Assembly (NCBI GenBank): GCA_016188495.1
Contig: JACPHU010000006.1
Coordinates: forward strand, 1,857 to 65,856
DNA from: Candidatus Uhrbacteria bacterium
Lineage (GTDB): Bacteria; Patescibacteriota; Patescibacteriia; UBA9934; GWF2-40-263
Length of the DNA stretch: 64,000 bases
Reading direction: 5' to 3'
The notes under the pieces: generated by a model
The model's database searches: none
Seen by the model: the letters and a program-made list of their open reading frames with translations, nothing else
What the model was told of the DNA's origin: nothing
Translations under genes and position numbers: made by a program
Shown: one piece after another, positions 1 to 64,000 of the stretch
Layout of the letters: each line of letters opens with the position of its first letter
Position numbering within the stretch: position 1 is the stretch's first letter

Positions 1-2040
1 TCCGCCATGGGTCCTGGAGGACTTTCGCGTGAACGTGCTGGATTTGAAGTGCGCGACGTGCACCCAACCCACTATGGCCGCATCTGTCCTATTGCGACTC
101 CTGAGGGACCAAACATCGGATTGATCGGTCACTTAGCTTCTTACGCGATCATCAATGATTACGGATTTATCGAAACGCCTTATCGCAAGGTGATCAAAGA
201 AGAAAAGAACGGCAAAATACGTTCACGAGTCACCAACGACGTTGAGTTTATTAATGCTTTTAAAGAAGAGCGTTCCGTGACGGTTCCAGCCACTATTCCT
301 TTGGATAAAAATGGCTATTTCGTTGAGGAATTCGTAGGCGGACGCAAATATGGAGAGCCAAAAGTGGTTGGTCAGGAAGAAGTGGATTTCATGGATGTAT
401 CTTCCAAGCAAATCGTCTCTATCGGAACAGCGCTTATTCCATTTTTGGAACATGACGACGCTACGCGTGCGTTGATGGGTACCAACATGCAACGTCAGGC
501 GGTTCCAACCATTAAACCGGATGCTCCTATTTGTGGTACAGGTTCTGAAAAACGCGCAGCTCGAGATTCCGGACACGTGGTTGTAGCAGAACAGTCTGGA
601 GAAATTACGGCTGTCGAAGGCCATCACGTTGAGATTACGGATAAAGATGGAAATAAAACAGATTACGAACTCAAGAAATTTTTACGTTCCAATAATTCCA
701 CCTGTATCAATCAACGACCGGTGGTTCAAAAAAATCAGAAAGTTATCAAAGGCGACGTGATTGCCGACTCTTCCGCTGTTGATCAGGGAGAACTTGCCTT
801 GGGACAAAATTGTCTGGTCGCCTTCATGGCGTGGGACGGATATAACTACGAAGACGCCGTCATTATTTCTGAACGAATGGTTCAAGATGATCGTTTTACG
901 AGCGTTCATATTGAGCACTACACCATTGACGTGCGCGACACGAAATTGGGACCTGAGGTGGTGACTTCGGACATTCCAAACGTCTCTGAAGACAAGTTAA
1001 AAAACTTAGATGCCGAAGGTATTATTCGTGTCGGAGCTGAAGTGAAGTCCGGAGATATTCTCGTTGGAAAAATCACTCCAAAAGGTGAAACAGAACTTTC
1101 TGCAGAAGAAAAACTTCTTCGAGCCATTTTCGGTGAGAAAGCGCGTGATGTACGTGATTCTTCTTTATATCTTGAACACGGTGAACACGGTAAAGTCGTT
1201 GCTGTCACGATTTTTTCTCGAGAGGAAGGAGACAAGCTTTCCCCAGGAGTGATCAAATCTATTCAGGTCACCATTGCCGACTTACGCAAGGTTCAGGTAG
1301 GAGACAAAGTCGCCGGACGACACGGAAACAAGGGAGTTATTTCCCGCGTTGTGCCAGTTGCCGATATGCCGTTCATGTCCGATGGAACTCCCGTGGACGT
1401 AATTTTGACTCCGCTTGGAGTGGTGTCCCGTATGAACTTGGGACAGATTTTGGAAGTTCACTTGGGACTCGCGGCCAATGCCCTTGGATATAATGTGAAT
1501 ACTCCCGTGCTAAACGGAGTTCCTGAAGAATCGATTCATGACGAATTGGAACGAGCGGGATTTCCTCGCAGCGGACAACTCACATTGTTTGATGGTCGTT
1601 CCGGTGATGCGTTTGAAAATCCTGTAACGGTTGGATATATGTACATCTTGAAACTTTCTCACATGGTTGAGGACAAGATGCATCAACGTTCCATTGGTCC
1701 ATACTCTCTGATTACGCAACAGCCGTTGGGAGGAAAAGCCCAGTTCGGAGGTCAGCGATTCGGAGAAATGGAAGTGTGGGCACTGGAGGCGTATGGTGCA
1801 GCCCACATGCTTCAGGAAATTTTAACGATCAAGTCAGACGATGTTCCAGGTCGCTCAAAAGCGTATGAGGCGATTATCAAAGGCGAACCAATTAAAAAAG
1901 TAAACATTCCAGAATCCTTTAACGTGCTGGTCAGAGAATTGAAGGGATTGTGTATGGATGTAGAACTCTTAAAAGACGGGGAGAAAGTCGATCTTCCTGG
2001 AGAGAAAAAGACCGTGAGTAGCAAACCCGTTAAGTTATAA
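1..2040 (+). CDS. rpoB: DNA-directed RNA polymerase beta subunit, C-terminal ~680 aa (5' end lies outside the window)
   Basis: The ORF is open from base 1. Conserved RpoB C-terminal motifs are present ([70 protein letters not shown]). rpoC follows directly. Confidence 0.95.
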
Positions 2041-2077
2041 AAGAATGAGTTCTTTATAACTAAACGCATCATCAACT

Positions 2078-5000
2078 ATGTTTAAACAACAAGAATCTCT
2101 TAGATCTACTGACTTTGACTCCATCCGTCTTCGCCTTGCCAGTCCAGAGACCATCCGTTCTTGGTCTCATGGAGAAATCACCAAACCAGAGACCATCAAT
2201 TACCGAACACAGAAACCTGAAAAACAAGGGTTGTTTGCAGAAGAAATTTTCGGACCCTCCAAAGATTGGGAATGTTATTGTGGAAAGTATAAAAAGATCC
2301 GTTATAAAGGAATCGTTTGTGATAAGTGTGGCGTTGAAGTAACCCACTCGGTTGTTCGACGTGAGCGCATGGGGCATATCGAATTAGCCGCTCCTATTAC
2401 ACACATTTGGTTTTTGCGTGGTGTTCCTTCCAAAATCGGAACCATTCTTGATGTCTCTATTCAGAATTTGGAAAAGATCATTTACTTTGCCAGCTTTTTA
2501 GTCACAGACGTGAACGAAACAGCAAAAGAAGTCACGATTGAACAGGTAAAAACGGAACGAAAGAGCAAAGAGAAAATGATTGAAGGAGAATTCAAGCGCG
2601 ATATCGGACGTCTGGAGCAGAAGTTTGGAGCCGATACAGCTTCTATTAACAAAGAAACCAAGCGTCTTGAAGAAATTCGCGACACGAAGTTACAAGAGCT
2701 TGAAGAGGATTTCGAGGCGGTGATGCAAGACCTCAAAGAAATGAAGGTCATGTCTATTATTTCAGAACAGACCTATCATGAGTGGTCTCTCAAATATGGA
2801 CATATTTTTGAAGCAAACATCGGAGCAGAAGCCGTGAAGGACATGCTTACCCGCATCAATGTCGGAGAGACGATGAATCTTCTTGAAGAAGAACTCAAAA
2901 CAGCAACGAAAACCAAACGCAATCGTCTCTTGCGCCGAATCAAGTTGTTAAAATCTTTTTACATCAACACACTCAAGCCTGAATGGATGGTCTTAAACGT
3001 CTTGCCAGTGATTCCTCCAGATTTGCGCCCAATGGTTCCGCTTGATGGCGGACGTTTTGCGACCTCTGACCTTAACGATCTCTATCGTCGGGTCATCAAC
3101 CGCAACAATCGTTTGAAACGTTTGTACGATCTTCACGCTCCTGAAGTTATTTCTCGAAATGAGAAACGCATGTTGCAGGAGGCGGTGGACGCGCTTATTG
3201 ATAACTCCGCCAGACACAGTAAAACCGTGATCGCCGCCACAGGAAAGAAACGCCAACTGAAGTCCCTTGCTGACCAGTTGAAAGGAAAACAAGGACGATT
3301 CCGCCAAAACCTTTTGGGTAAACGTATCGATTATTCAGGACGATCCGTTATTGTAGTGGGACCAAACTTACGATTGGACCAATGTGGTATTCCAAAAAAG
3401 ATGGCATTGGAATTGTTCAAGCCATTCGTGATTTCTAAGCTTATTGAACGCGAATACGTTCATAACATTCGGTCCGCCAATCGTTTTATCGAAAGCGATC
3501 GTCCAGAAACCTGGGATATTTTGGAGGAAGTCACCAGCGATGCGTTTGTTCTCCTCAACCGTGCTCCAACGCTTCACCGATTGGGTATTCAGGCTTTTCG
3601 CCCTACCTTGATCGAAGGAAAAGCGATTAAGATTCATCCGTTGGTGTGTGACGCTTATAACGCGGACTTCGACGGAGACCAGATGGCCGTGCACGTTCCT
3701 CTCACAGAAGAAGCTCGGGCTGAGGCGCGTGAAATCATGCTTTCAACCAAAAACCTTTTGAAGCCAGCTTTCGGTGGACCAGTGGCTACGCCGGGAAAAG
3801 ATATCGCCTGGGGTATTTTCTTCTTGACCATGGAAGTGACAGACATGCCAGAAACAAAAGAAGGGCTCCTTGCGTTTTCTGATGAAACAGATGCCTTGTA
3901 TGCCGCTCAGGTTGGGAAGATCGGTTTGCGCGATTGGATTTTGGTACGACTTTCCACAAAAGAGATGATCATTACCACTCCGGGACGCATTTTGGTCAAT
4001 CAACAGTTCCCAGAGGAAATTCCTTTTAAGAACCAGGTGATGGGAAAGAAAGAGTTGGCAACGATCGTAAAGTACTATCTTGAGCTTCACGGATCTGAAA
4101 TGACAGCTTCCTTCCTTGATCGATTAAAAGAGATCGGATTCAAGTACTCCACGCGAGCAGGGTATTCATGGGGTATGGCAAACTTGCCAGACGTCAAAGA
4201 AAAAGCGGCTCTTATTACAGAAGGAGATACTCGTGTACGTGAAATCGAAGATTATTTTGCTCAAGGATTGTTGACAGCTTCCGAACGCCATTCGTCGATC
4301 GTGAAGACATGGAATGAAATTAAAGATCGCATTGCGGCCGAAGCAAAGAAAGCGCTTCCAAAAAATAACCCTGCCTATACGATGATTGAGTCCGGAGCCC
4401 GTGGATCTTGGGGACAGATGACGCAGATGGTGGGTATGAAAGGACTCGTGGCCAACCCTTCCGGAGAAATTATCGAATTGCCTGTGAAATCTTCCTTCAA
4501 AGAAGGATACGACGTGTTGGAATTCTTTATTTCTTCTCACGGTGTGCGTAAAGGATTGACCGATACGGCTTTGCGTACGGCAAACGCTGGATATCTCACT
4601 CGACGTCTCGTGGACGTGGCTCAAGACGTGATCGTGCGCCAAGAAGACTGTGGCGACGATGTAGGAGTGGTATTGACCCATGAAGAGTCAGAAGAAATTG
4701 GAGAACCATTGATCGTGCGTATTCTGGGACGTGTTGCCCTTTCAGAAATCAAAAAACCAGGAGGACGCAAAGCGATCGTGGAGCCTGGACAATTGATTAC
4801 GGAATCTCACGTGCGTGAAATTGAAGCGACAGGAAAAGAGTTATCCCAAGCGCATGTCCGTTCTGTGATGACGTGCAAGCTCCGTCGAGGCGTGTGTCAG
4901 AAATGTTATGGATACGATCTTGCCTATAACAAAATCGTGAAAATGGGAACGAGCGTGGGAATCATGGCTGCCCAATCCATCGGTGAACCTGGTACCCAGC

Positions 5001-6100
5001 TCACCATGCGTACCTTCCATACGGGAGGTGTGGCAGGAAAAGATATCACCCAAGGTCTTCCTCGTGTGGAAGAATTGTTCGAAGCTCGAAATCCAAAACA
5101 GAAAGCGATCATGTCAGAAGTTTCAGGAAAAGCGTCCCTTGAGTCTGCCCAGCGCGAGATTGTCCAAGCAGGAACAGGCAAGCAAATTCTGGATATGCGT
5201 CCTGGACAAAAAACCGTCAAGATTACCTATCAGGGAATTGAAGAAGATACGCAACTGTATGGCAAATCAGGCGAGTTGCTTGTTAAAGAAGGAGATAAAG
5301 TCAAAGAAGGACAAGTGATTGCGCGTAAATCCACAGGAAAAGAAATTTTGGCTCCGGGAACAGGAATTGTGGCAATCAAAAAGGAATCAACGGTCACGGT
5401 ATTGTACGAAGCGACGAAAATTCGCGAATACATTATTCCACCTGGATTCACTCTGTATGTAAAAGAGGGGGATGAAGTTCAGGCGGGTGATGCTCTTACG
5501 GACGGCCACCTTGATCTGCAAGTCCTCTTTAAGTACAAGGGACAGGATGCGGTTCAAAAGTATCTCTCAAAAGAAATTCAGTTTATTTATTCCAGCCAAG
5601 GACAGAAACTCAACAATAAACATATCGAGATTATCATCCGCCAGATGTTCTCTCGTATTCGTGTCGTGGATCCGGGAGATACAGATCTCTTGCCGGGCGA
5701 GATTATTGAGAAAGCGACGTTTGAAGATGCAAATGATTTTGTTGAAAAAGCACAGAAGTCAGCAACCTCTAAATCCTTGTTCTTAGGAATCACAAAAATT
5801 TCTCTTTCTACCGATTCTTGGCTTTCAAGCGCTTCCTTCCAAGAGACAGCCCGTGTACTGATCAATGCCGCTGTCACAGGAAAGGTGGATCGTCTTGAGG
5901 GGCTCAAGGAGAACGTCATCATCGGACGTCTCATTCCAGCGGGAACCGGTTTTGAGGATATGCAATATGAACTTATTGGAGACGTTGGAGAACACCGTTC
6001 AACGCGTGCCATACCCAAGGAGATTGCACAGGAAATTGATGAAACTTTTGTGAATAACAGAGCCGTTTCCGAAGGATTCGAATCTGAACGCGAACTGTAA
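2078..6100 (+). CDS. rpoC: DNA-directed RNA polymerase beta' subunit (1340 aa)
   Basis: The N-terminus has the RpoC zinc-finger region ([23 protein letters not shown]). The catalytic NADFDGD motif and typical beta' C-terminal blocks are present. It sits immediately downstream of rpoB. Confidence 0.97.
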
Positions 6101-6122
6101 ATAACCGAAACGGATTAAAAAG

Positions 6123-6181
6123 AAAACCACCCTACGTTTGTCTGCGCTGAGCAGATCGAACCGTCCAAGGGTGGTTTTTTG
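6123..6181 (+). terminator. rho-independent terminator after rpoC
   Basis: The stem aaaccaccct/agggtggttt encloses an inner hairpin and is followed by a T6 run. Confidence 0.6.
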
Positions 6182-6186
6182 TTGGA

Positions 6187-6936
6187 TTACAAGGGTTTAG
6201 AAATTTCCCAAGCCATTTGAAATAATGAAGCCATGGATTCTTTCATGTGACGATGGTTGATTCTCACAGCAAACGTATGAGTTCCAGAGAATAGTACAAG
6301 TGAATTTTTAAACATCCAAAAAGAGGATTCGACAAGTATTCCTGGTGGAAGTGTTCGGACTTGAATGTTGTATTCAAGAACATTTGGTCGAATAAATGAT
6401 TCTTGACCTGCAGGGATAAGTGATTTGGTATAAATTCCTTTACGTACTTTTTGTTTTGATAAGACGTTAAATAGTTCTTCTGTAATAATCGCTTGATAAT
6501 GTTGGGCACTAGGAGATTCAAACGTGAAAAGTTGATCTCCTTTTTCAAGTTCTTCAATAACTTTTACCATTAAATGTTCGAGTGTTTCATGCGTATCGTA
6601 GATTTCTGCGGTTGGTTTTTTATCTGCTTGATGGTATTCACTATGGAGTCTTCCGACAAGCTGTTCTATGACTTCTAGTTGAGCTTTACTCTGTTCAACC
6701 AGAACATGAGGGTCTTCAATCCAAAAGATTTTTTTGCCTTTACTTATGTGAGAGGTGACAAGGCCTTTGATTTTTAGACGATCTAAAATACTTGCAACCG
6801 TTGTGCGCGATGCTTTCGTTATATGAGCTATTTCCGCTACGCTGGCTTCTCCTAACCGAATCGAAGCAAGATAGACTCGTGTTTCAATCTCAGAAAGGCC
6901 AATGTGTTTTAAGAGAATTTTTAGAGGAGCTGGCAT
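6187..6936 (-). CDS. TrmB-family transcriptional regulator (N-terminal winged HTH, C-terminal effector domain)
   Basis: The N-terminus GLSEIETRVYLASIRLGEASVAEIAHITKASRTTVASILDRLKIKGLV matches the TrmB wHTH pattern. The 249-aa size is typical. Confidence 0.7.
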   Translation of the reverse strand: MPAPLKILLKHIGLSEIETRVYLASIRLGEASVAEIAHITKASRTTVASILDRLKIKGLVTSHISKGKKIFWIEDPHVLVEQSKAQLEVIEQLVGRLHSEYHQADKKPTAEIYDTHETLEHLMVKVIEELEKGDQLFTFESPSAQHYQAIITEELFNVLSKQKVRKGIYTKSLIPAGQESFIRPNVLEYNIQVRTLPPGILVESSFWMFKNSLVLFSGTHTFAVRINHRHMKESMASLFQMAWEISKPL

Positions 6937-7141
6937 AGGGTGATTGATATGATGACGAATAATTTCGTCACGTCTCTCTTAGAGAGAACCAAAATTTGTC
7001 TCTCAATTAAGAACAGAATACCATTTTTTATCCCATTCTCCCATTAAGAATAATGATTTTTCACACGGATCATTCTTTTTTCGGTAGTATGATTTTAGTT
7101 CTTTACAGATCAACGCTTATCCTTTTTTGGGAGAATAGGTT

Positions 7142-7762
7142 ATGGATCTTTTTATCTTATGGCGACACATGATGAAGATGTTGAATTGTTCTCAACATCA
7201 AGATCTATTTAGTGAACTCATGTTGCGTTATCAAGAATCTCAACGCCACTATCACACGATCACGCATTTGATGAGCTGCTTTTCTTACTGGCAGGAATGT
7301 GAACAGAGGTTCCAAGATTCATTCGCTGTTGCGTTAGCTCTTTTTTATCATGATGCGATTTATGACGTTTATCGATCAGATAACGAAGAGTTGAGCGCAA
7401 ATTTATGGCGTTCTCATGGGAGGAAGATGGGTTTATCAACGCTGTTTATTGAAAAAGTTGCGGGAATGGTTCTTGCGACGAAACTTCATAAGACGGAAGA
7501 TGCAGATACACAGATTTTTTTAGATATTGATTTATCGATTCTAGGGGAACAAGAGGAAGCATTTGATCAGTTTGAATGTGCCATTCGTTCTGAATATCAG
7601 TGGGTTCCAGAAGACATGTTTCGAAATCGGCGTGAACAGATTCTTCGAGAATTTCTTGAACGCGATCAGATTTTTTACACCCCTTCTTTTCATTCATTCG
7701 AACGACAAGCGCGTAAGAATCTATCGCGTCGCATTGTTGAGCTGGAGAGAACACCAGCATAA
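7142..7762 (+). CDS. HD-domain metal-dependent phosphohydrolase family protein
   Basis: An H...HD motif pair is present (HYHTITHL, then FYHDAIYD). A GGGAGAA RBS-like sequence sits 6 nt upstream of the ATG. Confidence 0.6.
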   Translation: MDLFILWRHMMKMLNCSQHQDLFSELMLRYQESQRHYHTITHLMSCFSYWQECEQRFQDSFAVALALFYHDAIYDVYRSDNEELSANLWRSHGRKMGLSTLFIEKVAGMVLATKLHKTEDADTQIFLDIDLSILGEQEEAFDQFECAIRSEYQWVPEDMFRNRREQILREFLERDQIFYTPSFHSFERQARKNLSRRIVELERTPA

Positions 7763-7859
7763 CGACAAAAACCGTTGACAAAATCGTTAAAATAGTCCAT
7801 TATTTAATGTTTTGTCGTTCTTTACATCGGTTGAAAAACTTTGCAATGAGAGGTGTTCC

Positions 7860-9011
7860 ATGTCTGACGAATTGTTTGATCGCGGCCTTGTGCCCATTTC
7901 GGGCGATCCGGTCACCAATGGCCATGTTGATTTGATCGCTCGGGCTTCCAGAAAATGCAAAACATTGCTTGTCTTGGTTGCCAACAATAAGACAAAGACT
8001 GATAAATATCTCTTTTCACTTGAAGAGCGTCTGGAGATCGCTCGACGAGCTCTTTCGCATCTGCCAAATGTAGAGGTGGTTGCCAGTAGCGGGCTTCTTG
8101 TGGATGTTTTTATGGAGCAGGGATGCGACCGGGTGTTCCGAGGGATCAGGAACGAGGAAGATCGCGCGTATGAACTTCATCTTGCTTCTCTTAACAACAC
8201 CCTGTTTCCTGGGTTAGGGGAGAAGTTTGAGTTTTTGTTGGCGCCTCCGGAACTGACACATGTTTCGAGTTCCTTGGTAAAAGAACTCGTCCTTCAGAGG
8301 GTCGATGTTTCTCGCTTCGTTCCTATCTTCATTAAAGCTCTGCTTGAGGTGAGGTTGCGAGGACAGACGATGATCGGGATTACTGGTGGAATTGCCAGCG
8401 GTAAGACGTGGGTTGGAAAACAGCTTGCTTATAGGCTCGGAGGAACTTACCTCAATTTTGATGATTTGATCAGGGAGCTCTATGAGGAATCCTCTCGTGG
8501 GGCTCAAATGGTTCGCAATGAATTGGCAAAACTCTTCGGATCAGATGTGTTGAGTGGTGACGGAATTCACGTTGATCGAGACGTTCTCAAGAGACGTATT
8601 TTCACTCATTCGTCTTCCGACGAAATGATGAAAAAGGTTGTTGAACTGACGTCTCCGCATGTGATGCGGCTCTACCGACAAAAACTGACCCAAGCAAAAG
8701 GGTTTGTGATCGTCGAGTGGGCGCAGATGGCGCAGATGGAAATGAGTTATCTCGTTAACCATCAAGTCATCGTCGTTGAGGCCGCTGATCGAGAAGTGTT
8801 TCTTCAGAAACGCGGTATCGATCAGGAAGCGTTTACTCGCGTTTCTTCTCATCAATGGGGTGCTCAACGACAGGTAGAAGCACTTCAAACAGTGATTGAT
8901 CGTGACGGGTATGGCAAGGTTTTGTCATATGAAAACCACTATGATCCCGTTCAATCAGATGAGGGTTTGGCAGGACTAGTAGATGCGATTAGAGGTCTTG
9001 TTGTTTTCTAA
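7860..9011 (+). CDS. coaDE: Bifunctional phosphopantetheine adenylyltransferase / dephospho-CoA kinase (CoaD-CoaE fusion)
   Basis: The N-terminal ~165 aa is PPAT (PISGDPVTNGHVDLI, RGIRNEEDRAYELHLASLN, SSSLVKEL). The C-terminal ~215 aa is DPCK with a Walker A (MIGITGGIASGKTW). The start at ATG 7860 follows a GAGAGG RBS. The ORF track starts 48 nt earlier. Confidence 0.85.
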   Translation: MSDELFDRGLVPISGDPVTNGHVDLIARASRKCKTLLVLVANNKTKTDKYLFSLEERLEIARRALSHLPNVEVVASSGLLVDVFMEQGCDRVFRGIRNEEDRAYELHLASLNNTLFPGLGEKFEFLLAPPELTHVSSSLVKELVLQRVDVSRFVPIFIKALLEVRLRGQTMIGITGGIASGKTWVGKQLAYRLGGTYLNFDDLIRELYEESSRGAQMVRNELAKLFGSDVLSGDGIHVDRDVLKRRIFTHSSSDEMMKKVVELTSPHVMRLYRQKLTQAKGFVIVEWAQMAQMEMSYLVNHQVIVVEAADREVFLQKRGIDQEAFTRVSSHQWGAQRQVEALQTVIDRDGYGKVLSYENHYDPVQSDEGLAGLVDAIRGLVVF

Positions 9012-9019
9012 TTTTTTCT

Positions 9020-9083
9020 CCCCGATGAAACGCATCGGGGATTTTGTTTTGAAAAATACTGCCGGATTGATCCGGCAGTATTT
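9020..9083. terminator. pair of hairpins serving as bidirectional terminators between convergent genes
   Basis: The hairpins ccccgatg..catcgggg and tactgccgg..ccggcagta are flanked by A and T runs. Confidence 0.6.
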
Positions 9084-9758
9084 TTATCCTACCTCCCTTT
9101 GTTCTTCTTGTGTTAAGTCATTCATTCGTTGTCTGAGGTTAATCAAACCCTGGTGGGTTTCTATTTGGTTCTCTAACGTTCGAATGTTTTTTCTTAAGCT
9201 TTTCTCCAAAAAAGATTCTTTTTCTTTTTTGGCTTGCTTTAAAGCATCTTTTGCTTCCTGGAGTTCTTGTTTTTCCCGTTGAATTTGTTTCTTATAAATA
9301 TCGAACGCTCTTTCTGACAAAGCAGACATTTCCGCTTCACGTTTAGGATTTTGTTCTCTCAAAGCTTCCGGTGTCCATTCACTTTCATATTTGGTTCTTA
9401 CCAAACGAAGCGCTGTGCCGCGTTCTTTATTTTCACTCTGTATTTGTTTGGCCCGCTCCAGTTTTGCTTGCGCAAGTCTTAATTTTGTTGTGTTTATTTC
9501 GGGTTCTTTTTTCAAAGCTTCTATCTCTTGTTCTATTTTTTGAATCAGTGCGTCTACATCAGGGTTTGCTTCTAATTGGGCTCGTACAATTTCTGCAGCT
9601 CCTATTTTAATTTTAGAATCTCTGACTCTGTTATCAAATTCTTTTGCTTTTTGAGGATAGATTCTATCGCTTTTGCCTTTTCCTCGGCTATATTCTGTCT
9701 CAGAACCCCCACTCTTTTCAGGATGAGAGGGTATTTCCGTATGTAAATTCATACACAT
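9084..9758 (-). CDS. hypothetical Lys/Glu-rich coiled-coil protein
   Basis: The ORF is 224 aa of charged heptad-like sequence with a terminator downstream. No recognizable enzymatic motif is present. Confidence 0.5.
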   Translation of the reverse strand: MCMNLHTEIPSHPEKSGGSETEYSRGKGKSDRIYPQKAKEFDNRVRDSKIKIGAAEIVRAQLEANPDVDALIQKIEQEIEALKKEPEINTTKLRLAQAKLERAKQIQSENKERGTALRLVRTKYESEWTPEALREQNPKREAEMSALSERAFDIYKKQIQREKQELQEAKDALKQAKKEKESFLEKSLRKNIRTLENQIETHQGLINLRQRMNDLTQEEQREVG

Positions 9759-9860
9759 TAGTGGATATGTTTAGATAACATTAGTATAAGCCATTTTTCT
9801 CTCGAGTAAAAATATTTAGACGTTTGATGAAAGAGTCTTGTTTTGTTACGCTTTCTTCAT

Positions 9861-10586
9861 ATGGCTCGACATTCACATTGGCACAATATTCAATTGACCA
9901 AGGGAAAAGCGGATGCCAAACGCGCACAATCCTTTGCGAAATTAGCAAAGTCTCTTACCGCTGCCGCAAAAGAAGGAGGAAGCGATCCTGCATTTAATGT
10001 GTCTTTACGGATGGCCATGGATGCCGCGCGTGCGGCGAACATGCCTAAGGACAATATTGATCGTGCGATTGCTTGCGCAACAGGGGAGGGTGCGGAAGGG
10101 GTTTCCATTGAAGAGATTTTGTATGAAGGATTTGGACCGGGCGGATCGGCCCTTCTGATACAATGTCTGACAGATAATCGAAATCGATCCGTCACAGAGG
10201 TCCGCACTATCATGAATAAAAATGGAGGAACGATGGCAAGTCCCGGGTCTGTGAAATGGCTTTTTGAGAAAAAGGGAGTGGTGATTATTCAAGATATTTT
10301 TTTGATTCCAGATCGTGAAGCATTTGAACTGGCTCTTATTGAGGCAGGAGCAGAAGATTTTATTCAAGTCAATTTCGGATTAGAGATAAGAACTCCTCTG
10401 ACTGATTTTAAATCCGTTCTTGATACCCTCGAGACATTTGGTATTTATCCCGGAGTCGCCGCTATCGAGCATCTTGCCAAAGATCCTGTCGAATTAGCCA
10501 AAGGCGATCGAGAGCTCCTTCATCGTCTGGTTGATAAGTTAGAAGAATTAGATGATGTAGAGACTGTTTTTACCAATGAAGAATAA
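9861..10586 (+). CDS. yebC: YebC/PmpR-family transcriptional regulator
   Basis: It starts with MARHSHWHNIQ..KGKADAKR, the canonical YebC N-terminus. The ORF track begins at an in-frame TTG at 9843. Confidence 0.9.
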   Translation: MARHSHWHNIQLTKGKADAKRAQSFAKLAKSLTAAAKEGGSDPAFNVSLRMAMDAARAANMPKDNIDRAIACATGEGAEGVSIEEILYEGFGPGGSALLIQCLTDNRNRSVTEVRTIMNKNGGTMASPGSVKWLFEKKGVVIIQDIFLIPDREAFELALIEAGAEDFIQVNFGLEIRTPLTDFKSVLDTLETFGIYPGVAAIEHLAKDPVELAKGDRELLHRLVDKLEELDDVETVFTNEE

Positions 10587-10750
10587 GAGACATCTCCAAA
10601 ACTCGCGATCTTGCCTTTCACGGGCGCCCGCCCGCCCGACTGAACGACGATCAATCCTGTTCAGTCGTTTGGGCGGGCAGCCTCCGCCAGAGGCGGATCT
10701 GCCTTCGGCATGACGTTCAAGGCAATCTCATCGAGTTTTGGAGATGTCTC
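10587..10750. repeat. MITE-like intergenic element (family B, copy 1) with perfect 19-bp terminal inverted repeats and a nested family-A GC hairpin
   Basis: The left TIR gagacatctccaaaactcg (10587-10605) is the exact reverse complement of the right TIR cgagttttggagatgtctc (10732-10750). The conserved shell cgcgatcttgcctttcacgggcgcc ... gttcaaggcaatctcatcga also occurs at 14499-14603. Confidence 0.75.
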
Positions 10751-10784
10751 TCAAGATAATTTTCTGTGAAGAACGATTAACACT

Positions 10785-11264
10785 ATGGAAGGACATCTTA
10801 TTTTAGGGCTTGATCCGGGATATGGACGTATGGGGTTTGGGGTCATTCATGTACAAGGAACGATGATTCAGCTCATTGATTACGGTGTGGCGACAACGAC
10901 CTCTGGTGATCGTTTTGAGAATAGATTGTTAAGTTTGGCAAACGACTTACAAGATTTATTCGTTCATCATCAGCCTCATGTGGTAGCGATTGAAAAACTT
11001 TTTTTTGGAAAAAGTTCTACTACAGCGATGAACGTGGCCCATGCTCGGGGAGTGGCTTTACTTATGGCCGCCCAAGCAGGAGTTCCTGTGTTTGAATTTA
11101 CCCCTGCACAAGTGAAGAAAGCGTTGACTGGAGATGGGAAAGCAGGGAAAGCGGCTATGCAGCAGATGATCAAGAAACTCTTGGATTTGTCCAATATTCC
11201 AAAACCTGACGATGCAGCAGATGCCCTAGCTATTGCGATTACCGCCAGTACAAAAAAATGGTAG
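10785..11264 (+). CDS. ruvC: Holliday junction resolvase RuvC
   Basis: It has the LGLDPGYGRMGFGV N-terminus and the C-terminal acidic DDAADALAIA motif typical of RuvC. Confidence 0.9.
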   Translation: MEGHLILGLDPGYGRMGFGVIHVQGTMIQLIDYGVATTTSGDRFENRLLSLANDLQDLFVHHQPHVVAIEKLFFGKSSTTAMNVAHARGVALLMAAQAGVPVFEFTPAQVKKALTGDGKAGKAAMQQMIKKLLDLSNIPKPDDAADALAIAITASTKKW

Positions 11265-11299
11265 GAATTCTCTTGATCGGAGCTATTGCACCAAAAGAG

Positions 11300-11456
11300 G
11301 AAATACGTTAGTATTTTGAGGCAAATTAGGACTGCTCCCGAATGAGATTGCAACGTTCGGACTGGCAGCCTCTGAAAACGACCTGAGTCGGTCGTTGAAG
11401 AGGTGTCAGGGTGCCTGAACGTTGCAAGATCGCTCATTAGTGAACAGTCCTGATCC
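11300..11456 (+). ncRNA. candidate rod-like structured RNA immediately upstream of tRNA-Gly (6S-like architecture, identity unconfirmed)
   Basis: A ~33-bp imperfect duplex forms between 11318-11350 and 11413-11450, interrupted by small internal loops. It encloses a 14-bp apical hairpin (cctctgaaaacgacc/ggtcgttgaagagg). There is no ORF. Confidence 0.3.
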
Positions 11457-11532
11457 GCGGGTGTCGTATAGTGGCTCATTATGTCAGCCTTCCAAGCTGA
11501 AGAGGAGGGTTCGATTCCCTTCACCCGCTCCA
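11457..11532 (+). tRNA. tRNA-Gly (anticodon TCC)
   Basis: The cloverleaf folds by hand: acceptor GCGGGTG/CACCCGC, anticodon loop CTTCCAA, T-loop GGTTCGATTCC, then discriminator T and CCA. Confidence 0.85.
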
Positions 11533-11534
11533 AC

Positions 11535-11563
11535 AAAAAACTGATGAAATTCATCAGTTTTTT
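11535..11563. terminator. bidirectional intrinsic terminator
   Basis: A perfect hairpin ctgatgaa/ttcatcag is flanked by an A6 and a T6 run. It terminates tRNA-Gly (+) and the kinase gene (-). Confidence 0.8.
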
Positions 11564-11575
11564 GTTGGAGTATTT

Positions 11576-13849
11576 TTATGAGATCAATTTTTGTGTGCCT
11601 ATTTTCGCCGCCATGCCTTCAGACGGGATACTGACGACAAACGTGGATCCTTCTCCTATTTTGGAGTTGAAGCGAATAGTGCCTCCGGTATGGTTTAAGA
11701 TGGATTTGACGAGATAGAGTCCAAGGCCTGTACCATCCACATCTATTTCTTTGGCATTATCCGCTCGGAAGAGTTTTTTAAAAATATGTTCCTGTTGCAT
11801 TTTGGGAATCCCTATTCCCGTATCTGTGACGCGAATAAAAAAGTCTTTTTCGTCTTTTCGAATTTCACATTCTATTTTTCCATCGTGAGGGGTATATTTT
11901 ACAGCATTCGAGAGGAGGTTTTGGAAGATGATCATCGTGAGTTTCGGATCAACAGAGACCAAAGGGATGGTTTCATCAAACATGGTTTGTATGACCAGAT
12001 GCTTTTCTTTGATGATTGGATCGAGTTCTTGAAGAATGGTCTGTGCTATGGAATTAAGATTCGTTGGCTGCGGTTCAACCGTAAAGGTTCCTAATTCAAT
12101 TTTTGATACGTCCAGAAGAGCATTGATGAGCAAGGTCATTCGTTGGGTGCTCGCGTAGATTTCTTGGATGGTTGTTTTTTGTTCTTCTCCCAAATTTCCT
12201 TTATCACCTGCAAGAAGCATTTCCGCATTCCATTTGATAGAAGTAAGAGGTGTGCGCATTTGATGGCTGGCTAAAGAGACAAATTGCGATTTTGCGCGAT
12301 CTATCTCATCTTCCTTTGTGATATCCATACATATTCCAAACATTTTTAGAGCCTCCCTTTGTTCGTTGCGTTGAATATGTCCTATGGCCCGTATCGTGAC
12401 CGTTTCTTGGTTTCGAAGGATTCTAAATTTTATATCCATTTTTTTTTGCGGTTGTTCTATCGCGTCTTGGACTTGATGCACCAGACGATCGCGATCATCC
12501 GGATGCAGGATAGAGATCCAAGTTTGAAAAACCCCTTTCTCTCCCTTTTTTAAGTCTATGCCAAAAAGTTCTTCCAATAAATTGTCGTTTAAGAGAGTGT
12601 CTGTCAGCACATTCCATTCCCATGTCGCGATATTGGCTGACGTTGTCGCTAAAATAAAATGCTCATTGAGCTCTTCAAATTTGTTCTGCTGGTATTTGAT
12701 TTCCGTTATATCTTCTTCTGAAGCAATAAACCCGATCATATTTTGGTTTTCGTCAAAGATCGGACTATTGTGCACGATCGCGTAATAGATTTCACCGTTT
12801 TTTTTTCGATTGGTGATTTCTGTCGTGCTTGGGATGCCGCCGGTTTTCATGCGCCAAAAATTTTCATAGAATTCAACAGGCATGAGTCCGCCCCAGAGCC
12901 TGGGTGTATTGCCGATCATTTCATCTAACGTAAATCCTGTAATCTTTTCGGCCGCCTTATTGGCATAGTAGATCGTTCCATGTATGTCCGTGATCATGGT
13001 ATGGCTGCTTGAACTATCCAACGCTGTTCGAAAAATATCATTTTCTGTCATGGGCAGCGTCTTTTTTTGCGCGTCGTCGTTTTTAGTGAGAGCTTTAAAA
13101 AAATCCGCATTTTTTATGGAAGGATAATGTTCTTCAAAAACGCATTGCGAAGGATTGATGTGATGTTGCATCAGTATGCGATAGGCGTGGTCGATGAATT
13201 TTTGCGGTCCGCTTATGAGAAAGAGGGAATGGGCAAGATTATGTATCTGTGAAAGATCTGAGAATTGGAATAAACTAGTAGAGACTGATGCGGTATTTCC
13301 TTTTTGATTGAAAAGTTCTATTTCTTCTTCGTAAGGGGTCCGGTTTTTATTACGGTCGTAATGATAGAAATGGATCGGTTCAGCATAGGTTGAAAGGGCG
13401 CGCGTGCGCATGATGCATAGGAAAGGCGCCATCGCCACGCCTCCGGAAAGAAGGACGAGAGGATATTGGAATTCTTTTTTAAGTTGGAAGGAAATTCCAA
13501 ATGGACCGATAATCGTGACAGGGCTTTCTGGAGCAAGAGCAAGAAGCGTCTGTTTAAATCCACTCTCGCTTTTTCGGAAAAGAATTTGAATCGTTGTTTG
13601 TCCGATTTTAGGAGGATTGATGATAGAAAAAGCGCGACGGGATCCTTTTGGATCGGGAGCTATCAAACGAGGAAGATCCAACCACACGTATTGTCCAGCC
13701 AGATAGCTTATCGGATGTTCTAATTTGAACGTCGCTTCAAACGTATCCTCGGCCACTTCGATGCATTTTTTGAATCGGGCCGCAACATGTCTGTTGTCGT
13801 GCGTAAGCGTTATCATAAAAAGAAAATAAAAATCCATTATTGTATCCAC
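11576..13849 (-). CDS. Cytoplasmic hybrid sensor histidine kinase: N-terminal FNR-like FAD/NAD(P)-binding oxidoreductase module, two PAS domains, HisKA and HATPase_c
   Basis: FNR-like motifs are AGQYVWLDL, RRAFSIINPP and LLSGGVAMAPF. Two PAS segments follow. The H-box is SHQMRTPLTSIKWNAEMLL and the G-boxes are DTGIGIP...GTGLGLYLV. No TM segment is present. The first codon is GTG, with an in-frame ATG at 13837. Confidence 0.85.
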   Translation of the reverse strand: MDTIMDFYFLFMITLTHDNRHVAARFKKCIEVAEDTFEATFKLEHPISYLAGQYVWLDLPRLIAPDPKGSRRAFSIINPPKIGQTTIQILFRKSESGFKQTLLALAPESPVTIIGPFGISFQLKKEFQYPLVLLSGGVAMAPFLCIMRTRALSTYAEPIHFYHYDRNKNRTPYEEEIELFNQKGNTASVSTSLFQFSDLSQIHNLAHSLFLISGPQKFIDHAYRILMQHHINPSQCVFEEHYPSIKNADFFKALTKNDDAQKKTLPMTENDIFRTALDSSSSHTMITDIHGTIYYANKAAEKITGFTLDEMIGNTPRLWGGLMPVEFYENFWRMKTGGIPSTTEITNRKKNGEIYYAIVHNSPIFDENQNMIGFIASEEDITEIKYQQNKFEELNEHFILATTSANIATWEWNVLTDTLLNDNLLEELFGIDLKKGEKGVFQTWISILHPDDRDRLVHQVQDAIEQPQKKMDIKFRILRNQETVTIRAIGHIQRNEQREALKMFGICMDITKEDEIDRAKSQFVSLASHQMRTPLTSIKWNAEMLLAGDKGNLGEEQKTTIQEIYASTQRMTLLINALLDVSKIELGTFTVEPQPTNLNSIAQTILQELDPIIKEKHLVIQTMFDETIPLVSVDPKLTMIIFQNLLSNAVKYTPHDGKIECEIRKDEKDFFIRVTDTGIGIPKMQQEHIFKKLFRADNAKEIDVDGTGLGLYLVKSILNHTGGTIRFNSKIGEGSTFVVSIPSEGMAAKIGTQKLIS

Positions 13850-13882
13850 TATAGCATTTTTATTTTTAACTCATCAGTTTTT

Positions 13883-14263
13883 ATGTCTCAACATTCGCTG
13901 CTGCTCCTTATTGAAGATGATTCTTTTATTCTTCAAATTTATAAAACGAAATTAGCCAAAGAGTCGTTTCAGGTATTGGTGGCCAAAGACGGGAAGGAAG
14001 CAATGACTATTCTTAAGGATCAAACGCCTTCTTTGGTGTTGCTTGATCTTATTATGCCGAACATGGACGGATTTGAAGTGCTGCAGAGAATGAAGCAAGA
14101 TGATCGGCTCAAGCATATTCCCGTCATCGTGTTATCTAATCTTAGTCAGGAGTCTGATAAGAAACGCGTTATGGATTTAGGGGCAAAAGCATTTCTTGTG
14201 AAATCGGACACAACGCTCGCTTCCATTGTCGATTTGATTAATGAATTCACGAAACCCACCTAG
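13883..14263 (+). CDS. single-domain response regulator (CheY-like receiver, no output domain)
   Basis: Receiver motifs are present: LLLIEDD, LVLLDLIMPNMDGFEVL and the conserved Lys region VLSNLS. It is divergent from the kinase gene. The start at ATG 13883 avoids overlap with the kinase ORF. Confidence 0.85.
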   Translation: MSQHSLLLLIEDDSFILQIYKTKLAKESFQVLVAKDGKEAMTILKDQTPSLVLLDLIMPNMDGFEVLQRMKQDDRLKHIPVIVLSNLSQESDKKRVMDLGAKAFLVKSDTTLASIVDLINEFTKPT

Positions 14264-14292
14264 TTTTTTTGAAGTTTTTTGATTTTGGTCCC

Positions 14293-14328
14293 AAAAAAAC
14301 TGATGGAATGTATTCCATCAGTTTTTTT
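14293..14328 (+). terminator. intrinsic terminator
   Basis: An A7 run precedes the hairpin ctgatggaatg/cattccatcag, and a T7 run follows it. Confidence 0.8.
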
Positions 14329-14406
14329 GTTTGTCTATTTTTTGAGAATACTAGGTTCTAGAATCTAGAGTCTAGTAACTAGATTCTAGTCCCGCCTTTG
14401 GCGGGC

Positions 14407-14484
14407 TGGTCGGGATGACAGGGCTCGAACCTGCGGCCTCTTGGTCCCAAACCAAGCGCTCTAAGCCTACTGAGCTACATCCCG
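14407..14484 (-). tRNA. tRNA-Pro (anticodon TGG)
   Basis: The reverse complement reads CGGGATGTAGCTCAGTAGG...CTTGGTTTGGGACCAAG...GGTTCGAGCCC...CATCCCGACCA. The acceptor stem is 7 bp, the anticodon loop is TTTGGGA, and the 3' end is CCA. Confidence 0.85.
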
Positions 14485-14491
14485 ATTCGTG

Positions 14492-14615
14492 GCTATCCTC
14501 AAATTCGCGATCTTGCCTTTCACGGGCGCCCAGGCACCCCGGAAGTCGTACGTTTGGGTACGTCTTCCGGGGCTGCCAGCCCGTTCAAGGCAATCTCATC
14601 GAATTGGAGAATAGC
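14492..14615. repeat. MITE-like element (family B, copy 2) abutting the tRNA-Pro 5' end
   Basis: The TIRs are imperfect: gctatcctcaaattcg versus cgaattggagaatagc (2 mismatches). The shell is the same as copy 1 (cgcgatcttgcctttcacgggcgcc ... gttcaaggcaatctcatcga). The inner hairpin differs (ccccggaagtcgtac/gtacgtcttccgggg). Confidence 0.7.
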
Positions 14616-14711
14616 CCACATGCGGGACGACTATAACAAGATTTTCTTTTTTGAGCAAGCCCAAGCGTCATTTTTGGGGGATTCTGGAAAGAGAGTATAA
14701 TTGATTCCAAT

Positions 14712-16544
14712 ATGGCAAGTCGGAGGATTCGATTTAAATTGATCGCGACATTCTTTTTTATTTCTCTTTTCTCTGTTTCCATTATTGGTATTTTAGTTTT
14801 TTTTGCCGATCGATCCAGTTTGTTATCCGAAACAGAAGTCTCTTTGCAGGTTATTGCCAATACCCAATCTCAGGACATTCAACATTTTTTTTCTCAGCTT
14901 GAAACACGGGCGATCGATTTTTCTTCGGATGGATTTATCCGAGAGTCGACAAAGACTCTGACTCAGGAATCAAATGAAAAGGTAAAGGAAGAATTGGTCC
15001 AACATTTACGCAATAATAAGTTGCCTCTGGATGCTTCTCTTTTTGTTATCGAAGTGTTTGATTTAAAAGGTTCTTTGCTTGCGACGACCGGATCTTATCA
15101 GGCAGCTTCTTTTGATGTTTCCAAACAGATACTTGAAAATCTTTCTCCGGACACGGCTGTTCTTTCCCCTTATCTTACACACGAATCTCCTCGGGGTCTC
15201 CAGAAGGTTCTTGTCGCTCTGGCGCCTATTGTCGATAAAGAAACAAATCAACGATTGGGGTATATTGCCAATCATTATTTTTTAGATTCCCTTACAGACA
15301 TTTTAAGGATGAAAAAAACGAATCCTTCCTTCGATCAATTACTTGGTTGGAAAACATTGGAATCCAATCTCGTGTCTTCAGGGGATGTGTTGATTGCCGT
15401 TTCCGATCCTGAAGACGAAAATTTTTTAAACAAAACAACAGACTTGCACGTCTTCGGAACGGTCTGCGGCAACACTGCCTCAGTACGCCAGTATATCAGT
15501 CATAATGGAAAGGAAGCGACCGGTATTGCCCATTGCGTAAATGCGAAAAACTACCTCATTGTCGAAGTTGAATCTCAAGAAATTTTTACGCGTTTGTTCG
15601 AGACGGTCAGAAACATGGTTGCCGTAGCCATAGTAACCGTTGTTCTTATGACGGTTCTGTCACTTTTTCCTGTTCGTAAGATCATCTATCCGTTGGAAGA
15701 ACTCCGCGGAGCCGTAAGGTATTTCGGGGAAGGGAAGGGATTGAGGAGTTTCGTTTATGATAAAAAAGATGAAATTGGAGAATTGTTCCAATCATTCAAA
15801 CAGATGACAGAGAATATTCAGATGGTTGAACAGCGACGTCGGGATTTTATTTCCATTGTTTCGCATCAGATGCGCACGCCATTGACGAGTATTCGTCTGT
15901 ATATGGAATTGTTGAGGAATTCTTTGAAACGGCCAAAGGTCGTCCAGAAAGAATTTATGGATAGTATCGACATTTCGGTCGATCAGATGACGCATCTGAT
16001 TAGTGATTTATTAAACGTATCGCGTATTGAAGCTGGAAAACTCCGTATCCATCCAGTTCTCGTAGACCTCTCCGAGATCATTGGACAGGTTCTTGAGGAG
16101 ATCTCTCCGTTGGCGCAACAAAGTCGCTGTACGATACATGTTACTTCAAAAAATCCTCTTGCTTCTGTGGTTCTTGATCGAGATTTTTTTCATCAAATTT
16201 TGCGTAATTTAATCGTTAACGCCATCAAATATAGTCGTGAAGATGTCTGTGAAGTTTCACTATTTGTCGATGAAATAAAAGAAAATAAACGTTCTTTCTT
16301 AAGGATTCGAGTTCAAGATGCAGGAATCGGCATTAAGCGCGAAGATCAAGCTCATATTTTTGAAAAATTTTTTCGTTCGGAAACGGCGAGGAAACGGAAC
16401 ACGGAAGGAACGGGTTTGGGGTTGTATGTGGCGAAAATGATCCTGGATCAGACAGGAGGTTTCATTTCATTTAAATCGGAGGAGGGAATCGGAACGGTGT
16501 TTACAGTCCTGATTCCAAAGACCGGCATGTCTTCTCAAAAATAG
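14712..16544 (+). CDS. membrane sensor histidine kinase (two TM helices, extracytoplasmic sensor domain, HAMP, HisKA, HATPase_c)
   Basis: TM1 is IATFFFISLFSVSIIGILVFF and TM2 is VAVAIVTVVLMTVLSLF. The H-box is SHQMRTPLTSIRLYMELL. The ATP-lid is DAGIGIK...GTGLGLYVA. Confidence 0.9.
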   Translation: MASRRIRFKLIATFFFISLFSVSIIGILVFFADRSSLLSETEVSLQVIANTQSQDIQHFFSQLETRAIDFSSDGFIRESTKTLTQESNEKVKEELVQHLRNNKLPLDASLFVIEVFDLKGSLLATTGSYQAASFDVSKQILENLSPDTAVLSPYLTHESPRGLQKVLVALAPIVDKETNQRLGYIANHYFLDSLTDILRMKKTNPSFDQLLGWKTLESNLVSSGDVLIAVSDPEDENFLNKTTDLHVFGTVCGNTASVRQYISHNGKEATGIAHCVNAKNYLIVEVESQEIFTRLFETVRNMVAVAIVTVVLMTVLSLFPVRKIIYPLEELRGAVRYFGEGKGLRSFVYDKKDEIGELFQSFKQMTENIQMVEQRRRDFISIVSHQMRTPLTSIRLYMELLRNSLKRPKVVQKEFMDSIDISVDQMTHLISDLLNVSRIEAGKLRIHPVLVDLSEIIGQVLEEISPLAQQSRCTIHVTSKNPLASVVLDRDFFHQILRNLIVNAIKYSREDVCEVSLFVDEIKENKRSFLRIRVQDAGIGIKREDQAHIFEKFFRSETARKRNTEGTGLGLYVAKMILDQTGGFISFKSEEGIGTVFTVLIPKTGMSSQK

Positions 16545-16622
16545 GACTTTCTCACTTGGTGCATAGCTTTGCCTGCCTACCGGCAGGTAGGCAGGCGCTC
16601 TGCATCCAATTGAGAAAGTCCT
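16543..16622. promoter_or_regulatory. nested palindrome between the kinase and regulator genes (17-bp outer stem plus GC-rich inner hairpin)
   Basis: The outer arms are aggactttctcacttgg and ccaattgagaaagtcct (1 mismatch). The inner hairpin is gcctgcctacc ggc aggtaggcaggc. It overlaps the kinase stop codon. Confidence 0.5.
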
Positions 16623-16640
16623 AAAGAATAAAATTTTTTT

Positions 16641-17036
16641 ATGAAACAGCAACGTCTTTTACTCGTGGAAGATGAAAAGTTGATCGCTCGCGCGTATCAG
16701 CTCGCTTTGGAAAAAGAAGGATACCTCGTAGATCTTGTCTATGACGGCCAACAGGCTCTTTCGGCCATGGATACATGCACCTATGATCTGATTCTTTTGG
16801 ATCTCATTCTTCCTCACATCGACGGATTCGAGCTGATGCAGCGAAAGAATACGCAAGGAGCCTGTAAGAACACACCAATCATCGTTCTTTCAAATCTCGG
16901 ACAAGAAACGGATATTGCCAAAGCGAAAGAGCTTGGTGCTGTTAATTATTTGGTAAAAGCAGATCATTCATTGAATGATGTTCTTCGGATCGTGAAGCGT
17001 ACGCTAGAAAAACATCAAGACCGTGGAAACGAATGA
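16641..17036 (+). CDS. single-domain response regulator (CheY-like receiver)
   Basis: Receiver motifs are LLLVEDEKLIARAY, ILLDLILPHIDGFELM and IIVLSNLGQETD. Its stop overlaps the pilB start (ATGA). Confidence 0.85.
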   Translation: MKQQRLLLVEDEKLIARAYQLALEKEGYLVDLVYDGQQALSAMDTCTYDLILLDLILPHIDGFELMQRKNTQGACKNTPIIVLSNLGQETDIAKAKELGAVNYLVKADHSLNDVLRIVKRTLEKHQDRGNE

Positions 17037-18742
17037 ATGCATCTATGACACTCACTTACCAAGCATTACAAGAGATTTTTGTGGATTCAGGAGCTGTTTC
17101 CCAAGAACAGTTCAATACATTACAAGCCACGAAAGAGGCGAAGGAATTGGGTTTAGAGAGAGTTCTTGTTTCTCGCGGATTTTTATCAGAAAAGGAAGTG
17201 GGACAGCTGATGAGTTTTTGGTATCGCGTGCCCTTTGTCGAACTTTCGAAAAAAGACATTCGTCCTCAAGACGTTGTGCTTTTGCCTGAAGCGTTTGCTC
17301 GCGCGCATCATGTGCTGGTGATCAGCCAGCAACCGGAACGAGTGATCGTGGCAAGTTCCACGCCGAAAGATACCGTATTACGCTCATCCTTAGAGAAATA
17401 TTTTCGTACAGAGGTTCAATTCCAGTATGCGACAGAACACGATCTGCGCCAGCATTTTTTCTTGTACCAAGAAGATCCCGATATCCGTATCCAATCCATT
17501 TTAAAAAGAAGTCCTGTCCCCCAAGAGCAGACGGATACGCGGGTGATCGATCTGATCGATGCGATTATCGATATGGGTTATCAACGCGGCGTTTCAGATA
17601 TCCATCTGGAACCAGAAGAAGCTTATCTGGTCATTCGGTATCGTCAGGACGGACTTCTTCATGATGTTGCCCGCATTCCAGAAGCCTTTCACGAGCGGAT
17701 CATGGCTCGATTAAAAGTCCTTTCGCGCTTGGCAACCGATGAGCATCGCAAAGCGCAGGACGGAAAGATTTCCCATAAAACCCCTTGGGGAAGCGATGTG
17801 GAAATTCGCTTGTCTATTCTTCCTACTACACAAAAGGAGAAGGCCGTTATGCGTCTGCTCTCTGAGCAGGCACAGGCGTATTCGCTGGTTGAGCTAGGTT
17901 TGCAAACGGGTGATTATCAGAAAATAGCAGATGCAATGGAGAAACCATGGGGAATGATTCTGGCAACCGGTCCCACGGGATGCGGAAAGACCACCACGCT
18001 TTATGCCATGCTTCAGGTGCTCAATCGACGGGAAGTCAATATCACCACCATCGAAGATCCGGTGGAGGTCGATCTGGAGGGAATCAATCAGATTCAAGTG
18101 GATGAAAAGACCGGACTCACCTTTGCAAAAGGATTGCGTTCTATCGTGCGGCAGGATCCGGATATCATCATGGTGGGAGAGATCCGGGACAGCGAAACGG
18201 CTAGTATCGCGATCAACGCGGCGATGACAGGACATCTGGTTCTTTCGACCCTCCATACCAATGACGCGGCAACGGCGTTCGTACGACTATTAGACATGGG
18301 AATCGAACCGTTCCTTCTCTCTTCGACCGTCAATGTTGTGGTCGCTCAGCGTTTGGTACGCAAAGTCTGTATGAATTGCATCGAATCCGTGACGTTTAAT
18401 GGGACCCAGAAAAAACTATTAGAAAAGACTCCCCAAATCCAGCCTCTGCTTCTTCGGCTTGCCCAGAAGGCAACCGTACGCGGGTTGAGGGTGTTTCACG
18501 GAAAAGGATGTAAGGTATGCCACGGGAGCGGATATAAGGGACGCATAGGGGTTTTTGAAACATTGGTTGTGACAGATGAAATCCGTGAAGCGGTGATGAC
18601 GAAAAAACACGCAGACGAAATTGAGCAAATAGCCATCAGAGAAGGGATGGATTCCATGCTTACGGATGGTTTGCGCAAAGCCTTATTAGGACAAACAACG
18701 CTTGAGGAGGTTTTACGTGTGGTTTATGAAGAAGTTTTATGA
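17033..18742 (+). CDS. pilB: type IV pilus assembly ATPase PilB/GspE family
   Basis: Walker A is GPTGCGKTTTLYAML. An Asp box, Walker B (IIMVGEIRD), a His box and a C-terminal tetracysteine motif (CMNC...CKVCHGSG) are present. Confidence 0.9.
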   Translation: MNASMTLTYQALQEIFVDSGAVSQEQFNTLQATKEAKELGLERVLVSRGFLSEKEVGQLMSFWYRVPFVELSKKDIRPQDVVLLPEAFARAHHVLVISQQPERVIVASSTPKDTVLRSSLEKYFRTEVQFQYATEHDLRQHFFLYQEDPDIRIQSILKRSPVPQEQTDTRVIDLIDAIIDMGYQRGVSDIHLEPEEAYLVIRYRQDGLLHDVARIPEAFHERIMARLKVLSRLATDEHRKAQDGKISHKTPWGSDVEIRLSILPTTQKEKAVMRLLSEQAQAYSLVELGLQTGDYQKIADAMEKPWGMILATGPTGCGKTTTLYAMLQVLNRREVNITTIEDPVEVDLEGINQIQVDEKTGLTFAKGLRSIVRQDPDIIMVGEIRDSETASIAINAAMTGHLVLSTLHTNDAATAFVRLLDMGIEPFLLSSTVNVVVAQRLVRKVCMNCIESVTFNGTQKKLLEKTPQIQPLLLRLAQKATVRGLRVFHGKGCKVCHGSGYKGRIGVFETLVVTDEIREAVMTKKHADEIEQIAIREGMDSMLTDGLRKALLGQTTLEEVLRVVYEEVL

Positions 18743-19825
18743 AAAAACATGATCAACCTTGGTATAAACGCCAGATCGATTTGTTTCCGGTGCCGCAGAC
18801 GCAGATCGTTTCCTTGGTAAAAAATTTTTCTATTATGCTCGAGGCGGGAATTGCTGTGCCGGAAGCGATTGAGGTTCTCGTTGACCAGTCGTCTGGTACG
18901 CTCAAGAGCGTCATGAAAACGGTTTCTGTGCGGCTTTCGTCAGGAGAGCGTCTTTGGGAGGCATTTTCTCATGCGCAACGAGTTTTTTCTCCGATTTTTT
19001 TAAGCGCGGTACAGGCAGGAGAGGCTTCTGGAACGCTCGCGGGAAATCTGTCTCATGTTGCCGCGCAGATGGAACAAGACTCGTCTCTTAGGCGTTCTAT
19101 TGAAGGGGCTCTTTTGTATCCCGGCGTCGTGGTGTCCGCCACGCTTATTCTCGGATTATTATTGGCAACATTCGTTTTGCCCGAACTCGCTTCCGTTTTC
19201 GCTTCGTTGAATATGCCCCTTCCTTGGAGCACAAAAACGCTTCTGTGGCTTGCCGGCATGTTTGCCCAAGACGGCTATTGGCTGACTCCGCTGCTTATTT
19301 TTTCTCTCTTCGGTTTGGTTGTTTTATGGCGCCAGCGCTTTTTGTCGCCTGTTACAGATGTTATCATTTTGCGTTTACCGGGATTAGGTCTTTTTTTTTC
19401 ACAATATCGCTCGGGCGCATTTTTGCCGAGGCATGGGCACGTTGCTTGAATCCGGAATTCCACTACAAGAAGCATTGCAGATTCAGGTCCAATCGATAGA
19501 GAATCATGCCTATCAACGGTCAGTGCTATCGATGGTTGACCAGGTTGCCTCCGGAGAAGGATTCGCGCAAGCGCTCGCCCGATATCCCCGTCTTTTTCCT
19601 CTTTTGATCCAGCGGATGGTTTTTGTCGGAGAACATTCAGGCAGACTCGACCAGCTCTTCTTTTTTCTCGCCCGATTTTATGAAGAAGATGTATCGTTGC
19701 GGGCAAAAAATCTTTCTTCGGTTATTGAGCCTCTCTTGCTAATGGTGATCGGTCTTGGGGTCGCGTTTGTCGCTTTTTCTATTTTTACGCCTATTTATTC
19801 CATTACCAGCGGTCTGGGCTTATGA
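18739..19825 (+). CDS. pilC: type IV pilus platform protein PilC/GspF, interrupted by a +1 frameshift inside a T9 homopolymer (19391-19399)
   Basis: The ORF-track pieces 18739-19449 and 19433-19825 are consecutive GspF domains. The upstream frame reads LPGLGLFF. The downstream frame, read back from 19433, gives FFFHNIARAHFCRGMGTLLESGIPLQEALQI. Joined, they give a canonical PilC junction. Confidence 0.8.
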
Positions 19826-20259
19826 GAGCTCAAGGAGGATTTACCATGATCGAACTTCTGATGAGTCTGGCGATCGCAGGCATTGTTTTGGCAGTTTCGC
19901 CTCTGACGTTTGGTTCTTTTCAGGAACAACACCAGATAGAGTTCGCTGTGCAGGCAAGCGCACAGGCATTGAGAAGAGCTCAGATACAGGCTCAAGCAGT
20001 GGCAAACGACCAAACATGGGGAGTCTTTTTTCAAAATGGAAGTGTGACGATTTTTCAGGGTTCAAGCTATGCAGCGCGCAACAGCGCTTTTGATGAGGAT
20101 CAACAGATTGCGCCGGAGGTGACCCTGGGAGGTGTTGCGGAGGTAGTCTACAGTAAACTGACCGGCGAACCTCAAACAACAGGAGTCATCACATTTGAAA
20201 CCCTGCATGAAACACGAACGTTGACGCTCCTTGAAAAAGGGGCTTTATCCTATGACTAA
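19822..20259 (+). CDS. prepilin-type minor pilin/pseudopilin (N-terminal methylation motif)
   Basis: The leader plus hydrophobic helix reads GGFTMIELLMSLAIAGIVLAV, with Gly-1, Phe+1 and Glu+5. Confidence 0.75.
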   Translation: MRAQGGFTMIELLMSLAIAGIVLAVSPLTFGSFQEQHQIEFAVQASAQALRRAQIQAQAVANDQTWGVFFQNGSVTIFQGSSYAARNSAFDEDQQIAPEVTLGGVAEVVYSKLTGEPQTTGVITFETLHETRTLTLLEKGALSYD

Positions 20260-21649
20260 TCAAGGATTTTCTCTTGTGGAGGTGATAGTGGCGATCGCCT
20301 TGCTAGGCATTGTTGCTCTTGGATTTGTCCGGTGGTTGGTTGTCGCCCAGGAGAACGTGGTTTTTTCCGGACAACGCACTCGCGCACTGTTTCTTGCAGA
20401 AGAAGGTTTAGAGGCCGTGCGGAATATGCGAGATGACGATTTTTCTTTGTTGACAAACGGAACTCACGGGTTGGCTGTAAGCGGTTGGCAATGGATTTTT
20501 TCCGGATCGTCCGATACAACAGATCTTTTTACGCGAGAAGTGACGGTTTTCCCTGTGGATGCGGATCGTAAAGAAGTGATGTCACAAATTACTTGGAATC
20601 AAACACCTTATCGTTTAGCTTCATTAGAACTCGTGACGTATCTCACCAACTGGCAGGCGGGCAATGCTCAGCCTATTCCGATTACGCCGGACGCAACGTT
20701 GAATCTTGCCGGCCCTGCGAATGGGACGGAAGTCGCTCTTTATACGGATGGAGGAACGACTTATATTTTGCTCGGACGCGTTTCTTCTAGCGAAAAGGAG
20801 TTTTATGTGATCAATGTGTCAGATCCTTCCAATCCGGTTGTTACAGCCGAACTTGAAATTGGAAGCGATGTGAATGGTGTGGCGGTTGTCGGGTCTTATG
20901 CGTTTCTTGCCACGTCAAGCAATACGGCTGAACTTCAGGTCGTCAATCTTACGAATCCTGCGAGCCCCACCTTTGCAGGAAGTTCGAATTTAGCTGGAAA
21001 CGCAGATGCAATCACTGTTGTCGGACAAGGATCAAATCTTTATGTAGGGCGCGCGTCCAATAGCAGCGGGCCAGAAATTTTTTCCCTTTCGATTGCCACA
21101 CCATCGTCTCCGAGCGTGCTTTCGAGTTTGGAAGTGGGGGATAGTGTTTGGAAAATGGTTTTGGATCAAAGCGCAAGTTTTGTGTACGCGGCAACAGGAA
21201 GCACGACAGCAGAATTACTTATTGTGAATACAACGACACCATCCTCGATTGTTCAAGAAGGTGCATTAAATATTTCTGGAACGACAGACGCAACCGCGAT
21301 CGCCGTTTTTTCAACATACACAGCACTTGGAATGGACGATGGAAATTTTTATGTGGTTGATACGTCCACACCCGCCTCTCCCTTCCTTGCAAGTAGCGCG
21401 CTTGATATTGGAATCAAAATAAACGATATGGCCATGGGGGTGGACGATGACTATCTTTTTGCTGGAAGCGGAACCGTTAATACGGAAGTGGCGGTCATCA
21501 ATGTCAGCGATCCCTCATCGCCGACCATCTATTTTTCTGTTGATCTTGCAGGTAATGAAGCGAAAGGATTGATTTGGGATCAGACATTGAATCGAGTTTT
21601 CGGAGGCGGAACGGGGAATACGGAAGAATTTTTCGTGCTTATTCCTTGA
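20231..21649 (+). CDS. prepilin-type minor pilin fused to a beta-propeller made of LVIVD repeats
   Basis: The N-terminus is NQG|FSLVEVIVAIALLGIV. Five repeats of the LVIVD type follow: YVINVSDPSNP, LQVVNLTNPASP, LLIVNTTTPSS, FYVVDTSTPASP and VAVINVSDPSSP. There is a TTG start at 20231 and an alternative ATG at 20252. Confidence 0.75.
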   Translation: MKKGLYPMTNQGFSLVEVIVAIALLGIVALGFVRWLVVAQENVVFSGQRTRALFLAEEGLEAVRNMRDDDFSLLTNGTHGLAVSGWQWIFSGSSDTTDLFTREVTVFPVDADRKEVMSQITWNQTPYRLASLELVTYLTNWQAGNAQPIPITPDATLNLAGPANGTEVALYTDGGTTYILLGRVSSSEKEFYVINVSDPSNPVVTAELEIGSDVNGVAVVGSYAFLATSSNTAELQVVNLTNPASPTFAGSSNLAGNADAITVVGQGSNLYVGRASNSSGPEIFSLSIATPSSPSVLSSLEVGDSVWKMVLDQSASFVYAATGSTTAELLIVNTTTPSSIVQEGALNISGTTDATAIAVFSTYTALGMDDGNFYVVDTSTPASPFLASSALDIGIKINDMAMGVDDDYLFAGSGTVNTEVAVINVSDPSSPTIYFSVDLAGNEAKGLIWDQTLNRVFGGGTGNTEEFFVLIP

Positions 21650-21650
21650 T

Positions 21651-22163
21651 ATGAGTATTTTTGAACATAACAAGGGATTTACTCTCGTGGAGCTTGTGGT
21701 GTATATCGGTTTGGCTTCGATCGTCTTTCTTGCCGTTATCGGCCAACAGATGACGTTTTTACAGATGAGAGTGAAGCATCAGACGATTGCCCAAGTGGAA
21801 CAGGAAGGACAGTTTGTGATGCAGCTCATCACGCAAACGCTCAGGAATGCGCAAGCGATCAATAGTCCGCCTGCTGGATCGAGTGCCAGCATCCTTTCCA
21901 TAGACGTGTTTGACGCAGTAGATGATCCTACGGTGTTTGATGTTTCCGGCGGACAGATTCGATTGACTCAAGGGAGTGCTGCAGCCGTTGAGATAACTTC
22001 CGGATTATTAAGCGTTGCGTCTTTTACTATTGAGAACGTATCCCGTCTTGATACTCCTGGGTCTGTACGAATCCAATTTACTCTTTCACGGATCAATGCC
22101 GGGGGGGTGATTCCGTATGCGTATGAAAAAACTTTTTATGGTACAGCGTCTTTACGGCCATAG
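21651..22163 (+). CDS. prepilin-type pseudopilin
   Basis: The N-terminus reads KGFTLVELVVYIGLASIVFLAVI. Confidence 0.7.
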   Translation: MSIFEHNKGFTLVELVVYIGLASIVFLAVIGQQMTFLQMRVKHQTIAQVEQEGQFVMQLITQTLRNAQAINSPPAGSSASILSIDVFDAVDDPTVFDVSGGQIRLTQGSAAAVEITSGLLSVASFTIENVSRLDTPGSVRIQFTLSRINAGGVIPYAYEKTFYGTASLRP

Positions 22164-22566
22164 AAGATGGAGAGGAACGAATCAGCAGGGATTCGTTGTA
22201 TTGTTGAGCATGCTTATGTTAACAGTTGTCGGGATGGCGCTATTGAGCTCTCTGCTGTTGTTTGGGATCATGGATGTGCAGTCAAGTTTTTCTCTTGAGC
22301 AATCAGGCCAGGCGCGCGCTCTTGCAAATGCCTGCGCAGAAGAAGCGTTGCAACAGATCAACGACGCCGTTTCTTTTTCAGGATCGAGCAGTCTTTCGTT
22401 AAGCACAGGAACCTGTAATTATACGGTTATCAGTTTATCCGGTTCTCAACGAGAGATTGAATCTGTAGGGACGGTAGGATCTAGCGTCCGCAAGGTATTG
22501 GTAACACTCGACCAGATTAACCCAAATATTCACGTTACCTCTTGGCAGGAAGTGAGCGATTTTTAA
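22117..22566 (+). CDS. PilX-like minor pilin (start uncertain)
   Basis: A hydrophobic N-terminal helix QQGFVVLLSMLMLTVVGMALL is followed by a PilX_N-like GQARALANACAEEAL segment. It overlaps the upstream gene by 47 nt, so the true start may be internal. Confidence 0.55.
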   Translation: MRMKKLFMVQRLYGHRRWRGTNQQGFVVLLSMLMLTVVGMALLSSLLLFGIMDVQSSFSLEQSGQARALANACAEEALQQINDAVSFSGSSSLSLSTGTCNYTVISLSGSQREIESVGTVGSSVRKVLVTLDQINPNIHVTSWQEVSDF

Positions 22567-22573
22567 ATCAGAT

Positions 22574-23524
22574 ATGCCTATTTTTCCTATCGGAATCGGT
22601 ATCGATCTCTCGGACACGTATGTACATGTGGCCAAGGTGTCTTATTTTGGTCGGATCATAGAGGTACAGGAAAGAGAAATCCCTTCGGGATGGGTGGTCG
22701 ATGAGAAGGTGGTTGAATCTGAAAAACTCAAGTTTTTCTTACAAAAGAATTGTTTTTCACAAGAACAGATTCTCAGATCGCGCGTGGCAATCCTTATTCC
22801 TGAATCGAGAATGTTCCGGTGTTCACTTCGACTCCCTAAAGACAAGAAAAAGCCGCTGAGAAGTGCTGTTGTAGATTTAGCCCAAAGAGAGATTCCGTTC
22901 CCTTTGTCGTCAGCTGATGTTCTTATGAATTTTTCTCAACAGAAAAATGAGATGTTCGCTGACGTGGAGGCTGTTGAAGGCGAGGTGATCAAGAATCTCG
23001 TTGCCGCTGTTCCGCAGGAACATAACCACCTGAAGGTGGTGGAACCCCGTTCCCGGGCATTGTTGGATATGGCGAACATGCGCGGTTTATTACCTAGTGG
23101 TTTTGTTGGGTTTGTTGATGCCAATGAAAGATGGGTCACGATCACGATATTCAACAAAGGACAGGTCGTGTATTCCCGCGCGATCCGTCAGCCGATTTCT
23201 TTTGATCAAAACCAAAAAAAGGTCCCTTCCGTTTTCGTTGATTTTTTAAACGATCTCTTAGACGAAATCGTGTTATACTATCAAGAGGATCATAAGATGA
23301 TTGACCGTTTTATTCTTTCAGGTCTTTTTTTTACCGATCAGCGTTTCCGAGGACCATTCAAGACAAGTCATGGGGAGGTGAGAATAGAATTTATCGACGA
23401 TCTTTTTTCTCTGAAAGAGAAAAAAATACCACATCTTTTTTTTGGCATGGCGGCTATAGGAGCTGCATTTTCCGCTACGCGGTTCACAACGTTTTCTCGT
23501 CCATGTAATTTTTTTCGTCTATGA
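22574..23524 (+). CDS. pilM: type IV pilus assembly protein PilM (actin-like ATPase fold)
   Basis: The N-terminus IGIGIDLSDTYVHVAKV is the PilM signature. The length is 316 aa. Confidence 0.7.
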   Translation: MPIFPIGIGIDLSDTYVHVAKVSYFGRIIEVQEREIPSGWVVDEKVVESEKLKFFLQKNCFSQEQILRSRVAILIPESRMFRCSLRLPKDKKKPLRSAVVDLAQREIPFPLSSADVLMNFSQQKNEMFADVEAVEGEVIKNLVAAVPQEHNHLKVVEPRSRALLDMANMRGLLPSGFVGFVDANERWVTITIFNKGQVVYSRAIRQPISFDQNQKKVPSVFVDFLNDLLDEIVLYYQEDHKMIDRFILSGLFFTDQRFRGPFKTSHGEVRIEFIDDLFSLKEKKIPHLFFGMAAIGAAFSATRFTTFSRPCNFFRL

Positions 23525-24060
23525 GTACGAACACTAATTTTAAGCAAGGTTTTACCCTTGTCGAGCTTCTTATCGTGATTGCGATCGTGGCTATTTTGGT
23601 CGCCGTGATCTTTGTGGCGTTGGATCCTGCCACGCGTTTTTCCCAAGCGCGCGATGCTGTCCGTCAAAATGACGTCGGTGAAATTCTTTCCGCAATCAAA
23701 CTTTACCAGGTCGATAACGGAGGCGATCATCTGGCCAGTATTGCTGCTCTGACGCCGGGAGACGTTTATATGGCAGTCAACGGTGCTGTTATGACAACAG
23801 GTTGCGATGATGGTAATCTCAGTTGTGATACAGATGTCACAACTGATACGGCTTGTGTGAATATTGCCGGTCTTGTGACAGGGGGGTATTTAGCATCCAT
23901 GCCTGTGAGTCCTTCGGGTGATGTCGCGTGGGATGATGGAAGCGGCGCTGCAGATGATGGAAGCGGATATACTCTTTCTATTGATGCCAATGGTATCGTA
24001 GCTGTTCGTGCGTGTGAGAGTGAATATGCAAATAATTCTGAAATTCAAATCTCACGATAA
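23521..24060 (+). CDS. type IV major pilin (paralog 1)
   Basis: The N-terminus reads KQG|FTLVELLIVIAIVAILVAV. Two Cys pairs lie in the C-terminal D-region. Confidence 0.85.
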   Translation: MSTNTNFKQGFTLVELLIVIAIVAILVAVIFVALDPATRFSQARDAVRQNDVGEILSAIKLYQVDNGGDHLASIAALTPGDVYMAVNGAVMTTGCDDGNLSCDTDVTTDTACVNIAGLVTGGYLASMPVSPSGDVAWDDGSGAADDGSGYTLSIDANGIVAVRACESEYANNSEIQISR

Positions 24061-24066
24061 GTTCGT

Positions 24067-24597
24067 ATGCCTTACGTTAAGAAATTAGGTTTCACGCTTG
24101 TTGAATTGCTGATCGTGATTGCCATCATTGGCGTTCTGGTTGCTGTGATTTTTGTGGCGCTGGATCCTGCTACGCGCCTTGCGCAAGCACGTGACGCGGT
24201 GCGTCAAAACGATGTTGGAGAAATCCTTTCAGCGATCAAGTTGTATCAGGTAGATCATGGAGGACAGTCGTTAGATACGATCGCAAATCTTTCTCAGCTT
24301 GATGTCTATATGGCCGTCGATGGTGGCGGGATGAATGAAGGGTGTGATGACAATAATGTTTCTTGTACGACTCCTGTAACGCACGATACGCATTGCGTAA
24401 ATATTCATGAATTAATTCAAGAAGGATATTTGGCTGATATGCCCGTGAGTCCTTCCGGAGAGGTGATATGGGATGTTGGGGATAACACAGGTGATAACGG
24501 ATCAGGGTATACGATTTCTCTTGATACTGAGGGAATCGTGACCGTTCGTGCTTGTGAAAATGAGGCAACAAGTGTCGAAATTCAAGCTTCGAGATAA
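24067..24597 (+). CDS. type IV major pilin (paralog 2, tandem duplicate, about 65% identical to paralog 1)
   Basis: It reads LG|FTLVELLIVIAIIGVLVAV. The block structure is shared with the previous gene (DAVRQNDVGEILSAIKLYQVD, MPVSPSG, VRACE). Confidence 0.85.
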   Translation: MPYVKKLGFTLVELLIVIAIIGVLVAVIFVALDPATRLAQARDAVRQNDVGEILSAIKLYQVDHGGQSLDTIANLSQLDVYMAVDGGGMNEGCDDNNVSCTTPVTHDTHCVNIHELIQEGYLADMPVSPSGEVIWDVGDNTGDNGSGYTISLDTEGIVTVRACENEATSVEIQASR

Positions 24598-24628
24598 AAA
24601 AGAAGGGTTCCAACAGTCCTTCTTTTTT
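24596..24628 (+). terminator. intrinsic terminator after the pilin genes
   Basis: The hairpin aagaagg/ccttctt is followed by a T6 run. Confidence 0.7.
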
Positions 24629-24683
24629 ATCATCAAGTCCTTGACCTTGGAGCGGCTTTTCAGTAAACTACTCCCGTATTTAT

Positions 24684-24705
24684 GGGCGTGTAGCTCAGGT
24701 GGTTA
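24684..24705 (+). other. 22-nt duplicate of the tRNA-Ile 5' end (pseudo-tRNA fragment) fused to a family-A hairpin
   Basis: gggcgtgtagctcaggtggtta is identical to the first 22 nt of the tRNA-Ile at 24805. It then diverges into cccgcccgactgaacgacg. Confidence 0.7.
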
Positions 24706-24753
24706 CCCGCCCGACTGAACGACGAGGACTCCTATTCAGTCGTTCGGGCGGGG
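24706..24753. repeat. family-A GC-rich hairpin repeat, copy 2
   Basis: It reads cccgcccgactgaacgacg-aggactcctat-tcagtcgttcgggcgggg. The same stem occurs at 10624-10678 and 56189-56233. Confidence 0.75.
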
Positions 24754-24804
24754 AGCGCTTTACAATACGGAAGAAAAAAGAAAAATAAACAAGATACTCA
24801 TTAA

Positions 24805-24881
24805 GGGCGTGTAGCTCAGGTGGTTAGAGCGCAACACTGATAATGTTGAGGTCGGAGGTTCGAGTCCTCCCACGCCCACCA
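24805..24881 (+). tRNA. tRNA-Ile (anticodon GAT)
   Basis: The acceptor stem is GGGCGTG/CACGCCC. The D-arm is AGCTCAGGTGGTTAGAGC, the anticodon loop is CTGATAA and the T-loop is GGTTCGAGTCC. The 3' end is A-CCA. Confidence 0.9.
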
Positions 24882-25016
24882 CCCTACACTCTGGCTGTGT
24901 TCATCAGGGCCAGAGTGTAGGGTGGTCACCCATAGCCTCCCAGGCGACGGGTGACGTAAATCGTCGCCAGAGTTTCGGGTGGCCTTCGGCCAGATAGAAT
25001 AGGAAAGATACATCTT

Positions 25017-25091
<75 letters not shown>

Positions 25092-25129
25092 GAAACACAG
25101 TCACCTTTTTGGTGACTGTGTTTCATTTT
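25092..25129 (+). terminator. intrinsic terminator after tRNA-Phe
   Basis: A 14-bp perfect stem gaaacacagtcacc/ggtgactgtgtttc has a T-rich loop and tail. Confidence 0.7.
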
Positions 25130-25165
25130 GATCAGAAGACAGATGTTTCCAACAAAGTTGGAAAC

Positions 25166-25199
25166 AAAAAAGAACCAGTGTTTGAATGGTTCTTTTTTG
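25166..25199. terminator. bidirectional terminator
   Basis: An A6 run precedes the hairpin gaacca/tggttc, and a T6 run follows. It terminates the minus-strand BNR gene ending at 25210. Confidence 0.65.
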
Positions 25200-25209
25200 T
25201 TCACGCGAA

Positions 25210-27228
25210 TTAGTAGAGCTCATCAATGCTGTCGGTTGTCTTTTTTGCATTTTCTGATGAGTAGTCTGTACTGCTATGAATCGTACTACCGATTTCGTAG
25301 CTTCCGTAAAATACGTCGTTGACTCCATCGATGCTGTTTGTCCAGTCTGTTCCAAATAAGGTTTCAGCGATTTCGCCATTGGCAATGGCGCGTAGCACGC
25401 CACCATAGGAGACAGCGTAGACCGTATTTGAGAGGAATTGAACCAGTTTTACTCCAGGTCGATGAGTCACGTTGCTTCCCAAGGGAATTTCAGACATTGC
25501 CGTACTAGAGAGAATGACGAGATCGTCGAAATCTGAAAACCAGGTATAAAAAATAGATTCGGTAGGGAATGCATGGCGTTTTCCGTCGGCTCCGTAGTAG
25601 TAGACAGGGGTACAAGGGTCATTCACATAGACATCTCCCTCGCAACCTATTTTAATCAAATCACCTCGCGACGCATGGTTTGAACCTGAACTTACGGTTA
25701 CGATTGTATTTTTTCCTGTTGTTTTATTTCCGTCATCGTCGGTACAGCGAGCGTAGAGTTCTTTGGTTCCATTTGAAGTAAATGTATGAGTGAGAGAGGC
25801 GATGTCCAAGAGAATCGTCATAGTCCCAACGTTTTCATCATCGATATACAGATCACACGATTCTATTGACCCATCGTCACTAATTCTTACAGAGTATGTG
25901 ACGCTTTCATTTTTAAGCGCCGTGGTAGGTAAGATCGCTTTTACCACAGGGGCACTGCTTGAGGCTGAATCAGCGTCTACGGTAAAATTAATGCTTACAG
26001 ATGTGCTTATATTTCCAACAAGGTCAATCGCATAGAGGGAAGCCGTGTGACTTCCATTTGTTAGAGTTATCGTAGGAGTGTAGGCCGTTGTTTTTCCAAT
26101 GTTCGCATAAGAAGCAGAGTCTAGCTTAAATGCATAACTTGCTATCGAAGATTCGTTATCGACTGCTGCCGTCCATGTGAAAGTAGGGGTTGTGTCCGTT
26201 AATGCGCTTGAGTCTCCTGTTACACTGAATGAAGTTGGTTTTTCTGGAGAAGTCGCATCGTAGCGGAAGATATCTCCATTAATACCCACGCCCCAACGCA
26301 CATCTGAAGAAACATAAGAAAGATCGAAAAGGGCTGTTGATTGAGAGGAAGAAATACTGGTCCAGGTTGTTCCGCCATCGGATGTTTGGAGTAATGTCCC
26401 GTTTAGTCCCGCCAGAATTCCATTTGATTTATCTCGAAAAGCAATGTCATTAATCGTTTCATTTGTTTCAAGACCAGATACGCTACTTACGCTCCATGTG
26501 CTTCCGCCATTGGTTGTTTTTAAAAGTGTTCTATTTTCTCCACCAATCCATCCATTTGATGAATCGACAAAAGACATAGCATTCAAGAGTTGTGTGGTTC
26601 CCGATGTAGAGGTCGTCCATGTTGTCCCCGTATCTGAACTTGAATAGATGGCACCACCTTCTCCAGCAATAATAATTTTTGTAGAACTGATTGCTCGTGC
26701 CGTGTATAAATCTGTTGTTGAGAGTTCTGCGATGGAAATATTTATTTGATTCCAACTGACACCGCCATCTGTTGTTTTAAGGACGGTTCCACTTTGACCT
26801 ACAGCAAATCCAATAGAGGAACTGGCCATCGTAATCGTATAAAGACTGGGTGAGGAATTAGTATTTGATGAAAGTAAAGAAGGAGAGATACTTTTCCATG
26901 TTTTTCCTCCATCTGTTGTTCGTCTGATGGTAGCGGAGTTTCCTACGGCTACAGCCGTACTCTCACTTAAGGCGTACACATCATTTAATTCAAAAGACGT
27001 TCCGCTTGATCCTTGGGACCAGGTTTTTCCGCTATCGTTGCTATAAAGAATCGTTCCTTCAGTTCCTACGGCGAAGAGCGTGTTTCCCGATAAGCTAATT
27101 CCTATAAGGGTGCTATTTACCGAAGAGTTATTGAGAGCCCATCCAGAAGCCCAAGTGATAGAAGGAAAAAAAAGAATGGTTACAAAGAGTGATAAAATAA
27201 AAAGAAAAGAACGATGGTATTTTTTCAT
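25210..27228 (-). CDS. secreted BNR/Asp-box repeat beta-propeller protein with C-terminal Ig-like/FN3-like domains
   Basis: It has a signal peptide (MKKYHRSFLFILSLFVTILFFPSITWA). At least six S-x-D-x-G-x-T-W Asp-box repeats follow (SNDSGKTWS, TTDGGKTWK, TTDGGVSWN, SSDTGTTWT, TTNGGSTWS, TSDGGTTWT). The distal part is Thr/Ser-rich beta-strand. Confidence 0.8.
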   Translation of the reverse strand: MKKYHRSFLFILSLFVTILFFPSITWASGWALNNSSVNSTLIGISLSGNTLFAVGTEGTILYSNDSGKTWSQGSSGTSFELNDVYALSESTAVAVGNSATIRRTTDGGKTWKSISPSLLSSNTNSSPSLYTITMASSSIGFAVGQSGTVLKTTDGGVSWNQINISIAELSTTDLYTARAISSTKIIIAGEGGAIYSSSDTGTTWTTSTSGTTQLLNAMSFVDSSNGWIGGENRTLLKTTNGGSTWSVSSVSGLETNETINDIAFRDKSNGILAGLNGTLLQTSDGGTTWTSISSSQSTALFDLSYVSSDVRWGVGINGDIFRYDATSPEKPTSFSVTGDSSALTDTTPTFTWTAAVDNESSIASYAFKLDSASYANIGKTTAYTPTITLTNGSHTASLYAIDLVGNISTSVSINFTVDADSASSSAPVVKAILPTTALKNESVTYSVRISDDGSIESCDLYIDDENVGTMTILLDIASLTHTFTSNGTKELYARCTDDDGNKTTGKNTIVTVSSGSNHASRGDLIKIGCEGDVYVNDPCTPVYYYGADGKRHAFPTESIFYTWFSDFDDLVILSSTAMSEIPLGSNVTHRPGVKLVQFLSNTVYAVSYGGVLRAIANGEIAETLFGTDWTNSIDGVNDVFYGSYEIGSTIHSSTDYSSENAKKTTDSIDELY

Positions 27229-27249
27229 AGAGTTTCTTTATTTTAACAT

Positions 27250-27283
27250 AAAAAAACACTCGCCTTGTGGCGAGTGTTTTTTG
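27250..27283. terminator. hairpin terminator downstream of the minus-strand 16S rRNA 3' end
   Basis: The stem is acactcgcc/ggcgagtgt, with an A7 run before and a T6 run after. No 23S/5S sequence follows on the minus strand. Confidence 0.65.
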
Positions 27284-27412
27284 CTCTTACTTATCTCCTA
27301 TATGATTGCAATGTTTATACCAGTTGTTCGGCCTAAATGCCCGAACGATTGATCAATGCAAGATTGATCTCGACCTAGAATCAATGTTCCAGACTTGCTG
27401 GAAAAAGTCCCT

Positions 27413-28910
<1,498 letters not shown>

Positions 28911-29188
28911 ATACCGTTCTGCGTGCAAGCACGTCAGAAGGTTCTGATGTTTTGACACAACTTAAATGTGTCTGGAATAAACGTTGCAATCACATAGTAG
29001 ACAAGATCCAGTAACCTCTATCTGTGATAGAATGGTTACACATCTGATCTCCATGTGATTTGGAGATATTTATTTGTAATGAGCGGGGGCATTGTATAAA
29101 AGGCCGTGGAACCTGTCAATAGCTCCTGGTAATGGATGGGGACAAATAAAAATCCGCACGTATGTTGTGCGGGAAGAGGAAGAATAAA

Positions 29189-30076
29189 TTAGCCTTTCTT
29201 GTCAGAATTGAGCAAGAATTTGAGCATGGCAGTAAAGTATCTGTATGAGATTTCGTAGTCCTCTTTGAATCGAGCCGTTTCTCTGAAGGGTTCCAGACAG
29301 GTGGTAAAGATTGGACAGCGCTTACAAGCATCATCGTTTTGTTCACTGCTACCCATATAAGCGCAAATGGGACACAGATCATAACGATAACTTACCCGAC
29401 CGCTTCTTCCATAATTATTGAGTTTTACGTTGAGTCCTTGAATGACCACTTCGAGATCTTTTCCAACAAGTCGTAACAGTTCTTTTTTGGTTTCATTTTT
29501 GAAATGAATACCGTCATCGATAATCGGAAGTTTAAACACTTTTAGACAACCGATGAATTCTGGATATAGGTCTTGATAGACCTCAATTGCCACTCTTTCC
29601 TCCTGGTCGATTTCATTTTTGTTATATGAATAGGCTTTAAACCCTTCATTCTTAAGAAATTTCCCAAAAGAGAACGCTTCTCCTTGCTGCTGTACATCAA
29701 GATAGACAGAACTTTTTAAGAACATCAACCTAATATCGGCTGGTTTTTGTCCAGTTGCCATCAGGTTTTTATGATGGTCGATACCGATGCGTGTTAGTTC
29801 ACTCATTAACATCCGCGAAACACCACAACCTCGAAAGTGAGGGTGAACGGCAAATCCACGAAATTTTAAGTAGTAAACCTGTTTTTGAAAAGACACCCAA
29901 CCAGCAACTCGACCATTTATTTCACAGATGAGCACCTCTTCATTTTCTGAGAGAAGAGAACTTTGTTCCCACACTCGTTTCCATTGTTGAGAAAAAACGT
30001 CCTGAAAGTGATGTCGTTTAAACTCAATCATTTCTTCTGGTAGATGTTCAGCGTTGGTAACTAGTCGTAGTTGCAT
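29189..30076 (-). CDS. GNAT-family N-acetyltransferase fused to a Cys-rich C-terminal domain resembling the distal half of thymidine kinase (assignment tentative)
   Basis: GNAT motif A is present (FAVHPHFRGCGVSRMLMSEL). The C-terminal part has IIDDGIHF, VVIQGLNVKLNN and a CPICA...CKRC zinc-ribbon-like segment. No P-loop is present. Confidence 0.6.
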   Translation of the reverse strand: MQLRLVTNAEHLPEEMIEFKRHHFQDVFSQQWKRVWEQSSLLSENEEVLICEINGRVAGWVSFQKQVYYLKFRGFAVHPHFRGCGVSRMLMSELTRIGIDHHKNLMATGQKPADIRLMFLKSSVYLDVQQQGEAFSFGKFLKNEGFKAYSYNKNEIDQEERVAIEVYQDLYPEFIGCLKVFKLPIIDDGIHFKNETKKELLRLVGKDLEVVIQGLNVKLNNYGRSGRVSYRYDLCPICAYMGSSEQNDDACKRCPIFTTCLEPFRETARFKEDYEISYRYFTAMLKFLLNSDKKG

Positions 30077-30219
30077 TGCATACTCCTCTCAATGAGAAAA
30101 GAACGATAAAGGTTCTCCAAATGTGCGATAACAAGACCTTTCTTTAAGAAAAAATAACAGATGTGTTTTAAATATGGAACAGATGTTTATAAACGTCTAT
30201 GAACATCCGAATTTTATCG

Positions 30220-30248
30220 TTGACTTTTGAGTCGATTTGACCTATCAT
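30220..30248 (+). promoter_or_regulatory. sigma70-like promoter upstream of the KH-domain gene
   Basis: TTGACT, a 17-nt spacer, then TATCAT. Confidence 0.5.
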
Positions 30249-30349
30249 TTTAAGTGTTCTGAAGCCGTGTCTGAGCAGGCTCCATGCTGCCCTGGTCGAC
30301 AGGCAAGACGGTTTCAAAACACTTGCTCGATTTAAACGTTGTAACAGCT

Positions 30350-30700
30350 ATGGCTGACAAGTATTTCGATCAGGAGTTTGTTGAGTACATTATTCGCGGA
30401 ATTGTGAATAATCCAAATGACGTTCGAACAGAACGTATTGTGGATGAACGCGGAGTTCTCATTACTCTCCACATCAACCCAGAAGACATGGGTTATGTCA
30501 TTGGTCGACAGGGTCAGACAGCTCGTGCCGTTCGAACATTGCTCAAGATTGTTGGCGCCAAGGAAAATGCCCGCGTCAATCTCAAGATCTATGAGCCAGA
30601 AGGTTCTCGCCGTCCACGTCGCGAAGATCGCGATGCAGCACCAGCGGCAGACTTCAGTAGTTCCGATGACGATGCGTCTGTAGATGATCTTGGAATTTAA
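30350..30700 (+). CDS. KH-domain RNA-binding protein (UPF0109/YlqC-like) with an acidic C-terminal tail
   Basis: The KH core is VIGRQGQTARAVRTLLKIVGAKE. The ATG at 30350 is preferred over the longer ORF-track start at 30284. Confidence 0.65.
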   Translation: MADKYFDQEFVEYIIRGIVNNPNDVRTERIVDERGVLITLHINPEDMGYVIGRQGQTARAVRTLLKIVGAKENARVNLKIYEPEGSRRPRREDRDAAPAADFSSSDDDASVDDLGI

Positions 30701-30713
30701 CTAGATCAAACAA

Positions 30714-30750
30714 AGAAAACCAGCTACTGTAAAGGTAGTTGGTTTTTTCT
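30714..30750 (+). terminator. intrinsic terminator
   Basis: The hairpin ccagctac/gtagttgg is followed by a T6 run. Confidence 0.6.
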
Positions 30751-30761
30751 TTTTTCTCTAT

Positions 30762-31883
30762 ATGTTTGCAACGAAACTTCAGCGTTTGGGATACCGTCAT
30801 CTTTGTAAACCGTTCTTTTTTCATCGGGATCCTGAATGGACTCACGATACGGTTTGTACAGTGGGAGAATATCTTGGTCGTTATAAAACCACTCGTGCAT
30901 TTGCTCGTAAGATGTGCGCCTACGAACATTCTTGTTTACAGCAAACTCTTTTGGGAATTTTTTTCCCTAACCCGATAGGTCTCACAGAAGGATTTGATAA
31001 AAATGCACGTCTCACTCGTATTCTTCCAGATGTTGGTTTTGGCTATGAAATGATTGGGTCTGTAACAGCAGAACCTTGTGAGGGAAATGCAAAACCTCGC
31101 TTATGGCGTTTGCCCAAGTCTCGGGCGCTTGTCGTCTATTATGGTTTAAAGAACGATGGAGCCGACGAGATCCATCATCGTTTAGAAAAAGAGCGGTTTC
31201 ATATTCCTGTGGGGGTGAGTATTGCCAAAACAAACGGTCCTCAGACGGTTGAGATGTCCGCTGGTATTCAAGATTATAAAAAGGGATTTACGACCATGTT
31301 GGATATCGGTCATTTTTTTGTGATCAATATTAGCTGTCCAAATGCCTTTGGTGGAGAACCTTTCAGTGATCCTGTGCGCCTGGACGCACTTCTTACTGAG
31401 CTGGATACGGTAGAGACAAAGAAACCTCTTTTGTTAAAGATCGCCGCTGATCTTTCTTTTGAAGAGCTTGATAGGTTAATTGCTGTCATGGATAATCATC
31501 GGGTACATGGAATGATTTTGGCTAATTTGACAAAAAAATACGACCGTCCTGAAATTGTGCAAACAGAATTACAATCTTTTATGAAAGGAGGTATCAGTGG
31601 TCGTCCTACATCTGAGCTTTCCAATAGCCTCATTGCTCATGCTTATTTGGAGGTAGGCGATCGTTATCTGATTATTGGAGCAGGAGGAATTTTTACCGCA
31701 GAAGATGCTTACGAGAAGATCTGCCAGGGTGCCTCGTTGGTGCAGTTAGCTACAGGAATGATTTTTGAAGGTCCTCAATTGATTGGGGAGTTAAACAAAG
31801 GGTTGGCAGAGCTGATGCAACGCGATGGATTTAAACATATTCAAGAGGCTGTTGGGAGCGCTCATAAAAAACAGTATGCCTAA
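30762..31883 (+). CDS. pyrD: dihydroorotate dehydrogenase (quinone), class 2
   Basis: The substrate-binding motif is NPIGLTEGFDKNARL, followed by the FGYEMIGSVTAEPCEGNAKPRLWRL block. The N-terminal extension is typical of class-2 enzymes. Confidence 0.85.
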   Translation: MFATKLQRLGYRHLCKPFFFHRDPEWTHDTVCTVGEYLGRYKTTRAFARKMCAYEHSCLQQTLLGIFFPNPIGLTEGFDKNARLTRILPDVGFGYEMIGSVTAEPCEGNAKPRLWRLPKSRALVVYYGLKNDGADEIHHRLEKERFHIPVGVSIAKTNGPQTVEMSAGIQDYKKGFTTMLDIGHFFVINISCPNAFGGEPFSDPVRLDALLTELDTVETKKPLLLKIAADLSFEELDRLIAVMDNHRVHGMILANLTKKYDRPEIVQTELQSFMKGGISGRPTSELSNSLIAHAYLEVGDRYLIIGAGGIFTAEDAYEKICQGASLVQLATGMIFEGPQLIGELNKGLAELMQRDGFKHIQEAVGSAHKKQYA

Positions 31884-32532
31884 ACAGAAGAAAAAACAGT
31901 TCGATCTCATCACTATTTTCCCAGGCGTTGTGGAACCTTATGTCCATGCCTCCATTCTTGGGCGAGCTCAAAAAACAGGGTTGATTGAGGTACACGCTCA
32001 TGATTTGCGAGACTGGACGACAGATAAACATCATACCGTTGACGACACTCCTTACGGAGGTGGGGCCGGAATGGTGATGAAAGTCGAGCCTTTTGAAAAA
32101 GCTCTCAAAAAGATTAAACGCCGATTAAAAAAAACGCGAGTCATTATCACATCTGCTTCAGGAAAGACATTTACCCAAGCAGATGCACAACGGCTTTCTC
32201 AATACGATCAAGTTATTTTTCTGTGCGGACGTTATGAGGGGATTGATCATCGGGTAGAGGAACATCTTGCAGACGAATCTTTTTCTATTGGAAATTATGT
32301 TCTTACCGGAGGAGAGCTTCCAGCCTTGGTAATGACCGATGCGATTGCGCGTCTTATTCCGGGGGTCATAGAAGCTCAGTCATTGGAAACAGAATCCCAT
32401 AGTGAAGAAGGATATCTGGAATATCCTCAGTATACGAAACCTGAGGAGTACAAAGGATGGAAGGTTCCGGAGGTATTGCTTTCAGGTAATCATAAAAAAA
32501 TAGAAGAATGGCGAAAGCAGCAGGGCAAATAA
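31876..32532 (+). CDS. trmD: tRNA (guanine37-N1)-methyltransferase
   Basis: TrmD blocks are present (FDLITIFPG, DDTPYGGGAGMVMKVEPF, GRYEGIDHRV, NYVLTGGELPALVMTDAIARLIPGV). It overlaps the pyrD stop by 8 nt. Confidence 0.9.
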   Translation: MPKQKKKQFDLITIFPGVVEPYVHASILGRAQKTGLIEVHAHDLRDWTTDKHHTVDDTPYGGGAGMVMKVEPFEKALKKIKRRLKKTRVIITSASGKTFTQADAQRLSQYDQVIFLCGRYEGIDHRVEEHLADESFSIGNYVLTGGELPALVMTDAIARLIPGVIEAQSLETESHSEEGYLEYPQYTKPEEYKGWKVPEVLLSGNHKKIEEWRKQQGK

Positions 32533-32581
32533 AAAAACGTTGTCACATGTGACAACGTTTTCGTTTTCGTCGGATACGAAA

Positions 32582-33112
32582 TTATCGAATGGGAATTCCG
32601 AAACTGATCGTTGGCTGCAGAACCACCCCTGCTTCAGGATGGCCAAAGATTCCAGAAGCTTGGATAGTTCCGCTCAATGTCATCCCATTGAAAAAAGCGA
32701 ACGTGGTACCTGGACCCACGGACCAGGAGACTGTCGTTGTTCCGTCGGACGCAGTGTCTTGACTGATGGACGGTACCAGATCAATCGCAAAAGGCCCCTT
32801 GGGCAGAAGCAATTCGAGCGTTCCTGTTGCGACAAAACCCCAGTTGCCAGCTCCGGGCGCTACTTCAAAGGTCACGCTCGGAATAAATGCCATATTCTCC
32901 CTGAGAGAAATATAGGCACTGGGTCCGGCATACACGTACTGTCCGATCCAGGAACCCTGTGCGATGAGACCTGTGAATCCTCCGTTCATCGAGAAGGTAA
33001 TCTGTGAATCCGTATCACTGGTCTCATGGGCAGAGACTGGGGTTGAAATCGTACTCAGACCGATCATCACAGCGAGCAAAAGAAATTTCATTCGCGTCGT
33101 CACTTCCATCAT
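32582..33112 (-). CDS. secreted hypothetical protein (signal peptide, Gly/Thr/Ser-rich beta-strand-like body)
   Basis: An AAGGAG RBS precedes MMEVTTRMKFLLLAVMIGLSTISTPVSA, which is an n-h-c signal peptide with an AxA site. The ORF track starts 22 codons earlier. Confidence 0.6.
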   Translation of the reverse strand: MMEVTTRMKFLLLAVMIGLSTISTPVSAHETSDTDSQITFSMNGGFTGLIAQGSWIGQYVYAGPSAYISLRENMAFIPSVTFEVAPGAGNWGFVATGTLELLLPKGPFAIDLVPSISQDTASDGTTTVSWSVGPGTTFAFFNGMTLSGTIQASGIFGHPEAGVVLQPTISFGIPIR

Positions 33113-33170
33113 TTCTTCATCACTCCTTTGTTGTTCATCTCCCTCTCCTTTATGATCAGGAGGTTCAGAT

Positions 33171-34214
33171 TTAAGCAACTTGATCTTTGTTCGTCAATAC
33201 AATCAACTGTCCGCAGGCGGCTGCGATGTCGTCTCCCATTGTGCGACGAGTCGTTACAATACATCCAGAACTGTGAAGAATACTCATGAAATATTCAATG
33301 GCAGATGGGGTGCTGCATTCAAATTCCATGCCTGTAAGGTTATAAGGAATAAGATTTATGCGGATGCGGCCGATTCTTCGCACAAATGTGGCGAGAGCTT
33401 TTGCATGCTCAGGGGTATCATTTACTCCTTTGAGCATAACGTATTCAAACGTAAGATGGTGTCTGCGATTTCCAAACACGGACAGATAATTTTTTGCCCA
33501 CACTTCCAGTTTTGGAAGAAACTCATCGTAAGAGGTTGGGACAATTTTTTTACGCGTTTCTGCTATGGCACTATGAAGTGAGACGGCAAGGCGTACATGT
33601 GGCCATTCTTTATCTGTGAGAATTTGTTCCAGTCGTGGAAGAACCCCTACGGTTGAAACCGTAATGCGGGTGCGGCCAATATCGGTGTAGGTTAGGATGG
33701 TATTAAGCGTCTTTTTTACTTCTTCGTAGTTAGCCAAAGGTTCACCCATCCCCATGAAAACGATATTGGAAATACGGCTTCCTAACGTTGGATTGTGTTG
33801 TAAATACTGTTGCCAAAATCGGTACTGATCGATGATTTCATCTGCTAAGAGGCTTCGGGTGAGTCCCATTTTTCCTGTAGCACAAAATCCACAGCGCATG
33901 GCGCATCCTACTTGAGAGGAAACACAGATTGTCCATGCATCACGGTTATTTTTCATGAGAACCGTTTCAATCTGTTTCCCGCCCTCAACATTCAAAAGAG
34001 CTTTGTGTGTATCGCCATTTTTACTCGTTTGAACCGTTTGAGGCACAACGGACATCCAAGGAATTTGGGTGAGACCCTCACGCATTATTTTTGAGAGGGA
34101 GGTTACTTCGCTCCAAGATTCGGCAGACGAAAAAAGACCTTGTTCGATTTGTTTCCATCGAAAGGCTGGTTCATGTGGAAAAAGCGCTTCAAATTGTTCT
34201 CGTCGAGATGTCAT
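33171..34214 (-). CDS. rlmN: 23S rRNA (adenine2503-C2)-methyltransferase, radical SAM
   Basis: The Cys cluster is CVSSQVGCAMRCGFCATG. The downstream motif is GMGEPLANY. Confidence 0.9.
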   Translation of the reverse strand: MTSRREQFEALFPHEPAFRWKQIEQGLFSSAESWSEVTSLSKIMREGLTQIPWMSVVPQTVQTSKNGDTHKALLNVEGGKQIETVLMKNNRDAWTICVSSQVGCAMRCGFCATGKMGLTRSLLADEIIDQYRFWQQYLQHNPTLGSRISNIVFMGMGEPLANYEEVKKTLNTILTYTDIGRTRITVSTVGVLPRLEQILTDKEWPHVRLAVSLHSAIAETRKKIVPTSYDEFLPKLEVWAKNYLSVFGNRRHHLTFEYVMLKGVNDTPEHAKALATFVRRIGRIRINLIPYNLTGMEFECSTPSAIEYFMSILHSSGCIVTTRRTMGDDIAAACGQLIVLTNKDQVA

Positions 34215-34229
34215 AATATTCGTATTCTA

Positions 34230-34262
34230 TCAAAAATGAGCCAATTGGCTCATTTTATTTTT
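34230..34262 (-). terminator. intrinsic terminator after rpsP (minus strand)
   Basis: The hairpin atgagcc/ggctcat has a T-run on the minus strand. Confidence 0.6.
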
Positions 34263-34658
34263 TTACTCGGTTTTTTCTTCAGGAGTGGCTTTTGTTGCTT
34301 CTTCCGCTGCTTTGGCTTTGGCAGCGGCTTCTTCGGCTTTTGCCGTTGCTTCCTTTGCTTTTGTTTCTAGTTTACCTTGGCGTTTCTTTGAAAGATGAGT
34401 CGCACCGCGCTTTTTGCCTTCAACGATTTTTTCGTCGATAAGAAGGTTCCAGACGGTATTTGTGACTTCAGCCCCTTGTTCAATCCAATGTTTCAAGCGA
34501 TCTTTTTTGATAACAAGTTCGCGTGGATTTTGTCGTGGATTGTAATGCCCTAAGATTTCAGTGGTTTTAGCCCAAGGATCGCGGTGTTTTGGCATCACCA
34601 CAATACGATAGACCGGGGCGCGTTTTGTTCCGATACGGGAAAGTCGAATAGATTGCAT
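34263..34658 (-). CDS. rpsP: 30S ribosomal protein S16 with a Lys/Ala/Glu-rich C-terminal extension
   Basis: The N-terminus is MQSIRLSRIGTKRAPVYRIVV. The tail is KAEEAAAKAKAAEE. Confidence 0.95.
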   Translation of the reverse strand: MQSIRLSRIGTKRAPVYRIVVMPKHRDPWAKTTEILGHYNPRQNPRELVIKKDRLKHWIEQGAEVTNTVWNLLIDEKIVEGKKRGATHLSKKRQGKLETKAKEATAKAEEAAAKAKAAEEATKATPEEKTE

Positions 34659-34840
34659 AATTTGATGAGTTTTGAAGGGATCTATTGTCTAAACATGAGC
34701 GTGTTTGACGGATGAACCGAAGAATAGAGGAATAAAGGGTATTGGTCAAGGTTTAGTCCTTATAATCTTCTATAGCTTGCCTCGTATCTATTACTGCCTG
34801 AGTCTGCTTGCCGTGAGCCTGTCGAACGGTCGAAGGCCGT

Positions 34841-34895
34841 ATATACACCCTTCGACTCCGGTTCGTCGCAACGTTCCTCCGCTCAGGGAATATAC
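34841..34895. repeat. family-C ~48-nt repeat unit, copy 1 (forward orientation)
   Basis: It reads tatacacccttcgactccggttcgtcgcaacgttcctccgctcagggaatata. The same unit is at 48757-48804 and inverted at 48704-48745 and 49931-49976. It is bounded by tataca on both sides. Confidence 0.7.
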
Positions 34896-35024
34896 AGTTG
34901 ATACCTCGTCAGCTCGCGTGTAAGTTTATTATTTTTTTGTCAAAATATATTATTAAAATTATCTTTTGTTCTATATTTTTACAATAAATTAAACTTAATT
35001 TAGCTAATTAGTTGTTTGTTACTC

Positions 35025-35053
35025 TTGACAAAGTTGTCAAAATCTGGTAAACT
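35025..35053 (+). promoter_or_regulatory. near-consensus sigma70 promoter facing a 1.45-kb ORF-poor region
   Basis: TTGACA, an exact 17-nt spacer, then TAAACT, embedded in an AT-rich tract. Confidence 0.55.
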
Positions 35054-35069
35054 CGTTTTTGTAAATGAT

Positions 35070-36530
35070 CAATTAAGGCATGCCCTTTATAGTCATGTCA
35101 TCTCAGAAATCCGGAGGAATACTCTGTCCGTCGTGGTAGTCCCTGAGGGGAGCCTACCAAGGAGGAGAGAGACAACCTTTCCATCGAACTTCGCAAGGGG
35201 GACGAAGGGAGGGGAGATCAAGTGGTGTAACTGGGCCTTGGCTCACTTACTCCACACACCCGATCTCCACGATCTACATTCGGGCTTGCCCAAATCACTG
35301 GATCACACTTCTCCGGATTTCTGGGATGAATAGAGAAACCAAAAAAGAAGGAACATAAAATGAGAGTTGCTGCCGGTTTTGCTTTTATTGTGTGTATGGG
35401 CGTCATTTTTGTTGTCCTTACTTCACAAATTCGCCACGCCCAGGAGAGGGCGGCGGAATGGATATGTGATATGAAAACCTCCGACCTTTCCACTGTCGAT
35501 GTGCAGGTGAAAGGGAGGAGGTGGCAGGTTACCGCCATGAGAAGTGAAAACGGGGAATGTGTCCTTGAGGCGCGTCCCTAAAAAAAGACGAAGGAGGCAA
35601 GAACATGAAGCCTTTTTACTAAGGCTCGGTCTACTCTACGCCTTCCCTGTCGGCTTGACAGGGCGGTCTGGTCACCCAGATTGACGTATAGTTTTCCAAA
35701 CCCGAGGTGGCGCGGGGGACATGGAGGGTTCATGTATCCATAATAGGAAGTCTCTGGGGGACGTAAGTCCAAGTCATCGACCAGAGATGGATTCATACAT
35801 TGATGACCCGGCGTATCATGCGTGGGTTCCAAAGCGGAGCGTGGGGAAAGCGGACTATAGGGACTGACAGAGGTTCTACCCTATGGAAAGCAAGTACGTA
35901 GCAATTCCCGTTTCAAGGAACTCTCTCGAGCAGCACACGAAAGTCTTGTTTGCTCGAGACGTCGGCGGGTGTGAAAAACACGCCTGAAGGGTCGCGCCAA
36001 AGCATGGGAGCTCTAACAGGGACCTGAGAGCTCAGAGGCCTGGCAAGCCATCAGTATCCCAACAGGCTTTCTCTTATTTGAGCCTGCTCCGCTTTGATGG
36101 GTGGAGAAATCGAATCAGAAAAAACAGGTCTTAAGAGTTGGACCTCCTACCTTGGGTAGGTTAATCCGAATTCTACTACGGGTCGTGGGGTGGAAAAGCC
36201 ACCATGGGAACGACCATTTTAACCCACGTTTAAGAAAACGGGGCGGGTAGATATCAGACGTACTGATATCCTCTGTCCATTGAGATAAAATGGACAGCTT
36301 ATCACAAAAAGATGAGCAACAGGTCAGATGACTCCTGAATGGAAAAGTCATCATCATGAATACGGAGATTCATGAAAGACTATAAATCGTGGTTTGGGTA
36401 ACTCCAGGCCATACTCGCACGAGGCCCCTGGCCCGACCTTCAACGAAGGCATCCGGGGGCCCGTTGTACTTACCCCGGTTCGCCAATACGTTGTCGGCCC
36501 GGGGTCCTCAATTGAACGCTTAACTCAGAC
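35070..36530 (+). other. ORF-poor, hairpin-dense region (candidate large structured RNA, long leader or decayed genes)
   Basis: No ORF exceeds 105 codons on either strand. Its GC is higher than its AT-rich surroundings. It has many local stems, such as ccgggggcccg...cggcccgggg near 36455-36515. A strong SD aaggagg is followed by the 5-codon mini-ORF ATG AAG CCT TTT TAC TAA at 35616. Confidence 0.3.
35360..35581 (+). CDS. possible small membrane-anchored protein (73 aa)
   Basis: GAAGGA lies 9 nt upstream of the ATG. An N-terminal hydrophobic helix VAAGFAFIVCMGVIFVVL is present. Confidence 0.3.
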   Translation: MRVAAGFAFIVCMGVIFVVLTSQIRHAQERAAEWICDMKTSDLSTVDVQVKGRRWQVTAMRSENGECVLEARP

Positions 36531-36566
36531 TTGAGAATTCGATTGAGGAAAACAACAGGAGGTCTT

Positions 36567-36833
36567 ATGTCTTATCCGACGGACTGGGGATTCATTGACG
36601 AGCTCGTCGATGAAAGGGACCTTTTGCGTCCCGAAGATTATGGATTGGATGAAGACGAGGATTCCACTGATGTTCAGTGGGGTCTCGGAGATTTCTCTGA
36701 TGTTGAATGGGATCGACATCAGGAAGAGACTCAGACGCGCCTGAAACAAAGGCGCGAATGGGAGGCGGGTTTGAAAAAACTCGCTCGAGACGAAGCCCGT
36801 GCTGAGGCTCGTCAGGCACGGGAAAATCGCTGA
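36567..36833 (+). CDS. hypothetical small acidic protein (88 aa)
   Basis: AGGAGG lies 6 nt before ATG 36567. It has a D/E-rich N-terminus, a K/R/E-rich C-terminus and a hairpin terminator at 36853-36878. Confidence 0.5.
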   Translation: MSYPTDWGFIDELVDERDLLRPEDYGLDEDEDSTDVQWGLGDFSDVEWDRHQEETQTRLKQRREWEAGLKKLARDEARAEARQARENR

Positions 36834-36881
36834 CCACCACGACCTCAAACGCGAGACGAGACTAAGGATCTCGTCTTCAAA

Positions 36882-36920
36882 CAAAAACACACCTGGATTC
36901 AGGTGTGTTTTTGTTTTTTT
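36882..36920. repeat. palindromic hairpin bracketing the HicAB module (copy 1)
   Basis: It reads aaaaacacacctg gatt caggtgtgttttt. It is nearly identical to 37416-37448. Confidence 0.7.
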
Positions 36921-37146
36921 AGAGTAGTTTTTTAAATTCTTCAGAAGTGATTCCGGCATCACGGATAAATCGGTACATCAATCCAACACCAATTTCTTTA
37001 TGTAATGGAATAGTGATTGGTCTACGGTTTGGATCGTCTTTGTGTTTAAGTCGTACATGACTTCCTTTTTGTCTTACGACTGTATAACCAATTTTTGTAA
37101 ATGCACGCACAACCTGTTTCCCTGAAATTCCTGCTAGATCAGTCAT
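36919..37146 (-). CDS. hicA: type II toxin-antitoxin system HicA-family toxin (YcfA-like)
   Basis: The HicA consensus GKQVVRAFTKIGYTVVRQKGSHVRLKH...IPLHKEIGVGLMYRFIRDAGITSEEF is present. Confidence 0.85.
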   Translation of the reverse strand: MTDLAGISGKQVVRAFTKIGYTVVRQKGSHVRLKHKDDPNRRPITIPLHKEIGVGLMYRFIRDAGITSEEFKKLL

Positions 37147-37148
37147 AT

Positions 37149-37379
37149 CTATGCGCGGATAAAATGGAGACTAATGTTGTGTTTGGATTTTTGGTGTGCG
37201 CGTTTTGGGGTATCTTCTAAACAAAGTTGAATGGCTTCTTGAATATTTTCAAGGGCTTTATCCATCGTTTTTCCTTGGCTGTAACATCCTTCAAAAACAG
37301 GACATTCCACCCAATATCCAACAGAATCATCCTTATGAACTATAACAGGATAGTCGTTTACAATATGTTTGCTTAGCAT
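37149..37379 (-). CDS. hicB: HicB-family antitoxin (UPF0150)
   Basis: NDYPVIVHKDDSVGYWVECPVFEGCYSQGKTMDKALENIQEAIQLCLED matches the HicB N-domain. It is separated from hicA by 2 nt. The ATG at 37379 is preferred over the GTG at 37397. Confidence 0.8.
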   Translation of the reverse strand: MLSKHIVNDYPVIVHKDDSVGYWVECPVFEGCYSQGKTMDKALENIQEAIQLCLEDTPKRAHQKSKHNISLHFIRA

Positions 37380-37415
37380 ATGCCTTAAAGATAACACACA
37401 ACGTTTATCAAAAAC

Positions 37416-37448
37416 AAAAACACACCTGAATTCAGGTGTGTTTTTTTT
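37416..37448. repeat. palindromic hairpin bracketing the HicAB module (copy 2)
   Basis: It reads aaaaacacacctg aatt caggtgtgtttttttt and contains GAATTC. Confidence 0.7.
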
Positions 37449-37734
37449 AAAATTCCAGTGGAATGTTTGCGTGTCTGGCGAGTTGTTTTACAAACCCTTC
37501 GAGTCTATCGTACTTGGCTCGCAAGGCAACCAATTCTGTATCCAGTTTTTGATGCAATACAACAAAACCATCTACATGTGTCATGATTTCCGTTTTTGTT
37601 TCTAAAAGAGTTTGTTGAAATTCATCTCTGGTGACCATTCTCTCTTTGAGAAACTCAACAATGTTTAAGATGTCATTCATGGTTTGTTCTTGGTTCATAC
37701 ATTCAAAGCTTAGCATGTTTCCAGTTATATTCAA
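37447..37734 (-). CDS. hypothetical coiled-coil protein (95 aa)
   Basis: It is an intact ORF between smc and the hicAB flank, with an alpha-helical charged sequence. Confidence 0.45.
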   Translation of the reverse strand: MNITGNMLSFECMNQEQTMNDILNIVEFLKERMVTRDEFQQTLLETKTEIMTHVDGFVVLHQKLDTELVALRAKYDRLEGFVKQLARHANIPLEF

Positions 37735-37770
37735 AAACCAATTTTTCTACTACTTTATGACTCTATTTTT

Positions 37771-40044
37771 TTATCTTCTCGCCGTTGCTCCGCTTGTCAC
37801 GTCTTCCAAGTGAATAGACAGAAGGTTTGAGATCCCTTCTTCACCCATGGTCACTCCGTACAGAACATCGGCTTGTTCCATAGTCGCACGGTTGTGAGTA
37901 ATGATGATGAACTGGGAGTTCTTGGAGAGTTCTTGAAGGATCGAGGCAAAACGGATGGTGTTGGATTCGTCCAGTGCCGCGTCTACTTCATCCAAGAGTA
38001 CAAATGGAGAGGGATTTACGGCCATGATCGCGCTGATGAGGGCGATAGAGGTCAACGCACGTTCTCCTCCAGAGAGAAGATTGAGTGCTTTGAGTTTTTT
38101 GCCGGGAGGCGTGGCTTGAATTTCTACACCGATGATTGGATCTTGATGTTTTTCAAGTTTTTCTTCTATGAGTTCCTCTTTTCCTCGAGCTTCCTCACCC
38201 GTGTCTGAGAACGCACGCTCTGCGGAAACTTCCGTTTCTGGTTCAGGGAGAAGTTCTTCGCGCGTAAGTTTTACCAAAGCGCAAGATCCTCCTCCGAAAA
38301 GCATTTTGAAATACCGTTCGAATTCTTTGTTGATTTTTTGAAAGATCGTCTTAGATTGCTTATCGATTTGTTCGTCTAATTCTTCGATTACCTGTTCGGT
38401 CGCTTTGATTCCTTTTTTTAAATCGTCGATCTGTCCATCTAAGAATTCGTAGCGTTCACGGGTCTCTTCATATTCTTTCATGATTTCCGGATCGATTCCC
38501 CCGATGATTTCAAGTTTATAACGCAGTCGTTGGATTTCGCTGTAGACATCGGCGGGTTGGGGCGAAGCCTGTTCCTGGGTTGGACGGTTGGATCGAATCA
38601 CGACCGCGCGTTCTTTCAGAAATTCATTCATTTCTCGGATGAGTCCTTGCTGGCGTTCCTCAAATCGCGCTAGGTTGATCTGCATGTCATTACGGCGATT
38701 TTCAAATAAATGGATTTGTCGTTGTTTTTCGCGCAACGCCCGTTGGGTTTCAATGAATTCCGTGCGTTCGGTTTTTTCCTGCTTGGCGTAAGCGTCTATC
38801 TGTGTTTCCAAGACTTTTTGTTCCTGTTCAGCGACTCGTTCTTGTTCTTTGAGATCTTTCAATTTTTGTACAAGGATAGGATCCGGTTTGATGTCTTCTG
38901 GATTGGGACGTTGAAGATTTTTAGAAAGCTTACCGGAGCGTTCCAAGAGGGCGTCGATTTTTTCAAGAATTTCAGAGAGTTCTTTTTTGTCTTTAAGTTG
39001 GCGTAATTCTTCTACGAGCCAATCGACTTCTTGCACGATTTTTAACAGCGGCAATGGAGCCCAATTGGATTGCGCCCGCACACGTGCGAGTTCGATGTTT
39101 TTTTCGGTTTGGAATTGTTCATTGCGGAGGTTGCTGTGCTTTTGCTGCGCTGCGCGATAGGCTTGCTGCAGCTTGATCAACCCCTCGTCTGGCGCCTGAT
39201 CGACCTGTTCGAGCTTATCGACGGCAGCTTCCAGCTCCGTGAGTGCTTTTCTTTCCAGTTTGATCGCATCGTTGCTTTGTTCAAACTGATGTTTTGCCTG
39301 TTCTAATTGATCGATTAATGTCCACCATTGGTCTCCATAATAGAGAGTTTCCAGTGTATGAAGTTGTGTTTGTACTTCTTCCCGCTGCTCAAGCCGGCTT
39401 ACTTGTCTTTTGAGCGAACGCAATCGCGGTTCGATTTCGCGCAATAACATCTCGACGTCGATTAAGTTTTCATGCGTGCGTTTGAGTTTTAAAATCGCTT
39501 CATGCCGTTTGATCTGAAAGGGCTTAACGCCTGTGGCATCATCAAAAAAAGCTTTGCGTTCCTCAGGGGTGGAGACCAAAATGTGATCAATCATGCCTTG
39601 ACCTACGACCGAATACGAACGTTGACCGACATTGGCTTGAGCTAAAAGCAAATGGATATCCTGTAGACGCGCGTGCGTTTCGTTGAGAAGATATTCAGAC
39701 GTTCCATCTCGAAACAAGCGGCGAGTAATCGTGACATGGGGATATTCAATCGGCATGGACGAGTCTTCGTTATTGAGACAGATGCTGACTTCTGCAAAAC
39801 CGGCTCGTCCTTTTCCTTCAGAACCCGAAAAGATGACATCTTCAGAATTTTTTCCACGCAGCAATTTGAGACTCTGTTCCCCCAAAACCCACCGGATGGC
39901 ATCAGCAAGATTGGATTTTCCCGACCCGTTGGGTCCCACAATCGCGGTAATGGGTGTTCGATCCTCGGTGGGTGGCAGGAAAGAAAGAGCTGTTTTTTTT
40001 GCAAAGGTTTTAAACCCCTGGAGTTCGATTTTCGTCAGATGCAT
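37771..40044 (-). CDS. smc: SMC-family ATPase, short form (757 aa) without a recognizable hinge domain
   Basis: The N-terminal Walker A is ITAIVGPNGSGKSNLADAIRWVLGEQS. The C-terminal signature is LSGGERALTSIALISAI with Walker B VLLDEVDAALD. The ~400-aa middle is pure coiled coil with no Gly-rich hinge and no CxxC hook. Confidence 0.8.
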   Translation of the reverse strand: MHLTKIELQGFKTFAKKTALSFLPPTEDRTPITAIVGPNGSGKSNLADAIRWVLGEQSLKLLRGKNSEDVIFSGSEGKGRAGFAEVSICLNNEDSSMPIEYPHVTITRRLFRDGTSEYLLNETHARLQDIHLLLAQANVGQRSYSVVGQGMIDHILVSTPEERKAFFDDATGVKPFQIKRHEAILKLKRTHENLIDVEMLLREIEPRLRSLKRQVSRLEQREEVQTQLHTLETLYYGDQWWTLIDQLEQAKHQFEQSNDAIKLERKALTELEAAVDKLEQVDQAPDEGLIKLQQAYRAAQQKHSNLRNEQFQTEKNIELARVRAQSNWAPLPLLKIVQEVDWLVEELRQLKDKKELSEILEKIDALLERSGKLSKNLQRPNPEDIKPDPILVQKLKDLKEQERVAEQEQKVLETQIDAYAKQEKTERTEFIETQRALREKQRQIHLFENRRNDMQINLARFEERQQGLIREMNEFLKERAVVIRSNRPTQEQASPQPADVYSEIQRLRYKLEIIGGIDPEIMKEYEETRERYEFLDGQIDDLKKGIKATEQVIEELDEQIDKQSKTIFQKINKEFERYFKMLFGGGSCALVKLTREELLPEPETEVSAERAFSDTGEEARGKEELIEEKLEKHQDPIIGVEIQATPPGKKLKALNLLSGGERALTSIALISAIMAVNPSPFVLLDEVDAALDESNTIRFASILQELSKNSQFIIITHNRATMEQADVLYGVTMGEEGISNLLSIHLEDVTSGATARR

Positions 40045-40112
40045 ACGCGTTGATTATAGCATGGGCGTTGACCATTTTTTGAGGCTAGGGTAGCTTACGA
40101 TGTTTTCTTCTT

Positions 40113-41078
40113 ATGGAATCGTATCTTCACCATCAAATCCACAACCATCTGTTAAACGCACGGCATCCCGTGTTTATTTCCGATGAACGGATCGACGGAG
40201 ACAGTTTAGGATCCGCACTGGCTTTGGCCGATTATTTGGCTCAACAAGGCAAAATCGTTCCTGTGTATGTTGCCTCACCCATCCCAGAGCAATACCAGCG
40301 TCTTCCGCGTATCCATCAGTGCACGACAGATTTGTCGATTTTCGAACATCCGAATATTGATGTGGTCGTCGTCTTCGATTGTTCTGATGCGTCTTTTATT
40401 CAAAAGATTTTGGAACGGGTTTCCTCCGATCCGATCGTTATCAACATTGATCATCATAAGACCAATAGCCGCTACGGACAGGTGAACCAGGTCATTGTGG
40501 ATGCTCCGGCGACAGCTGCGGTGATCCATCAGTTTTTTGAAACCAATCATATTCTTCCGTCTCGGGACGCTGCGACGTGTTTACTGACAGGATTATGTTT
40601 TGATACAACGGCCTTTTCTAATTCTGCCACAAATGAACGCGCTTTGGATGCCGCTTCTAAGCTTTTGTTACAAGGAGCGCGTATTCAAGACGTAATCCAA
40701 GCCATGTTTCATAATCGTTCGATTTCCGCTTTGCGCGTCTGGGGTTTGGCATTGGAACGATTAGAAGAGGATTCTAAGCAAGGGATGATTACCACCTATT
40801 TAACGCGTAAAGATATTGAGCAGAATCATGTAAGCGATGATGAAATAGATGGGCTTTCTAATTTCTTAAATCTTGTGACAGACATGGATACTCTTCAGGT
40901 CTTGCGTGAAACACCCGAGGGTCACGTGAAAGTTTCTTTGCGCTCCCTTACGAAGGATGTTTCTAAGATCGCTCAGGCTTATGGGGGAGGCGGACATATG
41001 CGCGCGGCCGGTTATGTTATTTCCAACGCCCGTTTAGTCTGCGATGCTCATCAGTGTTGGAGGGTGGAACATCAATAA
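40113..41078 (+). CDS. nrnA: DHH-DHHA1 phosphoesterase, NrnA-type bifunctional oligoribonuclease/pAp phosphatase
   Basis: Motifs are [32 protein letters not shown] and C-terminal GGGHMRAAG. Confidence 0.8.
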
Positions 41079-41101
41079 AAAACCGTGTAGACTTGGATCG
41101 T

Positions 41102-41722
41102 ATGAATAACCTTGATATTCGTTCTCAATTTGAGGACCCCACCGATTCTATTCTTATTCCAACCGTGATCGAAAAGACCCATGCAGGAGAAAGAGCGTAT
41201 GATATTTATTCCCGTCTGCTTAAAGATCGCATTATTTTTCTTGGAACAGAGATTGACGACACGGTCGCCAATCTGATTATCGCTCAAATGCTTTTTTTGG
41301 AGAGCCAAGATAAGACAAAAGATATTAAGTTGTATATTAATTCTCCTGGTGGGTCCGTCACGTCCGGTTTGGCCATTTACGATGCGATGCAATACGTAAA
41401 GCCCGACGTCTCAACCATTTGTGTGGGTATGGCCGCCTCTATGGGAGCTGTCTTATTGGCCGCAGGAGCCAAAGGGAAGCGTTTTGTTCTCCCAAATTCA
41501 GAAGTGATGATTCATCAAGTCTTGGGAGGAGTTCAGGGCCAAGCCACGGATATTAAGATTCACGCTGAGCGTATTCTTAAGATGAAGGATCAACTTAATA
41601 GTATTTTGGCTAAACATACAGGAAAGAAAAAAGCCATTGTTGAACAAGATACAGAGCGCGATTATTTCTTAGACGCTGCCGAGGCTGTGAAGTACGGACT
41701 CGTTGATAAGTTGATTAAGTAA
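41102..41722 (+). CDS. clpP: ATP-dependent Clp protease proteolytic subunit
   Basis: Motifs are [16 protein letters not shown], the catalytic Ser in [11 protein letters not shown], and the His in MIHQVLGG. Confidence 0.9.
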
Positions 41723-41796
41723 TTAAACGATAGATCACAAACCGTTTAAGAAAGGGTATATCGCGTGGATAAAAGGGGGACATGTAGCGTCAAAAT

Positions 41797-41827
41797 AAAA
41801 AATGGGCTTTTTAGCCCATTTTTTTTG
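41797..41827 (+). terminator. intrinsic terminator after clpP
   Basis: An A-run precedes the hairpin aatgggct/agcccatt, and a T8 run follows. Confidence 0.8.
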
Positions 41828-41842
41828 ATATAAATTGAAACT

Positions 41843-41871
41843 TGTCACGCTATTTTGAATGCGGTATGATG
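41843..41871 (+). promoter_or_regulatory. sigma70-like promoter with no downstream ORF
   Basis: TTGTCA, a 17-nt spacer, then TATGAT with an upstream TG. Confidence 0.45.
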
Positions 41872-41877
41872 ACTCAT

Positions 41878-42108
41878 GTCCAGATACTTGACATTTTTTT
41901 CAGATCTGTGTAGTCTTAACCGTTACCTGAGTTTTCTTTTCGCTCTCGGGTAAATATTGTATAGAGTGATCTGCGGGCACGACAAGCATGGGATTTCAAT
42001 GTGTGGATACATCAGGCTTTGCGCTCGATCTATCCTTACATGAAATTTCTTGCCTGCAGATCACTCTGTGGAATGAACAATGATTCGCCTTGTGCGGATC
42101 ATTTTTTA
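41878..42108 (+). ncRNA. candidate sRNA (~230 nt) delimited by a promoter and an intrinsic terminator in a 480-nt gap between convergent genes
   Basis: Internal 17-bp inverted repeats sit at 41963-41979 and 42050-42066. The terminator hairpin atgattcgc/gcggatcat is followed by a T6 run. Only a 31-codon ORF without an RBS is present. Confidence 0.35.
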
Positions 42109-42206
42109 TTTCTCAACATTCATCCAGTGAACATATCGATTTTACGACTGACGTGAGGCGAGTGCAAGCAAATTACTGTGGATAGATACAATCCATTCTC
42201 TCTTCT

Positions 42207-44111
42207 TTAAGATTCTTCTGGTTTTTTTTCCGTATCCGTTGGAACAGATGTTTCACTATTCTCTCCTGTTTCTTCTTCTACAACGGGTTCTACTCCAACC
42301 AGACAAATTTCTGGAAGAGGTCGATAGTGGGATTCAAATAGTGTCTCTTCTTTTTCTCCGTCGGGTCCAATGACGGTGTAGACAAACGATGTATCTGCTC
42401 CTATATGAGCGCTCTGACACTTTTGTTTTCCTGGTTCAAGATCTGTCGTTTCGATTCGTTTTGTTTCTCCTACCGGTATCCATCGTGAAACCACGGGAGG
42501 GGTGTAGGAACCCACACGTCCATCGGATGTTCCCCAGAGAGTGAATTCTAATTCTTGAGTATCGGTAAGGTTTTTTGCTTGAAAAAGAATATAGTGCCCT
42601 GTGTCGTTGGTAAATTTAAAATCTGGAGAAGGTTCGTAGATGGTTGCATCTGTTCCAGGATTTCCATTGCCGGGGTCATTGTAATAGGAGACAACTAAAG
42701 AATGGTTCCTGCGCTCTACCACAGGAAGTCCAGAGTTCATGACGGAGCGAAAGGTGGTGGTTCCAATTTGGCACAGACCGCCTCCCATTTCTGGTTCGAT
42801 TTTTTCTCCTTTAATGACCAGTTCTGGTAAGTAACCATTGGCTGAGGTAAACGGGGCGAGAGCCTTGATCAAGGAAAAAGTTTCTCCAGGAGCAATTAAA
42901 AGACCGTCAAGCAGACTGACTCCATTCTGGATATTTCCGCGTCGATTCACGGGGCTTCCTCGATAGCTTGAAGTTCCTGTTCCCAATATTTGTGTAATAC
43001 CCAGATTATTCACGTCTTGAGTTTTTACTTCTGGTTCTTCTATTTGAAGCGCGAGTTCTATGGGTTGTGAAGAGGCTGATTGAACCGCTTGCGTCAGGAG
43101 TTCTTTCATTATTGTTACATCCACTCTTTTCCCTTCTTTGCTTTCAACAAAATCAACAACACGTCCGTTTTCAATGTTCAGACGAGCGTTTTGTGCTGGA
43201 TGATCGGTTTGATCTGCGATTGGCTGGATCCAGGCCTCAAGCTGTTCTTCCGAAAGTTGAATCTGTTGTGCTCCTGGTTCAAGCATTTGCGAGAGTGTTT
43301 CGGCAGTGAGTTCCCATGTGGTTTCTTCTTGTGGCAAAACAACGGTATAAGGTGCGGTATTGAGTGCAGCAAGCGCTTCTGTTTTTTGACCGGAAGCTTT
43401 TCCTTTGGAAACCGTTGGCAACTGATTTTCCAAAGAGAGTTCGATCGTAGACGTGTCTAATAGAGAAAGATGTTGAGAGAGGGTTTCAAAAAACGCATTC
43501 CATTTAAAAACCCCTCCCGTTGTTCCTGCTTGAACCGTGACTTCCCATTGGTTATTTGGGCGGGTAAATAAAAATCCCGCGTTTTTCGCAAGGTGTTCAG
43601 CGTCAGGATAAAGAGAAGAAATATTTGTTTTGAGCCGGTCTTCTTGGAGAGAAAGAGGGATGGCTATCTCTGTTTTTTGAGTGAGCTGAATAAACATGTT
43701 CCAAGCATCTGCCAGGACGTTTCGTGCATGGGGACGCATGGCTGTTGAGAGTGCGGTATCTAAATCAAATATGACGTCTTCTCTGGCATCTGAAGAAGCA
43801 AGTGTTGCCAGATCAAGTGTTTTTTTATGATCCCGGAACGTCACTTGGATTCCTTGTGTCAATACCGTATCTATTTTTTCTTGAAGTTTTTGACGTACGT
43901 CTTCAGGATCCATACCACTGACATGCATTTGAGCAATGGATGTATTTGGAGGAATGCGCCCCTCAAATGATTGAGCCCACAGGTACAGACCCGTGGTAAA
44001 AAAAAGGATTCCGGATAAGACCGAAACCAACATGACTTTGGTGATAATCCAAAAAGTTCCCGAAAATGTATTCGAGGCGGCGTGTTTATCTTCAGGACGA
44101 TGTTCGTGCAT
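42207..44111 (-). CDS. VanW-family protein with N-terminal membrane anchor
   Basis: The TM helix is FWIITKVMLVSVLSGILFFTTGLYLW. The VanW core is GGGLCQIGTTTFRSVMNSGLPVVERRNHSLVVSYY. Confidence 0.75.
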   Translation of the reverse strand: MHEHRPEDKHAASNTFSGTFWIITKVMLVSVLSGILFFTTGLYLWAQSFEGRIPPNTSIAQMHVSGMDPEDVRQKLQEKIDTVLTQGIQVTFRDHKKTLDLATLASSDAREDVIFDLDTALSTAMRPHARNVLADAWNMFIQLTQKTEIAIPLSLQEDRLKTNISSLYPDAEHLAKNAGFLFTRPNNQWEVTVQAGTTGGVFKWNAFFETLSQHLSLLDTSTIELSLENQLPTVSKGKASGQKTEALAALNTAPYTVVLPQEETTWELTAETLSQMLEPGAQQIQLSEEQLEAWIQPIADQTDHPAQNARLNIENGRVVDFVESKEGKRVDVTIMKELLTQAVQSASSQPIELALQIEEPEVKTQDVNNLGITQILGTGTSSYRGSPVNRRGNIQNGVSLLDGLLIAPGETFSLIKALAPFTSANGYLPELVIKGEKIEPEMGGGLCQIGTTTFRSVMNSGLPVVERRNHSLVVSYYNDPGNGNPGTDATIYEPSPDFKFTNDTGHYILFQAKNLTDTQELEFTLWGTSDGRVGSYTPPVVSRWIPVGETKRIETTDLEPGKQKCQSAHIGADTSFVYTVIGPDGEKEETLFESHYRPLPEICLVGVEPVVEEETGENSETSVPTDTEKKPEES

Positions 44112-44133
44112 ATACTGAGGACGGAAGGGGATA

Positions 44134-44529
44134 TTAAAGATCTTCTATTTCTAAGACAGAAATTTTTTTGTCTTTTTCTTTCTTTTTCATTTTGATTGTC
44201 AGGATTCCTTGTTTGAGCGTTGCTTGCACGTTATCCGCATCTACTTGACTAGGAAGAATAATCGTACGGGAGAAAGATCCCCAGTGACATTCTTGCACAT
44301 GGATTTGGTCAGATGACCGTTGTTCATATTCATGACTGCGAATGCCACGAATCGTCAGTGTGTCGTCTAAAAGACTAATATCCAGATTTTGGGTTTTTAC
44401 GCCGGCAATGGCTGAGCGGACGATCAGTTCCTCTCGTGTTTCAATCACATCAACCGAAAGCTTGCCTTCTTGTGTAGAAAGCCAATCGCTCAAACCTAAA
44501 GAAAGATCCTTCTGAGACATAGATGGCAT
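44134..44529 (-). CDS. Hsp20/alpha-crystallin family small heat-shock protein
   Basis: An ACD-like region (LTIRGIRS...GSFSRTIILP...GILTI) is present. The length is 131 aa. Confidence 0.7.
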   Translation of the reverse strand: MPSMSQKDLSLGLSDWLSTQEGKLSVDVIETREELIVRSAIAGVKTQNLDISLLDDTLTIRGIRSHEYEQRSSDQIHVQECHWGSFSRTIILPSQVDADNVQATLKQGILTIKMKKKEKDKKISVLEIEDL

Positions 44530-45320
44530 TATTGTACCTTATCAAGTTTAGATTCTACTAATGTTTCCATTGTCGCGGAGATACTCCAGAGCAATTCGAA
44601 GAGTTGTTGATAGGTTTCTCGTAAGGTTCGGCTTTCTACCGCCCAATGGATCCCTTCTCCTGTGGTGGTGAAAAAAGCGACGGTATCATCCCAAAAAGAG
44701 ATGCTTGTACGAAAGGTTAATTCAGGAGGAAGGAATCGTGCCTCACGAAGTTCTCGTCCATGAACCGCCCGATTATACTTTTTTATTTCATGTTCGCGTA
44801 TGCGTAAACTTTTGAGTTTTACACCAGCTTTCACCCTTCGACGGGAATAATGATATTTTTCCCCGATGATTTCTTGAAAATCTTTTGCGGAAACGATTTC
44901 ATAAACGATCTTATTTTTGCACGCAAGACTCATGTTGAAGAGTTCTGTTACTCGTTCTCGCTGAAAGACACGAAGCTTGGGTGTCAGAGGCGAATCGGTT
45001 TTAAGTTTTTCCAGCAATGGAAGGATTCCAGCTACTCCGTTGGCTTGCTCTTTTAAGATCATGCGAAACACATCAGGATCACTCGCTTCAAAAAGACTGC
45101 GAGTTTTTTGTTTTGTGACCTCAACGACTCCTCGTTCAACCAATCGATTCATGGACGATTGGACCGTGCTTACAGGTAACCGAAGTCTTCTTGAGAGTGG
45201 GGTCAGGCTTGTTTTGCCTTGTGCCAAGAGTCCCAAATAGACCTCCTGGTCCTTTGGATTAAAGCCAAAAGAGGTAAGAACCTCGGTGATTTCTTTTTGT
45301 TCTGTGAAGCTAAGATTCAT
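44529..45320 (-). CDS. TrmB-family transcriptional regulator, translationally coupled to the hsp20 gene
   Basis: The N-terminal wHTH is KDQEVYLGLLAQGKTSLTPLSRRLRLPVSTVQSSMNRLVERGVV. Its stop overlaps the hsp20 start by 1 nt. Confidence 0.7.
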   Translation of the reverse strand: MNLSFTEQKEITEVLTSFGFNPKDQEVYLGLLAQGKTSLTPLSRRLRLPVSTVQSSMNRLVERGVVEVTKQKTRSLFEASDPDVFRMILKEQANGVAGILPLLEKLKTDSPLTPKLRVFQRERVTELFNMSLACKNKIVYEIVSAKDFQEIIGEKYHYSRRRVKAGVKLKSLRIREHEIKKYNRAVHGRELREARFLPPELTFRTSISFWDDTVAFFTTTGEGIHWAVESRTLRETYQQLFELLWSISATMETLVESKLDKVQ

Positions 45321-45507
45321 ATCTACGAGATTTTTCGTAAATAAATTTAACGATCATTTTGCTAAATGATAACACTTTTTAATTTTCTGTCTACTTTATC
45401 ACGAATATTTATAGAGAAAAAAACAAGATATCGGCATGATGGTCTTGCAAGTGAGGAGATTGCAACAAACAGATTTCAAACGTTCATTCAAAAATAAGGA
45501 GACCATC

Positions 45508-45753
45508 ATGAAAGTGATTACTGAAGGTCGGGCACAGAAGGGTTGGGCTAAAGAGTTTGTCTGTACGGGCGAGGGCAATGGCGGCGGAGGATGCGCCGCC
45601 GTGCTCTTGGTCGAATTTAATGACCTCTATATTACCCATCGGTACTGTTACAACGAACACGATACATTCACCACATTTCGGTGTGTGGCGTGTGGAGTAG
45701 AAACAGATATTAAACACTATACAGGCCCCTCTGTTACGCGGGGTCGGTCATAA
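45508..45753 (+). CDS. hypothetical small Cys-rich protein (82 aa)
   Basis: AAGGAG lies 7 nt before the ATG. It has a Gly-rich loop CTGEGNGGGGCAAV and C-terminal CVACG. Confidence 0.5.
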   Translation: MKVITEGRAQKGWAKEFVCTGEGNGGGGCAAVLLVEFNDLYITHRYCYNEHDTFTTFRCVACGVETDIKHYTGPSVTRGRS

Positions 45754-45764
45754 AGGAGAATGAT

Positions 45765-46184
45765 ATGTCGAAGGTGATCGATACGGTTGACGGAGTGTTG
45801 GTGTGCGATGGCCGTGTGCTCTTGATCGAGCGAACAAAGCCTCCGTTTGAAGACAAGTATGTCTTCCCAGGAGGTCATGTGGAAGAAGGGGAATCGTTCA
45901 CAGAGGCGGCGGTACGAGAGCTTCAGGAAGAGGTCGGGGTGGAAGTCTCCGCATCTGACCTCAATTATCTGATGAAGCTTGATGCCCCAGGTCGCGATCC
46001 TCGGCCAGGCGAACGTGTCGCTCATGTGTTCTGGATGCGAGTTTGTGCGAGCGTATTTGAAACTGCCGCAGCCGGATCTGACGCACGGGCGATTCACATT
46101 CTTTCTTTGAGCGAGATCTCTGCTGAAATGATGGGGTTTGATCACTATCTGGCTATTGAACGATTGCGGGAGGTGCTACTGTGA
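45765..46184 (+). CDS. NUDIX hydrolase
   Basis: The Nudix box is GGHVEEGESFTEAAVRELQEEVGV. An AAAGGAG RBS is present. Confidence 0.85.
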   Translation: MSKVIDTVDGVLVCDGRVLLIERTKPPFEDKYVFPGGHVEEGESFTEAAVRELQEEVGVEVSASDLNYLMKLDAPGRDPRPGERVAHVFWMRVCASVFETAAAGSDARAIHILSLSEISAEMMGFDHYLAIERLREVLL

Positions 46185-46420
46185 TGGTCCATAGCCGTCC
46201 TGAACTTCCTACGTGGAGTCTCACTCTGCACTGCACCAATCCGTGGTGTTGGATCCGAATGATTGTAGAACAGAAAGATGTTCGCTTTGGTTCTTACCCG
46301 GATGATAAACCTCTTAAAGGACAAGGCTTTTACTTTCACTGTCCTAACTGTAGGAAAGTGTTCGCTGTCCATGAAAGCATGCTCTTTACTCCTCATGTCG
46401 AGAAACTTCTGAGCGAATAA
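46181..46420 (+). CDS. hypothetical zinc-ribbon protein (79 aa)
   Basis: It overlaps the nudix stop in an ATGA arrangement. Cys pairs are CTNPWC and CPNC. Confidence 0.45.
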   Translation: MMVHSRPELPTWSLTLHCTNPWCWIRMIVEQKDVRFGSYPDDKPLKGQGFYFHCPNCRKVFAVHESMLFTPHVEKLLSE

Positions 46421-46427
46421 AAAACGC

Positions 46428-46457
46428 AAAACCCAGGAACGCATCCTGGGTTTTTTG
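46428..46457. terminator. bidirectional intrinsic terminator
   Basis: The hairpin cccagga/tcctggg is followed by a T6 run. It lies between convergent genes. Confidence 0.75.
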
Positions 46458-47168
46458 TTATTTCAATTGATATCTTCTTAACCATTCGTAGAGCGGGCCG
46501 ATCGTAAATCCGACCACGGCTGCCCAGAGAATTTCTTCCAAGGGGATTCCGCCGATGACAAAAGAAGAGAGAATATCGAATTTCCAAAAAGATGCCGCCT
46601 CAAGAGGAAATAAACGTACAAAGAATAGTTGTTCAACGATAAATATCAGCGCCGCCATAAAGAATCCTGAGAGAAGGGCGTTCATCGTGAGGTCGTGACG
46701 ATCTGCAATGACATACATCCCCACAAGCAGACCGCCCACAATGACCGCTTGAATGCTGATGAGATGAAAAACAGAAATCATCAATAAAGACACGAAGATC
46801 CATAAACCCAATACGAGAATAAGGTGTCCAACCCAATGTCCAAGATGTTTGATCTCATAACGGCTTCCACGGAATTTGTGGACATGTTTTCCAATCAATA
46901 CCTGATAGATCACGGCGGAGATTCCAAAAAAAGAAAAGGTGAAGAGCAGATCCTCAATGCCGATTGCTGAGATCGTGTCTGAAATGATATTTCGAAAATC
47001 ATGGATCGCAATCAGGAGAATTCCCGGTGAAAGAATAAGTCCCACAATACTCATGATGAACTGTTCTTTGCGCGTTTCATTTGAAAACAGAAAAAACAAA
47101 AGCCACAGAACAAAAAAGATTAACGACACTAAAAGAAAAGGAGTCATAGTGAGGGTATTGTACCTCAA
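46458..47168 (-). CDS. lycopene cyclase domain-containing integral membrane protein (two domain repeats)
   Basis: It has 6-7 TM helices and the conserved PLEE-x-LW motif (GIPLEEILWAAVVGF). Confidence 0.6.
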   Translation of the reverse strand: MRYNTLTMTPFLLVSLIFFVLWLLFFLFSNETRKEQFIMSIVGLILSPGILLIAIHDFRNIISDTISAIGIEDLLFTFSFFGISAVIYQVLIGKHVHKFRGSRYEIKHLGHWVGHLILVLGLWIFVSLLMISVFHLISIQAVIVGGLLVGMYVIADRHDLTMNALLSGFFMAALIFIVEQLFFVRLFPLEAASFWKFDILSSFVIGGIPLEEILWAAVVGFTIGPLYEWLRRYQLK

Positions 47169-47280
47169 AATGAAACGATTTTGGATAATCGACGATTGAC
47201 ATAGGCCTAGAATCTGGTAGAGTCTCGCGAGGGTTTTTATTCAGAACCCTCCACATTCTAACCTTCAGCTGTTTGAGGAG

Positions 47281-47529
47281 TTGTGTATGACAGTGGGGTC
47301 CAAAAGCTCGCCAGAATGGATTAAGGAGGTGTTGGGGTGGATTGAGGAAGAGCTTATTTCTCCTTCTCCTCAGTCTCTTTCCTCTACCTCTTCTTGCCAG
47401 AGGAATGTACAGCGTATCCCTGTGGAAGAGCAGGGACGTTCTTCTGTGGAATCTGGACAGGTTTTTTCTGATGGATTCCAACAGCTTTCTGTTCAAAGGT
47501 CGAAAGTGGGTGCCATGAACACCTACTGA
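47281..47529 (+). CDS. hypothetical small protein (82 aa)
   Basis: A GAGGAG RBS lies 8 nt before the ATG. A terminator follows at 47544-47580. Confidence 0.4.
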   Translation: MCMTVGSKSSPEWIKEVLGWIEEELISPSPQSLSSTSSCQRNVQRIPVEEQGRSSVESGQVFSDGFQQLSVQRSKVGAMNTY

Positions 47530-47543
47530 CCTTGTTCGTTCTT

Positions 47544-47580
47544 GCCGCCATATCCGATTGCTTCGGAATGGCGGTTTTTT
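47544..47580 (+). terminator. intrinsic terminator
   Basis: The hairpin gccgccat...atggcgg is followed by a T6 run. Confidence 0.7.
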
Positions 47581-47650
47581 ATATGAGTCCTATTTGAAAT
47601 AAAAAAACCTGCATCAGTATTGATACAGGATTTGTGTCTGGGTATCGTTT

Positions 47651-48043
47651 CTATTTTTTTACCATGCAGGAGGGTTCATCTGCTGCGCAGCTCCATCGGA
47701 ACTTCCAGCCAGGATTTTTTCTCCTTATTTCCTGAAACACGAACGCGTTATCGGTTTTGCTTTGAGTGCAGAGGAAACCATTGTCACTTTTCCATTCGTT
47801 TCCGTCCGGCAATCGAACGCGCTTGCCTTTCTCGCACCACACCTGAGAGGTCGTGGTGATAAGCGCCTGTATCCACACAGGCTTTGAGTCCTGTCCTCGC
47901 GGAACCGCTACGATGAGATCCGGAAGTTTTAGGGCGTCCTCATAGCTTCGCACGATCAACGTCTTATTTGCCGCGCAAGACGTCGCACAGATGAAGAAAG
48001 ACAGACACATGAGCTGGACCAAGCGACATTTGAGATCATTCAT
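47651..48043 (-). CDS. putative lipoprotein
   Basis: MNDLKCRLVQLMCLSFFICATSC|AAN is a lipobox-like signal. The ORF track starts 10 codons earlier. Confidence 0.5.
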   Translation of the reverse strand: MNDLKCRLVQLMCLSFFICATSCAANKTLIVRSYEDALKLPDLIVAVPRGQDSKPVWIQALITTTSQVWCEKGKRVRLPDGNEWKSDNGFLCTQSKTDNAFVFQEIRRKNPGWKFRWSCAADEPSCMVKK

Positions 48044-48118
48044 CCGTTCACTCCTCCTATCCACAAAAGACAATCCAACGTAAGAGCTTTTAAGAAGCTA
48101 ACATAAAGGCTCAATAAA

Positions 48119-48607
48119 TCAAGACTCCCAGATACGTCCTATTCTTCGCTCCTTTTTTTTCTGTTGTTCTTTTTGTCGGTCTTGTTGTTCTCTTTTTTTC
48201 ATTCCTTTTGATTTTTTTGTTTCTACGCGTTCTTTTTCTGGCGTTAGGGCATCACGAACCAAATGGTTAAGCCGATCCATGGCTTCCTGTTTATTTTGGC
48301 GCTGTGATCGTTCGCTTTGGCACGTGAAAATGAGCTCGTCTGCACGCGTGAGCTGACTCGCTACTTTTTGTCGTAAGAGGTTTTTTTGCTCTTCAGAGAG
48401 CGTTTTGGATGTATCAATACACCATCGTATCTCCATGTTATTGGAAGTAGTGTTGATGGCCTGTCCGCCTGGTCCTCCTCCACGTATTGCTTTTACCTGG
48501 ATCTCTTCTGTTGGAATTTCTCCTTTTTCCCAATCAAATTCTTTTGTAGATCGTTTGCACTCCTGAGTTATTTCTGGAGGCGGACCTTCTCTAAATTCTT
48601 TTGACAT
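48119..48607 (-). CDS. arfB: alternative ribosome-rescue factor ArfB (peptidyl-tRNA hydrolase with GGQ motif)
   Basis: The GGQ motif is RGGGPGGQAINTTSNNMEIR. It has a basic C-terminal tail and is 162 aa. Confidence 0.85.
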   Translation of the reverse strand: MSKEFREGPPPEITQECKRSTKEFDWEKGEIPTEEIQVKAIRGGGPGGQAINTTSNNMEIRWCIDTSKTLSEEQKNLLRQKVASQLTRADELIFTCQSERSQRQNKQEAMDRLNHLVRDALTPEKERVETKKSKGMKKREQQDRQKEQQKKKERRIGRIWES

Positions 48608-48703
48608 AGTGCATTTATCATAACATAGGAAAAAATATTCTTGGCAATTCTCGCTATTTCCGGCAAGCTGGAAGGACTATCAACTCATAATGAGTTTTAT
48701 CCT

Positions 48704-48804
48704 CATATTCCCTGAGCGAGGAGTCCTCGACGAGTCGAAGGGTGCAGACGTGTTTACCCCTTCGACTCCGGTTCGTCGAACGAACCTCCGCTCAGGGGGT
48801 ATAC
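48704..48804. repeat. family-C repeat pair (inverted unit followed by forward unit, forming a ~100-bp imperfect palindrome) upstream of ribE
   Basis: It reads atattccctgagcgaggagtcctcgacgagtcgaagggtg, then ccccttcgactccggttcgtcgaacgaacctccgctcagggggtatac. Confidence 0.7.
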
Positions 48805-48880
48805 TTTTTGATACCTCCTCAGTTTGTTGCGGGGAGTGTTGTTGCCAATTTAAAGATTACGTGCAGTCAAAATGAGATTT

Positions 48881-49507
48881 ATGTATACAGGCATTATCCA
48901 AGCATTGTGTCCGGTTCTCTCTCTTGTAAGCAAACCCGGCCTTACATCCTTTACTGTGGAGTTTCCACAGAACCTTCTGTTAGGACTCCAAACCGGCGCG
49001 AGCGTGGCCATTGACGGGGTTTGTTTTACCGCGACCCTGATCCAAGATGATCAAGTGAGCTTTGATGCCATGCAGGAGACGCTCCAAAAGACAACGATTG
49101 GAGTATTGAAGCAGGGGGATGTGGTGAATATCGAACGATCTGCAAAAATGGGAGACGAGATCGGTGGACATCCTATGAGCGGTCATGTTTCCACCATGGC
49201 AGAAATCATTGACGTACAGGTATCAGAGAATAATAAGATGATGACGTTTCAGGTTGATCCAGCTTGGATGAGATTTATTTTCTCCAAAGGATTTATCGGG
49301 CTCGACGGTGCAAGCCTTACGGTTGTCGATGCTGATAAAGAGAAAGGGACATTTAAGATTTGGTTTATTCCAGAGACTTTGCGTATGACGAGATTTGGAA
49401 ATAAACAGGTGAGGGATCAGGTGAACGTTGAAATAGATTCACAGACGCAGGTTATTGTAGAAACGGTAGAGAGGGTGATGGAGAATAAGTTAAAAAAAGA
49501 TTTATAG
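48881..49507 (+). CDS. ribE: riboflavin synthase (alpha subunit)
   Basis: It has the MYTGIIQ N-terminus and an internal duplicated barrel (SVAIDGVCFT / GLDGASLTVVD). Confidence 0.85.
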   Translation: MYTGIIQALCPVLSLVSKPGLTSFTVEFPQNLLLGLQTGASVAIDGVCFTATLIQDDQVSFDAMQETLQKTTIGVLKQGDVVNIERSAKMGDEIGGHPMSGHVSTMAEIIDVQVSENNKMMTFQVDPAWMRFIFSKGFIGLDGASLTVVDADKEKGTFKIWFIPETLRMTRFGNKQVRDQVNVEIDSQTQVIVETVERVMENKLKKDL

Positions 49508-49514
49508 TATAGAT

Positions 49515-49916
49515 ATGTCTAAAAATATCGCCATCGTTTTAGGTTCCTTCCACAAACAAGAGGTTACTCAAATGCTTGAGTGTGCTCGCGTGACCGCTCG
49601 GGAACAGGGACTTACGATTGTTGAGGAGGTCTGGGTTCATGGGTCCATGGAGAAACCTCTCGCGTTGAAACGTCTGTTAATGCGAGATGATGTTGATGGC
49701 GCTGTTGCATTGGGAATTATTGAACGAGGACAAACCAAACACGGTCTTGTCATGGGTGAGGTTGTCTATGACGCCATCGTCCGTCTCCAGTTAGAATTCA
49801 TGAAACCGATCGGTCTGGGCATTTTAGGCCCGGAGATTCTTCCAGAACAAATTCCTCCGCGTTTAGATCCTTATGCAAGAGAGGCTGTGATCGCCACAGC
49901 CCAGATGCTTAAATAG
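49515..49916 (+). CDS. ribH: 6,7-dimethyl-8-ribityllumazine synthase family protein (short, 133 aa)
   Basis: Motifs are IAIVLGSFHKQEVTQMLECA, VHGSMEKPLALKRL and AVALGIIERGQTKHG. Confidence 0.7.
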   Translation: MSKNIAIVLGSFHKQEVTQMLECARVTAREQGLTIVEEVWVHGSMEKPLALKRLLMRDDVDGAVALGIIERGQTKHGLVMGEVVYDAIVRLQLEFMKPIGLGILGPEILPEQIPPRLDPYAREAVIATAQMLK

Positions 49917-49930
49917 GATTCCTGATAATA

Positions 49931-49976
49931 ATATTCCCTGAGCGAAGCGACCCAAGGGAGCGGAGTCGAAGGGGCA
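49931..49976. repeat. family-C repeat unit, copy 3 (inverted orientation), downstream of ribH
   Basis: It reads aatattccctgagcgaagcgacccaagggagcggagtcgaaggggcataa. Confidence 0.65.
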
Positions 49977-50054
49977 TAAACGGAAGTTTTGCTTCCGTTT
50001 TTATAATCCACTTGTAACAAAAAATCCTCACGTCACACACATGAGGATGAAGAG

Positions 50055-51146
50055 TCAGTGGAGCCAGGTTTGAAGATCGTGATAGGTCACGAAGACCGTC
50101 ACAGCAAACAGGATCAACACACTCGCGATGACACAACCGTCCACTATCGCTTCCGGGAGGGCGTAGCGTCTACCAAACAGGGCAGGGATGGTCAAAAGGA
50201 TTCGTCCTCCGTCCAGCACCGGAATCGGCAACAAATTGAAGAAAATGAGGGAAAGAGACAGTCCCCATCCGTATAGAAGCAGATCCGCGATCCCTTTTTC
50301 CGCTTCCTTCATGCCGATGCGGACGATTTCCACAGGCCCTCCTACTGTATTTTTGGAATCTTTTCGGAACAGGTCCGAGATAATTTCTGGAAGCTGCTGC
50401 GTGACGATCACCATGGTGCCAAGTGTAAATAGGCTGGCGGCGGGGACCGTCCATACGCTCGTCACCTTCCACGCCTGATCTTGTTTCATCGCAAAAGCGA
50501 TGTTCGTACCCTTGGGCACACGAATGATGATCGGCTCCGGTTCGTTTTCTCTCCGGAACTGTATAGCGAGCTCGGCAGAAGACACCTGTTCCAGAAGACG
50601 GAGAGTTTCTTTGGAAGTTGTGCAGGAATGATCGTTTACATGTTCCAGAACGTCTCCTGGGCGGATTCCTTGTGTGTAAAGCCACGAAACTTCTTTCATT
50701 TCCGAGACAAATACTTTCGGATCTGTGACCTGCACCATGTTCCGAAGTTCCGGGTGCTGTTCCAGAACCGCCTCGGCGTCGTGACGACCTCCAAGGGAGA
50801 GAAAGATCGTCATGATCATAATGGCACCGACCAGATTTCCCACGACCCCGCTAATCAAAATAACGATCTGTTTGAAGGCGGATGCCTCGACAAAAGCACC
50901 TGTCGGGTCTTCTCCCTGTTCCAGTTCCATTCGGTGCATCCCTTTCAGCGTGACAAATCCTCCCAGCCAAAAGAGCCGCAGAACCCACCGAGTGTTTCGC
51001 CCTTGGTATGACCAAAGAGCGGGACCCATCCCAAGGGAAAATTCTTTGACCTGGACGCCGCAGATTCGTGCGGCAAGAAAATGTCCGAGTTCATGGATGA
51101 AAATCAGGCAGGCCAACAAGGCCAGAATCGCGATAAAATCGTTCAT
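50055..51146 (-). CDS. rseP: RIP metalloprotease RseP (site-2 protease, M50 family)
   Basis: It has HELGHFLAAR (HExxH), a PDZ-like middle, and a C-terminal LDGG motif. An AAGGTGG RBS precedes ATG 51146. The ORF track extends 62 codons further upstream. Confidence 0.85.
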   Translation of the reverse strand: MNDFIAILALLACLIFIHELGHFLAARICGVQVKEFSLGMGPALWSYQGRNTRWVLRLFWLGGFVTLKGMHRMELEQGEDPTGAFVEASAFKQIVILISGVVGNLVGAIMIMTIFLSLGGRHDAEAVLEQHPELRNMVQVTDPKVFVSEMKEVSWLYTQGIRPGDVLEHVNDHSCTTSKETLRLLEQVSSAELAIQFRRENEPEPIIIRVPKGTNIAFAMKQDQAWKVTSVWTVPAASLFTLGTMVIVTQQLPEIISDLFRKDSKNTVGGPVEIVRIGMKEAEKGIADLLLYGWGLSLSLIFFNLLPIPVLDGGRILLTIPALFGRRYALPEAIVDGCVIASVLILFAVTVFVTYHDLQTWLH

Positions 51147-51338
51147 TGTGAGCCACCTTTTTGTTTTGTAGGTGTATAAAGGACGAAGAAGAACCTTGGT
51201 GAGATTGTATGAAATTCGCTGTCCTGTCAATGGACTTGACAGAGGGTTAAGAGGAGAGTAACTTAGTGTGTGTAAGACACTATAAAGCGTTTTACCCCAT
51301 AAAATAAGGAGACTTTTGGGTAACTTTGACACGTTCTA

Positions 51339-51367
51339 TTGACAAAAACACTGAAATCGGGTATAGT
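51339..51367 (+). promoter_or_regulatory. consensus sigma70 promoter driving the GC-rich island
   Basis: TTGACA, an exact 17-nt spacer, then TATAGT, followed by a ~160-nt leader. Confidence 0.55.
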
Positions 51368-51530
51368 GCTCTCTTCGTTCATTGGCAAAGTCTGGCTTGC
51401 CACGCCTTAAATACTCTTACATCAAAGTATTTAGAGCGCGGTAAGTCAGTAATAAAAAAAGTAGTTGATAGTCACCGGCATGGTTGTTGGTGGCTCAGAA
51501 ATCCAATCCCGAAAGGGAAGGAGAAAGCAA

Positions 51531-52613
51531 ATGTTGAATGAACAGTTCAAGGTCGCTCTGGTTGCCGAAGGTGTCAACGAGGAGAATCTCAAGCTCCTCG
51601 AGTCTCAGGAGCTGTGTGATGTCAGCGATTTCGCGACCCTGCAGCCTGCGGATCTGACTGTCGTCGGAATGAAGCTCGGTGGGATCAATAAGGTCTTCAG
51701 GGTTGTTCGAAGACTGGCGGCTCCCGTGGCCTCCACTCCGGCTCCGGAAGTTCAGATTCCCGTGACTCAGGTGACCCCGGTGTCCCTTCCTCCGGTCGTT
51801 CCGGTTCAGGTGGCTCCCGTGGCCCATGCTCCGGTTTCCTCCGGTGGGGGAGATCTGGGTACGCTGTTTTCGACGCTGATTCCGCCCCAGACCCCGCAGG
51901 AAGCGGCCGAAAGGCTCTGTCGTGCCCCGAGTGACGCAAAGAGCCAGGAGTACTGGAGGCAGTTCTTCGGTCAGGAGACCCTGATCGTCTCCTCGACTCC
52001 GGGCTCCATCGATCGCGACAAGACCATGGAAGCGGTCGAAATCTGGGTGACCTCCGGTGAGGCTCCTTCGGAGCTCGATGGAGTGCCTCTGCTGAGCATC
52101 AGCGAGTTCCTCCAGTCCACCTTCGGTGCGTGCCCCTTCACCGGGGACCGTATCATCCGAGGTGGGATGTCGCTGAAGACCAACGTTCACTACGGGTTCT
52201 TGCTCGGGAATGATGTTTCGCTCTCGGCGATCCAGAATAGCCCCGGAATGAACTTCGTGGCGTTCGCCGCCGAAACCGGCAAGATCACCCGCGACCTTCA
52301 GACCTGGAAGACGCGGATGCTCGAGCTTCGCAGCATGGTCCAGGGCAAGGATATCTCCAGCCCCACGGCCATCAAGGCGGCCGTCGCCGGATCCGCGTGG
52401 GATGAAGTCGCGACCGACTACATCCGTGACGCCAATTCCGGTGGTGTCGTCGCCATGCGCGCTCGGGCACGGCTGGTGACCCAGGCCAAGCGACGGACCG
52501 TTCGGGCCCGCAACGACCTGTCGGGAATCGGAGAGGCTCTGACCTCCGGTTTCGACAAGGTCACCCGCCAGGACGGCTCCGTCCCCCGTCGGGATTTCGA
52601 ATCCCGCGGCTGA
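51531..52613 (+). CDS. island gene A: hypothetical protein (small N-terminal domain, Pro/Val-rich linker, unknown C-terminal domain)
   Basis: A GGAAGGAG RBS precedes ATG 51531. Its GC3 is much higher than the backbone. The linker is APVASTPAPEVQIPVTQVTPVSLPPVVPVQVAPVAHAPV. A terminator follows at 52728-52752. Confidence 0.65.
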   Translation: MLNEQFKVALVAEGVNEENLKLLESQELCDVSDFATLQPADLTVVGMKLGGINKVFRVVRRLAAPVASTPAPEVQIPVTQVTPVSLPPVVPVQVAPVAHAPVSSGGGDLGTLFSTLIPPQTPQEAAERLCRAPSDAKSQEYWRQFFGQETLIVSSTPGSIDRDKTMEAVEIWVTSGEAPSELDGVPLLSISEFLQSTFGACPFTGDRIIRGGMSLKTNVHYGFLLGNDVSLSAIQNSPGMNFVAFAAETGKITRDLQTWKTRMLELRSMVQGKDISSPTAIKAAVAGSAWDEVATDYIRDANSGGVVAMRARARLVTQAKRRTVRARNDLSGIGEALTSGFDKVTRQDGSVPRRDFESRG

Positions 52614-52727
52614 TAGATCGATCAACTCCGTCGGTTCCGACCATGACGGCGCAAGGGTAGCACTCAGTGCCCGGTGTCTGGTTGGACCTTCGGCCATTAC
52701 TCTATTACCCCTACGAAGGGAGTCCCC

Positions 52728-52752
52728 TGGACTCCCTTTTTCACTAGGCGAT
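52728..52752 (+). terminator. intrinsic terminator after island gene A
   Basis: The hairpin gggagtcc/ggactccc is followed by a T6 run. Confidence 0.7.
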
Positions 52753-52856
52753 TTATTTTCAAAATGAATCGTGTAGCGAAAGCATGTAGGCTTTCAATCA
52801 GTATTTTAGATCGGTCCTTTTGGATCGATTGTGTTCACAACAAAGGAGAGAATTCA

Positions 52857-54014
52857 ATGTCCAAACCCAATGAACTCAGACATGACAACCTAGTAATCGG
52901 GGTGAATTTTCCGGTCAAGTCGACTAACGCCGGGACAGGGTTGGTGGGTGGCTTCCCCTGGCCGGTACACAATGCGGCCGACTATAAGGACCGTGTTCCT
53001 GCCGCGTGGTTATCGGCCATGGGGCCTCGTCATGTGATCTTTTTCCTGGGTGCACCTGACCCGACCCGTCATTTTGATGAACAGGGTCTTGCCGAGCACG
53101 AGGTGGAACTGGATCAGAACGGCTGTCCCCGCGATCGTGAGATGTGGTTTGATTTTCAGGGGATGAATACCCTTGATCGTCACGTTGCTGTTGTGCTCGG
53201 TGTCCAGGGACTCAATGCTCTGACCGGACTTCCGACTTCTTCGGAACACAAGAGAGGACTGTACAACGGTCCCGGGTGTCCGAAACCCGAGCAGTATCCG
53301 GATGTTTGTCCGGTGCACGGTACCCCGTTCGAAGATCATCGGCGGATGTGTTCGGACTGTGGGTTCGAGTGGCCGTATCAGAATTACGTCACCAACTCCG
53401 TGACCGATCCAATGTTCCGCTTCTGGTGGGATGGGTGGCGCGGGGCGGACGGCAAGATCCAGCAATTCGCCATGCGTCCGGCTTCGGCTGGTGTCGGCGT
53501 GGCCCAGCAGGTGCTGGGCGAGGATCGTGCGCTGGGACTGAGTCTGGCTGTGTTTCTCAAGAAGCGACCCAAGCCGGCTCCGGTTTCCTCCTATCGTCAC
53601 TCCGATTTCCTCGAGTCTGACATCGTTTCCAAAGGGTTTTTGGGAGGTGGTGGAAAGAAGGTCTATTCTTTTGGAATGGGCGGAGAAGAGGAGGAAGAGG
53701 TGTATCGTTCGCCCACCCTCGGAACCACACGCGAGGCCACTCGTGGAGACACTACTCGAGGTGGTGTCCTGGGCGGCCGTCCTTCCGTTTCTCGGATCGG
53801 TGCTCCGTCTCGGATGGAGTTCGTCGCCGGTCGAACGGTCTTTCAGAAACTCTATTCCGATAATTCCACCCTGGACGAGTGGAGGGATGAACCCGAGGTG
53901 ACCTTCACCTTGATTCCCGTGGACATGGCGTGGGCGGCCGAGGTAACCAAGTACGGTCCCACCACGCGACAAGTTGCCACCGGACCGTTCGCGGGTCTCA
54001 AGAGCGTCGGCTGA
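52857..54014 (+). CDS. island gene B: hypothetical protein (Cys/His cluster, Gly-rich low-complexity segment)
   Basis: An AAAGGAGAG RBS precedes ATG 52857. It contains CPVHGTPF...CSDCGFEW and FWWDGWRGADG, which match no recognized family. It is GC-rich. Confidence 0.6.
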   Translation: MSKPNELRHDNLVIGVNFPVKSTNAGTGLVGGFPWPVHNAADYKDRVPAAWLSAMGPRHVIFFLGAPDPTRHFDEQGLAEHEVELDQNGCPRDREMWFDFQGMNTLDRHVAVVLGVQGLNALTGLPTSSEHKRGLYNGPGCPKPEQYPDVCPVHGTPFEDHRRMCSDCGFEWPYQNYVTNSVTDPMFRFWWDGWRGADGKIQQFAMRPASAGVGVAQQVLGEDRALGLSLAVFLKKRPKPAPVSSYRHSDFLESDIVSKGFLGGGGKKVYSFGMGGEEEEEVYRSPTLGTTREATRGDTTRGGVLGGRPSVSRIGAPSRMEFVAGRTVFQKLYSDNSTLDEWRDEPEVTFTLIPVDMAWAAEVTKYGPTTRQVATGPFAGLKSVG

Positions 54015-54164
54015 TTTCCGACGTAACACGGTCAAGATCGATTCCCACGGAGTCGGCCCTTGACCCTTTTCTTGGGAAGAGAAGAGGAGTAATCCTTTGG
54101 CTCTTCTGAAGAGAAGAAATTTGCTTTCGACCTTTACAAATGAAGTTGAGATAAGGAGGTTTAG

Positions 54165-55004
54165 ATGAAAGGCAATAACACAGAGGCGACCTACTATCCT
54201 GGTAAGTCAGTGGCGAAAACCCCGCATTATGAGCTGTTTTACTGTGAGACCGAGAACGGTCGGCAGTGTCTCATGCAGATCGCTAAAGCACCGGAACACA
54301 ACGGGGTACTCGATCGGTTCGCATATGTGCTGCGCGAGCTCAAGCATAAGGCAGACGAGCTCGAAGAAGAACATGAAGAGAAGAAAAAGGATCCTGCTAA
54401 TGGGATTCCTGCTCACGTGTTCTTGAATTACGATCTTGGTTTCCCCCAGGTCGTCGACAGTTTCATCAGTTCCGAACAGGGTGGATGTCGAATCAATATC
54501 TTGGCCTTTAGGGAAGTTGAGCGCGTGTCTGACATGCACCCTCTGGCAAAGTATATTCGAGTGGCCAATGAGCGGTGCGATCTGCGAACCAGTATCTGGA
54601 TCATGGGCAGGACGCTCAAGTTGATCGATCTGGTGCATATGATGGGATTTTCTCTTCAGGAGATGAAGACAGGTAATATTCTCATTCAGCCTGAAGAACA
54701 TCACGTTGTGCTGTTTAATCCTGGCATTCAAATGTGTCCGGGAGAAGTTCCTTTGGAACAGCGGCGCAAGGAGATTGCTCAGGCGACCACGTCGGTTATT
54801 CAGTTGTTGGGCGGCAATATTCTTACACGAGAATTCCCCCAAGATCTCAAGTCGGAGATTGGGTGTAAGGAATATACGGATCATCTCCTCATGCTGGCCG
54901 CCGGAGGAGAATACGACGCCCATGCGGCGTATCGTCGTTTCTATCAGCTTATTGATCGGTTTTGGGAGCGGAAGTTTCATCGTGCTCAGTTTTTGGCACG
55001 CTGA
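54165..55004 (+). CDS. island gene C: protein-kinase-fold-like protein lacking the catalytic Asp residues (possible pseudokinase or atypical nucleotide-binding enzyme)
   Basis: A TAAGGAGG RBS is present. CLMQIAK resembles the beta3 Lys segment. HMMGFSLQEMKTGNILIQPEEHHVVLFNPG resembles the catalytic loop plus DFG region, with D replaced by Q and by N. Confidence 0.55.
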   Translation: MKGNNTEATYYPGKSVAKTPHYELFYCETENGRQCLMQIAKAPEHNGVLDRFAYVLRELKHKADELEEEHEEKKKDPANGIPAHVFLNYDLGFPQVVDSFISSEQGGCRINILAFREVERVSDMHPLAKYIRVANERCDLRTSIWIMGRTLKLIDLVHMMGFSLQEMKTGNILIQPEEHHVVLFNPGIQMCPGEVPLEQRRKEIAQATTSVIQLLGGNILTREFPQDLKSEIGCKEYTDHLLMLAAGGEYDAHAAYRRFYQLIDRFWERKFHRAQFLAR

Positions 55005-55040
55005 AAATAGACGAAACATGAACGAAAAGGGAGAGAAAAA

Positions 55041-56180
55041 ATGGGAAATCGTACCCCGTCTCGTGATACGTATGAAGAGGCAAAATCGACATATGTTCCG
55101 GATTCTGGACCTGCTACAGCTCGCGCTGAACAACAAGCGCGAAGGACAGGAAAACTTCATCCGCTGGTTGATCCGGCGGAATTCGGAGTGATCCGCCCTT
55201 CGCATATGCGAATGAAACAGCTTCTAAACGGGCTTTGGTCTGTGAATGTAGGAACACCATTGCCACGTCAGCGGCGCGTAGATACGACGGCCAGTATGGG
55301 TAATAACGTCGATGTGGTTCTTGGTGTCTTGCAGGATGCGTACGAGCTGGCTATGCAGGTTCTGCCTGTTGGGTATGACCTGCAGGAAGCCAATGAGATC
55401 TTCGGAGATATACAAGATAGGTTTGTGCTTTGCCGTTCGCAGTTTGAGATGCTCTCTGAGCGGATCGTGGAGCAGCTGACCTTGATGGTTCCTGAGCGTG
55501 ATGGCGGAGATGTTCCAGAAGACCCTCACTACGGGTTGTTTGGAGCAGCCTACTTGACCGATGCCTATATTAATCGCATCGGTCTTAAGGGTTACGACTT
55601 CACCGTCTCTGATGCAGAGGCTCGATACGAGTTGGAGGCACGACATCTTCGTCGAATTTTCGGAGATCAGGTCTTCGATAAGACGAAGGAAAACGGTTAC
55701 GATATTGATCCTCGGCATCTTCCCAGCACCAAAGAGGTGGTTCGTGAGCTTGCCAAACGATCTCATTATTTCTTCCTTCAGATCAAGTCCTCTTCACAGG
55801 CGACTCGTTTCTGGACGGATGTGTTCGGTTCTGAACGGGTCGTGCTGGTACCAGATGCCAAATATGTCCCTCATATTGAAGCCGTGATCATGGGTCTGAC
55901 CGAAGGGACCCTGAGTCTGTCGGACGTCACTCCGTTTCTCATGAAGAATGGCGTCGATCGCAATGACGCTCAACGAATCGTCCGGGCTGTGGGACATATT
56001 CCGATCGGCGCGCAGGCTGCTTTGCCCAACGTTGCCCGGCGTCCCAAAGCAGGTGACCTGTTTCGAGAGAAGCCTGTCGGTACGCAGACCAGTCCTTGGC
56101 CGCTGACCCCCGAGGAAATCGCCGCGTTTAATCTCGACTCTTCGGCAGAGCAGGACGAAGGCGAGATCAGCTGGGTCTGA
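55041..56180 (+). CDS. island gene D: hypothetical protein (379 aa)
   Basis: An AAAAGGGAGAG RBS is present. It is GC-rich and has no recognizable motif. Confidence 0.6.
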   Translation: MGNRTPSRDTYEEAKSTYVPDSGPATARAEQQARRTGKLHPLVDPAEFGVIRPSHMRMKQLLNGLWSVNVGTPLPRQRRVDTTASMGNNVDVVLGVLQDAYELAMQVLPVGYDLQEANEIFGDIQDRFVLCRSQFEMLSERIVEQLTLMVPERDGGDVPEDPHYGLFGAAYLTDAYINRIGLKGYDFTVSDAEARYELEARHLRRIFGDQVFDKTKENGYDIDPRHLPSTKEVVRELAKRSHYFFLQIKSSSQATRFWTDVFGSERVVLVPDAKYVPHIEAVIMGLTEGTLSLSDVTPFLMKNGVDRNDAQRIVRAVGHIPIGAQAALPNVARRPKAGDLFREKPVGTQTSPWPLTPEEIAAFNLDSSAEQDEGEISWV

Positions 56181-56188
56181 GGTAACAA

Positions 56189-56233
56189 CCCGCCCGACTG
56201 AACGACGAGGAGTTCTGTTCAGTCGTTCGGGCA
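56189..56233. repeat. family-A GC-rich hairpin repeat, copy 3, directly after island gene D
   Basis: It reads cccgcccgactgaacgacg-aggagttctg-ttcagtcgttcgggca. Confidence 0.7.
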
Positions 56234-56238
56234 AGCGC

Positions 56239-56286
56239 GGTCGAAGTGATTCCATAGGGAGTCATTTCGACCTTTTTTTGAAGAGA
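56239..56286 (+). terminator. intrinsic terminator
   Basis: The hairpin ggtcgaa...ttcgacc is followed by a T7 run. Confidence 0.65.
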
Positions 56287-56408
56287 GAAAAGAATAGAGA
56301 ATAGTCTTTTTACTCTCTTGAAAAGAAGGAAGTGTTGAATCGATACGGCCTTCGATAGGCTCAGGCAATAATGAGGTTTTTCAACATTTTTCATTGAGGA
56401 GATGATCC

Positions 56409-57785
56409 ATGGTCAGTAATGTTATTGTCCCCACCGACCATGGTCCTGGGGACGGTGGCAAGGGCGGAGTCGTTCATCGACTTTGTTGCGATCGTCGAGT
56501 CCATACCGTTTTGAAAGAAGGGATGTTTTGCGGTAATCATGGGATCTGTACGGCTACAGGGCAGCGTTATGCCTTTAGTTTGTGGGGATGCGGAACGTTG
56601 GGAGGCGTGAGGACTCACTTTACTCAGCGATTTGTTGCCTCGGCCGTTGGGCTCCTTAATGAAGCGCGAGATTTGCGATATTTATTTGGAATTCATGATC
56701 CCTTTGAGTTGCTTACGATAGACGAACGCACCCTGTTTGCCACGTCTTATCACGGCTTCATGTCGCGTCTGAAGGAACTTGCTCTGGGGAAGAATCCGCG
56801 CGGGACCGTTGGCACAGGAGCAGGCGCTGGTTATCGCGATGCGCAGCGAGTTCCGGAACTGGCTCTTTATGCTCGAGATTTGTCACGACCGGATTTGAGA
56901 GATCGTCTCGCTGCTGTTCGTGAACAGGTTATTCGTGATCTGGAGCCGATCATTCAGAATGGGTTTCTTCCGGAGGATCAGGAAGCAGCCGATCAAGAGA
57001 TCAGTCATCTGTATGATGATGGATTTCTCGAGTATGTTGTGGATCAATTCCGGCAGGTAGCACGTCTGGTCAAAGTCGTGGGGCCTGAATATCTGGGTCA
57101 AGAGATTCTTTCCAAAGACGGCGTTGTCGTCGTGGAAAAGTCTCACGGCATTCTGACGGACCATTATCAGGGTTTCCATCCGCACACCAGTGCGATTCGG
57201 ACATTGCCGTCTTTCACGCGCTCAATGCTCGAAGAGGCTGAGTACCGCGGACGGATCACGGATATTGCGGTGCATCGGGCGTATCAAATCCGTCACGGTG
57301 CAGGACCCATGCCAACGCATGATCCTGCCATGGGCGAGCACTTGTTGCCTGGCAGCAACAAGGATGAAAATCGCTACCAGGGCAAGGTCCGCGTGGGACC
57401 GCTTGATCTGGTGATGCTACGCTACGCCCTTGCCTGTGCGGGCCCTATGAACGGCCTCGCCCTCACTTGGTTTGATCAGGTTCAGCTCAACGGCGAGTGG
57501 AACATTTGTCACCGTTACCGTGGGGCAGATGATCCACGATTCTTTACACCAGAGGGCGAGATCAAGGTTCGACAGGGGGATGACGAAGATCAGCTTGCTC
57601 ACCAAGAAGCTCTTGGCAAAGCGTTGCTGGAAGTCACTCCTGAGATCACGACCTACCCAATCTCCAAGAACGCTTCGCGCGAAGAGCTGTACAAACTGTG
57701 TACGGACATCCTTCAGGAACATCTTGGAATCCCCGTAAGAATGATTTCGTTTGGCCCTACCGAACGAGACAAACTTTGCAAATAA
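56409..57785 (+). CDS. island gene E: highly divergent adenylosuccinate synthetase (PurA)-family protein
   Basis: It aligns by eye to PurA landmarks. VIVPTDHGPGDGGKGGVVHRL corresponds to VVLGTQWGDEGKGKIVDLL. GTVGTGAGAGYRDAQRV corresponds to GTTGRGIGPAYEDKVAR. EKSHGILTDHYQGFHPHTSA corresponds to [21 protein letters not shown]. The C-terminal ISFGPTERD corresponds to ISTGPDRTE. Several catalytic positions are altered. Confidence 0.7.
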   Translation: MVSNVIVPTDHGPGDGGKGGVVHRLCCDRRVHTVLKEGMFCGNHGICTATGQRYAFSLWGCGTLGGVRTHFTQRFVASAVGLLNEARDLRYLFGIHDPFELLTIDERTLFATSYHGFMSRLKELALGKNPRGTVGTGAGAGYRDAQRVPELALYARDLSRPDLRDRLAAVREQVIRDLEPIIQNGFLPEDQEAADQEISHLYDDGFLEYVVDQFRQVARLVKVVGPEYLGQEILSKDGVVVVEKSHGILTDHYQGFHPHTSAIRTLPSFTRSMLEEAEYRGRITDIAVHRAYQIRHGAGPMPTHDPAMGEHLLPGSNKDENRYQGKVRVGPLDLVMLRYALACAGPMNGLALTWFDQVQLNGEWNICHRYRGADDPRFFTPEGEIKVRQGDDEDQLAHQEALGKALLEVTPEITTYPISKNASREELYKLCTDILQEHLGIPVRMISFGPTERDKLCK

Positions 57786-57789
57786 AAAC

Positions 57790-57830
57790 GACCCGAGCAG
57801 TCACGACGACCGCTCGGGTTTTTCTTTTTT
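57790..57830 (+). terminator. intrinsic terminator ending the island
   Basis: The hairpin cccgagc/gctcggg is followed by a T5 run, then an AT-rich tract. Confidence 0.7.
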
Positions 57831-57859
57831 CTTCATCCCTTTACTACTCTACTACTTTG

Positions 57860-59743
57860 CTACTCACTACCTTTTTCTTTGGATACTTTCGGCAGAAAAA
57901 CATTTCTTACAAATAATTTCGTTGCTGTCTGTCGATATCCGGAATCCCAGAACATGCTTTGCCCATCAATCTGATCGGCATGGGGTGTTTGGATGCCTCC
58001 ATACGAAGGAAAAAAGCGTTCATATCCTTTGTGCATCAAACGGTATTGCAGGGTGTCGCGTTCTAATTCTTCCAAGTAGAGACCTCTGGCTTGGCGGCCA
58101 TGAATGGCGTTTGTCGGATCATCCGTCAAATAAGGCACCAGCAGTTTTTTACGCATGTCTTGTATGGCCCGCGTGTTACCTTCCCAAGCTGCTCCAAAAA
58201 GAACATGCGTCCAGGAACGTTCGCCCATGAACGGTTCAGATGTTTTTAGATCATTGCGAATCGTGAGCGTGTCTCCAGAGGTTTCAAGCCAAAATTGCAC
58301 AGCATCTCCTTCGATTCGTTCGTGAATAAATATGCGTTTCAGAAGATTTCGTATCTCTTCTTTTTGTTCCATCGGCGTTCCGGGTTTAACAAACACCGCG
58401 ACATCGATGTCGGAGTTTTGTGAACCGTATTTAAGCCTTGATCCAAATAAGAGAATAATAGGATAAACATATTTGGACAGTTCAGGATCTTTTTCTATGG
58501 CATGCGCGATATCGTTTATCTCGCGCAATTCTTTTTTCATCAGTTTGAGATTTTCAGAAAATGGTCCCTCGAGTGTGGGTAGAGAGATGTCTAACACACG
58601 AAGTTCTTTTTCATCCACCACATCTAGGCGATAGAGCCGGCGGAATGTTTTAGAAAGAGACTCTCGCAGATCAAAGGTTTCCTGTTCCTTCCAAAGATTT
58701 ATGAGGGTTCCATGGAACTGTTCGTACATTCTTTTTGCTTTTTCTGTATCCGTGTGCGCGATTTCTTCGATGGCTTTTCGGATTCCTTCAACGAGCGCTT
58801 TCTGGGTTTCAAGATGTACGTCTGGCGCAAGAAAGGCCTTTGCTGTTTCTTCACCAAACGTTTGGGTGACGACGACTGTTTTGATTCCCTCGCTCACTGC
58901 TTCGATAGATTTTCGTTTTTTTTCCTGTCTCATCCATGCCGTACGTTTTTTTGTTTCATATTCTTCTGTATCAATTTGCGCAAAGTCTCGTCCTAGACGC
59001 GCTTGGATTGATTCTAAGGTGATGGGTTTGATTTCCGGGATTTCTTTTTTTAGTGATTGAGTCTCTTGGGGAAAAAATCCTAGATCTGCCAACACAGGGA
59101 GTGTCTCTGTAATACTTTGTTTTAAGATGTTGTCTTCCGTCGTCTCTTTGAGGTCTGACACTTCCTGTGTTGTCATGAGACCTTTTTCAACAAGTTTTGG
59201 AATCAGGTGCGCCGCTTTCACGACCCGCGGAAGATCTCCGGTGCGCAGTTCTACTTCCATCACGTCACCATCCACAAAATTCGCACGAACATCCTGGATA
59301 CTCAACAATCGTTTCCACGTGTTCATGTAGACGTCTTTGAATCGTTCCATGGCGGGACGAAGAGTATCTGATGCAGGTTTCCAACTTGAATCAGGAAGAA
59401 ATTCAAAAGGGAGATACAAAAGGATTCGTCTATATTCAGGATAGGTTTCAAGAAGATCACTTACTGAAGTATAGAGATCCTCGATTTGGCCTTCTGTCAG
59501 GCAATGCTGTTCGACGGCTTCTTGAAGCGAAACATCGGGTCGTGGAAGACGATCTATCACAACCGTTAGCCGTTCATTGAGAACTCTGCGCGATTCTAAT
59601 TCCCCTAGAAATTCTTTGTTGTGTGAGAGCTCTTTAGCCCAGGTGTTTTCAAGCCCTGTTGGACGCAAAAAGGTCTCAATCGCCGGAGAAACCACAGGGA
59701 TTTTAGGTTCCATTTCAGCTCTTTGTTCTAAATTTTCTTTCAT
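57860..59743 (-). CDS. large hypothetical protein with a C-terminal Pol-beta-superfamily nucleotidyltransferase domain
   Basis: The NTase signature is LLFGSRLKYGSQNSDIDVAVFV (GS...DxD). Codon usage is backbone-like. The N-terminal ~430 aa is helical and of unknown function. Confidence 0.7.
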   Translation of the reverse strand: MKENLEQRAEMEPKIPVVSPAIETFLRPTGLENTWAKELSHNKEFLGELESRRVLNERLTVVIDRLPRPDVSLQEAVEQHCLTEGQIEDLYTSVSDLLETYPEYRRILLYLPFEFLPDSSWKPASDTLRPAMERFKDVYMNTWKRLLSIQDVRANFVDGDVMEVELRTGDLPRVVKAAHLIPKLVEKGLMTTQEVSDLKETTEDNILKQSITETLPVLADLGFFPQETQSLKKEIPEIKPITLESIQARLGRDFAQIDTEEYETKKRTAWMRQEKKRKSIEAVSEGIKTVVVTQTFGEETAKAFLAPDVHLETQKALVEGIRKAIEEIAHTDTEKAKRMYEQFHGTLINLWKEQETFDLRESLSKTFRRLYRLDVVDEKELRVLDISLPTLEGPFSENLKLMKKELREINDIAHAIEKDPELSKYVYPIILLFGSRLKYGSQNSDIDVAVFVKPGTPMEQKEEIRNLLKRIFIHERIEGDAVQFWLETSGDTLTIRNDLKTSEPFMGERSWTHVLFGAAWEGNTRAIQDMRKKLLVPYLTDDPTNAIHGRQARGLYLEELERDTLQYRLMHKGYERFFPSYGGIQTPHADQIDGQSMFWDSGYRQTATKLFVRNVFLPKVSKEKGSE

Positions 59744-59959
59744 AAGTACCTTAAAAATACTCTAAATACGGATCTTTTTCAATAAAAACACCCCGAAACA
59801 CGTCGGGGTTTTTCTATTGACAAAATGGCTATTTTATGGTACTTTATATCGTCTTTTGGGAGGTTTTTGGATCGATTGGTCCTTTAACTCTCTTTATGAC
59901 GCAATAAGTTTTTCGTTTTCGTTTCAGTTTTTTCAACGCACAATCTGGAGGAAGTACCC

Positions 59960-60890
59960 ATGGATCCACGAGAACTCACAGACAACGAACGCCGTCTCGC
60001 CGTACCCGAAGAGAAGCGAACCGGGATTATCCTGCTCATCAAGCAGGTATTGCTCCTGGATACTCTGGAGCAAGCAGCTTCTTTCTTCGTTGCTCTGCGC
60101 GGTCGCGCCGAAGGGCGAGTTGTGCTGACCTTCGGAGAACTTCGCACCTTGGCCAACACCGCCAAGATCGTTCAGGCGGGTGCGAAAGCGGGTATCGAGG
60201 ATGTGGAGAGCCAGGCAGTGGATTTTGCCGACGTCCTGGCCTCTATCGCTGATCCCAACATGCCCATCTGCGAGAAATGTCACCGCTATGCGGTTGACGT
60301 GGAAGGCAGTGTTGTCACCCTTATCAAGGGAGTTCGTTGCCCCCGGTCTTTACGAGATCAGTGACCTGGTTCGCGACGCTCTGGAACAGGAGGGACTCAA
60401 GACCGAGGAAGGGGAGATTAATGTGGCTCACTTCCTCATGTATCTGGCCCATGATCCTTCCGTCGCTTCCCGTTTCCGAGGCAAGGACGAGGTGCTCGTA
60501 TCATTGGGTAGGCCGAGTATGTTCGGAGCCTATGATCTGACCTCGGTTCGCGCCGAAGTGAGGAAGGGGTGGAAGCCCACCTTTGGCAACGAGACGCCGC
60601 CTCCCGTTCAGAAGAAGGCGAGTTCCGGTGCTCCTCTTTCTCTGACTCGGGAACAGATAAAGATTTTGAGGAAGATCCTCGGTGAGCTAATCTATGATCC
60701 CTCTGCCATCAGAATGGTCGTCGAAGACGCAGGTCTTATCGTATGGAGGATTGAGATAAGCGGAGTGCCAGAAATAATTTGGGAGAACATCATCAAGGAG
60801 GCAGACAAAGAGGTGCGTCTGCGTGCTTTGATCGAGACGCTCAGTGAGCGTTACCCCGCCAATCAGACGCTGAAGTCTTTTCTCAACTGA
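59960..60890 (+). CDS. GC-rich hypothetical protein with a C-terminal effector-associated-domain-like (EAD-like) module, interrupted by a frameshift in a C5 homopolymer (60340-60344)
   Basis: A GGAGGAAG RBS is present. The upstream frame ends ...LIKGVRCP. The downstream frame continues GLYEISDLVRDALEQEGL with no start codon. The C-terminal part SLTREQIKILRKILGELIYDPSAIRMVVEDAGLIVWRIEISGVPEIIWENIIKEADKEVRLRALIETLSERYPAN fits the EAD-style pattern. Confidence 0.5.
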
Positions 60891-60909
60891 GGGAGACTTC
60901 ACGATACGA

Positions 60910-60938
60910 GCAGGATCTACGAAGATCCTGCTTTTTTA
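60910..60938. terminator. bidirectional intrinsic terminator
   Basis: The hairpin gcaggatct/agatcctgc is followed by a T6 run. It lies between convergent genes. Confidence 0.7.
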
Positions 60939-62011
60939 TTCTCACATTTTTTTACGATTTTTCCTTTGGTCAAAATGCCTGATTTGTAGAGTTCAAGAAG
61001 TCCTAACAATGCGGCTAAAATGGTTGGGCCGGCGATGGAGCCGACGGCACCGAACGAGGCGAGGCCTCCCAGGACGCTCAAAAGGACCAGAAAGGAATTC
61101 ATGTGCGCTTTGCCGCCGATCAGGTGCGGACCCACGACGTTGTCGATGGTACTGACAAAGACAAGAGACCAAATCAAAAGACCAAGAGCGGCTCCTGTTG
61201 AACCGGTAAAAAAGAGATAGGCAATGGCGGGGATCAATACGATCGATGTTCCCAGAAGTGGGACAAGACCAACCAGTGCTGTGAGGGCTCCCCAAATAAG
61301 CGAACCGGGAACTCCGAAGATGGTCATTCCAAGTCCGGCGATGAATCCTTGGATGATCGCCACAAGCATGACGCCAAACACCACAGAGCGAATGGTGTTC
61401 ACGATACGTTTGAGGAGTTTTTCATCCGCTCCATCTTCTAACGGTGAGAGAGCGAGAACGTCTTTATAGAGTTTGTCTCGATTCACCAGAATGTAATAGA
61501 GCGATAAGAAGAAAATAAACGCGTGCAAAATGAGTTTGGTCGTGCTTGAAAAAAGATTACCGACATTTTCAAACGCCCAGGAGGCGATAGATTTCCCCAT
61601 CTGCGCTAGATCGATTTCCATCAGTTCTTTTTGTACAGGAGCAGGAAGGGCTTGAATCAACGGGGAAGTCGCGGGATTGAGTTTTTCAAGCCAGCTTGTG
61701 TCATCAAAAGATGTCTTAATCAGATCAGAGGCTTGTGTGACCATGAGAAAAAGGGTGATAAGCAATGGAATGAAGATTAAGAAAAATGTTCCAAGCACAA
61801 GCAGGATCGCTGAAAAACGAGGACGTTTCAGCCAGACTCGAAGTTTCCGGTCAATCGGTGACAAAATAACGGCTACCACTCCGGCAATCAGCAGAACTAA
61901 GATAAATGGCTGAATGACTCGCCAAAATAAATAAAGCACGACGGCGGTTACCAGAAGAAAAAACCATTTTTCAATCGTCATGTGCTCAGGAAGTTGTTTT
62001 GTCATAGTCAT
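60917..62011 (-). CDS. AI-2E family transporter (PerM-like permease)
   Basis: It has eight hydrophobic helices. The family-typical N-terminus is FLLVTAVVLYLFWRVIQPFILVLLIAGVVAVILSP. C-terminal GxxxG-rich helices are present. Confidence 0.75.
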   Translation of the reverse strand: MTMTKQLPEHMTIEKWFFLLVTAVVLYLFWRVIQPFILVLLIAGVVAVILSPIDRKLRVWLKRPRFSAILLVLGTFFLIFIPLLITLFLMVTQASDLIKTSFDDTSWLEKLNPATSPLIQALPAPVQKELMEIDLAQMGKSIASWAFENVGNLFSSTTKLILHAFIFFLSLYYILVNRDKLYKDVLALSPLEDGADEKLLKRIVNTIRSVVFGVMLVAIIQGFIAGLGMTIFGVPGSLIWGALTALVGLVPLLGTSIVLIPAIAYLFFTGSTGAALGLLIWSLVFVSTIDNVVGPHLIGGKAHMNSFLVLLSVLGGLASFGAVGSIAGPTILAALLGLLELYKSGILTKGKIVKKCENKKAGSS

Positions 62012-62037
62012 TCTAGTTTACCTTTTTTAAAGGAATC

Positions 62038-62064
62038 AAAAAACCCGTACGTGTGTACGGGTTT
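62038..62064 (-). terminator. intrinsic terminator (minus strand)
   Basis: The hairpin cccgtacg/tgtacggg has a T5 run on the minus strand. Confidence 0.6.
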
Positions 62065-62075
62065 GCGTAGGAACT

Positions 62076-63758
62076 TTAAGGTTGTGTACTTGCACCCATA
62101 AGGTGTGATTGTGTGTTGGTACAGGAATTTTGCCAGAGCATCTGAATCTGCGCGCACATGTTTTCAATCTCGGTAGACGTAGTTTGGGTTGTCTGGATTT
62201 TTTCCCCTCGCAACCAAGCGAACGTCTGTTCTCGAGTTTCAAACGGTCCGTATACCTGATTGGTGCCAGAGTCGACGAACACCGTTGCCACCACCCTGGC
62301 ATAATCAGCTGGTGTGATGGAGAGCATCCAGAAGAGATGATCCTGACCGTCTGGGGTCACTGGACGCGGTTCAATAATGCGATAGGTTCCGCTGGAGTTT
62401 GCTCCTTCCCCTTCATGCCAGACGTAGTTGGGAAGAGCTTTCACGTACGAGATCACCTTTTTGGGTCCTTGCAGATTGCTCGGACGCCCTTCTTTGTCAT
62501 AGCGATAGACTTGTCGCTTGCCGGTTTTGCTGTTGATCAGATACACCCGCATGAGGGAGAACGCCTCCCCGTCGGGTTCTACGGTGGCAAGATAACTGTA
62601 ACTGCCATTTTCCATGGGAAGGAAGAACGGCATTTGCTCTTTTCCCGGAAGATCCGGAATTTCGATTTTCCCCGGACGTCGGATAAACCCGTACCACATT
62701 TGTTCCAAGAAGCTTTCGCCGACATCGTATCGTTCTGAGTAGATGTAGGTTTCCGCTAATTTTTCAGGGAACAGTCGTTGTGTACGAGACAGACGATCAT
62801 CGGATGCTGCTTTTGTGGGAGACAGATTTTCTACCGAGCCGTCTGCATGGAAGATCGCCACCCCGCCCCATTGCGGGATCATCAGACCCCACCAAAAACG
62901 ATAAGAGATATACGGAACCACACCAAGGATTTCCTGGACAGATCCATCTGTCTTATACACCGGGGCATAATAGATTTCAGGATAACTGTTGAGAAATCCA
63001 ACCTTTCGTATCAATTGGCGGTAGACGTCGTCTAGAACCTCCATTCCCTCGCCCCATTGGAACGGGGCGCTGGAGAGCGTCTTTACTCGTTGGGCAGCTT
63101 CGTCTGTCCCGCCATCATCGTAGTACATAAACCCTGTGTTGTGTTCAAACAGAGCATTGTACAAACCTTGGGGAACCAGAGGGGCGATATAGGCCACGCC
63201 CGTGCTGCTTCCAATAGGTCTGGTTTTTCCTGGGGTGAACTGGGAAGTTTGTGTGCGGCGCACGATTTCTTCTGCTGCCACTTGCGCAGGAGTGTAACGG
63301 ACAAGTGCATTTGAAACACGAGGAAGTGTATCGATTTCCTCAAATTGGGCATCTTTGTGGATCTGCACCCAACGCGCACCGCCTGAAAAGGCAATGACGA
63401 GAGCTGCGGCTAGCACAGAAGCCAATATCGAACTTCCGACGATAGGACTGAAGTAACCTCTCCACCCTTCTTCGGGAAAGATATATCTACGCAGAAAGCG
63501 GAAGGCCACATACAGCGTGAGCAACCCTGCAATCCACATCGGGGCTTTGAGAAAAGCGATTTCAAACACCCAGTGGTGCACCCATACCGGAGCTATTTGA
63601 TAGATCAGGAACAGACACACGCTCAACGGGATCATCATCCCTACATAATTAGCGAACAGAAATCGCATGAGACGATGAAACGTCGTTTTTTGCGTGTAGT
63701 GCTTCTCGACGTCTTTCTTGATACGTCTCATGATTTGCCACAGATCAAACGGACTCAT
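62076..63758 (-). CDS. hypothetical integral membrane protein with a large C-terminal soluble domain (560 aa)
   Basis: It is a long uninterrupted ORF with N-terminal TM helices (MMIPLSVCLFLIY, WIAGLLTLYVAF, ILASVLAAALVIAF). A terminator follows downstream. Confidence 0.6.
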   Translation of the reverse strand: MSPFDLWQIMRRIKKDVEKHYTQKTTFHRLMRFLFANYVGMMIPLSVCLFLIYQIAPVWVHHWVFEIAFLKAPMWIAGLLTLYVAFRFLRRYIFPEEGWRGYFSPIVGSSILASVLAAALVIAFSGGARWVQIHKDAQFEEIDTLPRVSNALVRYTPAQVAAEEIVRRTQTSQFTPGKTRPIGSSTGVAYIAPLVPQGLYNALFEHNTGFMYYDDGGTDEAAQRVKTLSSAPFQWGEGMEVLDDVYRQLIRKVGFLNSYPEIYYAPVYKTDGSVQEILGVVPYISYRFWWGLMIPQWGGVAIFHADGSVENLSPTKAASDDRLSRTQRLFPEKLAETYIYSERYDVGESFLEQMWYGFIRRPGKIEIPDLPGKEQMPFFLPMENGSYSYLATVEPDGEAFSLMRVYLINSKTGKRQVYRYDKEGRPSNLQGPKKVISYVKALPNYVWHEGEGANSSGTYRIIEPRPVTPDGQDHLFWMLSITPADYARVVATVFVDSGTNQVYGPFETREQTFAWLRGEKIQTTQTTSTEIENMCAQIQMLWQNSCTNTQSHLMGASTQP

Positions 63759-64000
63759 GGTTCTCCTCCCTCAGTTGATTGAGCATGTTGATTCGTTTAG
63801 ACATGTCCGGATGACTCAAGAGAAGTTCATCCATTCTGTTTCTCTGCAGATGGTCCAAAAGGGTTTTCTTTCTTTTGGGTTCATTGGTTTCATGCCAAGT
63901 CCTCATTTTTTTGAAGGCACTAATCATCGGTTCAACATCTTCTGTGAGATACGCACTGTAGGCATCGGCGGCATATTCTCGCAGTTGGGTAATGCCTGCG
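63745..64000 (-). CDS. 3' end of a minus-strand gene continuing beyond the window (hypothetical)
   Basis: The reading frame is open from the window edge to the stop at 63745. It overlaps the downstream gene start by 14 nt. Confidence 0.35.
   Translation of the reverse strand, partial: AGITQLREYAADAYSAYLTEDVEPMISAFKKMRTWHETNEPKRKKTLLDHLQRNRMDELLLSHPDMSKRINMLNQLREENHESV

What the first reader, a model, noticed from the sequence alone, without database searches (positions are those of the whole stretch)
56409..57785. Highly divergent PurA (adenylosuccinate synthetase) paralog with altered active-site positions
The protein keeps the PurA fold landmarks: an N-terminal Gly-rich loop, the GTxGxGxGxxY loop, the xGxxGxxxDxxHGxYPxxTS block, and the C-terminal ISxGPxR segment.

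The P-loop reads GDGGKGG instead of GDEGKGK. The GGHNAGH block is replaced by CGNHGICT.

Established knowledge: PurA paralogs have been recruited for non-canonical chemistry. The PurZ enzymes of Z-genome phages use dGMP instead of IMP.

Inference: this enzyme probably ligates aspartate, or another amine, to a nucleotide other than IMP. Or it is a regulatory pseudoenzyme inside the island.
Basis: partly seen in the sequence, partly recalled or inferred. Interest (0 to 1): 0.7.

Follow-up and report, generated by a model that had tools for sequence, protein, structure and literature searches.

The report
PurA-like enzyme in conserved CPR module
This gene is a remodelled relative of the purine enzyme PurA that has lost its usual substrate sites and always sits in a five-gene cluster found across a huge group of tiny uncultured bacteria and, in part, in about 200 mycobacterial viruses, which points to a widespread but still unknown biochemical function.

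Summary
ORF 56409-57785 (+, 458 aa) has the adenylosuccinate-synthetase fold (Pfam PF00709, E 5e-28) but scores far below every PurA equivalog cut-off (66 vs 395 bits).

It keeps the GTP and catalytic core: D13, K16, H41, D333 and S414 (E. coli numbering). The IMP 5'-phosphate ligands and the aspartate ligands are replaced by other, equally conserved residues.

It is not PurZ. The Asp13-to-Ser change that marks PurZ is absent, and the family profile scores 4 bits on phiVC8 PurZ.

The window comes from a Candidatus Uhrbacteria genome. The protein belongs to a large clade (1802 cluster representatives at E<=1e-30). Across CPR bacteria it sits in a strictly syntenic module:
- A: pseudokinase.
- B: vWA protein.
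- C: the PurA-like enzyme.
- D: SAM-domain protein.
- E: nucleotidyltransferase.

A-B-C also occurs in about 200 cluster C mycobacteriophages. Natural C-E fusion proteins exist. The module lies next to NAD genes (NrtR, NadE, PncA/B, NadD, ADP-ribosylglycohydrolase) in 22 of 82 loci.

Best reading: an active GTP-dependent PurA-type ligase with a new acceptor and a new nucleophile, working inside this module. The substrate is unknown, and I found no literature on it.

The parts
51339..51367 (+). Sigma-70-type promoter-like site (TTGACA-17-TATAGT, 11 of 12 matches) upstream of gene D. It is the likely start of the D-X-A-B transcript.
   Evidence: This is a consensus match only. Similar TTGACA-N17-TGGTAGxxT sites lie upstream of gene A in other loci.
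51465..52613 (+). Gene D, window variant (382 aa). It has an N-terminal SAM/HhH-like domain, a variable middle and a C-terminal 'DLSGIG' motif. In most other genomes D lies after C.
   Evidence: Motif comparison with D1 and D2 proteins. In the D2 family, 17 of 27 members hit Pfam SAM_TNK, the best at 2e-6. There is a weak polyhomeotic SAM match in PDB.
52674..54014 (+). Gene X, an accessory ORF of 446 aa (the true start may be further downstream). It lies in a stretch of about 58% GC and has a zinc-ribbon-like motif, CPVH...CSDCG. It is found only here and in L022.
   Evidence: It has no Pfam, PHROGs or PADLOC match.
54165..55004 (+). Gene A (279 aa), a protein-kinase-like fold that lacks the catalytic residues, so a pseudokinase.
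   Evidence: The profile of 31 homologues hits the CK2alpha catalytic-loop region at E 3e-7. The HRD Asp position is variable, the beta3 Lys is present in 11 of 31, and the DFG position is Asp in 22 and Asn in 9 of 31. It is homologous to phage I3 gp270 'kinase' at E 1e-23.
55041..56180 (+). Gene B (379 aa), a vWA-domain protein with an intact MIDAS-type motif (D81-T-T-G-S85). The family has conserved N-terminal ('MGxxTFSRxxY') and C-terminal ('W-L') ends.
56239..56272 (+). Terminator-like hairpin (15-bp stem followed by a T-run) in the unusually long 228-nt spacer between B and C.
   Evidence: Pattern match only; its function was not tested.
56409..57785 (+). Gene C (458 aa), the finding: a PurA-superfamily protein with the catalytic and GTP core kept and the IMP and aspartate sites rebuilt.
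57791..57819 (.). Terminator-like hairpin between the convergent genes C and E. The scan reported it on the minus strand, with a 13-bp stem and a T-run.
57860..59743 (-). Gene E (627 aa). It combines an N-terminal all-helical (HEAT-like) region with an MNT/Pol-beta-type nucleotidyltransferase core (G434-S435...D445-x-D447) and a conserved C-terminal helical region ('LQYRLMHKGY').

Best explanation
Gene C encodes an active, GTP-dependent enzyme of the PurA (BioD-like, SIMIBI P-loop) superfamily that no longer makes adenylosuccinate.

It keeps the machinery PurA uses to transfer the gamma-phosphate of GTP onto an oxygen of its acceptor. That machinery is the P-loop Lys, the Asp13 base and Mg ligand, the His41 acid, and the guanine-recognising Asp333 and Ser414. 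The pockets for IMP and L-aspartate have been rebuilt with a different, strictly conserved set of residues.

The most likely chemistry is therefore PurA-type. GTP phosphorylates an oxygen, and a nitrogen nucleophile then displaces the phosphate. The acceptor is something other than IMP, and the nucleophile is something other than free aspartate.

The enzyme does not work alone. It is the catalytic member of a conserved module with a vWA protein (B) and a pseudokinase (A), plus, in CPR bacteria, a SAM-domain protein (D) and a Pol-beta-type nucleotidyltransferase (E). E probably makes or uses the same nucleotide-linked intermediate. The module is functionally tied to NAD/ADP-ribose metabolism.

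What is shown: fold, residue conservation, synteny, fusion, the phage homologues, and the enrichment of NAD genes as neighbours. What is inferred: catalytic activity, complex formation, the type of chemistry, and the NAD/ADPR link to the substrate.
For: Core residues are retained in all 43 family sequences examined: G12, D13, G15, K16, G17, H41 (as H44) and D333. S414 is retained in 41 of 43 (HMMER mapping).

Substrate sites are replaced by equally invariant residues:
- N38 to Q in 41 of 43 (Cys in the window protein).
- T129 to I or V.
- R131 to T.
- R143 to E or D.
- Q224 to H in 43 of 43.
- V273 to H in 43 of 43.
- T300/T301 to (Y/W)-Q.
- 'GRRRRTG' to 'GKVRVG', which loses R303 and R305.

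The same signature runs through 150 representatives of a clade with 1802 clusters at E<=1e-30. This amounts to purifying selection on a new pocket.

Synteny A-B-C-D-E holds in about 70 of 80 CPR loci spanning Saccharibacteria, Paceibacterota, Uhr-, Falkow-, Peri-, Moranbacteria and others. Cluster C mycobacteriophages carry A, B and C homologues side by side: gp270 at E 1e-23, gp271 at 2e-17 and gp273 at 1e-65, with about 200 phage records matching C. A second vWA + PurA-like pair of the phage type lies in L024. The order kinase-vWA-C-D recurs in the distant locus L095.

Natural C-E fusion proteins P0388 and P0427 match the E profile over its full length at 448 and 417 bits.

The top recurrent neighbours are NrtR (19 loci), NadE (9), and ADP-ribosylglycohydrolase, PncB, PncA and NadD (6 each). 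In all, 22 of 82 loci have at least one NAD-related neighbour. For NrtR, P is about 1e-12 to 1e-15 if loci are treated as independent.
Against: - No substrate, product or complex has been observed; activity is inferred from conservation only.
- The partners (vWA, pseudokinase, SAM, helical repeats) are protein-interaction modules. They would fit a regulatory or scaffolding machine as well as an enzyme complex.
- The NAD link is absent in 60 of 82 loci, including the window, and in the phage, L093 and L095 contexts. No shared NrtR operator was found upstream of gene A.
- The loci are phylogenetically related, so the enrichment P-value is optimistic.
- The window protein itself carries Cys instead of the family's Gln at the N38 position and has a perturbed 40s loop.
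- In the C-E fusions the P-loop is GEETK[SG], with D13 to E and G15 to T. Strict conservation of the base is therefore not universal across the clade.
Confidence: 0.55

Rival explanations
1. GTP-binding regulatory pseudoenzyme or molecular switch. C binds or hydrolyses GTP, and perhaps senses a nucleotide ligand, to control assembly or activity of the vWA-pseudokinase-SAM-NTase complex. It does not ligate anything.
For: - All partners are interaction or scaffold domains.
- PurA belongs to the SIMIBI P-loop class, which also contains switch NTPases (own knowledge).
- A is itself a pseudoenzyme.
- The C-E fusions have a degenerate P-loop, GEETK[SG].
- The window copy has an atypical 40s loop.
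Against: - The base (D13) and acid (H41) used for phosphoryl transfer to an acceptor are invariant in the CPR family.
- The acceptor and nucleophile pockets are not degraded but replaced by invariant His246, His296, Tyr/Trp323, Gln324, Arg328 and Ser261. Such conservation is more typical of a catalytic site, although a ligand-sensing pocket would also be conserved.
Confidence: 0.2
2. Small-molecule NAD-salvage or NAD-repair enzyme. C applies PurA-type chemistry to an NAD-related nucleotide. One possibility is activating the C1''-OH of ADP-ribose with GTP so that nicotinamide displaces phosphate to re-form NAD+, a one-enzyme analogue of phage NARP1. Another is acting on NaMN, NaAD or nicotinamide hypoxanthine dinucleotide. 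This is a specific sub-case of the best explanation.
For: - NrtR, which in studied bacteria represses NAD genes and is released by ADP-ribose (own knowledge), directly abuts the module in about 10 loci.
- NadE, PncA, PncB, NadD and ADP-ribosylglycohydrolase are the other recurrent neighbours.
- In L005 the module sits between nadA and nadE.
- Two of the four IMP 5'-phosphate ligands are conservatively kept (Q41, S261). T129 and the trans-subunit R143 are removed, which could open the site for a dinucleotide (inference).
- Phages are known to carry NAD-reconstitution pathways (own knowledge of NARP1 and NARP2).
Against: - There are no NAD genes near the module in the window, in phage I3, in L093 or in L095.
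- A metabolic enzyme would not obviously need a vWA protein, a pseudokinase and a SAM-domain protein.
- The CPR loci already encode a complete PncA-PncB-NadD-NadE salvage route.
- The proposal is chemically unprecedented for this fold.
Confidence: 0.15
3. A genuine but fast-evolving housekeeping adenylosuccinate synthetase of CPR bacteria, as the databases annotate it.
For: - NCBI and JGI name it adenylosuccinate synthetase.
- It has the PF00709 fold over its full length.
- The GTP site and the catalytic Asp and His are kept.
- No other purA was seen in the sequence available.
Against: - It scores 66 bits against a 395-bit equivalog cut-off.
- The aspartate ligands R303, R305, T301 and R131 are lost. 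The IMP-phosphate ligands T129 and R143 are also lost, R143 with a charge reversal to Glu.
- There is no purB in 1.56 Mb of flanking CPR DNA, although purA and purB are not normally linked.
- The family is about 60% identical across CPR classes. It is therefore not fast-evolving but conserved in its altered state.
- It is obligately syntenic with a vWA protein and a pseudokinase, and it is shared with phages.
- CPR bacteria generally lack purine biosynthesis (own knowledge).
Confidence: 0.06
4. PurZ-like enzyme that makes 2-aminoadenine (Z) precursors from dGMP.
For: - PHROGs places it in phrog_1211, which is named '2-aminooxy adenylosuccinate synthetase'.
- RefSeq gives the mycobacteriophage homologues the same name.
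Against: - The Asp13-to-Ser change that marks PurZ is absent.
- The family profile scores 4 bits on phiVC8 PurZ.
- PurZ chains do not appear in the PDB profile search at E<=1.
- No DatZ, MazZ or DpoZ-type neighbours are present.
- The aspartate site is lost.
Confidence: 0.02

Closest known systems
Adenylosuccinate synthetase PurA (E. coli; PDB 1ade and related entries; EC 6.3.4.4)
   Same: The fold is the same (PF00709, end to end). The P-loop Gly-Asp-x-Gly-Lys-Gly, catalytic Asp13 and His41, guanine-specificity Asp333 and the Ser414-x-Gly-Pro segment are kept. So GTP use and phosphoryl transfer to an acceptor oxygen probably remain.
   Different: It is about 25% identical. E14 and K18 become Gly. 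N38 becomes Q (C in the window), T129 becomes V or I, R131 becomes T, R143 becomes E, Q224 becomes H, T239 becomes S and V273 becomes H. T300/T301 become Y-Q, R303 and R305 are lost, and K331 becomes W. It always has a vWA and a pseudokinase gene as neighbours, and no link to purB.
'PurA-like adenylosuccinate synthetase' of cluster C mycobacteriophages (Bixzunavirus, e.g. phage I3 gp273), function unknown
   Same: This is the closest characterisable relative: 27% identity over 95% of the query, and the family profile scores 213 bits. It shares the clade signature (N38 to Q, V273 to H, W-Q in place of T300-T301, loss of R303 and R305, K331 to H). It also has the same upstream partners, a kinase-like gp270 and a vWA gp271.
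   Different: The phage type keeps Gln224 (EGAQG) and has a GDAGKGT P-loop. No D or E genes were found in the phage regions examined. The phage kinase-like protein has an N-terminal J-domain-like HPD motif. The CPR type has His at position 224.
PurZ / PurZ0 (2-aminoadenylosuccinate synthetase of Z-genome phages; PDB 6FM1, 7ODX, 7VF6)
   Same: It is also a PurA-superfamily member recruited for a non-IMP substrate, which is a precedent for re-targeting this fold.
   Different: PurZ has Ser in place of Asp13, keeps an aspartate site, and is shorter (343 aa in phiVC8). It sits with DatZ, MazZ and DpoZ. It has no significant sequence similarity to this family (4 bits).
vWA + Ser/Thr kinase modules such as the TerY-P triad and the vWA-centred NTP-dependent conflict systems (own knowledge; Kaur et al. 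2020, PMC7159879)
   Same: A vWA protein with an intact MIDAS is encoded next to a kinase-fold protein and an NTP-binding protein. An EAD1-domain gene lies 440 bp beyond gene E in the window.
   Different: Here the kinase is catalytically dead and there is no PP2C phosphatase, MoxR or STAND NTPase. The NTP-binding partner is a PurA-fold protein. The module is conserved in synteny across CPR lineages rather than patchy. PurA is not mentioned in that paper, and nothing matched in PADLOC.

Membership tests
Canonical adenylosuccinate synthetase (PurA, EC 6.3.4.4) | PF00709 fold over the full length | tested here: met
   Pfam E 5e-28, profile positions 8-413 of 416
Canonical adenylosuccinate synthetase (PurA, EC 6.3.4.4) | Reaches the curated equivalog score (TIGR00184 / NF002223) | tested here: not met
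   65.8 bits against 395.55, and 63.2 bits against 402
Canonical adenylosuccinate synthetase (PurA, EC 6.3.4.4) | Catalytic Asp13, Lys16 and His41 | tested here: met
   D15, K18 and H44 are invariant in the family
Canonical adenylosuccinate synthetase (PurA, EC 6.3.4.4) | IMP 5'-phosphate ligands Asn38, Thr129, Thr239 and Arg143 (from the other subunit), and the O6 contact Gln224 | tested here: not met
   In the window these are C41 (family Q), V134, S261, E150 and H246. The roles of the E. coli residues are from own knowledge of the AdSS structures.
Canonical adenylosuccinate synthetase (PurA, EC 6.3.4.4) | L-aspartate ligands Arg303, Arg305 and Thr301, plus Arg131 and Thr300 | tested here: not met
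   K326, deletion or V327, Q324, T136 and Y323. One Arg (R328) remains and aligns with R306. The alignment of this loop is uncertain by one residue.
Canonical adenylosuccinate synthetase (PurA, EC 6.3.4.4) | Guanine recognition by Lys331, Asp333 and Ser414 | tested here: inconclusive
   D356 and S447 are kept, but K331 is W354 (TWFD in place of TKLD)
Canonical adenylosuccinate synthetase (PurA, EC 6.3.4.4) | Catalyses IMP + Asp + GTP to adenylosuccinate | not testable with these tools
   Needs an enzyme assay or purA complementation
PurZ / PurZ0 | Asp13 replaced by Ser (100% of 147 phage PurZ sequences, PMC12884076) | tested here: not met
   Asp is invariant here (GDGGKGG). phiVC8 PurZ reads GSTGKG.
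PurZ / PurZ0 | Sequence clusters with PurZ | tested here: not met
   The family HMM scores 4.0 bits on phiVC8 PurZ, 61.9 on E. coli PurA and 212.7 on I3 gp273. No PurZ chain appears in the PDB profile search. No formal tree was built.
PurZ / PurZ0 | Neighbourhood with DatZ, MazZ, DUF550, DpoZ or DutZ/DmtZ | tested here: not met
   None of these appears among the neighbours in the window or in the related loci
Unnamed CPR / Bixzunavirus 'PurA-like' clade (defined here) | Signature: Gln at the N38 position, His at V273 ('RHGxGP'), (W/Y)-Q at T300-T301, T-[CHWN]-x-D at 330-333, and Asp13 and His41 kept | tested here: met
   The window has IRHGAGP, RYQGKVRVG, TWFD, D15 and H44. The exception is Cys instead of Gln at the N38 position, shared with its nearest relative P0002.
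Unnamed CPR / Bixzunavirus 'PurA-like' clade (defined here) | Encoded directly after a vWA gene and a kinase-fold gene | tested here: met
   Window genes A (54165-55004) and B (55041-56180). The same arrangement holds in about 70 of 80 loci, in phage I3, and in L093 and L095.

The most novel reading that the evidence does not exclude
The five-gene module (pseudokinase, vWA, PurA-like ligase, SAM-domain protein, nucleotidyltransferase) is a previously undescribed enzymatic machine. It is conserved across the Candidate Phyla Radiation and its core has been borrowed by mycobacteriophages. In this reading the PurA fold has been re-targeted to install or rebuild a nucleotide-containing molecule linked to NAD/ADP-ribose. 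That molecule could be NAD itself, regenerated from ADP-ribose, or a nucleotide-based modification of a protein or RNA whose eraser is the neighbouring ADP-ribosylglycohydrolase. This would be a new reaction class for the PurA superfamily and a new core function of CPR bacteria.
Probability: 0.3. Interest if true: 0.85.

Novelty: new variant of a known kind. Interest (0 to 1): 0.7.

Why it matters
CPR/Patescibacteria make up a large share of bacterial diversity and have tiny genomes. Any multi-gene module kept in strict synteny at about 60% identity across the whole radiation is therefore likely to do something important. This one consists almost entirely of 'hypothetical' proteins plus one gene that databases mislabel as housekeeping purA.

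Showing that the PurA fold has been re-targeted a second time, after PurZ, would extend the known chemistry of this superfamily. Here the re-targeting comes with protein partners and a link to NAD metabolism.

The presence of the core triad in about 200 well-studied, genetically tractable mycobacteriophages gives an immediate experimental handle. So does its presence in naturally competent, culturable Saccharibacteria.

In practical terms, automated metabolic reconstructions that count this gene as PurA overstate the purine-salvage capacity of CPR genomes.

Tried and rejected
- **PurZ hypothesis:** rejected by the Asp13 test and by profile scores.
- **Known anti-phage defence system:** PADLOC gave only marginal hits, E 0.004-0.007, to unrelated models.
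- **PHROGs:** gave only the generic 'kinase' and PurZ-named families.
- **Literature:** searches pairing adenylosuccinate synthetase (or 'adenylosuccinate') with Patescibacteria, CPR, Saccharibacteria or NrtR, and 'PurA-like' alone or with vWA, found nothing functional. Kaur et al. 2020 does not mention PurA. The Saccharibacteria Tn-seq paper and its supplements do not mention the gene.
- **Shared NrtR operator upstream of gene A:** not found. One perfect 23-bp palindrome lies over the -35 in L011, but it does not recur. Inconclusive.
- **Sequence-profile searches against PDB:** B gave nothing and D gave only a weak SAM hit.
- **Viral contigs (IMG/VR) for B:** only two hits, and both carry the full CPR-type module, so they are probably CPR DNA.
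- **Gene X against phage gp274 (both have 'CSDCG'):** no real similarity.
- **P0406 C-terminal extension:** not recognised by the A profile or by Pfam.
Full report
**1. The observation**

The ORF is exactly as reported: 56409..57785, + strand, 458 aa, preceded by a GAGGAG ribosome-binding site. Pfam PF00709 (adenylosuccinate synthetase) matches end to end at E 5e-28. The best solved relatives are the E. coli and Yersinia AdSS structures, at E 1e-11 for the single sequence and 3e-16 for the family profile. The fold assignment is therefore secure.

The protein is nonetheless far from any housekeeping PurA. The NCBIfam purA equivalog scores 65.8 bits against a cut-off of 395.55.

One correction matters. 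The 'CGNHGICT' block still contains the catalytic histidine. HMMER aligns H44 with E. coli His41, and this His is invariant in the family. The odd 'MFCGN' stretch is a peculiarity of this sub-lineage, since the family consensus is 'GGAQGSHGV'. The window protein departs from 9 of 134 near-invariant family positions, against a median of 3.

**2. Organism and family**

The window is a bacterial chromosome segment with a 16S rRNA gene and four tRNA genes. An identical protein is on record from a Candidatus Uhrbacteria MAG.

The 120 best homologues are all about 460 aa and 57-67% identical. The few that a source names come almost all from CPR/Patescibacteria. A scan of GTDB species genomes returned 80 loci from Saccharibacteria (including host-associated Nanosyncoccus), Paceibacterota, and Uhr-, Falkow-, Peri-, Moran-, Davies-, Ryan- and Wildermuthbacteria, among others.

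An exhaustive profile search of 1.84 billion cluster representatives found 1802 with E<=1e-30. About 25 of these belong to the CPR core family, with scores above 330 bits. Below them is a broad continuum of more distant relatives at 250-330 bits.

**3. Active-site mapping**

Residue numbers are E. coli numbers without the initiator Met. Their functional roles come from my own knowledge of the AdSS structures.

| Group | E. coli residue | This family |
|---|---|---|
| Kept | G12, D13, G15, K16, G17, H41, D333 | invariant |
| Kept | S414 | 41 of 43 |
| Kept | T128, G416 | invariant |
| Kept | P417 | nearly invariant (39 of 43) |
| P-loop | E14 | G (42 of 43) |
| P-loop | K18 | G (42 of 43) |
| IMP 5'-phosphate | N38 | Q (41 of 43; Cys in the window) |
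| IMP 5'-phosphate | T129 | I or V |
| IMP 5'-phosphate | T239 | S |
| IMP 5'-phosphate, other subunit | R143 | E or D |
| IMP O6 contact | Q224 | H (43 of 43) |
| IMP ribose / Asp | V273 | H (43 of 43) |
| Aspartate site | R131 | T |
| Aspartate site | T300-T301 | (Y/W)-Q |
| Aspartate site | 'GRRRRTG' | 'GKVRVG', losing R303 and R305 |
| Guanine contact | K331 | W |

Across 150 representatives of the wider clade the same signature recurs:
- GG-x-Q-x-x-H in the His41 loop.
- 'TRHGAGP' where canonical PurA has 'TRVGAGP'.
- W-Q-G in the former aspartate loop.
- T-[C/H/W/N]-x-D at positions 330-333.
- E or D at the R143 position in 87 of 150.

This is a rebuilt pocket under selection, not decay. 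The GTP and phosphotransfer half of the enzyme looks intact. The IMP and aspartate halves do not.

**4. Not PurZ**

A 2026 study reports that all 147 phage PurZ/PurZ0 sequences replace Asp13 with Ser, while 99% of canonical PurA keep Asp (PMC12884076). This family keeps Asp. I fetched phiVC8 PurZ, whose P-loop reads GSTGKG. The family profile scores it 4 bits, against 62 bits for E. coli PurA and 213 bits for mycobacteriophage I3 gp273. No PurZ structure appeared in the PDB profile search.

**5. A conserved module**

HMMs built from five seed loci recover the same gene order, A, B, C, D on one strand and E convergent, in about 70 of the 80 loci.

- **A** is kinase-like. Its profile hits the CK2alpha catalytic loop at E 3e-7. 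It lacks the HRD Asp, has the beta3 Lys in only 11 of 31 sequences, and has Asn in place of the DFG Asp in 9 of 31. It is a pseudokinase.
- **D** has an N-terminal SAM/HhH-like domain, a variable body that occurs as types D1 and D2, and a conserved C-terminal '(D)L(S/T)GIG' motif.
- **E** (model pLDDT 88.4) combines a helical N-terminal region, which has only generic HEAT-like matches, with an MNT/Pol-beta nucleotidyltransferase core. The catalytic G-S...D-x-D motif is invariant.

In the window the order is rearranged. D (51465-52613) lies upstream and is followed by an accessory gene X (52674-54014). Then come A, B and a terminator-like hairpin, then C, then convergent E. L022 shows a similar variant.

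**6. Links that show the genes work together**

First, cluster C mycobacteriophages (Bixzunavirus) encode A, B and C homologues side by side:
- gp270 'kinase' matches A at E 1e-23.
- gp271 matches B over its full length at E 2e-17.
- gp273 matches C at E 1e-65.
- About 200 such phage records match C.

Second, locus L024 carries, beside the normal module, a second vWA + PurA-like pair of the phage type.

Third, a distant chromosomal locus, L095, again has kinase-like (HRC instead of HRD), vWA, C and then a D2 homologue.

Fourth, two representatives, P0388 (1129 aa) and P0427 (1102 aa), are natural C-E fusions. The E profile covers their C-terminal halves at 448 and 417 bits. In the P0388 locus (L093), A and B homologues lie upstream of the fusion gene.

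The vWA + PurA-like pair, usually with the pseudokinase, is therefore the core. D and E are additional partners, and the fusions tie E to C.

**7. Link to NAD metabolism**

I clustered all flanking genes of 82 loci. Apart from a generic ABC ATPase family, the most recurrent neighbours are all NAD-related:

| Neighbour | Loci |
|---|---|
| NrtR (Nudix + NrtR winged helix) | 19; within about 550 bp of A or E in about 10 |
| NadE | 9 |
| ADP-ribosylglycohydrolase | 6 |
| PncB | 6 |
| PncA | 6 |
| NadD | 6 |

In all, 22 of 82 loci have at least one NAD-related neighbour. For NrtR the chance expectation is about 2 loci, giving P of about 1e-12 to 1e-15 if loci were independent, which they are not fully. 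In L005 the module sits between nadB-nadA and nadE.

The association is absent in the window, in the phage and in the distant loci. I could not find a shared operator. The link is therefore real at the level of gene neighbourhood, but it is not universal and not mechanistically explained.

**8. Interpretation**

The best-supported reading is this. C is an active GTP-dependent enzyme that uses PurA-type chemistry, in which an oxygen is phosphorylated and a nitrogen nucleophile then displaces the phosphate. The acceptor is not IMP and the nucleophile is not free aspartate. The enzyme acts within a complex with the vWA protein and the pseudokinase, and cooperates with nucleotidyltransferase E. 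Its substrate is related in some way to NAD/ADP-ribose or to a nucleotide-bearing macromolecule.

Fold, conservation, synteny, fusion and neighbourhood are shown. Activity, complex formation and substrate class are inferred. I give this reading 0.55.

The main rival is a GTP-binding regulatory pseudoenzyme (0.2). A specific NAD-salvage reaction is an attractive sub-hypothesis (0.15). Genuine housekeeping PurA (0.06) and PurZ-like function (0.02) are unlikely. No purB or second purA was found in 1.56 Mb of window and flanking CPR DNA, but whole genomes could not be checked.

**9. Novelty**

I found no paper describing this clade or module. Databases call C 'adenylosuccinate synthetase', B 'hypothetical protein', and E either hypothetical or 'nucleotidyltransferase domain-containing protein'.

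I classify C as a new variant of a known kind, that is, a re-targeted PurA-superfamily enzyme. The module as a whole may turn out to be something new.

Noticed in passing
window 27415-28910 (-), 24805-25091 (+): A complete bacterial 16S rRNA gene (1450 bits) has no 23S or 5S rRNA match anywhere in the 64-kb window, so the rRNA genes appear to be unlinked. tRNA-Ile(GAT) and tRNA-Phe(GAA) lie about 2.3 kb away on the opposite strand.
   Followed up: no
window 60180-60890 (+): A 236-aa protein with a C-terminal EAD1 (effector-associated domain 1; Pfam E 4e-11) lies 440 bp beyond gene E. EAD1 is described as an adaptor in NTP-dependent conflict systems (PMC7159879). It is not a recurrent neighbour of the module in other loci.
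   Followed up: partly
window 52674-54014 (+): Accessory gene X lies in a stretch of about 58% GC, against about 45% for most of the window. It has a zinc-ribbon-like CPVH...CSDCG motif and a Gly/Glu-rich linker. A homologue occurs only in L022 (29% identity), which has a similarly rearranged module. It has no family match and is unrelated to phage I3 gp274 despite a shared 'CSDCG'.
   Followed up: partly
window 56181-56408, hairpin 56239-56272: The spacer between B and C is 228 nt here, against roughly 20-70 nt in the loci for which called genes were available. It contains a strong terminator-like hairpin (15-bp stem followed by T7). This suggests that C is transcribed or regulated separately in this organism.
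   Followed up: no
window 51495-52697 (-), 53010-54035 (-), 54207-55205 (-): Long antisense ORFs of 332-400 aa run opposite genes D, X and A. They have no family match, and similar antisense ORFs in other loci were clustering artefacts. They are most likely non-coding by-products of composition.
   Followed up: partly
L024 5217-6644 (-) and 6768-7775 (-): A second, phage-type vWA + PurA-like gene pair sits directly beside the regular CPR module in one Patescibacteria MAG. The pair is 37% and 33% identical to mycobacteriophage I3 gp273 and gp271.
   Followed up: yes
P0388, P0427 (L093 3421-6810): These are natural fusion proteins of the PurA-like domain with the full E (nucleotidyltransferase) protein. 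Their P-loop reads GEETK[SG], with Asp13 to Glu and Gly15 to Thr. P0406 fuses the PurA-like domain to an unidentified 230-aa C-terminal domain.
   Followed up: partly
L008 5418-6548 (phage I3 gp270): The phage homologue of pseudokinase A has an N-terminal extension with a J-domain-like 'HPD' motif (…SAVHPDRVP…). This hints at recruitment of the host Hsp70. A polynucleotide kinase, a HIT protein and a separate nucleotidyltransferase are encoded nearby.
   Followed up: no
L011 7736-7756: A perfect palindrome (full 23-bp form ATAAGTGTCTACTTGACACTTAT) overlaps the -35 box of the promoter of gene A, immediately downstream of an NrtR gene. It is a candidate operator. It was not found elsewhere in that locus, and no equivalent was recognised in other loci.
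   Followed up: partly
L010, L011, L012, L014, L022, L031, L055, L056 (record titles): Several MAGs that carry the CPR-type module are labelled 'uncultured Gammaproteobacteria', 'Fibrobacteres', 'Bdellovibrionales' or 'Omnitrophota'. Given 56-62% identity to CPR proteins and identical synteny, these labels are probably taxonomic mis-assignments or mixed bins.
   Followed up: no

What the first reader, a model, noticed from the sequence alone, without database searches (positions are those of the whole stretch)
59960..60890. Second GC-rich gene carrying an EAD-like C-terminal module, broken by a C5 homopolymer frameshift, next to a large NTase-domain gene
A 310-aa reading frame is split exactly at ccccc (60340-60344). 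Upstream it reads ...LIKGVRCP. The shifted frame continues GLYEISDLVRDALEQEGL... with no start codon of its own.

The C-terminal ~75 aa (IYDPSAIRMVVEDAGLIVWRIEISGVPEIIWENIIKEADKEVRLRALIETLSERYPAN) fits the pattern of the small alpha-helical effector-associated domains (EADs). In NTP-dependent conflict systems those domains couple effectors to sensors (established knowledge, Kaur-Iyer-Aravind type analyses).

The gene has the same high GC3 as the 51-58 kb island. It is separated from the island only by a backbone-composition gene, which encodes a 627-aa protein with a Pol-beta-type nucleotidyltransferase domain (57860-59743). The two GC-rich segments may be remnants of one acquired locus.

The homopolymer frameshift could be a sequencing artefact, recent inactivation, or slippage-based phase variation.
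Basis: partly seen in the sequence, partly recalled or inferred. Interest (0 to 1): 0.6.

Follow-up and report, generated by a model that had tools for sequence, protein, structure and literature searches.

The report
Broken EAD1 adaptor gene in Uhrbacteria
This is a decaying copy of a rare, uncharacterised gene of candidate-phyla (CPR) bacteria that joins a new zinc-ribbon module to a known Death-like "effector-associated" adaptor domain (EAD1); here it has lost 158 bases, so the gene itself is an ordinary pseudogene, but it points to an undescribed gene cluster.

Summary
Two frames (59960-60343 and 60345-60890) join at CCCCC (60340-60344) into a 309-aa protein. Its last ~80 aa match Pfam EAD1 above the curated cut-off (42.7 vs 24.2 bits).

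The break is not a simple homopolymer slip. The window lacks 158 nt at that point compared with its closest intact relative (366 aa, syntenic contig). The missing 53 codons hold the fourth zinc-ligand Cys and near-invariant W, D and P residues. C4 or C7 would restore the frame; C6 would not, and the restored protein would still lack that core.

The gene belongs to a rare family (55 representatives among 1.84 billion). Members have a ~265-aa N-terminal helical plus Zn-ribbon module with no Pfam, NCBIfam or PDB match, followed by EAD1, EAD7 or a kinase-like domain.

In relatives the intact gene closes a cluster of a Zn-ribbon-kinase paralogue, two putative vWA-like proteins and a PurA-like protein. 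Other close relatives carry it intact, with a truncated EAD1, or not at all.

The neighbouring NTase gene is a conserved Patescibacteria backbone gene, not a partner. No second EAD1 gene lies within the 64 kb.

Assembly artefact is not excluded: a second contig of the same MAG ends exactly at the junction.

The parts
59763..60937 (+). The whole EAD cassette: relic terminator, promoter, gene and terminator. It is a presence/absence unit among close relatives.
   Evidence: In L012 (Logan SRR22388050; NTase DNA 89.8% identical) window 59762 abuts window 60938, so these 1175 bp are missing there. The cassette is present in L005.
59790..59815 (.). GC-rich hairpin with a T-run, terminator-like on both strands. 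It is probably the relic terminator of an upstream cluster gene.
   Evidence: Terminator scan. Identical in L005 and L006. In L006 it directly follows the stop codon of the 725-aa kinase gene.
59817..59845 (+). Promoter-like site: TTGACA (59817-59822), 17-nt spacer, TGg-TACTTT (extended -10, 59837-59845).
   Evidence: Read from the sequence. The TTGACA and its surroundings are invariant across window, L005, L006 and L008. The consensus scanner did not list it, so this is inferred.
59947..59951 (+). GGAGG ribosome-binding site, 8 nt before the ATG at 59960.
   Evidence: Sequence. Conserved in L005 and L006.
59960..60343 (+). Frame A: codons 1-128 of the N-module. These are the helical subdomain and the first three Zn-ribbon cysteines (CEKC ... 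RCP).
   Evidence: 113 of 128 residues identical to P0002. Profile hit E=1e-46. dN/dS against L005 is 0.15.
60340..60344 (+). CCCCC junction: the site of a net 158-nt deletion and a +1 frame change.
   Evidence: DNA alignment with L005 has a 158-column gap at columns 605-762. Profile positions 130-183 are absent. A second contig of the same MAG (HYV70_04610, partial) ends exactly at Pro128.
60345..60638 (+). Frame B, first part: the C-terminal helical subdomain of the N-module (fused aa 129 to about 215) and a Pro-rich linker.
   Evidence: 65 of 89 aligned positions identical to P0002. Profile hit at positions 184-263. dN/dS 0.22. The linker is disordered in the AF2 model of P0002.
60639..60881 (+). 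EAD1 domain (fused aa 227-307). The stop codon is at 60888-60890.
   Evidence: Pfam PF19955, 42.7 bits, cut-off 24.2. 42 of 87 aligned positions identical to the L006 domain, but only 24 of 85 to the P0002 domain.
60908..60943 (+). Intrinsic terminator hairpin with a T-run. It overlaps the 3' end of the convergent AI-2E transporter gene.
   Evidence: Terminator scan. The hairpin is conserved in L005.
57860..59743 (-). 627-aa protein with a Pol-beta-type NTase domain. It is a neighbour and not part of the feature.
   Evidence: Pfam Polbeta 24.8 bits, just under the 26.9 cut-off. 319+ homologues across Patescibacteria at 45-54% identity over the full length. Linked to PurA in L013.
52857..54014 (+). 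Gene B, a Cys-rich protein of unknown function. It is the window gene most clearly shared with the clusters that end in the intact ZnR-EAD gene.
   Evidence: 63% identical to the L001/L006 homologue and 41% to the L008 homologue. The start coordinate follows the gene call in L014. No Pfam, PHROG or PADLOC match.

Best explanation
The feature is a recently inactivated copy of a rare Patescibacteria gene.

The intact gene encodes about 340-480 aa. It has an N-terminal module of about 265 aa: a helical subdomain, a four-Cys zinc ribbon with a beta region, and a second helical subdomain. A disordered linker follows, then a C-terminal EAD1 domain. EAD1 is a small all-helical adaptor with predicted relatives in the Death-like superfamily.

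In the window a net 158-bp deletion at 60340-60344 removed 53 codons and shifted the frame. The lost codons include the fourth zinc ligand and near-invariant Trp, Asp and Pro residues. No full-length product can be made.

Inferred mechanism of the intact protein: the N-module is a docking or sensor module. It is shared with a paralogous protein in the same cluster, where it is fused to a kinase-like domain. Through this module the protein would join a complex formed by the cluster's proteins (Zn-ribbon-kinase, putative vWA-like proteins, PurA-like enzyme). The EAD1 domain would then recruit, by homotypic EAD1-EAD1 contact, an effector or signalling protein that carries the same domain and is encoded elsewhere.

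In the window's lineage the elaborate cluster is no longer present. The kinase-like gene here has no Zn-ribbon module, there is one putative vWA-like gene, and backbone PurA and NTase genes lie in between. The adaptor gene is therefore a stranded remnant that is being lost.

Shown: domain identity, the deletion, family architecture, synteny, and presence/absence among relatives. Inferred: the docking role, the recruitment of an effector, and any conflict or defence function.
For: - EAD1: Pfam hit above the gathering score. 11 of 50 family members match EAD1 (best E=2e-32), 2 match EAD7, and one matches TIR weakly.
- Deletion: the window lacks 158 nt compared with syntenic L005. P0002, P0003 and P0004 are single ORFs that carry the missing segment with CP(x1-3)C. 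Across 50 members C104 and C127 are invariant, and C107, P128, C132, W148, D161 and P169 are at least 90% conserved. The window has lost C132, W148, D161 and P169.
- Structure: the AF2 model of P0002 built with 50 sequences has pLDDT 92.9. The deleted residues 129-181 hold three beta strands and a helix.
- Recent inactivation: dN/dS against L005 is 0.15 and 0.22 at dS 0.5-0.66, similar to the intact neighbouring genes.
- No chimera at the junction: both sides of the junction are closest to P0002, at 88% and 73% identity.
- Paralogy: an N-module profile built only from the EAD class hits the Zn-ribbon-kinases of the same clusters at E=1.5e-11 and 1.9e-7. Direct BLASTP gives 2e-10.
- Cluster and site: L006 and L008 carry the cluster ending in the ZnR-EAD gene, followed by the AI-2E transporter gene on the minus strand. 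The terminator and promoter upstream of the gene are conserved with L006.
- Decay in relatives: the gene is intact in L005, L006 and L008. EAD1 is truncated in L001-L004. The whole cassette is absent in L012.
- EAD role: taken from Kaur et al. 2020 (PMC7159879).
Against: - No cognate EAD1 gene was found in the 64-kb window or in any related locus. The pairing that defines EAD logic is therefore not shown here.
- No NTPase core of a described system lies nearby.
- The vWA assignment rests only on a conserved D-x-S/T-x-S motif and one weak DUF444 hit. Pfam and PDB profile searches gave nothing.
- The deletion rests on one short-read MAG assembly. A second contig of the same MAG ends exactly at the junction. 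An independent Logan contig stops 36 nt into the gene. Together these show at least two alleles or copies in the sample and an assembly-graph branch at this point.
- A 159-nt in-frame deletion followed by a C4-to-C5 insertion would give the same sequence.
Confidence: 0.62

Rival explanations
1. Assembly artefact. The organism carries an intact gene (or two copies), and the 158-nt gap with the extra C was produced where the assembly graph branches between two alleles or copies.
For: - P0011 (HYV70_04610, partial) comes from the same MAG and differs from frame A at 3 of 128 residues. It sits at the end of a 15,172-bp contig and stops exactly at Pro128.
- The Logan contig L014 is 100% identical to window 49945-59995 but ends in codon 12 of the gene.
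- The exact 134-aa and 192-aa products are recorded only from the NCBI MAG.
Against: - De Bruijn assemblers only join k-mers that occur in reads, so the junction sequence should exist physically.
- There is no repeat at the two deletion ends in L005 that could cause a collapse.
- Sequence on both sides of the junction is closest to the same relative.
- Decay of this gene is seen independently in other lineages.
Confidence: 0.18
2. The locus is still used in a reduced form. Either the frame-B ORF (181-192 aa: the C-terminal helical subdomain plus EAD1) is translated on its own as a free adaptor or decoy, or a +1 ribosomal slip on CCC-CGG (tRNA-Pro re-pairing before a rare Arg codon) yields the 309-aa fusion.
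For: - The EAD1 domain is complete, covering model positions 2-85 of 90.
- The promoter, RBS and terminator are intact.
- C-CCC-CGG is the kind of sequence on which +1 slippage is known to occur (established knowledge, not tested here).
- A TTG at 60312 lies behind a GGAAGG and overlaps the end of frame A.
- dN/dS of frame B is still low, at 0.22.
Against: - No homologue is split or frameshifted at this site; all are single ORFs.
- Either product lacks a zinc ligand and 53 conserved residues.
- Low dN/dS is expected anyway if inactivation is recent.
- Complete loss in L012 shows that the gene is dispensable.
Confidence: 0.1
3. Slippage-based phase variation: the C run switches the gene on and off.
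For: The frame change coincides with a homopolymer. If a 159-nt in-frame deletion came first, C4 to C5 would be a slippage step.
Against: - Five C is short for a contingency tract (established knowledge).
- L005 has C4 followed by unrelated sequence, and other homologues have no tract.
- The 'on' state would still lack the conserved core.
Confidence: 0.04

Closest known systems
EAD1-tagged components of the NTP-dependent conflict systems of Kaur, Burroughs, Iyer and Aravind (eLife 2020, PMC7159879; Pfam PF19955)
   Same: - A terminal, small, all-helical, non-enzymatic EAD1 domain on a constant module.
- The EAD varies between close relatives (EAD1, EAD7, tandem helical domains), and the EAD1 of the window is mosaic relative to its N-module.
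- The gene is patchy and decays among strains, as expected for accessory conflict genes.
   Different: - The fused N-module matches no described core or effector domain (VMAP, iSTAND, GAP1, Ubl, caspase, trypsin, TIR).
- No MoxR, STAND or DO-GTPase gene is nearby.
- No cognate EAD1 gene is adjacent.
- The host is a candidate-phyla-radiation bacterium, a group left out of that paper's habit analysis.
Kinase with zinc ribbon + PP2C + stand-alone vWA theme in GAP1-N2 neighbourhoods (same paper, section 29)
   Same: A kinase-fold protein fused to a zinc ribbon lies beside stand-alone putative vWA-like proteins in one operon.
   Different: - No PP2C phosphatase, GAP1 or GTPase.
- The kinase-like domain appears to lack the canonical HRD/DFG residues (my reading of the sequence, not tested).
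- The zinc ribbon is embedded in a larger ~265-aa module that is duplicated onto an EAD carrier.
- A PurA-like enzyme is present.
- The vWA identity is unproven.
Death-fold adaptors (DED, CARD)
   Same: The helical C-terminal domain of the AF2 model gives DED (CASP8) and CARD (BinCARD) as its top but non-significant Foldseek hits. The paper reports that several all-helical EADs resemble the Death-like superfamily.
   Different: The matches are not significant (E of 1.8 or worse, TM below 0.4), and polymerisation was not tested.

Membership tests
EAD1 (Pfam PF19955) | Sequence match to the family profile above the curated gathering score | tested here: met
   42.7 bits against a cut-off of 24.2, E=7.7e-11, fused aa 227-307 on model positions 2-85 of 90.
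EAD1 (Pfam PF19955) | Small, terminal, all-alpha, non-enzymatic domain | tested here: met
   The domain is C-terminal and about 80 aa. In the AF2 model of homologue P0002, residues 284-365 are five helices at pLDDT above 90. The window's own domain was not modelled.
EAD coupling logic (Kaur et al. 2020) | A second copy of the same EAD on a core or effector protein, often in an adjacent gene, otherwise elsewhere in the genome | tested here: inconclusive
   A family-specific EAD1 profile and phmmer found no other EAD1 ORF in six-frame translations of the 64-kb window or of loci L001-L013. The rest of the genome could not be searched.
EAD coupling logic (Kaur et al. 2020) | Constant module joined to EADs that vary between relatives | tested here: met
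   Of 50 N-module proteins, 11 carry EAD1, 2 carry EAD7, one has a weak TIR match, and others carry unassigned helical tails. The window's EAD1 is 48% identical to L006 but 28% to P0002, although its N-module is 88% identical to P0002.
vWA-MoxR, STAND or GAP1-GTPase conflict systems | A core NTPase gene (MoxR AAA+, STAND, DO-GTPase) in the neighbourhood | tested here: not met
   Pfam and PADLOC scans of the window's cluster proteins, and Pfam and PHROGs scans of the L001 cluster proteins, show none. The only NTP-using enzymes found are PurA or PurA-like proteins and kinase-like proteins.
vWA-MoxR, STAND or GAP1-GTPase conflict systems | A vWA-domain component | tested here: inconclusive
   Six cluster proteins share an invariant D...S within a D-x-S/T-x-S motif, and one has a weak DUF444 hit. 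Pfam and PDB profile searches gave no vWA match.
Zn-ribbon N-module family (unnamed; 55 representatives) | Complete module with four zinc-ligand cysteines and the conserved W, D and P core | tested here: not met
   The window matches profile positions 1-129 and 184-263 only. C132, W148, D161 and P169 (P0002 numbering) are deleted. It is a homologue but not an intact member.
Phase-variable contingency gene | Long repeat tract whose length change restores a full, conserved ORF | tested here: not met
   The tract is C5. C4 or C7 gives a protein missing 53 conserved residues. Homologues have no such tract.
Programmed +1 frameshift gene | Frameshift site conserved in homologues | tested here: not met
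   All full-length homologues retrieved (P0002-P0010, P0012, P0013) are single ORFs through this region.

The most novel reading that the evidence does not exclude
The intact relatives define an undescribed EAD1-coupled system, known so far only from Patescibacteria-like contigs. Its parts are a new ~265-aa Zn-ribbon module present twice (once on a kinase-like domain, once on an EAD), two putative vWA-like proteins, and a divergent adenylosuccinate-synthetase-like protein.

PurA belongs to the P-loop GTPase fold (established knowledge). It could therefore be the NTP-dependent core of this system, taking the place of MoxR, STAND or the DO-GTPases. The EAD1 would pass the output to effectors encoded elsewhere.

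This would extend Death-like adaptor signalling to ultra-small, non-multicellular episymbionts. It would also suggest a non-metabolic role for a PurA paralogue.
Probability: 0.25. Interest if true: 0.7.

Novelty: new variant of a known kind. Interest (0 to 1): 0.45.

Why it matters
EAD and Death-like adaptors were described mainly in large-genome, multicellular bacteria. Finding EAD1 on a new constant module in a candidate-phyla-radiation bacterium widens where this adaptor logic occurs. The module sits beside a kinase-like paralogue, putative vWA-like proteins and a PurA-like enzyme.

The work also yields a concrete, testable cluster whose N-module can be modelled with high confidence. The window's own copy is of limited value because it is a pseudogene. 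It does document rapid gain, loss and decay of this gene among near-identical genomic backgrounds: intact, internally deleted, EAD-truncated and fully absent.

Tried and rejected
- NTase as partner: rejected. It is a conserved backbone gene that is linked to PurA in many Patescibacteria contigs.
- Window PurA as an island gene: rejected. It has 1196+ homologues at 57-67% identity. The PurA-like genes of L001, L006 and L008 are a different paralogue, 30-32% identical.
- Phage origin: no viral-contig relatives were found, and PHROGs gave only generic kinase and PurZ-type hits.
- Defence-system models (PADLOC): nothing significant.
- Rfam on 59600-61100: nothing.
- GTDB genome collection: neither peptide patterns nor a 39-nt DNA pattern found the family.
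- Fetching the second MAG contig (HYV70_04610), or other contigs encoding the exact 192-aa product, failed.
- Gene A (51531-52613) could not be linked to the 'A-like' genes of L008, L013 and L016.
- The first AF2 run with 3 sequences was unusable (pLDDT 51).

Full report
**1. Observation**

- An ATG at 59960 follows a GGAGG ribosome-binding site. It opens a frame that reads ...LIKGVRCP up to 60343.
- A second frame, shifted by +1, reads GLYEISDLVRDALEQEGL... from 60345 to a stop at 60888-60890.
- The two frames meet at CCCCC (60340-60344). Joined, they give 309 aa.
- Removing one C or adding two restores the frame. Adding one (C6) does not.
- GC3 is 0.62 in both halves. The window mean for genes of 150 aa or more is 0.438 (sd 0.084).
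- NCBI annotated the two pieces as separate hypothetical proteins, HYV70_01805 (134 aa) and HYV70_01810 (192 aa), of a Candidatus Uhrbacteria MAG.

**2. The C-terminal domain is EAD1**

The fused protein matches Pfam PF19955 (EAD1) at residues 227-307. The score is 42.7 bits against a curated cut-off of 24.2, with E=7.7e-11. NCBIfam and PADLOC give nothing for this protein.

**3. The break is a 158-nt deletion**

Only four relatives turned up among 5.8 billion clustered proteins.

The closest is P0002 (366 aa). It lies on contig L005, which is syntenic with the window:

| Flanking gene | Protein identity to the window |
|---|---|
| NTase | 78% |
| AI-2E transporter | 96% |
| 560-aa protein | 84% |

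DNA alignment shows that the window lacks 158 consecutive columns exactly at the C run. P0002, P0003 and P0004 all carry the missing segment as part of one ORF.

Across 50 family members, conservation in this region is as follows:
- C104 and C127 are invariant.
- C107, P128, C132, W148, D161 and P169 are at least 90% conserved.

The window keeps C104, C107, C127 and P128. It has lost C132, W148, D161 and P169.

A profile built from other members matches the window at positions 1-129 and 184-263 only.

The same sequence could arise in two ways: one 158-nt deletion, or a 159-nt in-frame deletion followed by C4 to C5. I cannot tell them apart. In either case the frame-restored product lacks the conserved core.

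**4. Timing of the inactivation**

| Region (window vs L005) | dN/dS |
|---|---|
| Frame A | 0.15 |
| Conserved part of frame B | 0.22 |
| NTase | 0.21 |
| AI-2E transporter | 0.06 |

dS is 0.5-0.66. The gene therefore evolved under purifying selection for most of the time since the two lineages split, and the inactivation is recent.

**5. The family**

A profile search of 1.84 billion representatives found 55 proteins at E of 1e-3 or better. They fall into two length classes:
- about 330-480 aa: the N-module plus a small helical tail;
- about 520-580 aa: the N-module plus a kinase-like domain.

Pfam results on 50 members:

| Pfam family | Members matching |
|---|---|
| EAD1 | 11 (best E=2e-32) |
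| EAD7 | 2 |
| Pkinase | 5 |
| APH | 2 |
| TIR | 1 (weak) |

An AlphaFold2 model of P0002 built with these 50 sequences has mean pLDDT 92.9 and pTM 0.70. Its layout is:
- helices at residues 8-96;
- a beta and zinc-ribbon region at 112-169;
- helices at 172-257;
- a disordered linker at 268-277;
- a five-helix C-terminal domain at 284-365.

The deleted residues 129-181 hold three strands and one helix.

Foldseek against the PDB and against viral models gave no significant match. The best PDB hits are CASP8 DED and BinCARD CARD at E of 1.8 or worse. PDB sequence-profile searches were also empty. The N-module is therefore uncharacterised in every library I could reach.

**6. Genomic context in relatives**

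*L006 (JGI, 20 kb) and L001 (same strain).* The gene is the last in a same-strand cluster:
- a homologue of window gene B (63% identical);
- a 554-aa Zn-ribbon-kinase-like protein;
- two 325-338-aa proteins with a D-x-S/T-x-S motif;
- a PurA-like protein;
- a 381-aa protein;
- a 725-aa protein kinase;
- the ZnR-EAD gene.

In L006 the AI-2E transporter gene (92% identical to the window's) and the 561-aa gene (87%) follow. That is the same chromosomal site as in the window.

*L008 (Logan).* The order is ribE, ribH, a 500-aa gene, B, Zn-ribbon-kinase, two putative vWA-like genes, PurA-like, then a ZnR protein with two helical tail domains, then AI-2E.

*Paralogy.* The N-module profile built only from the EAD class hits the Zn-ribbon-kinases at E=1.5e-11 (L008) and 1.9e-7 (L001/L006) over positions 11-200. 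A further Zn-ribbon-kinase (L016) hits P0002 directly at 2e-10. The same module therefore occurs twice in one cluster, once on a kinase-like domain and once on an EAD.

*Upstream region.* The hairpin and promoter upstream of the window's gene are almost identical in L006, where the hairpin terminates the preceding kinase gene. This fits descent of the window's cassette from such a cluster.

**7. What the window has instead**

The window's genes between the M50 peptidase and the cassette are:
- gene A (unknown function);
- gene B;
- a 279-aa kinase-like protein without the Zn-ribbon module (PHROG kinase, E=1e-5);
- one 379-aa putative vWA-like protein;
- PurA;
- the NTase, on the opposite strand.

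PurA has more than 1196 homologues at 57-67% identity. The NTase has 319 or more full-length homologues. At least 35 of the top 120 hits of the two searches share a contig length.

In a distant Patescibacterium (L013) the order is kinase-like, putative vWA-like, PurA, an 'A-like' gene, then NTase on the minus strand. Identities to the window are 46%, 41%, 64% and 50% for the kinase-like, putative vWA-like, PurA and NTase proteins.

Two conclusions follow:
- This part of the supposed island is a conserved lineage-wide block.
- The NTase is backbone, not a partner of the EAD gene.

**8. Decay among relatives**

| Locus | State of the gene |
|---|---|
| L005, L006, L008 | Intact |
| L001-L004 (same strain as L006, four samples) | EAD1 cut short after about 45 residues; all four contigs end about 100 nt or less past the stop codon |
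| L012 (NTase DNA 89.8% identical) | The whole 1175-bp cassette (window 59763-60937) is absent; NTase abuts AI-2E |
| Window | 158-nt internal deletion |

The EAD1 of the window is 48% identical to that of L006 but only 28% to that of P0002. Its N-module is 88% identical to P0002 and 43% to L006. The gene is thus mosaic, as described for EADs.

**9. Partner search**

A family-specific EAD1 profile and phmmer found no other EAD1 ORF in the six-frame translation of the window or of any fetched locus. No MoxR, STAND or GTPase core was seen. The pairing that defines EAD logic (Kaur et al. 2020, PMC7159879) is untested beyond 64 kb.

**10. Caveat on the assembly**

- The same MAG holds a second, partial copy of the N-terminal 128 residues. 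It is HYV70_04610, with 3 differences, at the end of a 15,172-bp contig, and it stops exactly at Pro128.
- An independent Logan contig is identical to window 49945-59995 and ends in codon 12 of the gene.

The sample therefore holds at least two alleles or copies, and the junction is an assembly-graph branch point. I rate a real deletion as more likely for three reasons:
- the junction k-mers must occur in reads;
- there is no repeat at the deletion ends;
- both sides of the junction are closest to the same relative.

Only read mapping can settle this.

**11. Verdict**

The EAD call is right. The 'homopolymer frameshift' is really a deletion that makes a pseudogene. The NTase link is coincidental.

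The interest lies in the family and its cluster. They combine a known adaptor (EAD1) with an undescribed module and an unusual set of neighbours, in a candidate-phyla-radiation lineage.

Noticed in passing
window 54165-59743; L013 7973-14586: The block kinase-like (279 aa), putative vWA-like (379 aa), PurA and a 627-aa NTase on the opposite strand is conserved in a distant Patescibacterium. PurA and the NTase share a contig length in at least 35 of the top 120 hits of each search. A lineage-wide linkage of PurA to a kinase-like protein and a putative vWA-like protein is unexplained.
   Followed up: partly
L001 4781-6190; L006 4697-6178: In the PurA-like protein of the elaborate cluster, the P-loop element (GFGDQGKGTTVE, aa 233-244) lies in the middle of the protein, just before the FEPAQG strand. 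It is not at the N-terminus. The L008 orthologue has it at the N-terminus. This looks like a relocated or permuted P-loop.
   Followed up: partly
window 59787-59860: About 70 nt (hairpin, TTGACA, extended -10) are nearly identical in window, L005 and L006, although the downstream proteins are only 43% identical between window and L006. The region is much more conserved than synonymous sites, where dS is about 0.5. It may be a regulatory site or a recombination hot spot.
   Followed up: partly
same MAG, other contig (HYV70_04610, MBI2473805.1): There is a second, partial copy of the gene's first 128 codons, with 3 amino-acid differences, at the end of a 15,172-bp contig. It stops exactly at the window's junction. 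No second NTase or PurA copy from this MAG appeared in the protein searches, so its context may differ.
   Followed up: partly
L001-L004 gene ends, compared with L006 10001-11107: Four contigs from different samples carry an allele whose EAD1 diverges after ...LSLERV and ends 12 codons later. All four contigs stop about 100 nt or less past the stop codon. This is a strain-variable breakpoint inside EAD1.
   Followed up: partly
window 60917-60937 (AI-2E 3' end): The last codons of the AI-2E transporter differ with the state of the cassette. The tail is ...GKIVKKCENKKAGSS in the window...GKIVEKCEK in L005 and ...GKS in L012, which lacks the cassette. The tail is therefore partly encoded by cassette DNA that overlaps the shared terminator.
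   Followed up: no
window 51495-52697 (-) versus 51531-52613 (+): Gene A (GC3 0.74, with a Pro/Val-rich middle) is shadowed by a longer 400-aa antisense ORF. Independent gene calls on L014 pick the + strand. Gene A has no detectable homologue in the related clusters.
   Followed up: partly
L001 7633-9810: The 725-aa protein kinase of the elaborate cluster has a C-terminal region with a G-x-P-H-K-G-H motif. This resembles the HxGH signature of cytidylyltransferase-type nucleotidyltransferases. That is my reading only; Pfam gives no hit there.
   Followed up: no
L013 18285-21386: About 4 kb downstream of the NTase in this distant relative lie a serine recombinase, a bAvd-like gene and a reverse transcriptase. 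These are parts of a diversity-generating retroelement.
   Followed up: no
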